From contig JBAYCO010000001.1 in NCBI GenBank assembly GCA_041668685.1, forward strand, positions 1-24,536: a DNA stretch of 24,536 bases. The letters run 5' to 3'. The stretch's first letter is position 1. Each line of letters opens with the position of its first letter. Origin of the DNA: Victivallaceae bacterium (GTDB taxonomy: Bacteria > Verrucomicrobiota > Lentisphaeria > Victivallales > Victivallaceae). Both the position numbers and the translations under genes were made by a program. Of the stretch, positions 1-24,536 are shown piece by piece. The notes under the pieces were generated by a model. It was not told the origin of the DNA, ran no database searches, and worked only from the letters and a program-made list of their open reading frames with translations.

Positions 1-90
1 ACTCTGCGTAGGCTGAGCCTGAGCGTAGCGAAAGGCAACATTCCCGTCTCGGTTGTGTCCCTTTGCTTAACAACGTTTACCAATTTATGA

Positions 91-196
91 CTCAAGCGAG
101 ACGCTTGAGCTACATTATTAACCATTTCCTTCTATGTTAACGTTTCCCGCTCCCCTATGGGGAGTTTAAGGCAATACCACGTCCTCTGGGCGTGGT
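91..196. repeat. Cluster of three short perfect or near-perfect hairpins, all with 3-nt loops (REP-like or IS200/IS605-end-like)
   Basis: CTCAAGCG-aga-CGCTTGAG (91-109); CTCCCC-tat-GGGGAG (150-164); ACCACGTCC-tct-GGGCGTGGT (176-196, one G.T pair). The hairpins are seen directly; the element assignment is inference. Confidence 0.5.
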
Positions 197-201
197 TTTT
201 T
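176..201 (+). terminator. Possible intrinsic terminator for a + strand transcript entering from the left
   Basis: 9-bp GC-rich stem (176-196) followed directly by a T run (196-201). There is no U-tract on the minus strand. Confidence 0.45.
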
Positions 202-2491
202 ATTTATTGAAAATCAAATTGCCGAATCCACGATAATCATGAACGATCCCGTGTTGCCAAAAACTCACTTCCGTATTACGGTGTTCTTGCTTGCAATAGC
301 GTATAAACATAACCTTCACATTTTGTTGCGGATCTGCCATTATTTCTTTAAAAGGCAATGTCAACATCACACTCCAGGAATCGGCGCCGATTTTTCGCTG
401 CAAGACAAAATTACCATTCCAGGCGGTAGTTTTATCTCTGGCATCATAAATATTGCCATTAATGTCAAAAACTATTTGGTTGCAAATTGTTTTATTTTCT
501 TTATCGCGGCCGGTTATGAACAATTCAAATTTCTCTCCTTTGGGCCATTTGTCCCGGACTGTTTTTGGGGTGGAACTGCTTATGCGTCCCGAATTGACAT
601 TTATACATTTTATTCCAAAATAAATACTATTCTTGTCATATAATATTTTCACGCTACTTTTTGCGCCGGCTTCCTTGTTGTCATGCCAAGTGGTAAATTT
701 GGTTGCGGGACAAGCCTTTTCCCAGTCACCAGAGCTAAAATCGGGATCGAAAATAACAGCGGCATCGGTTTTTACCGCTGTTATTGAAAAAGGTTCACAA
801 AGTTTCAGCTCCGCTTCAAAAACGGCACGAAGTCCGGCAAGCATTTTCGCCGCCCTGGTATCAGATATTTTCGCTGTTGCTGCATCGAGGATTTTTCGAC
901 ATTTTTCAACCACCTCCTGCCGTTCGCTGAAATTATACCAGAATGTTCTTGCTCTGTCATTGCAATCAGAACGGTTTTCGCTTTTCAGCCAGTCCTGCTC
1001 AATAACGGCATAGAATTTTTCAAGTTCATCGGCGGCGTTCCCGTAGACCCGCTTCAGGAATTCCTTTCGCAACAGTTTTATATCCTGGAACGGATTCCAG
1101 GCGGCATTGGTCGTTGTCCAGAAATACAGACCGTTGACGTCCCAGACTTTCTTCCCGTCAAGTACGCGACCGGTATCATCGGAATACATCTGCGAATAAG
1201 TCTTATTTATTCCCAGTTTATTGACATATTTCCAGTCGGCGGCGGCGATTGCGTCTATCGGCCGGGGATAAGCCCCCGTCAAACCGTAATATTCCCGTAA
1301 AGTCAAGTTTCTGGTTTTCTTTGTCCACTCTAAAAGCCGTTTCCGGGTTTCACTGTTCAACGGCGATGATAACGGCGCTTTGCTGTTCCTTTGGATCGGG
1401 CAGAAGGAAATATCGATATTCGGTTCGATTCGGCAACGGGGTGGAATCTCCGTAAAAAAATAACTGAAAGTGAGTATTTTCTTGTCTGGATATTTCTTTT
1501 GCATGTACCGGGCGATCCGGTTCAGCCATAAAAAAAACTGGGTTGAGCGAAAAGCTTTGTCGTTTTTATTTATGCTTTCGCCGTTGTCCAGTTTGAGCGG
1601 TTCGAGGCATGCCGGACAGTTACATAGATGATAATTGTCTTCTATCATTATCCTGTAAGTGTCATAATCCGGGTATTTCCTGATTTTCGCGTCCAGTTCC
1701 CGAATAAAAGCCTTCGTCATTTCATCACTGCTGAAACAAAGCTGGACCTTGTCCTTAAAGGCGCTCGGCCTGACTCTTTTCCCGTCGATAAGCGGGTAAT
1801 ACTCCGGGTGTCGTTTAAAATATTTCTTTTCACGAAGATATACCTGTACCAGGTTATGCCCGCCGCCGTATTCGGTTATATTGCCGAACTGCGGACAGGA
1901 ATTACAGTAAATCGTCCTTGCGCTCCAGTTGCTGCCGTTACGCACCTGCCAGGCATCGGAAAATATGCCGTTTTTGCCGCCGCCCGTCATCTGCCAGCCG
2001 CGAAGCGCGAAAACCGGAATGTCAATATAATCCGTAACGGTTAGTTTGAAATCGGGTTTTTTACTGAATATCGTTCCGAATTCGGGATTGGGGCGCGCCC
2101 AGATAATATCGCTGTTTTTAAACAGGAGCTTATAGATCCCGTTGAGAACCCCCTTAGATTTTGAACCGAAAATATAAAGTTTACCGTCCCGTTCCCGGAC
2201 TGCGTAACCGTCATTGTTTTTCAGCTTTTTCAAGTCATCGGGGAACCCCGAAGGATTAACGCTCAGAATAATTTTATAAGGCATTTTGCCGGGATTATGA
2301 ACCAGCGGCAGTTCGGCGCCTGAAATCTCGCGAACCCAGCGCCGCAGCTCATGTGCGGCATAATTTAAAACCTTATCTGCAGAAGAAATCGTTACTATCT
2401 CAGCAAGCGCCCGCCCGTTTTTTGCAAGCGGAATTTCCGCAACCAGCAGTATCGGAAGAAAAAATATAAGTATATGCGACAGTAATTTCAC
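200..2491 (-). CDS. DUF4838-type secreted protein (GH67/GH20-like N-terminal domain, central DUF4838 barrel, C-terminal CBM9-like sugar-binding domain), 763 aa
   Basis: GTG start with AAGGAG RBS. Signal-peptide-like N-terminus. Motifs YAAHELRRWVREISGAELP, DGYAVRERDGKLYIFG, HPEYYPLIDGKR, QLCFS, CNCPAC, FSYFFTEIPP and C-terminal YDKNSIYFGIKC...WSVMLTLPF. Confidence 0.75.
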   Translation of the reverse strand: MKLLSHILIFFLPILLVAEIPLAKNGRALAEIVTISSADKVLNYAAHELRRWVREISGAELPLVHNPGKMPYKIILSVNPSGFPDDLKKLKNNDGYAVRERDGKLYIFGSKSKGVLNGIYKLLFKNSDIIWARPNPEFGTIFSKKPDFKLTVTDYIDIPVFALRGWQMTGGGKNGIFSDAWQVRNGSNWSARTIYCNSCPQFGNITEYGGGHNLVQVYLREKKYFKRHPEYYPLIDGKRVRPSAFKDKVQLCFSSDEMTKAFIRELDAKIRKYPDYDTYRIMIEDNYHLCNCPACLEPLKLDNGESINKNDKAFRSTQFFLWLNRIARYMQKKYPDKKILTFSYFFTEIPPRCRIEPNIDISFCPIQRNSKAPLSSPLNSETRKRLLEWTKKTRNLTLREYYGLTGAYPRPIDAIAAADWKYVNKLGINKTYSQMYSDDTGRVLDGKKVWDVNGLYFWTTTNAAWNPFQDIKLLRKEFLKRVYGNAADELEKFYAVIEQDWLKSENRSDCNDRARTFWYNFSERQEVVEKCRKILDAATAKISDTRAAKMLAGLRAVFEAELKLCEPFSITAVKTDAAVIFDPDFSSGDWEKACPATKFTTWHDNKEAGAKSSVKILYDKNSIYFGIKCINVNSGRISSSTPKTVRDKWPKGEKFELFITGRDKENKTICNQIVFDINGNIYDARDKTTAWNGNFVLQRKIGADSWSVMLTLPFKEIMADPQQNVKVMFIRYCKQEHRNTEVSFWQHGIVHDYRGFGNLIFNK

Positions 2492-2506
2492 TGTAAGGGC
2501 TCCTTT

Positions 2507-3247
2507 TTAATCACACGGTACAAAGTCGCCATCATACAATGACTTGCCGCCGGCATAACGCAAAATTCCAACATGCCCGTCCTTAAACAGGAAATTACTG
2601 TATCCTCCGTGTCCCCAGGTAGGACCAAACTTACTGCCGAAGAATCTGGAAGAGTTAATATCAGCTCCCTGATATAACCTTAATGCTTGATTAATATTTC
2701 CTGACACTTTATAAAAATACTGTTCTCCCATAATAATACAGCCGTCTTTAACCATATTTATTTTATGGTAAAAATTGTATTCATTCTCCGTGGTGGTATA
2801 CATCCAGCCGCCGCAACGCGGATTATCGTTATCCTGTTTACAGGTAGATGAATAATTACTGTAATAATACTCTCCTTCCGGGTCGCCGCTCCAACAGGGA
2901 GATTGTGAAGCGGTGCCGATTATCGGACAAAAATACATGCCGTTAGTGTTTTTAAAGACCAGTCCTTCATAACCGATATCTTCGCTTTCCCGTTTAAGAT
3001 AAACATTAATATCCCGCACCCATTTCCAGTAATACGCGCTCGGCAACCAACCATCATAATCATTTACGTATAAAGACAACCCGGAACTAATTTGTTTTAT
3101 ATTGTTGGCACAACAAGCGCGATATGCCTTACTCCTTGCCTTATTCAGTGCCGGAAGCAGCATTGACGCGAGTATCGCTATGATCGCAATCACAACGAGA
3201 AGTTCGATGAGTGTGAAGTTAATTCTATTAATTTTTTCAATTTTCAT
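2507..3247 (-). CDS. Prepilin-type N-terminal cleavage/methylation protein with C-terminal H-X9-DG motif (DUF1559-like), 246 aa
   Basis: [28 protein letters not shown]...C.NN.KQI and C-terminal [22 protein letters not shown]. Confidence 0.9.
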
Positions 3248-3269
3248 TTATTGACCTCCTGTCATTTTT

Positions 3270-4286
3270 TTAATTTTTAACACTTGTTCCTTCGTGAAAA
3301 GTCGGCTGTATCATGATTTTTACCGGTAAGAGACGCGCCCCGTTAATTATTTCCATGACAAGCTTTGCGGCATATCTGCAAACGGCGCCTAGATTACTGC
3401 TGCATCCATTAAAGCCGAAGCGCGGATGATCATTATGCCCTCCCGTAACCGCGATATCATCCGGTACCGAATAGCCGCATTTTTCCAAAGTTTTTACTGT
3501 TGCCAACGCCCGGAAATCATCGGTGCAAATGATAGCAGTAACAGAATTTTTCAGCAACTGTTCAACCTGCAAGCTATAATCAGGTAATTCCGTCTCCATT
3601 GGAATAATACCGTCAACAGCAGGGCGTTGCCAGCGTTTAACTAACTTGTCGTCAAATTCCAATCCAAAAATTTCCAATGCATCACAATAACCGCGATAGC
3701 GTTCCCGGGTAACATGTTTATCTCCCATATCCGACAGAAACGCGATTCTGCGGTGGCCAAGCTTGTATAAATATTCGACGGTGCGAAACCCGATACTCCA
3801 TTGATCCGTAATCACCCAGTTGCAGTCCAGCAATGGATCATAATGCTGAATCCCCACATGCGGCAGCGGCTGCACGTATTTATGATAAAATTCCTGCGAC
3901 ATCAGGCCGTGAAAAATTATCCCGTCCACTTCTTCGCGTAGAAGACTCGGCGGTGTTTTTTCGTCAACGCCGACATCGGATACGATAAGATTATAGCCTT
4001 CTTCCCCGATAACCTTGTTAATGCCGTTGACTATCGGCATATAAGTAGCGTCTTCGTGCAGCGATTCAGGTGAAAGGGTTTGGGAAAACGCCAGAAAAAC
4101 AATCTGCCTGGTTTTCCGGGATAATGTCCTTTTCCGGCGCTTATCAAAATTATAGCCTAACTGCCGGGCAATATCGACTATCCGGCGCTGGTTTTCAGAA
4201 ATCGTGTTTTCGGGAGCGCGCAATGCGCGTGACACGGTGGCTATCGAGACTTCCGCTTCCCTGGCTATGGTTTCTATGTTAGACAT
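3270..4286 (-). CDS. LacI-family transcriptional regulator (start reassigned to ATG 4286)
   Basis: HTH NIETIAREAEVSIATVSRAL and sugar-binding core YLYKLGHRRIAFL...RYRGYCDAL...GYSVPDDIAV. The ORF-track TTG start at 4352 is the -35 box of its promoter. Confidence 0.9.
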   Translation of the reverse strand: MSNIETIAREAEVSIATVSRALRAPENTISENQRRIVDIARQLGYNFDKRRKRTLSRKTRQIVFLAFSQTLSPESLHEDATYMPIVNGINKVIGEEGYNLIVSDVGVDEKTPPSLLREEVDGIIFHGLMSQEFYHKYVQPLPHVGIQHYDPLLDCNWVITDQWSIGFRTVEYLYKLGHRRIAFLSDMGDKHVTRERYRGYCDALEIFGLEFDDKLVKRWQRPAVDGIIPMETELPDYSLQVEQLLKNSVTAIICTDDFRALATVKTLEKCGYSVPDDIAVTGGHNDHPRFGFNGCSSNLGAVCRYAAKLVMEIINGARLLPVKIMIQPTFHEGTSVKN

Positions 4287-4323
4287 AAGCTTTCCGTTTA
4301 TAGGTTTTATTAATTCATAAATA

Positions 4324-4352
4324 ATTATAAATGAAAAAGCTGAAAATGTCAA
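4324..4352 (-). promoter_or_regulatory. Consensus sigma70 promoter for the lacI-prepilin-DUF4838 module
   Basis: Minus strand TTGACA (4352-4347), 17-bp spacer, TATAAT (4329-4324): a perfect consensus. Confidence 0.8.
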
Positions 4353-4393
4353 TCTTTTTCATGAAAAAAGTCGCTTTTTTCATGAAAAAGATT
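4351..4393. repeat. Perfect 20-bp inverted repeat whose arms are each internal palindromes (terminator and/or tandem operator)
   Basis: AATCTTTTTCATGAAAAAAG-tcg-CTTTTTTCATGAAAAAGATT; each arm contains TTTTTCATGAAAAA. Confidence 0.7.
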
Positions 4394-5342
4394 ATCTCTT
4401 GACGGGATTTTGCTTCATCGCGTCGATTATTTCCTGGAAATCTTCCGGAATCGGGGATTCGAAGCTCATCAGCTCGCCGCTCGCCGGATGCGGGATATTA
4501 AGCTTCCAGGCATGAAGCATCTGGCGTTCTACATGAAGCTGTTGTTTGCCGCCGTATGTCTGGTCTCCGATTATCGGATGTCCCAGCGACGCCAGATGCA
4601 CCCGTATCTGATGAGTACGCCCGGTCAAAATATTTACGCTCAGCAAGCTTAACAGCACTTCCTGGTAAAAGCCGGACTGCAGGACGTTGTAAACAGTAAC
4701 CGCCTCTTTGCCGTTGCGGGGGACTATCGCCATCTTTTTGCGGTTGACCGGATGCCGCCCGATCATGCTTATGATTTCTTTAGTCGATTCCCTGGGTATG
4801 CCCGGAACTATGGCCAGATAAGTTTTTGCCACTTTACGGTCGGCAAAAAATTTCGAAAGGCGGAACTGGGCTTCCGGGGTTTTGGCGGCGACCAGCACCC
4901 CGGTAGTGTCTTTGTCAAGGCGGTGTACGATACCCGGCCTGCCGCCTGAAGTATACATTGTGTCGGCCATATACGGATAGCGCGCCAGCAAAGCGTTGAC
5001 GATTGTTCCCGTCTCGTTGCCTTCCGCGGGATGAACAACCATGTTCCAGGGTTTGTCGATGATCAACATGCTGTCGTCTTCATAAAGAACCGGCAAATCG
5101 ATCTGTTCCGCGATTGGGGCGTCTTCCTCCGGTTCCTCTATCTCAACGGTTATTTCCATGCCGGCGGAAACCCTGAAGCGCTGATTGGTACATATTTCGC
5201 CGTTAATGCGGGCCTTGCCGTTTTTTATATGGGCCTGAAGAAACGCCCTGGAGCATTGCGGTATCAGGCTTGAAAGGCAGCGGTCAAAACGCAACCCGTC
5301 ACTGGCTTTGTTGATCGTCAGTTTTATTTTTTTCGTCGTCAT
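4392..5342 (-). CDS. rluD: RluA-family 23S rRNA pseudouridine synthase with S4 domain (RluD-like)
   Basis: S4-like RFDRCLS..SRAFLQ; catalytic HRLDKDTTG; GRTHQIRVH; IIGDQTYG; RQMLHAW. Confidence 0.92.
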   Translation of the reverse strand: MTTKKIKLTINKASDGLRFDRCLSSLIPQCSRAFLQAHIKNGKARINGEICTNQRFRVSAGMEITVEIEEPEEDAPIAEQIDLPVLYEDDSMLIIDKPWNMVVHPAEGNETGTIVNALLARYPYMADTMYTSGGRPGIVHRLDKDTTGVLVAAKTPEAQFRLSKFFADRKVAKTYLAIVPGIPRESTKEIISMIGRHPVNRKKMAIVPRNGKEAVTVYNVLQSGFYQEVLLSLLSVNILTGRTHQIRVHLASLGHPIIGDQTYGGKQQLHVERQMLHAWKLNIPHPASGELMSFESPIPEDFQEIIDAMKQNPVKR

Positions 5343-6102
5343 GGCGCCTCAGGAAGTAAATTAGAGTAAAAATGCCTGCCGGAATCAATAAGAGGCCGAT
5401 TGTCTGGGCCGGCGTTAATCCGCCCAGCCAGAGCTGGTCGTAACTGTGATCACCGCGGAAAAATTCGTCTATAAAACGCATTATTCCATATAGAGTTATA
5501 TATGCGCCTAAAGTAATTCCGCGCCTGGCGCGCCGGAGAACACAGAGCAAAAACGCCGCCAGCAAAATGTTGCCGAAACTTTCGTATAATTGTACCGGGT
5601 GCAGAGGAGCCCCGGAATATTTCAAGGCCGGGGCGGAGCCTTCGGGATAATGCACGCCGATCCAGGAATAAGTGACTTTACCGTAACAGCAGCCATTCAG
5701 GAAGCAGCCGATCCGGCCCATTGCGTGACCGATTGCCAGGGCCGGGGAAAAAACATCCAGAACCCTGATTATATCCAGTTTGGTGTTCCGGCAATAAATG
5801 GCCAGAGCGCAAATGGCAAGGAAAAAGCCGCCGTAAAAAACCAATCCCCCATGATCGATACGGAATATTTCCCAAAGATCCCCCCGGAACTGCGCCCAGT
5901 TCTGAATTACGTAAAATATCCTGCTGCCGGCGACTCCGCTGATTATGGCGATGAAAAGCAAAGCCGAAGCCTGGTTTTCATTCATCCCGGCTCGTTTGCG
6001 GTTAAGGTTCAGGAACAAAGCCGCCAGCAGAAAACCAATTGCCGCCATGACGCCGTACCAGCGAATAGTTAACGGGCCTATTGAAAAAAATATTGGATGC
6101 AT
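5299..6102 (-). CDS. lgt: Prolipoprotein diacylglyceryl transferase
   Basis: IRWYGVM, GGLVFYGG, RIGCFLNGCCYG, HPVQLYES, RFIDEFFRGD. Overlaps the rluD start by 44 bp. Confidence 0.95.
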   Translation of the reverse strand: MHPIFFSIGPLTIRWYGVMAAIGFLLAALFLNLNRKRAGMNENQASALLFIAIISGVAGSRIFYVIQNWAQFRGDLWEIFRIDHGGLVFYGGFFLAICALAIYCRNTKLDIIRVLDVFSPALAIGHAMGRIGCFLNGCCYGKVTYSWIGVHYPEGSAPALKYSGAPLHPVQLYESFGNILLAAFLLCVLRRARRGITLGAYITLYGIMRFIDEFFRGDHSYDQLWLGGLTPAQTIGLLLIPAGIFTLIYFLRRHDDEKNKTDDQQSQ

Positions 6103-7136
6103 TAATTAACCTTTTCCTCTTTGTCCGCGAAATATTCCATTAAGAAAACAACGGCGAAACCGATCAGCGCCAAAGCAAGCGCGAAATAAAACATTTTATC
6201 AAAACTTGCGGGCCAGATGTTGCGGTCGGCCAGGATTTTTATTTTATTGCCTGCGATTTTATACGGTTCGATGTCGGCGGTGTTTACGGTTAATACGTCG
6301 GTTTTCGTCCTTACCGAGTATTTCAGGATCATCTTCCATGGCCACAATTTCCACAGGGAGCCGGCCATAAAGCCGATCAGCGTAGCCACTGTTAAATCAT
6401 GATACTTTTTAAACAGGTAATTGAGCAGGTGCACGAATGACCCCAAGCCGGCAATACAGCCCGCGCCAAGAAAAACAACGGTTTCAATCGCTTTCATGAG
6501 CGCTTCCGCGGAAGCGCCTTTGCCCAACGCCCCGACAATCGCGACGGAGCCCCAGACGTAACGGAACTGCCCGAATACCAGCAGGAGGAACGAACCGGAA
6601 ATCCCCGGCAGGATCATCGCGCATATTACAATCATTCCGGAGAGAAAAGATATCCACCACAAGTTCGGGGTTTCGGTGGGGATTATATTGACGATCAGGT
6701 AAGCCGCCACCGCTCCGACTGCGAGCATTATGATACGGCTGACGCTCCATTTTTTTACTTTTTTCAGGACGACAAAAACCGATGCCGCAACTAAACCGAA
6801 AAAGAACGCGAAGGTCAAAGTCGCGTGTTCCGTCACCAGATAAGTAAAGAGTCTGGCGCATGACAGAATAGCGATCAGGACGCCTGCTCCAAGTGCGGCG
6901 AGGAATTTCCACGGCAAAGTATCATAGAGTTTTTTGATCTTAAAGGTAAAAACATCCCTGATTGTTTCCCAGGAAGCGATTTTACGTATAGCTCCGATCA
7001 GTTCTTCATATATTCCAAGCAGAAATGCCATAGTTCCGCCGGAAACTCCAGGAATAACGTTTGCCACTCCCATTGCAAAACCGGAAAGGGCCAGTTTAAT
7101 ATAATCTACTGGTGTGCGTTTATTTATCTCCGCCAT
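6102..7136 (-). CDS. DUF368 membrane protein (PopT-like undecaprenyl-phosphate translocase family)
   Basis: GFAMGVANVIPGVSGGTMAFLLGIYEELI and AMILPGISGSFLLLVFG. Its stop overlaps the lgt start (TAATG). Confidence 0.88.
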   Translation of the reverse strand: MAEINKRTPVDYIKLALSGFAMGVANVIPGVSGGTMAFLLGIYEELIGAIRKIASWETIRDVFTFKIKKLYDTLPWKFLAALGAGVLIAILSCARLFTYLVTEHATLTFAFFFGLVAASVFVVLKKVKKWSVSRIIMLAVGAVAAYLIVNIIPTETPNLWWISFLSGMIVICAMILPGISGSFLLLVFGQFRYVWGSVAIVGALGKGASAEALMKAIETVVFLGAGCIAGLGSFVHLLNYLFKKYHDLTVATLIGFMAGSLWKLWPWKMILKYSVRTKTDVLTVNTADIEPYKIAGNKIKILADRNIWPASFDKMFYFALALALIGFAVVFLMEYFADKEEKVN

Positions 7137-7264
7137 ATTGATTCCTTATTATCAGGTTAATTAAATAAGCCTCAATATAGCTTCTTTTCGCGAAAATTCA
7201 TATTTTTTTCAGCTTTTGTGTGGATTTTTAGCAAAAAAGGATTATTTTTTAAGCTCTTGGGAAC

Positions 7265-7338
7265 AACCCCGTGGTGTAATGGTAGCACAAGTGGTTTTGG
7301 TCCACTTAGTCTAGGTTCGAATCCTGGCGGGGTTGCCA
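7265..7338 (+). tRNA. tRNA-Gln (anticodon TTG), CCA encoded
   Basis: Acceptor AACCCCG/CGGGGTT; D arm GTGT-AATGGTA-GCAC; anticodon arm AGTGG-TTTTGGT-CCACT; T arm CTAGG-TTCGAAT-CCTGG; discriminator G then CCA. Confidence 0.96.
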
Positions 7339-7339
7339 G
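7289..7339 (+). repeat. attL: 51-bp direct repeat (3' part of tRNA-Gln)
   Basis: AAGTGGTTTTGGTCCACTTAGTCTAGGTTCGAATCCTGGCGGGGTTGCCAG, identical to 10806-10856. Confidence 0.95.
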
Positions 7340-7420
7340 CTTTTTCGCCTCAAAATCGCACTTTTTCAAGATTTTTTCTCATCGCTTCTCAGCCCTTCTT
7401 TTGCCCTCTCTGACGCTCGA

Positions 7421-7461
7421 AAAGCATACAAAAAGCATACAAACGCGATTTTGTAGGCTTT
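7421..7461. promoter_or_regulatory. Candidate integrase arm-type binding sites (P' arm)
   Basis: AAAGCATACAA twice in tandem (7421-7431, 7432-7442) plus an inverted copy TTGTAGGCTTT (7451-7461, reverse complement AAAGCCTACAA). Confidence 0.65.
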
Positions 7462-7660
7462 TTGAGCTCAAAATACAAAAAATCAGACAATCGTTTTTAT
7501 CCGTAGGCAGAATACAATTACGAATGTGAGCTCGAACCGATAATTTCTTATGCCGCTTTGGATGAGGAATTCGATGACAAGCTTGCTCAAATGATAACCG
7601 AAAACGGGAAATTGTGCAAATGCAAAAACTTTGCAGAGAATAAAAGTTAGTTTAAGGCAT

Positions 7661-8002
7661 CTACTTTTTAGTTTGATCTGCCTGCTGTCTGTCAATTTCC
7701 GCCGGGGTTTTGATTTCTTCAATGTACTGTAAAACTTTCAGGCGGTTGCTTCTGCCGAGACATTTCCATTCGCTGAGTAATTCCGAAGTTAAGCGGTCGA
7801 ATTCATCAATATTTACGCCTGTCGGGGATTTCAATATGCTTTTGATTATTCTTTTATTGCCGGCTCTAAGTTTTACTTTACCGGTCAGCCAGCGATATAA
7901 GCTTTCGCGGGTAACTCCGAGGAGATTGGCCAGTTCAGCTTGAGTCAGATTATGAGTTTCACGATATTCGGCTAATTTATTGAGCAATGTTGCATCATCC
8001 AT
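7661..8002 (-). CDS. XRE/Cro-C1-family helix-turn-helix regulator, 113 aa (start reassigned to ATG 8002)
   Basis: LAEYRETHNLTQAELANLLGVTRESLYRWLTGK; GGAG RBS upstream of ATG 8002. Confidence 0.85.
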   Translation of the reverse strand: MDDATLLNKLAEYRETHNLTQAELANLLGVTRESLYRWLTGKVKLRAGNKRIIKSILKSPTGVNIDEFDRLTSELLSEWKCLGRSNRLKVLQYIEEIKTPAEIDRQQADQTKK

Positions 8003-8023
8003 GATATTATCTCCATTAAATAT

Positions 8024-8049
8024 TGTTATATAATATGTATTATACAACA
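8024..8049. promoter_or_regulatory. Imperfect palindrome upstream of the XRE gene (candidate operator, back-to-back TATAAT boxes)
   Basis: TGTTATATAAT-atgt-ATTATACAACA: 11-bp arms with 1 mismatch. Confidence 0.45.
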
Positions 8050-8152
8050 TATCCATAAAAAATCCACTAAAATATTGCAAAATATAAAACATTCAGCGTA
8101 TAAAGATAGTTTTATTTATCATTTATGCAGCATGGAGAAAGTTGCATCAGGA

Positions 8153-9304
8153 TTAATTTATTTCCGTTTTCGTTGTTTCTATGAACTTTCGCTCTTTTTC
8201 TATTTCGAGAGACAATTCTTCTTCGCTTGGCAGGAAATCCAGATACTTCGATGCAAAAATCTGTTTGCTTTCGTTCAACACGGAATATTTCGCCACGGTT
8301 TCACTTTTGCTTGAACATAAAATCAGACCCACTGTCGGGTTATCGCCTTCGACTTTAAAACGGTCTTCAAACAGACGAACATAACCGTCCATTTGCCCGA
8401 CATCCTGATGGGTGAGTTTCCCAAGCTTGAGATCAATAAGCAGGAAGCATTTCAGAATAAAATTGTAGAACACTAGATCAACATAAAAATCATCGTCATC
8501 AATTTTGATATGTTTCTGCCTGGCGACAAAAGAAAAACCTTTACCAAGTTCCAGAAGAAACGACTGCAGATTATCTATTATCGCCTGTTCGAGATGAGAT
8601 TCATGGAGTTTGGGATTATCCGGCAAATCCAGAAATTCGAGCACCATCGGGGATTTCAGAATATGAACAGGTGACAACCGTTCACCCGGAAGGCATTCAT
8701 GTTTGTCCGGAAGTAAACCGTTTTCTCCTTGATTGGCAATAATCCTTTCATAATATGACGTATGTATTTGGCGTTCCAGTTGGCTTTTGCTCCAGCCGCA
8801 TTCGGCAGCTTCGTGCTCATAGAATTTTCTGGCCTCTTCGTTTTTTACTCGCATTAATGCCCGGTAATGTGACCATGAAAGGTTTGAATTGAATCCAGTT
8901 GTGAATTCGCTACCCGACGGGTAGCATTTTGTAAGCGGAGCTAATTCTCGCTCTGGTGGGGCGAGTTTTTGAATATTTCCCAATTCGCTACCCGACGGGT
9001 AGCGAATTCCAGCCAACTTATCTGCATAAATCAAATAAAACTGTCTAAAATTTTTCAAATTAGGAACGGAAAAACCTGAACCATAGCGGCTATTCAATTT
9101 ATCTGAAAGTTCTTCTATAACCTGTTTCCCGTATTCCGCGCGTTCCTCACCACTCTGGATATTCTCAACAATTTCCCTGCCGATAAGCCAGTAGGCGATC
9201 ACCATATTTGAATTGACCGACCGAACCACATTGTTCCGTGCTTCTTCAAGGATGGATACTATCCGTTCAAAAAGATGAGTTGTTTTGGTTATATCACTTT
9301 TCAT
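8153..9304 (-). CDS. yhcG: YhcG / DUF1016 family PD-(D/E)XK nuclease-domain protein, 383 aa
   Basis: N-terminal VNSNMVIAYWLIGREIVE...YGKQVIEELS...GFS..NL..FRQFY; LSWSHYRALM; WSKSQLERQI; LEFL; FLLELGKGFSFVARQ; YVDLVFYN...LIDLK...DVGQMDGYV; VGLILC. Confidence 0.92.
   Translation of the reverse strand: MKSDITKTTHLFERIVSILEEARNNVVRSVNSNMVIAYWLIGREIVENIQSGEERAEYGKQVIEELSDKLNSRYGSGFSVPNLKNFRQFYLIYADKLAGIRYPSGSELGNIQKLAPPERELAPLTKCYPSGSEFTTGFNSNLSWSHYRALMRVKNEEARKFYEHEAAECGWSKSQLERQIHTSYYERIIANQGENGLLPDKHECLPGERLSPVHILKSPMVLEFLDLPDNPKLHESHLEQAIIDNLQSFLLELGKGFSFVARQKHIKIDDDDFYVDLVFYNFILKCFLLIDLKLGKLTHQDVGQMDGYVRLFEDRFKVEGDNPTVGLILCSSKSETVAKYSVLNESKQIFASKYLDFLPSEEELSLEIEKERKFIETTKTEIN
8904..9008. repeat. 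Three in-frame 39-bp-period units inside yhcG, each carrying a 27-bp (quasi-)palindrome
   Basis: Units start with AATTC at 8904, 8943 and 8982; palindrome centres at 8917, 8956 and 8995. 8982-9008 is a perfect AATTCGCTACCCG-a-CGGGTAGCGAATT. 8904-8925 equals 8982-9003 (22 bp). Confidence 0.9.
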
Positions 9305-9340
9305 TTTCTTAGCTCCGCTGATATGTCATAGAAGAAACTA

Positions 9341-9369
9341 AACATATATGGTTAGTAAGGTTTTCGCAA
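9341..9369 (-). promoter_or_regulatory. Candidate sigma70 promoter for yhcG
   Basis: Minus strand TTGCGA-N17-TATGTT, 36 bp upstream of the ATG; GGAG RBS present. Confidence 0.4.
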
Positions 9370-9409
9370 ATAAAATCGCCATATTTCATTAATAAAAATC
9401 CCACCTATT

Positions 9410-10696
9410 TTAGCCGGAAACTATTTCCAGTATCTGTCTTTCGGTATCCGTTAAAACTGCTTTGGTATTCAATATGCTGGAAATTTTCCGGATTTTTTCG
9501 CCGTCTGTTTCATGTAGTGTATTTTCTCCCTGCGGCAAGGCGTTGATCGCTTGTCTTGCCGCGCCTTCTCCGATATGGACATAATGCCGGGTAATGGCGG
9601 GACTGCCGTGTCCGACGATTGACTGGACTACCGGCATGGGAACTCCGGCTTTGGCGCAGAATGATACAAAGGAATGCCGGAATGAATGAAAACCGTAGAC
9701 GTTTGCCTTCCTTTTTCGACGTTGTCCGTTTTCAATTTCCTGATTAAGCTCCAAACCTACAAACTTAAACACCTTGGCAGTAGCAGCCGGAACTGAATAA
9801 TAATTTTCAAAATATCTTCTGGCTAAGTTAGGCATGACAAAATCATTGTTTTTCCATTCCAGAGCTGAAATCAGTTTTTCCCGCAAAAGCGGATGAATTG
9901 GGACATTAACCGTTCTTTTTATCCTTTTCGTCTTTTGAGGCATACAGAAAATGATGTTTCTTTCCAGATTGATATTTTCCCATTTCATTAATACACAGTC
10001 TATGAGCCGCAAACCTGTCCAAGCGCCAAGATGGAAGAGAACTTCCATTTCCTCTTTATCTTCCAGAATGAGATCGGAGTCTTTGAAGGAATTCAGGATT
10101 TCAATTACCTGAAGCTCTGAAAATTCTTTTCTTGAAAGTTTATTTTCTATTTTCCTGCCGATTGAATCGAAAGGATTGTCGTCCAGTCCGGCTTTTTTCT
10201 GCAAATGTTTGATTATTAGTTTTATCGCCTGAATATGGGTATTGAAAGTTTTGCCGGATATCCCTTTATTCCAAATATAGTCCGCGTATTCCACAGCGAT
10301 ATCCTCAGTAAGTCTTCCCAATTCCTGAATAGCAGGATAATTGACCGCTAGCCATTGTTTGAAGCGGGAAAAATATTGTCCATAGCGTTTTAAAGTTTCA
10401 GGGCCTGAATCCGGTCTGGTTGGAGTTTTAAGAAATAATTCCCATACCTGAGACAGCTTTATTGATTTTTTTGCTACGAGTTTCCTGGCTGTAGCGACAT
10501 TGAATATCACTTTTTCTTTTGTATCAGCGATAAGGGCCGGTTCCAGAATTTCTTTGGCTCTTTTCTGGGCTTCCGTTTCTATTCTTGTCTTTAAGGATTG
10601 AACAAAGCGTTTGCCATTAATATTGTATTGCAAATAAAATATCTTGCCGCGCTTGAAAATATGTCCCTTGCCTTTTGCCGTGCCCTTTTTTGCCAT
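9410..10696 (-). CDS. Tyrosine recombinase / phage-type integrase, 428 aa (start reassigned to MAKKG, ATG 10696)
   Basis: N-terminal arm-binding-like GKGHIFKRGKIFYLQYNINGKR. Catalytic motifs TGLR, HSFRH and IVGH...ITRHY (R, H-x-x-R, H, Y). GGGGA RBS. Confidence 0.95.
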   Translation of the reverse strand: MAKKGTAKGKGHIFKRGKIFYLQYNINGKRFVQSLKTRIETEAQKRAKEILEPALIADTKEKVIFNVATARKLVAKKSIKLSQVWELFLKTPTRPDSGPETLKRYGQYFSRFKQWLAVNYPAIQELGRLTEDIAVEYADYIWNKGISGKTFNTHIQAIKLIIKHLQKKAGLDDNPFDSIGRKIENKLSRKEFSELQVIEILNSFKDSDLILEDKEEMEVLFHLGAWTGLRLIDCVLMKWENINLERNIIFCMPQKTKRIKRTVNVPIHPLLREKLISALEWKNNDFVMPNLARRYFENYYSVPAATAKVFKFVGLELNQEIENGQRRKRKANVYGFHSFRHSFVSFCAKAGVPMPVVQSIVGHGSPAITRHYVHIGEGAARQAINALPQGENTLHETDGEKIRKISSILNTKAVLTDTERQILEIVSG

Positions 10697-10738
10697 GATG
10701 CGTTCCCCATATTTACGGTCATTGCTTTTCTGTTCTTT

Positions 10739-10767
10739 ATTATACAGGCAGAAAAAAGTAAAAGCAA
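10739..10767 (-). promoter_or_regulatory. Integrase promoter
   Basis: Minus strand TTGCTT (10767-10762), 17-bp spacer, TATAAT (10744-10739). Confidence 0.65.
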
Positions 10768-10782
10768 GCAAAAGGCATACAA
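10761..10782. promoter_or_regulatory. Candidate integrase arm-type binding sites (P arm)
   Basis: Tandem AAAGCAAGCAA (10761-10771) and AAGGCATACAA (10772-10782), matching the AAAGCATACAA units near attL at 9/11 and 10/11. Confidence 0.6.
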
Positions 10783-10805
10783 AATACTTAATTTTAGTTC
10801 AAAAT

Positions 10806-10856
10806 AAGTGGTTTTGGTCCACTTAGTCTAGGTTCGAATCCTGGCGGGGTTGCCAG
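10806..10856 (+). repeat. attR: duplicated 3' part of tRNA-Gln (51 bp)
   Basis: Identical to 7289-7339; lacks the acceptor 5' strand and the D arm. Confidence 0.95.
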
Positions 10857-10982
10857 TCTACTGATTTAGTCATAACAAAATCAAGATAGAATTTTTCTTT
10901 AAAAGTACGTGATTTTACTTATCGCGCTTGAGTTCCGGTTTTGTCATGTTCCGTGATTTCATGCACTCCTTGAACTGGAAAT

Positions 10983-11891
10983 CTACAGTTTAGCCAGCAC
11001 TGTATCCATGAGTTCCTTTTGGTGCTTCAGGTATTTGTCGAGAAGCCACAACGGGTATTCGCCGGAACTGTTCGCGCACTCGCCGATCAACGGATACGGG
11101 TAAGCAATGTCATTGAAAGCGCCGAAAATTTCTAGCCAGTTCATACGGCTCCATTGCGGCCGCAGCGAAAACGGCAGCATATGCATGTCATAAACGCCGT
11201 TATTTTCCTGAAGATGAGTCGCAATAAGCTTGTCCCCCGTCTTCCTTATTGCTGCGGCAATATCCCAGTTTTCGATATTTGCGTGTCCGGTATCAATACA
11301 GATGCCGAGCCGGGCATCAGCAACCATGGCAAGTAATTCCAGCAGATCTTCGATGCGGTTGCCGAACATGCTTGAGGCGTCGGGGGCTTCCATACATTTT
11401 CCGGGAAGATTTTCTATTGCCAGTTTCAGTTCCCCGGCGCCCGAATGCCGGGCGAGTCGCGCAAGAGAATCTGCGTTTTTTTCTTTTATGAACATTATAT
11501 CCCGGCTGGAGCAGAGATCGTTCCTACCGCCGGGATGAATAATCAGGGTTCCGGCCTGCAGTTCCCGGGCATAGTCTATCCAGGATTTGTAAACGTCGAG
11601 GTTTTTTATGCGCTGTTTTTCCGAGACACTGACAAGATCACAGCTTCCATATGGCCCGTGTACCTGCCATATTCGGATATTCAGGTCATCCGCGAGCCTT
11701 TTCAGCGCTCTGAGCCGATCTGTGTGTTTTTTCAGGCGCAGCGAGGGCGGGTTCAAAATATCCGGGGCCAATTGTCCGCCCGGAATTTCGACGTCCCTGA
11801 TTCCAGCTCGCGCGAGTAAAGGCAGGGCTTTTTCCAGCGGCGCCCCCGGACCATAGAAGTCTGTTACGATGCCGAATCTTAAATTATTCAT
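10983..11891 (-). CDS. Sugar phosphate isomerase/epimerase (xylose-isomerase-like / AP-endonuclease-2 TIM barrel)
   Basis: VEIPG, QVHGPY, IIHPG, LAIENL, CIDTGHAN, THLQENNGVYDMHMLP, IGEC metal-ligand pattern. ATG 11891 with GGGGAG RBS (alternative GTG at 11897). Confidence 0.82.
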   Translation of the reverse strand: MNNLRFGIVTDFYGPGAPLEKALPLLARAGIRDVEIPGGQLAPDILNPPSLRLKKHTDRLRALKRLADDLNIRIWQVHGPYGSCDLVSVSEKQRIKNLDVYKSWIDYARELQAGTLIIHPGGRNDLCSSRDIMFIKEKNADSLARLARHSGAGELKLAIENLPGKCMEAPDASSMFGNRIEDLLELLAMVADARLGICIDTGHANIENWDIAAAIRKTGDKLIATHLQENNGVYDMHMLPFSLRPQWSRMNWLEIFGAFNDIAYPYPLIGECANSSGEYPLWLLDKYLKHQKELMDTVLAKL

Positions 11892-11893
11892 GG

Positions 11894-13417
11894 TCACTCC
11901 CCGATGATAACATTTAACGTGGAAGCCCGTGGCCTCGGCAGCCGGACTTCGATTTTTTCGTAGTTCCAGCCGGGAAAGAACTTATCCGCGAAAGCTTTTA
12001 TTTCGGGCAGCATTTCCTTCTTTATCCGGGATTCAACCTGTTCCCGGCATTCGCCGAGTTCCCAAGGCTCGATTTTCAATTCTCGTTTTATCCAGTCGGT
12101 GATTTTTCTCCTTACCTTACCTTGATAGAGCCAGTCGTTGATAAACCTGGTCAGCAGAAAACGTTCTTTCTCATGTTCAATGAATTCCGCGGCTACGCCG
12201 TTTGCGCGTCCCGCAGCCTGGGCACAGACCTGCGCCGGCACGGTTCCGGTTGAATTGGCGGCGGTATTCCAGCCGGCATATCCCGACAAATCCCTTAGAT
12301 CCAGGCTGCTTGCGAGAAATGAGATCAGCAGATTGTCGCCGCCGTTCAAAAACGCGGCATCGATAAGCGCCACTTTACGGGCATTATTGAAATAATGCTG
12401 GATGGAGGAGGCAAAAGACCACAGATTCCGGTTCGGGATAGAATGTTGCCGGGTTCCGAGCCATAAGTCCTGATGCCGTTCCTCCGGGGTATGGATCATC
12501 AGGATACAGTCTGCTTCGTCGGGACAGCTTACGCTGACGCCGCCGGATACGGCGATATGGTTTCGGATGTTATCGTCCAGAAGCCGGTCCTCGCAGCAGC
12601 ATCTGAGGGTTGGGCCCGCGGCAGAGGAATATTGCAGGAAATATTTCGGCAGCAACGCATGCCGGAGATTCAGAAATCTGGCCGTGAGCAGTAATGTGGC
12701 TTCGTCCAGTCCGGTGATGATTCCGGTTTTGTCATAGTATCCGGCCATGGCTTCTATTAAGGTTTTCTGTTCCTGAAGCTGCAAGCCGGCGGCCGGCACG
12801 TCCGCCTGGGTAAACAACAGATAATCAAAGACATCTTCGGCTGCGGCTTTTACCAACTGAACGTTGACTTCCAGTTGTTGTTTCCGGATATGCTGGTATT
12901 CGGCCAAAATTTCCGCAGGTATTCCGGCCCGCAACGCGTCCAGTTGTTTTTTATCATTTTCCTGACATCCTGATTCACATTTGCCGCACAGTTCAAAATA
13001 TGTATAAAGATCTTGCGCGGTTTCCGCAGAAATTCCTTTGCGGATGAAATCCAGCGACGAAATCCCCTGTAGATTTTTGAATGCATATAGACAGCATTCA
13101 GGATTGCGGGCCTTGATGCCGGTAAATATTTTTAAGACTTTGCTGACGTCTTGACTGTCCACGGTTTTGTACATCCCGCTGATGCAGCCGCCATAGAGGA
13201 AAAGATCAAGCGGAACAATGATGCAGCCGGATTCACCGGCAACGGTTTCCAGCCATTCGGTCAAGGCGGCCGTATCAGCTTCAGTCCTGAGGTCGTCCCC
13301 AACAGCGGCGGCGGGCGGGTTTACGGCTGTCCAGCCGGCAATTGCGGTCAAAATGCCGGGATCGCTGGTGGAATAGGCCCGGTTATCCATTGGAATTATT
13401 GCTATTTGTCTAGTCAT
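11894..13417 (-). CDS. DUF4127 family protein (function unknown), 507 aa
   Basis: IIPMDNR N-terminus, LDLFLYGG, FDYLLFTQAD, GLDEATLLL, VALIDAAFLNGGD, YAGWNTAANSTGT, RFINDWLYQ. Confidence 0.78.
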   Translation of the reverse strand: MTRQIAIIPMDNRAYSTSDPGILTAIAGWTAVNPPAAAVGDDLRTEADTAALTEWLETVAGESGCIIVPLDLFLYGGCISGMYKTVDSQDVSKVLKIFTGIKARNPECCLYAFKNLQGISSLDFIRKGISAETAQDLYTYFELCGKCESGCQENDKKQLDALRAGIPAEILAEYQHIRKQQLEVNVQLVKAAAEDVFDYLLFTQADVPAAGLQLQEQKTLIEAMAGYYDKTGIITGLDEATLLLTARFLNLRHALLPKYFLQYSSAAGPTLRCCCEDRLLDDNIRNHIAVSGGVSVSCPDEADCILMIHTPEERHQDLWLGTRQHSIPNRNLWSFASSIQHYFNNARKVALIDAAFLNGGDNLLISFLASSLDLRDLSGYAGWNTAANSTGTVPAQVCAQAAGRANGVAAEFIEHEKERFLLTRFINDWLYQGKVRRKITDWIKRELKIEPWELGECREQVESRIKKEMLPEIKAFADKFFPGWNYEKIEVRLPRPRASTLNVIIGE

Positions 13418-13477
13418 TTTTCCGTTTTCCGTTTTTTAAAGTGATGATTGTTGGTTAGTCTGTTTATATTCTATACG

Positions 13478-14167
13478 TCAAGCCGGGACTTCCGCTTTCA
13501 TCGCTGCGGCGAATTTTGCCGCAATTTCCCTTGGACGAGTGATAGCCGTTCCCACCACTACCGCCCAGGCGCCGGCACGCAAGGCCCGTGCGGCCTCTTC
13601 CGGGGAATTCACCAACCCTTCGCATACTACGGGAACAGCGATATTGACGGCGAGCCGGGTTATCAATTTAAAATCCGGCGAAGCTATTCCGGCATTATAA
13701 GTTTTATAGCCGCTCAAGGTGCTTGCGACTATGGCGGCGCCGTATGCGGCAGCCTTTATACCCTCGGAAAAATTTGATACGTCAGCGAAAACCGGGACCT
13801 TCAGTTCGTTCGTAATTTTAAAGATCAGTTCTTCGAGCGGTTCTGTTCTAAAAGCGTTGGTGGCGTCCAGCGCGACTATATCCGCTCCGGCTTCAACAAG
13901 TTGTCGGGCACAGCGGAAATCCGGCGTGATGTAGGCCCGCGTTTCCGGGCTTTGGCGTTTCAGTATCCCGATCACGGGAATATTGACCGCTTGCCGTGTT
14001 GCCGCGATATCCGCGGCTCCGTTTATCCGGACAGCGCCGGCTCCCGCCAGTTCGGCGGATTTAGCCATTGCGGCCATAAATGCCGGACCATATAACGGTT
14101 CGCCGGGCGCGGCTTGACAGGAAACGATAAGCTTGTTCTTTAATCGTTTGACGGTTTCAGGTATCAT
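13478..14167 (-). CDS. nanE: N-acetylmannosamine-6-phosphate 2-epimerase
   Basis: LIVSCQAAPGEPL, MAAMAKSAELAGAGAVRING, IPVIGILK, YITP, GADIVALDAT, STLSGY, VVVGTAITRP. Confidence 0.93.
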   Translation of the reverse strand: MIPETVKRLKNKLIVSCQAAPGEPLYGPAFMAAMAKSAELAGAGAVRINGAADIAATRQAVNIPVIGILKRQSPETRAYITPDFRCARQLVEAGADIVALDATNAFRTEPLEELIFKITNELKVPVFADVSNFSEGIKAAAYGAAIVASTLSGYKTYNAGIASPDFKLITRLAVNIAVPVVCEGLVNSPEEAARALRAGAWAVVVGTAITRPREIAAKFAAAMKAEVPA

Positions 14168-14210
14168 ACATTGTCATATTAAATAGATGCTATTATTGTT
14201 TATATATTTT

Positions 14211-14238
14211 AATGTAATCATCATATGGTAATTGTCAA
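14211..14238 (-). promoter_or_regulatory. Candidate promoter for the nanE-DUF4127-isomerase operon
   Basis: Minus strand TTGACA-N16-TACATT. Confidence 0.5.
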
Positions 14239-14339
14239 CAGGTGTTATGAGCATTCGGTGAAAAAAATCGAAAATACTTTTATTGGTCTCGTTTTATTGC
14301 TTGAGAATTTAAAATTTTTCACTTTTAAGGCTTTTGGTG

Positions 14340-14376
14340 TTGACTTTTTGCATATAATGACTATAATATCATTATA
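14340..14376 (+). promoter_or_regulatory. Candidate promoter for the GntR gene with an overlapping palindromic operator
   Basis: TTGACT (14340-14345)-N16-TATAAT (14362-14367); perfect inverted repeat TATAATGA-N8-TCATTATA (14353-14376) straddles the -10 box. Confidence 0.55.
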
Positions 14377-14400
14377 ATAATAATTTTAACGGATATAAAA

Positions 14401-15489
14401 ATGAACGTTGCATATAAGAAAAAAAATAAAACCCAGGAAACAAAAGAAAAAATCCTGTCCTGGATCAGGCTGGGAGAGCTGAAAGACGGAGACTGCCTTT
14501 TACCGGAACCGCAACTCGCCAGAAAATTCGGTGTCAGCATTATTACTGTCAGGCGTGCCTTAAAAGAGCTTGAGCAGAATAATTCCATAAAACGGGTTCA
14601 AGGCAGAGGCACGTTTATTACCCATAAAACCGGTTCCGGCCCGCATCCCCGTTTCGTCAAGCTTTTGACCCCAATAGAAACCTCTCAAATTCCGCAGAAT
14701 AATTTTTTCCTTCGCGAAATAGTAAAAGGCGTAAAAGACGGTATGTACGATAGCCAGAATAATCTTGATCTATTATGCGACTTTTTTTATGACCGGGAAC
14801 CTCCAGTCCAGGAATACATTGCCGGGATTATCGGCCTGATGCTGCCGCCGGAAACCTGGTCGCAAATACTCAAAACAGCCCCTCCTGACATTCCCAAGAT
14901 AGCAATCCATTATGTGCCGGAATTTACCGACCTGAACATTTCCGGGATAAAAATAGACAATGTGCATGGCGGCTATATTGCAGTTAAACATTTGATAGAA
15001 CACGGACATAAAAATATTGGAATTCTTATTGCCGAAGATTCTCCCGACACGATGATAAGATACGAGGGGTACAAAAAAGCGCTGGAAATGTATAATATAT
15101 GCCATAACCGGGACTTGGTTGCGACATGCAAACTTAATGATGCCGATAGCATAAGTACAGTTCGCAACCTGATCGCGTCCAATCCGTCTATGACGGCTGT
15201 TTTTATGCCCGGTTATTATCTCGCGAAAAACGTTATTACCGCTATTGAAGCAGAAAGTTTGGAAATTCCACAGGATATATCGCTTGTGGGTTATGATGAT
15301 CTTGCTTCCGGCGATTTTGAAAAAAAGGGTATTACAACCGTCAAGCAGCCGTTGGAGGAAATGGGATGCCTGGCCGCGAATATGATGACGGGAATGCTTG
15401 AAGGAGGGAGCGTGTCAGTCAATTCTTTGACATTGCTCCGTCCTCAATTAATTGTTAGAAATTCCGTAAAAAAGCTGGAAGTTCAATAA
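14401..15489 (+). CDS. GntR-HTH / LacI-type sugar-binding hybrid regulator (AraR-like architecture)
   Basis: GntR w[24 protein letters not shown]...RVQGRGTFI; C-terminal [22 protein letters not shown]...[12 protein letters not shown]...TTVKQP. Confidence 0.9.
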
Positions 15490-15548
15490 AACCTAAAATA
15501 AAAAAAGATAAAAATGAATTACAGGGAAATCCCCAAGGAGGTAATTCC

Positions 15549-16238
15549 ATGTCTGCAAGACTTAAAATGATCAGGTATCGGATATTCCGGCATCTACCCA
15601 GAAAAAATAACAGCATATTCACACTCATTGAACTCCTCGTAGTGATCGCTATCATTGCGATACTGGCGGCAATGCTGCTTCCCGCGCTGAATAAAGCGCG
15701 GAGCCGAGCTAAAAGAAGTATCTGCATGAATAATTTCAAACAGATCGGAGAGTTGCTGATAATGTATTCTCAAGATTACAACGGCAAAATTCCTCCTACA
15801 CCATATACCATAACCGGCAACACCAATTCCAAGGGCGACTGGATCTATGCTTCCGCTAAGAAGCTTGGCCTTGGCCTGCTGGTTCCGGCTTACCTTACTG
15901 ACGGCAAAATTTTTTATTGTCCGAGCACGGCGCCGTTATACCCGGATTATGACTATAATAATACGACATACGGTTTCAAAACGAAATTTGACAGCGGCAG
16001 CGGCAGTGACATATGTTTGACCAGTTCTCATTACCGGGACAGAATGGATAATTTTGATGTTTCAAAAAATCATAAATCGGCAATAGTTGCCGACCTTATC
16101 TGGAAAGTTCCCCAGATACATGACGGTATTAACGTTTTATATCTTGGTGGACATGTAAAATTCGTGGACGATTATACTTTTGGCGCCTGGCCCCCAGATG
16201 AAGCGGACTGGGTTCCTCTCGATAATAAATATCAATAA
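15549..16238 (+). CDS. Prepilin-type N-terminal cleavage/methylation protein (DUF1559-like) with a variant H-X8-GG motif, 229 aa
   Basis: AAGGAGG RBS; basic leader then [28 protein letters not shown]...CMNNFKQIG; FYCPS; C-terminal [13 protein letters not shown]. Confidence 0.88.
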
Positions 16239-16335
16239 GTGAACTTTTAAGCTTTAAGACACTCTGTGCCGGAGCAAGCGGCTTCTGTCACTGCTTATAA
16301 CAAACTAATAATATTAAATTAAAAAAGGAAACGAC

Positions 16336-17406
16336 ATGAGAAAAATATTGTCATATACTTTACTGTTGTGTCTGACCGGACTGGTAAATCTAACCGGAAT
16401 GGAGGAAGAAAAAAAACTGCTCGGCTATTGGCCCATGAATGAAGGAAAAGGAGAAATTCTTAAGGATTTGAGCGGTAACGAAAACAACGGGCAGATCCAC
16501 GATGCGGTTTGGACTTCCATAGCCAAAAACAGATTTGTTTTAGATCTTAACCGTTTTGAAGGCTCTACTGACTATGCCGATTGCGGCCGCAAGCACGTAT
16601 TGAATCCGGTTCAGGCAATAACGATTGAAGCCTGGCTTTACGTCAGATCTAATCATACCGGTTATTTCATACTTAAGAAGAATGCGTATGGAATAAAGTT
16701 TTCCAAAGGACGGATTAACCTTGTCCTGTTTATGAACCGAGGGAAAACCATAAAATCACTTACAAGCTCATGCTTCCCGGAAAGAGAATGGCATCATCTG
16801 GTTTGCACATATGACCGGAAAACAATGAAAATATACGTGGACGGCAAGGAACAAAATAAGGCGGATGTCCAATACGCTATTGATTCGTCCCCGGCACCGC
16901 TCCTGCTGGGCTGTTCGCAAGGCTGGCATGACATCAATTATTTTGACGGTAGGATCAGTGAACTGAAAATATACGGCGTTGCCCTTACTGCCGAACAGAT
17001 TCAGGAACAATATAAACGTAAGGTGTCCGATTACGTTTCGAAAGATATCAAAAAACAGGTTTCTTCCGCTCCGGCTCCCGTGGCAACTTCGAAAATATAT
17101 AAAAGCATATCTGATGAACAAAGAGAAAATTGGCTGCGGGAAATCAGCCCGGTAAAAATCGACCGGCTCCAGCCCGTGGTTGAAATAAAATCCCCGGAGA
17201 AAATCCCCACTATTTTCGTTGATGGCGTTCCCAAGGGGCCGATGCTTTATACCGGCCCGTATCCGTTCACTTACCCGATAAACAGCAAATATATAAGCAA
17301 ACTGGCGGCAAACGGTATTCATGTGCATTTTCTGCCGGTCGGCGTGCTGTGCCCTTTAAAAAAAAAGTCCCTGGCGTTTATTATAAACAAGTCCTGGATC
17401 CTTTAA
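16336..17406 (+). CDS. N-terminal part of a frameshifted secreted LamG (ConA-like lectin) plus glycoside hydrolase gene
   Basis: Signal-peptide-like start; LamG motifs GYWPMNEGKG, ITIEAW, WHHLVCTYD, KIYVDG, FDGRISELKIY..ALTAEQI; then the start of a GH-like domain (TIFVDGVP...LAANGIH) that breaks at the A9 run. Confidence 0.8.
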   Translation: MRKILSYTLLLCLTGLVNLTGMEEEKKLLGYWPMNEGKGEILKDLSGNENNGQIHDAVWTSIAKNRFVLDLNRFEGSTDYADCGRKHVLNPVQAITIEAWLYVRSNHTGYFILKKNAYGIKFSKGRINLVLFMNRGKTIKSLTSSCFPEREWHHLVCTYDRKTMKIYVDGKEQNKADVQYAIDSSPAPLLLGCSQGWHDINYFDGRISELKIYGVALTAEQIQEQYKRKVSDYVSKDIKKQVSSAPAPVATSKIYKSISDEQRENWLREISPVKIDRLQPVVEIKSPEKIPTIFVDGVPKGPMLYTGPYPFTYPINSKYISKLAANGIHVHFLPVGVLCPLKKKSLAFIINKSWIL

Positions 17407-19382
17407 TAGGGGCAATCTTAAAGGGCGATCCTGAAGCGTTAATTATTCTACGGATCGGCTGCCCCACCTCGGACGAGTTTATCAGGGAATACCCTGATGA
17501 CCTGACTAAATTCAATGACGGTAAAATCGCGCATTATACCAATCCGGCAGTAGGGAATCCCGCCGGAAGATACAGTTTCGCATCTACCCAATGGGAACGC
17601 TATTACGCGCAGGCGCTGCTCGAACTTATCAACCATATCCGCAAAGCAAACTACAGTAAACACGTAATCGGTTACTTTCCTACGGCAGGCGCCTATGGGC
17701 AATGGCTATACTGGATGGATTATAACCGCCACAATTACGCTTTGGGATTCAGCCAGGCAATGCGCTGCAGTTTCAAAAATTACCTCAAATGCAAATACGG
17801 AACCAACGCCGGATTGCAAAAAGCCTGGAATGATCCGCAGGTGAATTTCGATACGGCCGCAATACCACAGAAAAGCGAACGCGAACAGTATGATTTCGGT
17901 TATTTCCGGAATCCCGCGACCCAACAGAAAACGATGGATTATTATGCTTGTCTGAACCGGGAAGTCGGGAAACGCATAATATATCTGTCCCGGGTGATAA
18001 AAAAAGCGACCGGGGGCAAGGCTCTGGTCGGTTACTTTTACGGTGCGCTCGGGTGCATTAATTACCTTTCCGGCGGTCATTCGGTATTCAAACAGGTTCT
18101 CGCCTCACCCTATGTCGATTTCCTGTCCAATCCTCCCGGCTATGAAAACCGCGGCGTCGGCAATGACGCGCCTTTTCCGTTCGTAACCGCAAGCACAAAA
18201 CTGCATGGAAAATTGTGGATCAGCGAAGCCGACACCCGCACCTGTTTTTCCGGCCCGAAACAAATTACCTGCGGCGCGCCGGAAAATCTTCAGGATTCGC
18301 TTGCGGTTTTAAAACGGGATTTTGCCCGGATCATCTGCGCAGGCGTAAACGGCTGGTGGTTTGAAATGCGGCCGGGCTGGTATGATCATCCGGATATTCT
18401 ACGGCTTTTTTCGCAAATGCAGAATATCGGCGCGCTGAGTTGTAAACTGGAGCGATCGAGTAATTGCCGGATTGCGGTTATCGCTGATCAGGAAAGCCTG
18501 CTGGTTTGTTCGTCACTTTTTCTCAGCAAGCAGATACTTGACCGTGAGCGGGTCAACGAACTCGGCAGAATCGGTTGTATGTATGATTTTTTCGAAACGG
18601 ATGACATCGCAAAACTGGACCTTGGGAAATATAAGCTTTTTATCTTCCTGAACGCGTTTTCGCTCAGCTCTGCGGAACGCGATCAATTAAGCCGCCTTCT
18701 GAAAAGAGATAACAAAGTCCTGCTCTGGGTTTATGCGCCGGGCCTGATAAATCCCGACAGTTGTCCCCAGCTTTCCCTTGCCAACATGGAATCGCTGACC
18801 GGTATGAAGTTCGGCTATCTCAAGACACGCTGCGGCATGGATATGAAAATTACGAATTATAACCATTCCCTGACGCGTAAGCTTGTCCCAAGCTGTACTT
18901 TCGGCAGTCATACCCGACTAATTACCACCGACGCATGCGGTGCTACCCCAGAAAAGCCTCGCAGGCTCAAACCATTGGCAGCCAAGCCTCAATTTTTTGT
19001 TGACGACAAGGAAGCAATAACTTTGGCTCGTTTTCTGGATTCCGGCAAACCTGGCTACGCCATCAAAAAATTTCCCGGCTGGACTTCTGTTTATGTCGGT
19101 TCAGCGTGTATCCCTGCAAACGTTTTGCGGGAAGTCGCCAGATTTGCCGGAGTTCATCTTTACCTGGAGGAAGATGAAATAGTTTACCATAATCGGAGCT
19201 TTTTGGCCGTACACACCAATACTGAAGCGAAAAGAACTATTAAACTCCCGGCAAGATCGGATGTATACGATTTATTCGAAAACAAATTAATTGCCGAACA
19301 GGTCAAGGAATTCTCCATTTTTATTCCCGCCAAAAAAACGAAACTATTTTACGTCGGTAATATCAAAAAACTGCGAAAATAA
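17349..19382 (+). CDS. C-terminal part of the frameshifted gene: GH42-like / beta-galactosidase-like catalytic barrel plus trimerisation-like domain
   Basis: DPEALIILRIG, SFAS..W, HVIGYF...G..GQW, LKCKYGTNAGLQKAWN, SPYVDFLSNPPGY, LWISEADTRT, VLLWVYAPG, FLAVHT. GTG start has no evident RBS. Confidence 0.7.
   Translation: MPFKKKVPGVYYKQVLDPLIGAILKGDPEALIILRIGCPTSDEFIREYPDDLTKFNDGKIAHYTNPAVGNPAGRYSFASTQWERYYAQALLELINHIRKANYSKHVIGYFPTAGAYGQWLYWMDYNRHNYALGFSQAMRCSFKNYLKCKYGTNAGLQKAWNDPQVNFDTAAIPQKSEREQYDFGYFRNPATQQKTMDYYACLNREVGKRIIYLSRVIKKATGGKALVGYFYGALGCINYLSGGHSVFKQVLASPYVDFLSNPPGYENRGVGNDAPFPFVTASTKLHGKLWISEADTRTCFSGPKQITCGAPENLQDSLAVLKRDFARIICAGVNGWWFEMRPGWYDHPDILRLFSQMQNIGALSCKLERSSNCRIAVIADQESLLVCSSLFLSKQILDRERVNELGRIGCMYDFFETDDIAKLDLGKYKLFIFLNAFSLSSAERDQLSRLLKRDNKVLLWVYAPGLINPDSCPQLSLANMESLTGMKFGYLKTRCGMDMKITNYNHSLTRKLVPSCTFGSHTRLITTDACGATPEKPRRLKPLAAKPQFFVDDKEAITLARFLDSGKPGYAIKKFPGWTSVYVGSACIPANVLREVARFAGVHLYLEEDEIVYHNRSFLAVHTNTEAKRTIKLPARSDVYDLFENKLIAEQVKEFSIFIPAKKTKLFYVGNIKKLRK
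17355..17367 (+). other. Slippery / homopolymer site T_TTA_AAA_AAA_AAG at the frame break
   Basis: A9 run at 17358-17366; contains both T_TTA_AAA and A_AAA_AAG heptamers in the upstream frame. A -1 shift joins the two ORFs. Confidence 0.7.
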
Positions 19383-19421
19383 AAAATTTTAAATTCCATG
19401 GGGTGACTGCGTCAGTGAAAA

Positions 19422-19961
19422 TTACCAGTCATTGCCTTGGAGATCGATGGCCCCTTCCGGGAAACTTTTCACTTTCAGGGGGAAAAACATGGCGATATTT
19501 TTTTCCGGAAGCGGCACGATATTTCCGTTTTCATCATGCCTGAGGATTTTTTGCCGAGGCAGAAGCCGCCAGCCGCACCCGGCATAAAGCTTTTCCAGTT
19601 GCGGTACGCAATACAAGAGGCCAACGTCGAAATTTCTTTTCTCCGCTTCCTGCATTGCCGCATTCATTACTTTTTCACCAAGCCCCTGTCCCCGGTATTC
19701 CGGCAGAACAAAGACATTCTGGATTCCGGCCGCCTGAAGCTGAAAATCGCCGGCCTTTATGAGCCGGTCGACAATGCCGACATGGGCGGCGATACAACCC
19801 TCGATTTCTATAATTACTGACCAGGCGGAAGCTGAACCATGCCATGCCCGGCTTTGGGAGAAAATTTCGGCATCGGCAGGAAAACAACGGCATAACGCAT
19901 TCTTTAAGTCGCGGTCAATATCCGCCGTCATGTTTTTTTCTTCTATTATCATTATTTTCAT
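19422..19961 (-). CDS. GNAT-family N-acetyltransferase (start ATG 19961; alternative ATG 19973)
   Basis: IQNVFVLPEYRGQGLGEKVM acetyl-CoA motif; LYAGCGW. GGAG RBS lies before ATG 19961. Confidence 0.85.
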   Translation of the reverse strand: MKIMIIEEKNMTADIDRDLKNALCRCFPADAEIFSQSRAWHGSASAWSVIIEIEGCIAAHVGIVDRLIKAGDFQLQAAGIQNVFVLPEYRGQGLGEKVMNAAMQEAEKRNFDVGLLYCVPQLEKLYAGCGWRLLPRQKILRHDENGNIVPLPEKNIAMFFPLKVKSFPEGAIDLQGNDW

Positions 19962-19972
19962 AGGACGCTCCA

Positions 19973-20833
19973 TCAGTTGGAACCGGCAAGCGGGAGTTTT
20001 CTGGCAGCCGGTGAACCTTCAATACCCAGAAACCTTTTTATATTGCCGGAAAAGTATTTTTCTATTTGTTTGTCGTTTAACGCCAGGCCCTGAAGGATTT
20101 TTTTATCCCTTGCGATCCAGTCCCTGTTCCAGGATAGATTGTATTCGTCGGCATATGAATCCAGACCGAAAAGAAGATTGTTTTCAATATCATAGCCAAC
20201 CGTATAAAGTTTTTTCAAAACATCCTCGCGGTAAATAACCGGCGTGCCCGGAGTGGTATCGATAAACATTTCCGTGGAAGTTTCGGGATTTAACGCCATT
20301 GCGTTGAGAAATTTTCCGTAAAGAGCAATCAGTTCGTCGCACCACGGCCAGGAAACATGCGCCAGCGCAAACTTCAGCCGAGGTATTTCCAGCAGGCATT
20401 CAAATTCCAGCGAGCGATTGTATTTCGACGATACCTTGCCGTCCCAGAGAATACCGGAATGAAACAGTATCGGTTTGTTTTTTTCGGCGATTTGCCTGAA
20501 AACCCGCATCGCCTTTTCTTCAGAAGGAAAGAAACGGTCGCAAATGATCTTGAACCCGGCAATTTCCTTTTTGCAGCACAATTCGATTTGTTCGAGAGCG
20601 TCATCCGCCAGCGGGTCCAGCCAGAAAAACGGATAAAAATCTTTTTCCCCGGCGCACCATTCCAGAACATTGTCCAGCCTTTCTTCAAAGGTATATTTCC
20701 GCAGGCAGGCAAAAAATGTTTCCGGGGGCAGCGAAAGTATAACCGCGCCGCAACCGCCGATTTCAGACAGATTTTCCCTTAAGACGCTCTTTTTTACAAG
20801 ATTTTCTTTTATATGGACATGACAGTCGATCAT
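19973..20833 (-). CDS. Amidohydrolase-family (Amidohydro_2-like) metal-dependent hydrolase
   Basis: MIDCHVH, AGFKI, PILFHSG, FALAHVSWPW, IDTT, LLFGLD. Confidence 0.82.
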   Translation of the reverse strand: MIDCHVHIKENLVKKSVLRENLSEIGGCGAVILSLPPETFFACLRKYTFEERLDNVLEWCAGEKDFYPFFWLDPLADDALEQIELCCKKEIAGFKIICDRFFPSEEKAMRVFRQIAEKNKPILFHSGILWDGKVSSKYNRSLEFECLLEIPRLKFALAHVSWPWCDELIALYGKFLNAMALNPETSTEMFIDTTPGTPVIYREDVLKKLYTVGYDIENNLLFGLDSYADEYNLSWNRDWIARDKKILQGLALNDKQIEKYFSGNIKRFLGIEGSPAARKLPLAGSN

Positions 20834-21020
20834 AAGCTAATATTCCCGATACTTTCATTTGCTAAAACCCATACGCTAACTCCGGGACCGCCTTTTTACA
20901 AACAAATCTTGAAACTTCTTTCCCTGAATTTTGCTTTATGCCGTGCAGCCGTCGGCAGGAAGGAATGTGGCCTTTTTTCAGGATATAAATGGACATTGGT
21001 GGACAAACTTCTAAATTTTC

Positions 21021-21049
21021 TTGAATTTTGTTATTATATGATCTATATT
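21021..21049 (+). promoter_or_regulatory. Candidate promoter for the PTS IIA-hyf operon
   Basis: TTGAAT-N17-TATATT, 31 bp upstream of GTG 21081. Confidence 0.45.
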
Positions 21050-21080
21050 ATTCCATTGATATTACAATAAGGCAATTGAT

Positions 21081-21764
21081 GTGAATTTAAAAATCAAAGA
21101 CATAGCTGATTTGCTTCAGATATCTGAAAAGACCGTTTACCGCTGGGTAAGGGAAAAGAAACTGCCTGCTTACCGGATAAACTATCAATACCGTTTTAAT
21201 AAAGACGAAATAAATGAATGGATATTGAAAAACAAAGCGCCCGTTTCGGACGGGGTAATAGCTTCCGCGCTCAATAATAAGAACGTAAGTTTGATCGACT
21301 GCATAAACAACGGCGGAATATATTATAAGATTGCCGGTGAAAATGTGGCGGATGTCCTGAAAAACTCCATAAACCTGATCCGGACGCCAGGCGATATAGA
21401 TAAGGAAACGATCCTATCTCTGCTCCTGAAGCGGGAAGAAATGATGAGCACCGCAATAGGTTCGGGCATAGCGCTTCCCCATCCCAGGACACCCATCATC
21501 TCGGATATTTCGAATGAAAGCGTTTCGATATGTTTCTTGAATTCCCCGGTTGACTTCAAAGCCCTGGACAATCTTCCCGTATTTGCCGTCATTATTGTTT
21601 TGAGCGCGAACCAGGCAAGACATCTTGAAATTCTTTCAAAGATATCTTATCTGTGCAGGCAGCAAAACTTCATCGGGCTCCTGAAAAAAGAACCGCTGCG
21701 GGAAGAAATTCTTGAATATATCAGGAACGAGAAAAAGAAGTGGGATAAAATAATACAAAACTGA
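21081..21764 (+). CDS. Excisionase-like HTH fused to a PTS EIIA (Ntr/fructose-type) domain
   Basis: IKDIADLLQISEKTVYRW...LPAYRI..QYRF HTH; REEMMSTAIGSGIALPHPR (phospho-His) and HLEILSKI. Confidence 0.87.
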   Translation: MNLKIKDIADLLQISEKTVYRWVREKKLPAYRINYQYRFNKDEINEWILKNKAPVSDGVIASALNNKNVSLIDCINNGGIYYKIAGENVADVLKNSINLIRTPGDIDKETILSLLLKREEMMSTAIGSGIALPHPRTPIISDISNESVSICFLNSPVDFKALDNLPVFAVIIVLSANQARHLEILSKISYLCRQQNFIGLLKKEPLREEILEYIRNEKKKWDKIIQN

Positions 21765-21775
21765 AAGACTTTATT

Positions 21776-23749
21776 ATGAACTTCTTTTTCATCGGCATTG
21801 CCATCCTTCTTCTTTCCGGACTTTTTTCCCTGTTCGTCAGGGAAACGCGCAAAGGCGCGGCCATTGCCTGCGGCAGTTTGATTTCCGGCGCCCTGATTGC
21901 GGTTCCCTGCCTGGAGTCCGTTTGCGGCGGCAAAATTTTCTCTGCCTGTCTTGAGTTTAATCAGCCGATCGGCCTCTTGAATTTTACGCTCGATCCATTA
22001 TCCGCTTTTTTCTCTCTTATTATAGTTGTTATGAGTTCAATATGCACGGTTTACGCCGCGGGTTATATGGCTTCTTACTGCAATCAGGGTAAAACCGTTG
22101 CCTCGCATTTTCTCTTTCTGGCGCTTCTGACGGTTTCGATGATCATGCTGACCGTCGTCCGGAACTATATTGCGTTTCTGATCGTATGGGAACTTATGTC
22201 ACTGTCGTCATTTTTCCTTGTGATCTTCGAAAATGAAAAGAAAGAAGTGCTGGAAGCCGGGACAAATTATTTAGTCATGATGCATGTCAGCGTTATTTTC
22301 CTGATCGCCGGTTTTGCGCTTCTCGCCAATATTTCAGGGAGCGCGGATTTCGCGGACTTTCATAAAGCTATCGAAAATCGCAAAGATATTGCCGACATCG
22401 CGTTCAGTCTGCTTTTTGCCGGTTTCGCGGTAAAAGCCGGTTTCATGCCTCTGCATTCCTGGCTTCCCGCCGCGCATCCGGCCGCGCCCAGCCATGTATC
22501 CGGACTGATGTCGGGAGTGATGATAAAGCTTGGGATATTCGGAATATTGCTGACCCTGACAATAACCGGCACGCCTTCATTGCAACTGTGTTTCGCGGTT
22601 ATGGCGCTCTCGTTGTTGTCGGCCGTGCTCGGAATGGTCTGCGCCATAGCTCAAAACGACTTGAAAAGGCTGCTTGCCTACAGCAGTATCGAAAACATCG
22701 GAATAATCGGGATTGGAATCGGAACCGGATTGCTGGGACTTTCATATGGAAACAATTCTATTGCCGCGTTGGGTTTCGGCGGAGCTCTTCTGCATGTGAT
22801 GAACCATTCCATATTCAAGGGACTTTTGTTTTACGGGGCCGGAACTGTTTACCTCGGTACGCACACCCGCAATATGGACAACCTGGGAGGACTGATAAAA
22901 AAGATGCCTTTTACCGGTTTCTTTTTTCTTGCCGGTTCCGTTGCTATTTGCGCAATGCCGCCTCTCAACGGTTTCATCAGCGAATTCCTGATATACCTCG
23001 GCATGCTTGAGAGTGCGGCTTCGAACAGCGTACTGTTTACTGCTGTTGCCACATTATCCATAGGGCTGCTCGCCTTTGTCGGGGCCATGGCCATGCTTTG
23101 TTTCGTCAAGGTTTTCAGTACGATCTTTCTGGGACATCCGCGCCGGGAACTGCCGGGAGCGGAAGCCGGCCCCGGCATGCTTATACCGATGGGGATACTG
23201 GCCGGCCTGTGTCTGCTGACAGGCCTGCTCCCGCAGTTTGTCCTGAAACTTGCGGAGCTGCCCGTTGTGGTTATTACCGGGCGTCCGTTTCCCGGTGAAC
23301 ACATCTATGCCGTCCTGAATAATATTACACTGGTCTTTTTTATCCTGATTCTGGTTTTCGCCTTACTGCTGTTTTTCAGGAAACTGCTTCTGAAGGGCCG
23401 TACAAGGACGGTTATGCCGACTTGGGGGTGCGGTTACCGGAAAGCCACTTCGAGGATGCAGTATACCGCCTCATCTTTCGCGATGCCGTTTCTCGACATG
23501 GTAAGGCCCCTGCTGAAAAAAGAGACTCAGGCCGAATTGCCGTCCGGGCTTTTTCCCGGCAGGGCCTTTTCCCGGACTCGTTTCAGCGATGTTTTCGAAG
23601 CCTGTTTGCTCAAGCCGTTCGCTGCGGCCGTTACCTGGTTTGTTTCGCGCTTTTCATGGGTACAGAACGGCAGTATGCAGCAATATATTTTTTACGGTCT
23701 TTGTTTTCTGATTTTCGCGGTTTTGTGGGTATTATACGGGGGATTTTAA
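21776..23749 (+). CDS. hyfB: Hydrogenase-4 component B-like proton-translocating membrane subunit (NuoL/MrpA family)
   Basis: FLIVWELMSLSSF, KAGFMPLHSWLPAAHPAAPSHVSGLMSG, KRLLAYSSIENIG, HSIFKGLLF, PPLNGFISE, TWGCGY...MQYTASSF. Confidence 0.85.
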   Translation: MNFFFIGIAILLLSGLFSLFVRETRKGAAIACGSLISGALIAVPCLESVCGGKIFSACLEFNQPIGLLNFTLDPLSAFFSLIIVVMSSICTVYAAGYMASYCNQGKTVASHFLFLALLTVSMIMLTVVRNYIAFLIVWELMSLSSFFLVIFENEKKEVLEAGTNYLVMMHVSVIFLIAGFALLANISGSADFADFHKAIENRKDIADIAFSLLFAGFAVKAGFMPLHSWLPAAHPAAPSHVSGLMSGVMIKLGIFGILLTLTITGTPSLQLCFAVMALSLLSAVLGMVCAIAQNDLKRLLAYSSIENIGIIGIGIGTGLLGLSYGNNSIAALGFGGALLHVMNHSIFKGLLFYGAGTVYLGTHTRNMDNLGGLIKKMPFTGFFFLAGSVAICAMPPLNGFISEFLIYLGMLESAASNSVLFTAVATLSIGLLAFVGAMAMLCFVKVFSTIFLGHPRRELPGAEAGPGMLIPMGILAGLCLLTGLLPQFVLKLAELPVVVITGRPFPGEHIYAVLNNITLVFFILILVFALLLFFRKLLLKGRTRTVMPTWGCGYRKATSRMQYTASSFAMPFLDMVRPLLKKETQAELPSGLFPGRAFSRTRFSDVFEACLLKPFAAAVTWFVSRFSWVQNGSMQQYIFYGLCFLIFAVLWVLYGGF

Positions 23750-24536
23750 ATGGCGCTTTTCTGCTTAAATATTCTGTTGCTGATTTTCGCTCCGCTGCTT
23801 ATGGCGGGGATCATAAAAAGAGTCAAGGCGCTTTGGAGCGGCAACAAAGGACCATCTCTGTTCCAGCCTTTCTATGATATTTTTCGCCTCCTGAAAAAGG
23901 GCGAAGTCGTCAGTTCCGCCTCCTCATTTGTTTTCCGCGCGGCTCCGGTTGTTTCTCTCGCCGCCGTCATAACGGCGGCGTTGTTCGTACCGCTTGCGGG
24001 GCGGCAGGCATTCCTCAGTTTCAACGGTGATTTTTTGGCGTTTGCATATCTTCTGGCCCTCGGCAAATTCTTCATGATCGCGGGCGCGATGGATACGGGG
24101 AGCAGTTTCGAAGGCATGGGCGGCAGCCGGGAAGCGGCTTTTTCCACATTTGCCGAACCGGGTTTCCTGATACTGCTTGCGTCGCTTTCGTTAATCGCCG
24201 GCTGCAAGTCGTTCAGCGACGTTTTTTCCGCTTTGCACGGCGCCGGAACTTTTAATTTCATTCTGGCGGCGCTGGTTTCGCTTTCCCTGTTTATCTTTAT
24301 CCTGGCGGAAGCATGCCGCATTCCGGTGGACGACCCCGAAACGCATCTGGAGCTTACCATGATCCACGAAGTCATGATCCTGGATAATTCCGGGCCGGGA
24401 CTCGCTTTCATGATCTATGGAAATTATCTCAAAATGTTTCTCCTGGCGTCTTTGATCGCTTCCGCGCTGCTCCCGCAGGGCTGGCCGCCCGCGGCCGAAA
24501 TATCGCTTTTTGCGGGGGCGGTTGCCGGTGTTGCAA
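23750..24536 (+). CDS. hyfC: Hydrogenase-4 component C-like membrane subunit (NuoH/HycD family), 3'-truncated by the window end; not in the ORF track
   Basis: My translation from ATG 23750: MALFCLNILLLIFAPLLMAGIIKRVKALWSGNKGPSLFQPFYDIFRLLKKG...DTGSSFEGMGGSRE...RIPVDDPETHLELTMIHEVMILDNSG. Confidence 0.85.
   Translation, partial: MALFCLNILLLIFAPLLMAGIIKRVKALWSGNKGPSLFQPFYDIFRLLKKGEVVSSASSFVFRAAPVVSLAAVITAALFVPLAGRQAFLSFNGDFLAFAYLLALGKFFMIAGAMDTGSSFEGMGGSREAAFSTFAEPGFLILLASLSLIAGCKSFSDVFSALHGAGTFNFILAALVSLSLFIFILAEACRIPVDDPETHLELTMIHEVMILDNSGPGLAFMIYGNYLKMFLLASLIASALLPQGWPPAAEISLFAGAVAGVA

What the first reader, a model, noticed from the sequence alone, without database searches (positions are those of the whole stretch)
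7289..10856. Complete-looking but minimal 3.5-kb integrative element: integrase, YhcG nuclease and XRE only
Seen: identical 51-bp att repeats, an intact-looking integrase with catalytic R, H-x-x-R, H and Y, all three genes on the minus strand, and no recognisable replication, relaxase, capsid or excisionase gene. Established: YhcG/DUF1016 genes are often found beside integrases in mobile elements and their role is uncharacterised. Inference: either a self-contained mini-island class (selfish, satellite or defence cassette with YhcG as sole cargo, or YhcG acting in recombination or maintenance) or the eroded core of a larger island. Conserved att, candidate arm sites and promoter favour current activity.
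Basis: partly seen in the sequence, partly recalled or inferred. Interest (0 to 1): 0.7.

Follow-up and report, generated by a model that had tools for sequence, protein, structure and literature searches.

The report
Truncated tRNA-Gln island with YhcG
This is a real 3.5-kb foreign insert in a glutamine tRNA gene of a landfill Victivallaceae bacterium, but it is most likely the recently cut-down end of a longer mobile island, keeping the integrase, a candidate defence nuclease and a regulator, and not a new class of minimal element.

Summary
An exact 51-bp repeat (7289-7339 and 10806-10856) made of the 3' part of tRNA-Gln(UUG) brackets three intact minus-strand genes. These are a tyrosine integrase, a full-length YhcG/DUF1016 nuclease (PADLOC candidate PDC-S02) and an XRE regulator. 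The segment has low GC (0.36-0.43 against about 0.50-0.52 in the flanks).

The element is not pristine. Positions 7507-7650 (+) hold only the last 47 codons of a small gene. That gene is intact beside an 86%-identical XRE copy elsewhere in the same genome, and intact in JGI contigs that carry the same trio at 88% nucleotide identity. Homology to those contigs runs from 10856 down to 7506 and stops inside that gene. There the trio continues into a long stretch that ends, about 24 kb beyond the small gene, with a TrwC relaxase; no second tRNA copy is seen.

All three genes are under strong purifying selection (dN/dS 0.03-0.12). Both arms carry family-typical AAGCATACAA repeats, so excision may still be possible. 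This could not be tested, because only k=31 contigs were available.

Sister integrases (75-88% identical) sit next to other single candidate-defence cargos. The integrase-adjacent defence slot is therefore real, and the "mini-island class" reading is not excluded.

Verdict: new member of a known kind, of modest interest.

The parts
7265..7338 (+). Intact tRNA-Gln(UUG) gene. Its 3' 50 nt lie in the left repeat.
   Evidence: ARAGORN. It is the only tRNA-Gln(ttg) in the genome.
7289..7339 (+). attL copy of the 51-nt direct repeat (the overlap region O).
   Evidence: the repeat finder D1, 100% identity. Only two copies exist in the genome.
7340..7506 (+). Left (P') arm. It holds a tRNA-trailer-like stretch (7348-7406) and then tandem AAGCATACAA arm-type repeats at 7422 and 7433, with an inverted 1-mismatch copy at 7451.
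   Evidence: Motif scan. A 25-nt stretch is identical to the repeats upstream of the integrase on contig C46. The same geometry (full tRNA, about 85 nt, then the repeats) occurs at the tRNA-Pro attL on contig C229. The 7348-7406 stretch recurs in C481, in G006 and in L026.
7507..7650 (+). 3' remnant (47 codons plus stop, no start codon) of a small Cys-rich gene. The deletion or recombination scar lies at 7506/7507.
   Evidence: The gene is intact, at 98 aa, in own-genome contig C569 (L002:666-962) and at 78 aa in L036. Homology to L036 ends at 7506. dN is 0.05 against dS of at least 0.54.
7661..8002 (-). XRE-family HTH regulator (113 aa from the ATG at 8002; upstream in-frame starts give 131-143 aa).
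   Evidence: Pfam HTH_3, 6e-8. A paralogue with 86% aa identity lies on C569. dN/dS against L036 is 0.115.
8153..9304 (-). YhcG/DUF1016 PD-(D/E)XK nuclease, full length. This is the candidate defence cargo.
   Evidence: Pfam DUF1016_N plus YhcG_C. PADLOC PDC-S02, 3e-136. All family-invariant residues are kept, including E252, D276 and D291-x-K293. dN/dS is 0.117.
8903..9009 (.). Palindromic 22-23-nt repeats inside the hypervariable YhcG linker.
   Evidence: the repeat finder D5 and I3. The linker (residues about 100-137) varies in every homologue.
9410..10696 (-). Tyrosine integrase (428 aa) at the attR end, transcribed inward.
   Evidence: PF00589, phrog_1, catalytic R230/H337/R340/H363/Y372 by XerD alignment. 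dN/dS is 0.033.
10697..10805 (.). Right (P) arm and integrase upstream region, with a degenerate copy of the arm repeat at 10760-10783.
   Evidence: the repeat finder D4 and motif scan. The region is 92.7% conserved in L036 and L025.
10806..10856 (+). attR copy of the 51-nt repeat: a partial, non-functional tRNA-Gln 3' part.
   Evidence: the repeat finder D1. ARAGORN calls no tRNA here.

Best explanation
The segment is a genuine genomic island in a Victivallaceae (Lentisphaerota) genome from landfill metagenomes. A tyrosine integrase inserted it into the 3' half of tRNA-Gln(UUG). The island belongs to a lineage-specific family with a fixed layout. A full tRNA is followed by an element-supplied trailer and AAGCATACAA arm repeats (attL). 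At the other end the integrase gene reads inward, preceded by the same repeats and a partial tRNA copy (attR). The window's copy keeps both att sites, both arms, the integrase, and the two integrase-proximal genes: yhcG, a PD-(D/E)XK nuclease listed as a candidate single-gene phage defence, and an XRE regulator. Everything between the left arm and the middle of a small gene has been lost in one recent internal deletion, with its junction at 7506/7507. In relatives, the same int-yhcG-XRE module continues through the intact small gene into a long stretch with a glycan-utilisation operon and a TrwC relaxase. The window's element is therefore a stub of a longer, probably mobilisable island. It may still excise and re-insert through its integrase, but it carries no transfer functions. 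Shown: the anatomy, the truncation, the collinearity with relatives and the purifying selection. Inferred: the size and nature of the ancestor, present-day excision, and a defence role for YhcG.
For: (1) Anatomy.
(2) Truncated gene: only the last 47 codons, with no start, lie at 7507-7650. The intact gene sits convergent to an 86%-identical XRE copy on own-genome contig C569, and window-C569 homology breaks abruptly at about 7508.
(3) JGI contigs L036-L041 and L046 carry partial tRNA-Gln, int, yhcG and XRE. L036 is 88.4% identical to the window over 3362 bp (10856 down to 7506). It continues with the intact 78-aa gene, then DHDPS, sulfatase, GH95, GH42 and GntR genes, and a TrwC relaxase (PF08751). 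No second tRNA-Gln occurs within about 24 kb beyond the small gene.
(4) In complete genome G005 the small gene lies between a TraG/TrwB coupling protein and an integrase, in two copies, so it is a mobile-element gene.
(5) Family att layout, verified within the same genome: the tRNA-Pro(ggg) island has its attL on C229 (full tRNA, about 85 nt, then AAAGCATACA three times). Its attR is on C46 (int, AAAGCATACAA twice, then a 47-nt partial tRNA-Pro). The window has both halves of this layout.
(6) dN/dS against L036 is 0.033 for int, 0.117 for yhcG and 0.115 for xre. The gene fragment has dN 0.05 against dS of at least 0.54, so it was under constraint until recently.
(7) tRNA-Gln loci of four related species (G005, G006, G019, G020) have no int or yhcG.
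(8) The own genome has nine or more integrase paralogues, several beside tRNAs, and four or more TrwC homologues.
Against: The far (attL) end of the relatives' island was not reached. It is therefore not shown that the glycan operon and TrwC belong to one element with the trio. Sister integrases (75-88% aa identity) occur as int plus one or two cargo genes followed directly by host genes, so very small elements do exist in this clade. The perfect 51/51 repeat and the intact genes would equally fit a functional minimal element. The sequence just after the intact tRNA (7348-7406) resembles the sequence after the unoccupied-looking tRNA-Gln of G006. I read this as an element-supplied trailer, but I cannot prove it.
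Confidence: 0.62

Rival explanations
1. Self-contained mini-island: int-yhcG-XRE with its two arms is the whole natural element, an ultra-compact integrative defence cassette that still excises and integrates. The gene fragment is incidental captured DNA.
For: The 51-bp repeats are perfect, and arm repeats occur at both ends. All three genes are intact and under purifying selection. The trio is conserved at about 88% nt identity in three lineages with three different flanks beyond att: window, L025 and L036. Sister integrases sit in int plus single-cargo units carrying PADLOC candidates PDC-S01 and PDC-M59 or an AlbA_2/Schlafen ATPase, with a conserved end of about 200 bp.
Against: No second DR-bounded copy of the trio was found. 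In L036 only 12 bp separate the XRE stop from the small gene, and no att copy lies there. Joining a canonical P' arm to a 5'-truncated gene is most simply explained by an internal deletion. The 200-bp end of the sister elements is absent from the window and from the whole genome. None of the 24 best yhcG loci in the order has this integrase, or the XRE, within 1.5 kb.
Confidence: 0.2
2. Fixed, immobile remnant: the stub no longer excises, for example because its recombination directionality factor was lost with the deleted part. int, yhcG and XRE are kept only because they serve the host, in defence or regulation.
For: The same integrated form appears in four public assemblies. In three landfill runs from different studies (2018, 2019, 2024), element pieces are at depths similar to the flanks. 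No excisionase is recognisable. The small mobile-element gene next to XRE is destroyed.
Against: The attR tRNA fragment is not under tRNA selection, yet it is still 51/51 identical to attL. The integrase has the strongest constraint of the three genes, dN/dS 0.033. The available data (k=31 contigs) could not have shown excision even if it occurs.
Confidence: 0.3
3. Imprecise excision: the trio moved to tRNA-Gln from an L036-like locus and took 143 bp of the neighbouring gene along. The fragment would then be transduced flank DNA and not a deletion scar.
For: The fragment is collinear with the L036 and C569 neighbours.
Against: Sequence beyond att in L036 has no similarity to window 7340-7506. 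The window's left arm has the family-typical P' geometry. Imprecise excision from a locus lacking that arm would not supply it.
Confidence: 0.1

Closest known systems
tRNA-integrated genomic islands with a tyrosine (phage-type) integrase
   Same: The integrase is PF00589 with the full catalytic set. Insertion is into the 3' part of a tRNA gene, which is regenerated. A direct repeat of the tRNA 3' end bounds the island, GC is lower than in the flanks, and the island is absent from the same tRNA in related species.
   Different: The integrase sits at the end far from the intact tRNA, next to the partial copy, and reads inward. The island is only 3.5 kb and carries an internal gene remnant. The integrase clade is confined to Victivallales/Lentisphaerota in the database hits that carry names.
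Integrative mobilisable or conjugative elements (IME/ICE) with a TrwC-type relaxase, and their decayed remnants
   Same: The homologous trio in JGI contigs is contiguous with a TrwC relaxase preceded by iteron-like repeats. The small gene lies next to a type IV coupling protein and an integrase in G005. The own genome holds several TrwC homologues.
   Different: The window's element itself has no relaxase, coupling protein or recognisable oriT. It is not shown that the relaxase and the trio in the relatives form one element.
PADLOC phage-defence candidate PDC-S02 (YhcG/DUF1016, COG4804 PD-(D/E)XK nucleases)
   Same: The whole protein matches PDC-S02 models (3e-136) and both Pfam domains, and the nuclease motif is intact. 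DUF1016 genes are reported next to type I and type II restriction-modification loci (PMC9881135).
   Different: No defence activity has been shown for the family. One PDC-S02 representative tested in E. coli B against T4, T5 and T7 was not among the four of eight candidates that protected (bioRxiv 10.1101/2024.09.26.614923). Here the gene is paired with an integrase and an XRE regulator, not with a restriction-modification system.
Defence-gene hotspots of integrative elements (variable cargo slots in P4-like satellites and SXT-type ICEs; recalled from memory, not tested here)
   Same: At one fixed position, directly downstream of closely related integrases, different candidate defence genes alternate: PDC-S02, PDC-S01, PDC-M59A/B and an AlbA_2/Schlafen ATPase.
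   Different: These elements are far smaller, have no capsid-hijacking or conjugation genes next to the slot, and come from an unrelated phylum. No defence phenotype is known for any of these cargos.

Membership tests
Tyrosine recombinase / phage integrase (PF00589) | Catalytic-domain match above the curated threshold | tested here: met
   PF00589 at 60 bits against a cut-off of 27.1; phrog_1 at 1e-44.
Tyrosine recombinase / phage integrase (PF00589) | Catalytic residues R, H-x-x-R, H/W and the nucleophile Y | tested here: met
   R230, H337, R340, H363 and Y372 align with the XerD (1a0p) motifs. The catalytic Lys was not located.
tRNA-integrated genomic island | Direct repeats formed by the tRNA 3' part, with an intact tRNA at one end | tested here: met
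   Exact 51-nt repeat, with an intact tRNA-Gln at the left end.
tRNA-integrated genomic island | Absent from the same tRNA locus in related genomes; atypical composition | tested here: met
   No int or yhcG downstream of tRNA-Gln in G005, G006, G019 and G020. GC is 0.36-0.43 against about 0.50-0.52. The right-flank genes are not syntenic in the relatives, so no exact empty site is available.
tRNA-integrated genomic island | Demonstrated excision (circle and empty site) | tested here: inconclusive
   Only Logan k=31 contigs could be laid, and they break at the 51-bp repeat. attB and attP junction patterns gave 0 hits in JGI contigs.
ICE / IME | Relaxase, oriT and, for an ICE, a coupling protein and type IV secretion genes within the element | tested here: not met
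   None lies within 7289-10856. A TrwC relaxase lies about 24 kb beyond the small gene in the homologous JGI contig.
YhcG / DUF1016 | DUF1016_N plus the YhcG_C PDDEXK domain, full length, with conserved E...D...(D/E)xK residues | tested here: met
   all invariant columns of a 10-sequence alignment are kept.
PADLOC PDC-S02 candidate defence system | Match to the PDC-S02 profile | tested here: met
   PDLC04807, 3.1e-136.
PADLOC PDC-S02 candidate defence system | Protection against phage or plasmid | not testable with these tools
   The only published test found was negative for one representative against T4, T5 and T7.
Prophage or phage satellite | Capsid, terminase, replication or hijacking genes | tested here: not met
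   PHROGs hits are limited to the integrase, a regulator and one family of unknown function.
Type II toxin-antitoxin pair (XRE as antitoxin) | An adjacent co-oriented toxin gene | tested here: not met
   Matches to antitoxin HTH models are weak and below cut-off. The only neighbour is the convergent truncated small gene, which has no toxin family hit.

The most novel reading that the evidence does not exclude
The integrase clade defines a family of ultra-compact integrative cassettes (about 1.7-3.5 kb) in Victivallales. Each is an integrase plus one exchangeable candidate-defence gene (PDC-S02 YhcG, PDC-S01 AAA_14/DUF4143, PDC-M59 Fic pair, or an AlbA_2/Schlafen ATPase) between conserved ends. 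Cargo would be swapped at a breakpoint in the integrase 3' end. Under this reading the window's element is a working member that can hop between tRNA sites and the ends of larger islands.
Probability: 0.2. Interest if true: 0.65.

Novelty: new member of a known kind. Interest (0 to 1): 0.35.

Why it matters
It shows that a "complete-looking minimal element" can be a recent deletion derivative, and that only comparison with relatives revealed the 143-bp gene scar. It gives a first concrete att layout for a tRNA-targeting island family in Lentisphaerota, a phylum whose mobile elements are hardly described. That layout is a full tRNA, an element-supplied trailer and AAGCATACAA repeats at one end, and an inward-reading integrase, the repeats and a partial tRNA at the other. 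It also places YhcG/DUF1016, a very widespread and highly conserved but functionally untested nuclease, in an integrase-adjacent slot. In sister elements that slot holds other unvalidated PADLOC candidates. This offers a small, clonable, natural context (int, yhcG and XRE in 3.5 kb) for testing both excision and defence.

Tried and rejected
**Read evidence for a circle or an empty site.** The four runs laid (X1-X4) are kept only as Logan contigs with k=31. These break at the 51-bp repeat, and no joint was reported, so excision was neither shown nor excluded. Exact-pattern scans of JGI metagenome contigs for the attB junction (tRNA 5' part, 51 nt, right flank) and the attP junction (right end, 51 nt, left end) both gave 0 hits.

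**Empty site in relatives.**
- The right-flank genes (TIM-barrel and DUF4127) are missing or not syntenic in same-genus genomes.
- The gene downstream of tRNA-Gln in G006 lies on another contig (C17) in the window's genome, with no related flank.
- The look-up of encoding contigs had no record of the exact TIM-barrel protein.

**Searches that found nothing useful.**
- The search for related loci with the integrase in genome contigs returned nothing.
- A 21-nt left-arm pattern in genome contigs found only G006 and chance hits.
- No direct repeats flank the sister elements L026, L029, L031, L034 and L035. Only a weak 10-bp candidate exists in L033.

**Features not confirmed.** The promoter scan was not above shuffled expectation. 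YhcG has no solved structure detectable by sequence. The small gene has no Pfam, PHROGs or PADLOC hit. The Atlas look-alikes (DUF8270, mostly viral, score 0.92) are only a lead.

**Readings considered and rejected.**
- Assembly artefact: four other assemblies agree.
- Prophage or satellite: no structural or replication genes.
- A general yhcG-integrase pairing in the order: none of the 24 best yhcG loci has this integrase or the XRE within 1.5 kb. This was tested with one query only.
Full report
**1. What is there.**
The window comes from a Victivallaceae (Victivallales, Lentisphaerota) metagenome-assembled genome of 4.1 Mb in 613 contigs. The taxon follows from the names carried by integrase homologues and by one related genome record. 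Near-identical DNA is held by landfill metagenome runs.

ARAGORN finds one tRNA in the window, tRNA-Gln(ttg) at 7265-7338 on the + strand. The repeat finder gives an exact 51-nt direct repeat at 7289-7339 and 10806-10856. These are the only two copies in the genome.

Three minus-strand genes lie between the repeats:

| Gene | Coordinates | Size | Evidence |
|---|---|---|---|
| Tyrosine integrase | 9410-10696 | 428 aa | PF00589 |
| YhcG nuclease | 8153-9304 | 383 aa | DUF1016_N plus YhcG_C |
| XRE regulator | 7661-8002 | 113 aa | HTH_3 |

Alignment with XerD places the integrase catalytic residues at R230, H337, R340, H363 and Y372. YhcG is full length and keeps every invariant column of a ten-sequence alignment, including E252, D276 and D291-x-K293. 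Its linker (about residues 100-137, where the palindromic repeats at 8903-9009 lie) is hypervariable in all homologues.

GC is 0.36-0.43 inside against about 0.50-0.52 in the flanks. The flanks hold ordinary host genes:
- Left: Lgt and a VCA0040-like protein.
- Right: a TIM-barrel protein and DUF4127.

Four other public assemblies carry the identical arrangement.

**2. The element is not pristine.**
Downstream of XRE, on the + strand, 7507-7650 encodes 47 codons and a stop. There is no start codon, and a TAG stands immediately before.

The same genome has a second XRE copy (86% aa identity) on contig C569. There the convergent neighbour is an intact 98-aa Cys-rich gene followed by a DHDPS-family gene. 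Window-C569 homology runs from about 8160 to about 7508 and then stops abruptly.

JGI contigs (L036-L041, L046) from five JGI samples and two SRA runs carry a partial tRNA-Gln copy, int, yhcG (87% aa identity) and XRE. L036 matches the window at 88.4% nucleotide identity over 3362 bp, exactly 10856 down to 7506. L036 then continues with the intact 78-aa gene.

Walking that contig gives, in order:
- DHDPS, a 100-aa ORF, a sulfatase, a GFO/IDH oxidoreductase and four genes of uncertain function.
- GH95, URO-D, GH42, a pilin-like protein and a GntR regulator.
- A TrwC relaxase of 897 aa (PF08751), preceded by iteron-like repeats.

No second tRNA-Gln occurs within about 24 kb beyond the small gene.

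In the complete same-genus genome G005, the small gene lies between a TraG/TrwB coupling protein and a tyrosine integrase, in two copies. It therefore behaves as a mobile-element gene.

A gene fragment cannot be ancestral to the complete gene in the same collinear position. The window's form is thus derived by loss of everything between its left arm and codon 32 of that gene.

**3. The left arm is a real element arm.**
The sequence after the intact tRNA (7340-7506) contains tandem AAGCATACAA repeats at 7422 and 7433. A degenerate copy lies 22 nt before the right repeat, upstream of int.

The same genome offers a control, an island in tRNA-Pro(ggg) split over two contigs:
- C229 holds the full tRNA, about 85 nt of trailer, and then AAAGCATACA three times.
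- C46 holds an integrase reading inward, AAAGCATACAA twice (25 nt identical to the window's), and a 47-nt partial tRNA-Pro.

The window shows both halves of this layout, only 3.5 kb apart.

Many tRNAs of this genome are followed by a T-run and CCTCAAA. The element's trailer has the same motif, which fits an element that must supply a new 3' end and trailer for the tRNA it interrupts.

One point stays open. The stretch 7348-7406 also follows the apparently unoccupied tRNA-Gln of G006. It also follows a partial tRNA-Gln in L026 and an 11-nt tRNA-like end on contig C481. I read this as arm DNA, or its remnants.

**4. Selection.**
Between the window and L036, dS is 0.37-0.69. The ratios are:

| Gene | dN/dS |
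|---|---|
| int | 0.033 |
| yhcG | 0.117 |
| xre | 0.115 |

The 47-codon fragment has dN 0.05 against dS of at least 0.54, so it evolved as a coding gene for most of that time. The deletion is therefore recent.

The trio exists in three lineages, each about 12% diverged from the others. Each has a different sequence beyond att: the window, L025 and L036. It is a conserved functional module.

**5. Wider family.**
The integrase clade has 180 hits at E no greater than 1e-30, and those that carry names are Victivallales or Lentisphaerota.

Its nearest members sit directly upstream of different single cargos:

| Loci | Integrase identity | Cargo | PADLOC match |
|---|---|---|---|
| L026, L034 | 81-88% | AlbA_2/HATPase_c_4 protein | weak hits only |
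| L029 (next to tRNA-Glu) | 83% | AAA_14/DUF4143 plus an HTH protein | PDC-S01, 9e-179 |
| L031, L033 (L033 at the same tRNA-Glu site) | 80% | Fic protein plus a 339-aa partner | PDC-M59A/B |
| L035 | 75% | none | not applicable |

These share a conserved end of about 200 bp after the cargo. That end also occurs twice around hipBA in G005, but it is absent from the window's genome.

The integrase-adjacent slot therefore takes candidate defence genes, and very small elements do exist in the clade. The mini-island reading keeps some probability for that reason.

In the order as a whole, yhcG is common (76 of 251 genomes, often in several copies). None of the 24 best loci has this integrase or the XRE within 1.5 kb.

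**6. Function of YhcG.**
It matches PADLOC candidate PDC-S02 at 3e-136. DUF1016 genes are enriched next to invertible type I and type II restriction-modification loci (PMC9881135).

One PDC-S02 representative was tested in E. coli B against T4, T5 and T7. It was not among the four of eight candidates that protected (bioRxiv 10.1101/2024.09.26.614923).

Homologues at about 70% identity occur across many phyla. This fits frequent transfer and strong constraint.

A defence or exclusion role is the best guess, but it is unproven.

**7. Activity.**
Excision could not be tested. All available runs are k=31 contigs that break at the 51-bp repeat. Junction patterns for attB and attP gave no hits in JGI contigs.

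In three landfill runs from different studies, contig pieces of the element and of the flanks are both present at similar depth. The promoter claim is not above chance.

**8. Verdict.**
This is a real tRNA-Gln island, and most likely (about 0.6) a recently truncated stub of a longer, probably mobilisable island. It retains its integration module, a candidate defence nuclease and a regulator. It is a new member of a known kind. Interest is modest, resting mainly on the family-level cargo slot and the clean att layout in an understudied phylum.

Noticed in passing
own genome contigs C229:2531-2712 and C46:6231-7692 (loci L054, L008): These are the two ends of one island in tRNA-Pro(ggg). attL has the full tRNA and three AAAGCATACA repeats. 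attR has an integrase, two repeats and a 47-nt partial tRNA-Pro. Cobalamin genes lie next to the integrase, and a PDC-S01 (AAA_14/DUF4143) gene lies beyond att.
   Followed up: partly
L026:12700-12940, L029:8220-8480, L031:3068-3226, L034:10700-10904, L035:9334-9492, L050:5599-5778 and 1337-1469: A conserved non-coding block of about 200 bp follows the variable cargo (or the integrase itself) in sister elements, and it brackets hipBA in genome G005. It could be a shared element arm or a cassette-type recombination site. It is absent from the window's genome.
   Followed up: partly
own genome, 3' trailers of about 15 of 40 tRNA genes (e.g. C6, C12, C13, C193, C209, C229, C491, C609): Many tRNAs are followed by a T-run and then (A/G)CCTCAAA. 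The element's own trailer at 7340-7356 has the same motif. It may be a native tRNA terminator or processing signal, or a common attachment core.
   Followed up: no
own genome C569 (L002/L061) 1-2040 and C304 (L058) 631-2004: Second and third copies of the small-gene plus DHDPS block. C569 also has an XRE copy, preceded by the C-terminus of a different gene where the window has yhcG. This may be a sibling element with another cargo.
   Followed up: partly
L052:1-800: Dense iteron-like direct and inverted repeats (GGGTACG and CGAACGTTCG types) lie just upstream of the TrwC relaxase, as expected for an oriT.
   Followed up: no
window 8903-9009: A 22-23-nt palindrome occurs twice inside the yhcG linker. 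The linker is the only hypervariable part of an otherwise extremely conserved protein, whose C-terminal domain is 85-90% identical across phyla.
   Followed up: partly
L025:1780-1816, L036:6425-6460, own genome C467 downstream of tRNA-Glu: A shared motif, CACAATTAGACGAAAC, directly follows tRNA 3' ends or att copies in three unrelated places. It may be the arm of another element family stacked at the same sites.
   Followed up: no
window 7348-7406; C481:2633-2691; L011:2553-2597; L026:9790-9832: The stretch of about 60 nt after the intact tRNA-Gln recurs in three other places: after the tRNA-Gln of G006 with no integrase nearby, after a partial tRNA-Gln in L026, and after an 11-nt tRNA-like end on C481. 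Whether its origin is element or host is unresolved.
   Followed up: partly

Follow-up and report, generated by a model that had tools for sequence, protein, structure and literature searches.

Why should a nuclease gene carry, inside its own reading frame, a regular array of DNA palindromes? The question is raised by the yhcG gene of the window analysed here, a stretch of 24,536 nt from a Victivallaceae bacterium (assembly GCA_041668685.1, contig JBAYCO010000001.1, positions 1 to 24,536). Among the uncharacterised nuclease families of restriction-modification loci, defence islands and mobile elements, YhcG/DUF1016 ranks with the commonest, and to our knowledge no target is known for any of its proteins. 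They are enriched beside genes targeted by programmed inversions (PMC9881135) and are present on conjugative elements (PMC4316617).

Three palindromic units lie in frame in the yhcG linker

Pfam searches assigned the YhcG protein to PF17761 (DUF1016_N; E=8e-42, 143 bits, above the gathering score of 32.8) over aa 15-187, with about 36 residues more than the 137-position profile, and to PF06250 (YhcG_C, PD-(D/E)XK; E=1e-52, 178.5 bits). The C-terminal domain also carries the conserved acidic and lysine residues of PD-(D/E)XK nucleases, D276 and K293 being invariant and D291 nearly invariant in an alignment of homologs (A1), and in a structure search its predicted model matched NucS/EndoMS with a Z of 12.6. 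The LSWSHY columns are invariant in the same alignment, and residues 144-150 form a helix in the model.

In the ORF translation, the LSWSHY motif (aa 142-147) is preceded by the peptides of three 27-nt units, all in frame in the linker and with centres exactly 39 bp apart (Table 1). Their sequence and coordinates are as the first-pass annotation of the window had described them at 8904-9008. Positions 8904-8925 are identical to 8982-9003. Five of the eight pairs in the core of unit 2 (8948-8964) are Watson-Crick, and the other three are G.T on the + strand and A.C on the coding strand. The pattern of the unit core occurs twice in the window, against 0.07 occurrences expected. When codons were resampled 20,000 times with the peptide fixed and the gene's own codon usage, the 13 of 13 Watson-Crick pairs of unit 1 were never reached; the same number of resamples gave P=0.00035 for unit 3 (10/13 pairs) and P=0.024 for unit 2 (8/13 pairs). 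The excess of the core pattern and the result of codon resampling together exclude a chance origin of the units.

The assembly (4.1 Mb, 87% complete) contained no further copy of the unit outside the gene, which rules out a dispersed repeat of the REP, MITE or RPE kind. The half-site pair GCTAC-N7-GTAGC occurs four times in the genome, compared with five for a control pattern. Rfam 15 covariance models returned only a chance snoRNA match outside the units (E=0.12), and no known RNA family was matched. An intrinsic terminator, that is, a hairpin with a T-run on the + strand, was also rejected: the T-run accompanies only two of the three units and is absent in the inspected single-unit relatives, such as L098.

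Table 1. Features of the yhcG locus, in window coordinates
Feature	Coordinates	Strand	Remarks
51-bp direct repeat, island boundary	7289..7339	+	overlaps 3' end of tRNA-Gln (7265-7338)
XRE-type HTH protein (the island's third gene)	7661..8092	minus	Pfam HTH_3; present in L128 and L129 too
YhcG/DUF1016 gene	8153..9304	minus	ORF, 383 aa; Pfam; PADLOC PDC-S02; N-terminal helical DNA-binding-like domain, palindrome-encoded loop, C-terminal PD-(D/E)XK nuclease domain
LSWSHY codons (aa 142-147)	8864..8881	minus	N-domain resumes there after the loop
Unit 3 (protein order), KCYPSGSEF, aa 126-134	8904..8930		centre 8917; perfect 8+1+8 core (8909-8925); G8/T6
Unit 2, KLAPPEREL, aa 113-121	8943..8969		centre 8956; degenerate palindrome; half-site type T8/G6
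Unit 1, IRYPSGSEL, aa 100-108	8982..9008		centre 8995; perfect 13+1+13 palindrome; G8/T6
Hypervariable block swapped between ~90%-identical elements	8917..9128		sliding identity
Proposed recognition helix codons, N82-L-K84-N85-F-R-Q88-F-Y90	9035..9061	minus	model and covariation
Tyrosine integrase	9410..10771	minus	Pfam Phage_integrase; same gene order in L128-L131
51-bp repeat, identical second copy, other island boundary	10806..10856	+	

The palindrome is constrained at the DNA level across the DUF1016 family

In homologs the unit, with the motif I-x-x-P-x-G-x-E-[LSF], is present in numbers from one to about seven, in agreement with the statement in the first-pass annotation that this position varies among DUF1016 proteins. 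Across 180 units from 75 genes, a mean of 9.0 of 13 pairs were Watson-Crick, compared with 5.3 under synonymous resampling, and 92 of the 180 units beat all of their 200 resamples. We found more than 25 distinct near-perfect palindromes, whose arm sequences differ while pairing is retained by compensatory changes, as between L113 and L116 (CGC/GCG versus CTC/GAG), and distant DUF1016 genes with a single unit have perfect arms of 12 to 14 bp at the same codon. The palindrome occurs on many contigs and in many phyla, and its centre is the first codon base in 103 of 104 genes; the window's units show the same symmetry upstream of SW[ST]H codons, with the same centring. The three palindromes of the window are genuine copies of a family-wide element, and a search of the searchable literature found no description of an in-frame YhcG palindrome. 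The earlier suggestion that DNA symmetry is retained while the peptide changes was borne out by this excess over codon-resampled controls and by the many compensatory arm variants.

Because synonymous sites carry constraint, a purely protein cause is excluded. The conserved position at a domain boundary might suit mRNA hairpins with a role there in ribosome pausing or in the control of message stability, or a protein β-hairpin with cross-strand pairs, P-x-G being a typical turn motif. Against these ideas, departures from pairing that would allow G.U in the mRNA are the less frequent ones, the constraint reaches synonymous sites, the loop has no β structure in the model, and neither idea explains the helix-base rule described below. 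We regard them as highly improbable; a β-hairpin or other protein-only cause of the covariation was ruled out by synonymous resampling together with the disordered model.

The palindromes might instead act as single-stranded hairpins or extruded cruciforms, formed by the non-coding strand or an antisense RNA, that serve diversification, recombination or cassette acquisition, or that the nuclease recognises or cuts as structures. As single-stranded DNA each unit of the window folds better than 200 of 200 shuffles, and in its C-domain YhcG is similar to structure-specific nucleases, for example NucS and Hjc. The first-pass annotation had stressed that G.T wobbles leave unit 2 fully pairable on the non-coding strand. 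Among 129 unique units, G.T on the + strand, with A.C on the sense strand, is a more frequent departure from pairing than the reverse (146 versus 55, or 2.65:1), but a control for composition by itself yields 1.7:1, and the commonest departures include synonymous third-codon positions (CCG>CCA, NCG>NCA, GGG>GGA); in unit 2 itself the fold on the + strand is better by only 1 kcal/mol. With so small an excess after the composition control, strand-specific wobble was dropped as a sign of folding of the non-coding strand. Positions 1-2, the innermost and unusable in a hairpin loop, are still paired in 59-65%, no Rfam family matches the units, and they are not dispersed like REP, MITE or attC elements. 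Contigs of four runs, in which rare variants are invisible, contained no joints or indels. A model of structure alone further predicts independence from the helix residues, contrary to the covariation reported next, and we consider it improbable that the palindromes work as hairpins.

Residues of the preceding helix covary with bases of the palindrome

The structure of YhcG was predicted with AlphaFold from a 121-sequence alignment, a shallow alignment having given a pLDDT of 52. Residues 80-92 form a helix in the model (pLDDT about 90), and the palindrome-encoded loop has a pLDDT of 49-65 and no secondary structure. Whole-model Foldseek returned nuclease-domain matches only, and a PDB sequence search with YhcG gave no match. 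In an exhaustive VIA search, the best non-nuclease matches of the N-domain, over model residues 33-192, were the ParB DNA-binding domain on parS (6s6h_B) and Spo0J (1vz0_A), both at Z 6.0, a value within the range for common helical arrangements. Pfam HTH_ParB (PF17762) scored 14-20 bits, under its cut-off of 22.6, in all four N-domains tested, and matched 12 of the 121 family members at E<=0.01; a ParB N-terminal (CTP-binding) domain was not found in YhcG by Pfam. As modelled, the N-domain weakly resembles the ParB/Spo0J helix-turn-helix.

Two residues of this helix follow the palindrome. Residue 84 tracks base 8, with W or F going with T, K or R with G, Q with A and E with C, and residue 85 tracks bases 4-6. 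Over 65 unique combinations, residue 84 and base 8 shared 1.13 bit of mutual information (z 13.7); its z was 8.5 with base 9 and at most 2.7 with bases 4-6, whereas residue 85 had z values of 7-8 with bases 4-6 and at most 2.8 with bases 7-9. Raw covariation is inflated by block inheritance, the helix and unit 1 lying only about 40 bp apart. The observed pairs, K/R-G, Q-A, E-C, W/F-T, R-G and N-T(A), are the classic direct-readout preferences. K at position 84 goes with Gly, Arg and Ser codons, whose only common feature is G at base 8, so that residue 84 is linked to the base rather than to the amino acid encoded there.

The rule for residue 84 could be transferred between groups of genes. Learnt on P.G-type genes, it predicted base 8 in 17 of 19 cases of other core types (6.7 by permutation), and in the reverse direction in 43 of 52 (16.7 by permutation); across clusters of flanking sequence, W-T recurred in ten, R-G in seven and F-T in five. 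For residue 85 and base 6, one direction of cross-validation failed (8/18, P=0.12). Later units of the arrays had the bases predicted from their own helix in 62% of cases, against 20% (maximum 35%) when helix types were shuffled among genes, a comparison that is confounded by tandem duplication. These tests favour the suggestion, made in the first-pass annotation, that the palindromes are putative self-recognition sites of YhcG inside its own gene. They lend no support to its companion idea, in which specificity would lie in the peptide that the palindrome encodes: the model shows this peptide as an unstructured loop of low confidence, and it is K84 and N85 of the preceding helix that track the bases.

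In the window, the G8/T6 of units 1 and 3 are the bases predicted for its K-N helix. The type of unit 2 does not match the helix of its own gene, and the unit is also present, and also degenerate, in the sister allele L128; it is better taken for a degenerate representative of a different specificity type (T8/G6), the one that goes with L128's W-R helix.

Arrays contain mixed unit types, and the decay expected of non-cognate units was not seen in those later units in which positions 6 and 8 pair (6.52/10, versus 6.57/10 for cognate ones). Mixed types and equally perfect non-cognate units are not predicted by a pure binding model. The equally perfect non-cognate units would be at home in a mutational by-product, in which polymerase template switching between the arms, within a tolerant loop, sustains palindromes that have no function, together with arm changes that only look compensatory. 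The arms are strictly Watson-Crick and often perfect up to the centre, the encoded loop is disordered and variable in length and hence tolerant, and template switching is documented for bacterial inverted repeats (PMC5941160). This process leaves unexplained, however, a codon position fixed across many phyla, and the tracking of palindrome bases by residues 84 and 85, which lie outside the repeat, under chemically sensible and transferable rules. As the whole explanation we think it rather unlikely; as a route by which both arms change jointly, template switching may contribute.

Helix and palindrome are swapped together between islands

The gene lies in a 3.5-kb island that holds only the integrase, yhcG and XRE genes and no ParA gene. 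Three such islands, about 90% identical, differ by a sharply bounded swap of the helix together with one or more units: sliding identity falls to 45-62% within the hypervariable block and is 85-100% elsewhere. Compared with L128, the island of the window differs over 8972-9128, and compared with L131 over about 8917-9057, so that one swap junction falls between units 1 and 2 and another at the centre of unit 3. All three islands obey the helix-base rule, K-N going with G8/T6, W-R with T8/G6 and Q-N with A8/T6; the half-site is CGCTAC in the window, CTCGCC in the L128 type and CAGTAC in the L131 type. In two other landfill samples the contigs are broken around 8955-9183, which proves little.

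The location of these junctions at the units could speak for the hairpins considered above, and the first-pass annotation had proposed diversification by cassettes acquired through hairpins or an integrase. A swappable block among near-identical elements is indeed present. Its acquisition by hairpin or integrase found no such backing: the swaps have the look of ordinary recombination tracts, in which the upstream helix is replaced as well, and no dispersal of the units through the genome was seen.

An integrase gene and an XRE HTH gene flank yhcG, and core sites of tyrosine recombinases are inverted repeats. The palindromes might accordingly be sites for another protein, whether the XRE regulator, the integrase or a host factor, with the YhcG helix merely hitch-hiking. 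Yet the palindrome is general to DUF1016 genes on many contigs and in many phyla, the covariation is with YhcG's own residues and recurs across sequence clusters, and a swap of palindromes leaves the XRE and integrase genes about 90% identical. A different binder is in our view very improbable.

A proposed self-encoded binding site and its possible role

On balance, and with reserve, we hold it probable that the palindromes are double-stranded DNA binding sites of the very protein that they help to encode, diversifying with the recognition helix as a cassette. The N-terminal helical domain of YhcG/DUF1016 would be of the ParB/Spo0J-HTH type, and the loop just after its proposed recognition helix (aa 80-92) would be encoded by at least one 27-bp dyad-symmetric site. 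The protein would read the site as a dimer; in each half-site, residue 84 would meet the eighth base from the centre (base 8) and residue 85 bases 4-6, and the site-encoded peptide would be a tolerated, disordered passenger. Because site and reader are about 40 bp apart, they would be inherited and exchanged as one specificity cassette, and such exchange would give each allele a private site. In the window, the K84-N85 helix would go with units 1 and 3, unit 2 being degenerate and of the other type. Physical binding, the stoichiometry of the dimer and the effect of binding are inferred; candidate effects are autoregulation by roadblock, loading of the nuclease onto its own element or its sequestration there, and exclusion of elements of the same kind. 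The half-site centres, about 15 bp apart, and the 39-bp period of the array do not obviously suit binding on one face.

A bolder version, possible but on the doubtful side, holds that helix and palindrome form a portable cassette with a readable code, whose private site, present only in its own gene, is used by the nuclease to tell its own element from others; it would, for example, load on or guard its own DNA, or exclude incomers of the same type, and this would drive the rapid swapping. If so, a widespread orphan nuclease of defence islands would have a predictable and re-programmable DNA target. More generally, a site embedded in the gene, with residue-to-base rules valid across subfamilies, provides a concrete candidate DNA target for each allele and specificity-switch mutants that can be tested. 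The locus is also an unusually clear case of a DNA-symmetry constraint that shapes protein-coding sequence, and one in which a reader and its predicted site diversify as a single recombining block.

Comparison with known systems

Short palindromic units tied to mobile DNA are also found in REP/RAYT systems, MITEs, Rickettsia palindromic elements, which are in frame, and integron attC sites. Those units are multi-copy and dispersed, whereas in the assembly of the window the YhcG unit occurs only inside the gene.

Coding palindromes with perfect inverted repeats have been described in mitochondrial genes of Nematomorpha (PMC6649704), and inverted repeats maintained by template switching in Proteobacteria (PMC5941160). 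The likeness lies in perfect repeats that overlap coding sequence or persist near it and whose arms evolve in concert. Those repeats are genome-wide and have no cognate reader, whereas the YhcG palindrome occupies one codon position in one family and covaries with a helix.

The YhcG N-domain is likened to ParB/Spo0J with parS, and to KorB-OB and Noc-NBS, by a helical HTH domain that reads a palindrome as a dimer, which for YhcG is predicted. One B. subtilis parS lies inside spo0J, and a few helix residues switch specificity in the ParB family. YhcG differs in that its domain is fused to a PD-(D/E)XK nuclease, that no ParB N-terminal domain was detected in it, and that its island has no ParA gene; the ParB site is 16 bp, compared with 27 bp in YhcG, where the site is built into the reading frame family-wide.

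With the O protein of phage lambda, YhcG shares an in-frame array of dyad-symmetric sites inside the gene of their binder, or in YhcG the predicted binder, after its DNA-binding domain. In the O protein, the ori-lambda iterons encode a linker that follows the N-terminal DNA-binding domain, and from one lambdoid phage to another the iterons and this domain change together. The lambda record J02459 has four sites annotated as 'ori iteron' (39034-39118), all within the O CDS (38686-39585). The lambda sites are 18 bp at a spacing of 20-24 bp, as against YhcG units of 27 bp at 39 bp, and O, which initiates replication, has no nuclease domain.

Palindromic units lie in frame within yhcG

The minus-strand ORF of the window that encodes YhcG specifies a protein with DUF1016_N at aa 15-187 plus a YhcG_C PD-(D/E)XK domain (Pfam). 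PADLOC also gives a match of the protein to PDC-S02, a candidate defence family (E=3e-136). Weak matches to HSDR_N_2, a type I restriction domain, occur in 11 of its 121 relatives, which fits the reported location of the YhcG family in restriction-modification loci. Three 27-nt units, centred at 8917, 8956 and 8995 and thus spaced by 39 bp, encode peptides that all precede the LSWSHY motif (aa 142-147). The sequence 8904-8925 is identical to 8982-9003. Five of the eight core pairs of unit 2 are Watson-Crick, the other three being G.T when read from the + strand and A.C when read from the coding strand. With the peptide fixed and codons drawn from the gene's own usage, none of 20,000 synonymous resamples reached the 13/13 Watson-Crick pairs of unit 1; the 10/13 pairs of unit 3 and the 8/13 pairs of unit 2 gave P=0.00035 and P=0.024, respectively. 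Because resampled codons rarely or never match this pairing, the first-pass annotation was correct in describing in-frame palindromic units at 8904-9008, and these are not a product of chance.

Coordinates of yhcG, its units and related features (window positions unless another region is named)
Feature	Position	Structure	Content
YhcG/DUF1016 ORF (ORF call + Pfam)	8153-9304, minus		383 aa
Unit 1	8982-9008	perfect 13+1+13 palindrome	IRYPSGSEL, aa 100-108
Unit 2	core 8948-8964	imperfect palindrome	KLAPPEREL, aa 113-121
Unit 3	core 8909-8925	perfect 8+1+8 palindrome	KCYPSGSEF, aa 126-134
tRNA-Gln gene	7265-7338		island insertion point at 3′ end
Island flanks	7289-7339; 10806-10856	identical 51-bp direct repeats	
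Swapped block, L128	9128-8972		aa 60-111: helix + unit 1
Swapped block, L131	9057 to ~8917		codon 84 to unit 3 centre
Island in L128	L128 2545-5638		integrase-yhcG, ~90% DNA identity to window
Island in L131	L131 1894-4504		integrase-yhcG, ~90% DNA identity to window
Palindrome in L098		14+1+14	
Palindrome in L112		13-3-13	

Being identical palindromes, units 1 and 3 are simultaneously direct and inverted repeats of one another, and the 107-nt segment 8903-9009 can be folded as a single long stem (-31.9 kcal/mol, z -7.5). When its + strand is read in the corresponding frame a stop codon is met, and inversion of the segment between units would therefore probably break the reading frame.

Neither the 121-nt region nor the core pattern had a second copy in the 4.1-Mb, 87%-complete assembly, ruling out a dispersed element, and an Rfam search returned nothing relevant, ruling out a known RNA family. 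The genome contains the cognate half-site pair GCTAC-N7-GTAGC no more often than a control pattern; the only two good copies are both inside yhcG.

Palindromy is conserved across the DUF1016 family

The motif I-x-x-P-x-G-x-E-[LSF] is present in ~70%-identity homologs from many phyla with a 13-aa period and in one to about seven copies, the variation in unit number that the first-pass annotation had envisaged. Its further expectation of palindromy beyond codon-resampled controls was borne out by a clear excess: across 74 homologs and the window gene (180 units, 200 synonymous resamples per unit), units had on average 9.0 Watson-Crick pairs of 13 versus 5.3 under resampling, and 92 of the 180 beat all their resamples. 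At least 12 of 13 pairs were formed in 32 units, among which there were more than 25 different sequences. Peptides of high-pairing units include IRHPAGDEL, IFHPTGGKL, ISYPPGTKF and IGYPLGSQL, in the last of which Gly at residue -2 forces Gln at +2. In the window's phylum, more distant DUF1016 genes, mostly single-unit, have perfect palindromes too, their codon position unchanged but their cores different (such as those of regions L098 and L112), and compensatory arm changes were found, as between the DUF1016 regions L113 and L116 (CGC/GCG to CTC/GAG). The palindrome centre fell on codon position 1 in 103/104 genes, and 108/144 genes had a perfect stem of 7 or more in the linker.

The first-pass annotation had read the units as single-strand hairpins, which we now consider quite unlikely. 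On the coding strand A.C outnumbers G.T 146:55, a small bias given the 1.7:1 of a composition control, and the two strands of unit 2 differ by only 1 kcal/mol. Synonymous changes at third-codon positions rank among the most frequent departures from pairing, and the innermost palindrome positions also stay paired. Assembled contigs of four runs, in which rare variants would be missed, likewise show no joints or indels.

Helix residues covary with palindrome bases

The proposed recognition helix 80-92, encoded outside the palindromes, follows the pattern N-L-x-y-F-R-z-F-Y, where x, y and z are aa 84, 85 and 88. By eye, each x-y pair goes with a particular kind of first unit: K-N with IRYP.GSE, Q-N with IQYP.GTK, W-N with ILSP.GRE, W-R with ILAP.GRE, W-Y with I[LP]HP.GGE and K-Y with I[RG]HP.GD[EQ]. 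After addition of 80 further DUF1016 regions and collapse to 65 unique combinations, mutual information was position-specific for both residues. Counting bases outward from the palindrome centre, aa 84 was tied to base 8 (1.13 bit, z 13.7) and base 9 (z 8.5) versus z ≤2.7 at bases 4-6, and aa 85 to bases 4, 5 and 6 (z 7-8) versus z ≤2.8 at bases 7-9. The rules are W/F-T, K/R-G, Q-A and E-C for aa 84 at base 8, and Y-C, N-T and R-G for aa 85 at base 6. These pairings match classic side-chain-to-base preferences. Lys84 tracks the base and not the encoded residue, because its partner codons GGT, GGC, CGC, CGT and AGC (Gly, Arg, Ser) have only G at base 8 in common. Pairings recurred across clusters of the upstream 75 residues (W-T 10, R-G 7, F-T 5).

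The base-8 rule was identical when derived from the P.G-type subfamily (58 combinations) and from other-core genes (23 combinations), and cross-prediction succeeded in 17/19 cases, against 6.7 by permutation, and in 43/52, against 16.7. The aa 85 rule cross-predicted base 5 in 16/18 versus 10.4; at base 6 it reached 42/48 versus 18.8 one way but failed the other way (8/18, P=0.12). Bases 8 and 6 together form a factorial pattern (K-Y, GC; K-N, GT; W-Y, TC; W-N, TT), one that block inheritance alone would not easily produce, since the residues stand next to each other, as do the codons. Template switching can maintain identical arms (PMC5941160, a study of non-coding repeats only, in which yhcG is unmentioned) and may be the route by which both arms change together; alone, however, it leaves the fixed codon position and the helix-base rule unexplained, and we hold it improbable that it keeps the arms identical with no helix-reading function needed.

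Helix and unit are exchanged within an island

The gene lies in an island of ~3.5 kb at a tRNA-Gln gene, which contains an integrase, yhcG and an XRE gene and nothing else; no recognisable replication, transfer or excisionase genes were found in it. Two relatives of the window protein (87% and 89% identical), found in L128 and L131 from other metagenomes, lie in islands with the genes in the same order. These ~90%-identical islands adjoin different neighbours (GntR/LacI-type regulators), hence the island is mobile, with its yhcG specificity block exchanged independently of the remainder. Island DNA is 85-100% identical between the window and these two, save for one sharply bounded block. All three alleles obey the residue-base rule: K-N with G8/T6 in the window, W-R with T8/G6 in L128 and Q-N with A8/T6 in L131. 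Unit 2 is of the T8/G6 type, which fits the helix of L128 and not that of the window, a simpler account of its different core than the selected wobble hairpin suggested earlier.

Contigs from other landfill samples (runs X3 and X4) have only the 36-nt helix-coding stretch 9026-9061 in common with the window, with 5 differences, and run on into a different unit, whose palindrome is AGACA-C-TGTCT. The same habitat therefore harbours a further DUF1016 gene, with a site of the QT.S type.

Predicted structure of YhcG

An AlphaFold model (alignment of 121 sequences, mean pLDDT 84.8) placed N-terminal helices at 5-49, 57-74 and 80-92. Residues 93-143 lacked secondary structure (block-mean pLDDT 49-65 for 101-130), and the N-domain picked up again after this loop at helix 144-150 (SWSHY motif). 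The earlier proposal that the variable peptide sets specificity fits poorly with this unstructured, low-pLDDT segment; as modelled, the palindrome-encoded peptide is probably a passenger. The C-domain has a PD-(D/E)XK fold (NucS/EndoMS, Z 12.6; Can2, Card1 and Bax1 among further structural matches). In an exhaustive structural search, the top non-nuclease matches of the N-domain were the ParB DNA-binding domain on parS (6s6h_B) and T. thermophilus Spo0J (1vz0_A), each with Z 6.0 over model residues 33-192. Pfam HTH_ParB matched 4/4 N-domains tested (E 0.05 to 0.0009) and 12/121 family members, all below gathering score. Together these matches are suggestive, not conclusive, of a ParB-like N-domain.

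A putative site for the protein that it encodes

The data are explained most economically if the N-domain of YhcG reads double-stranded palindromes located inside its own gene. We give somewhat better than even chances to the palindromes being such sites, with reader helix and site diversifying together as a single recombining block. Binding might let the protein regulate its own gene, load or sequester the nuclease on the element that carries it, or exclude like elements. Two observations count against a pure binding-site reading: arrays mix unit types, and the predicted lower perfection of non-cognate units was not borne out (6.52 versus 6.57 of 10 for cognate units). We rate reading of the palindromes by a foreign binding protein, and causes at the mRNA or protein level, below even the single-strand hairpin.

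Published work on DUF1016/yhcG covers fold assignment and gene neighbourhoods; we found no paper describing the in-frame palindrome in the searchable literature. The closest layout is that of lambda O, whose four ori iterons lie in frame within gene O (checked in J02459), and the closest fold and site type are those of ParB/Spo0J-parS. YhcG belongs to neither system, because it shows no evidence of replication initiation, lacks the ParB N-terminal domain and a ParA partner and, unlike both, has its DNA-binding-like domain fused to a nuclease.
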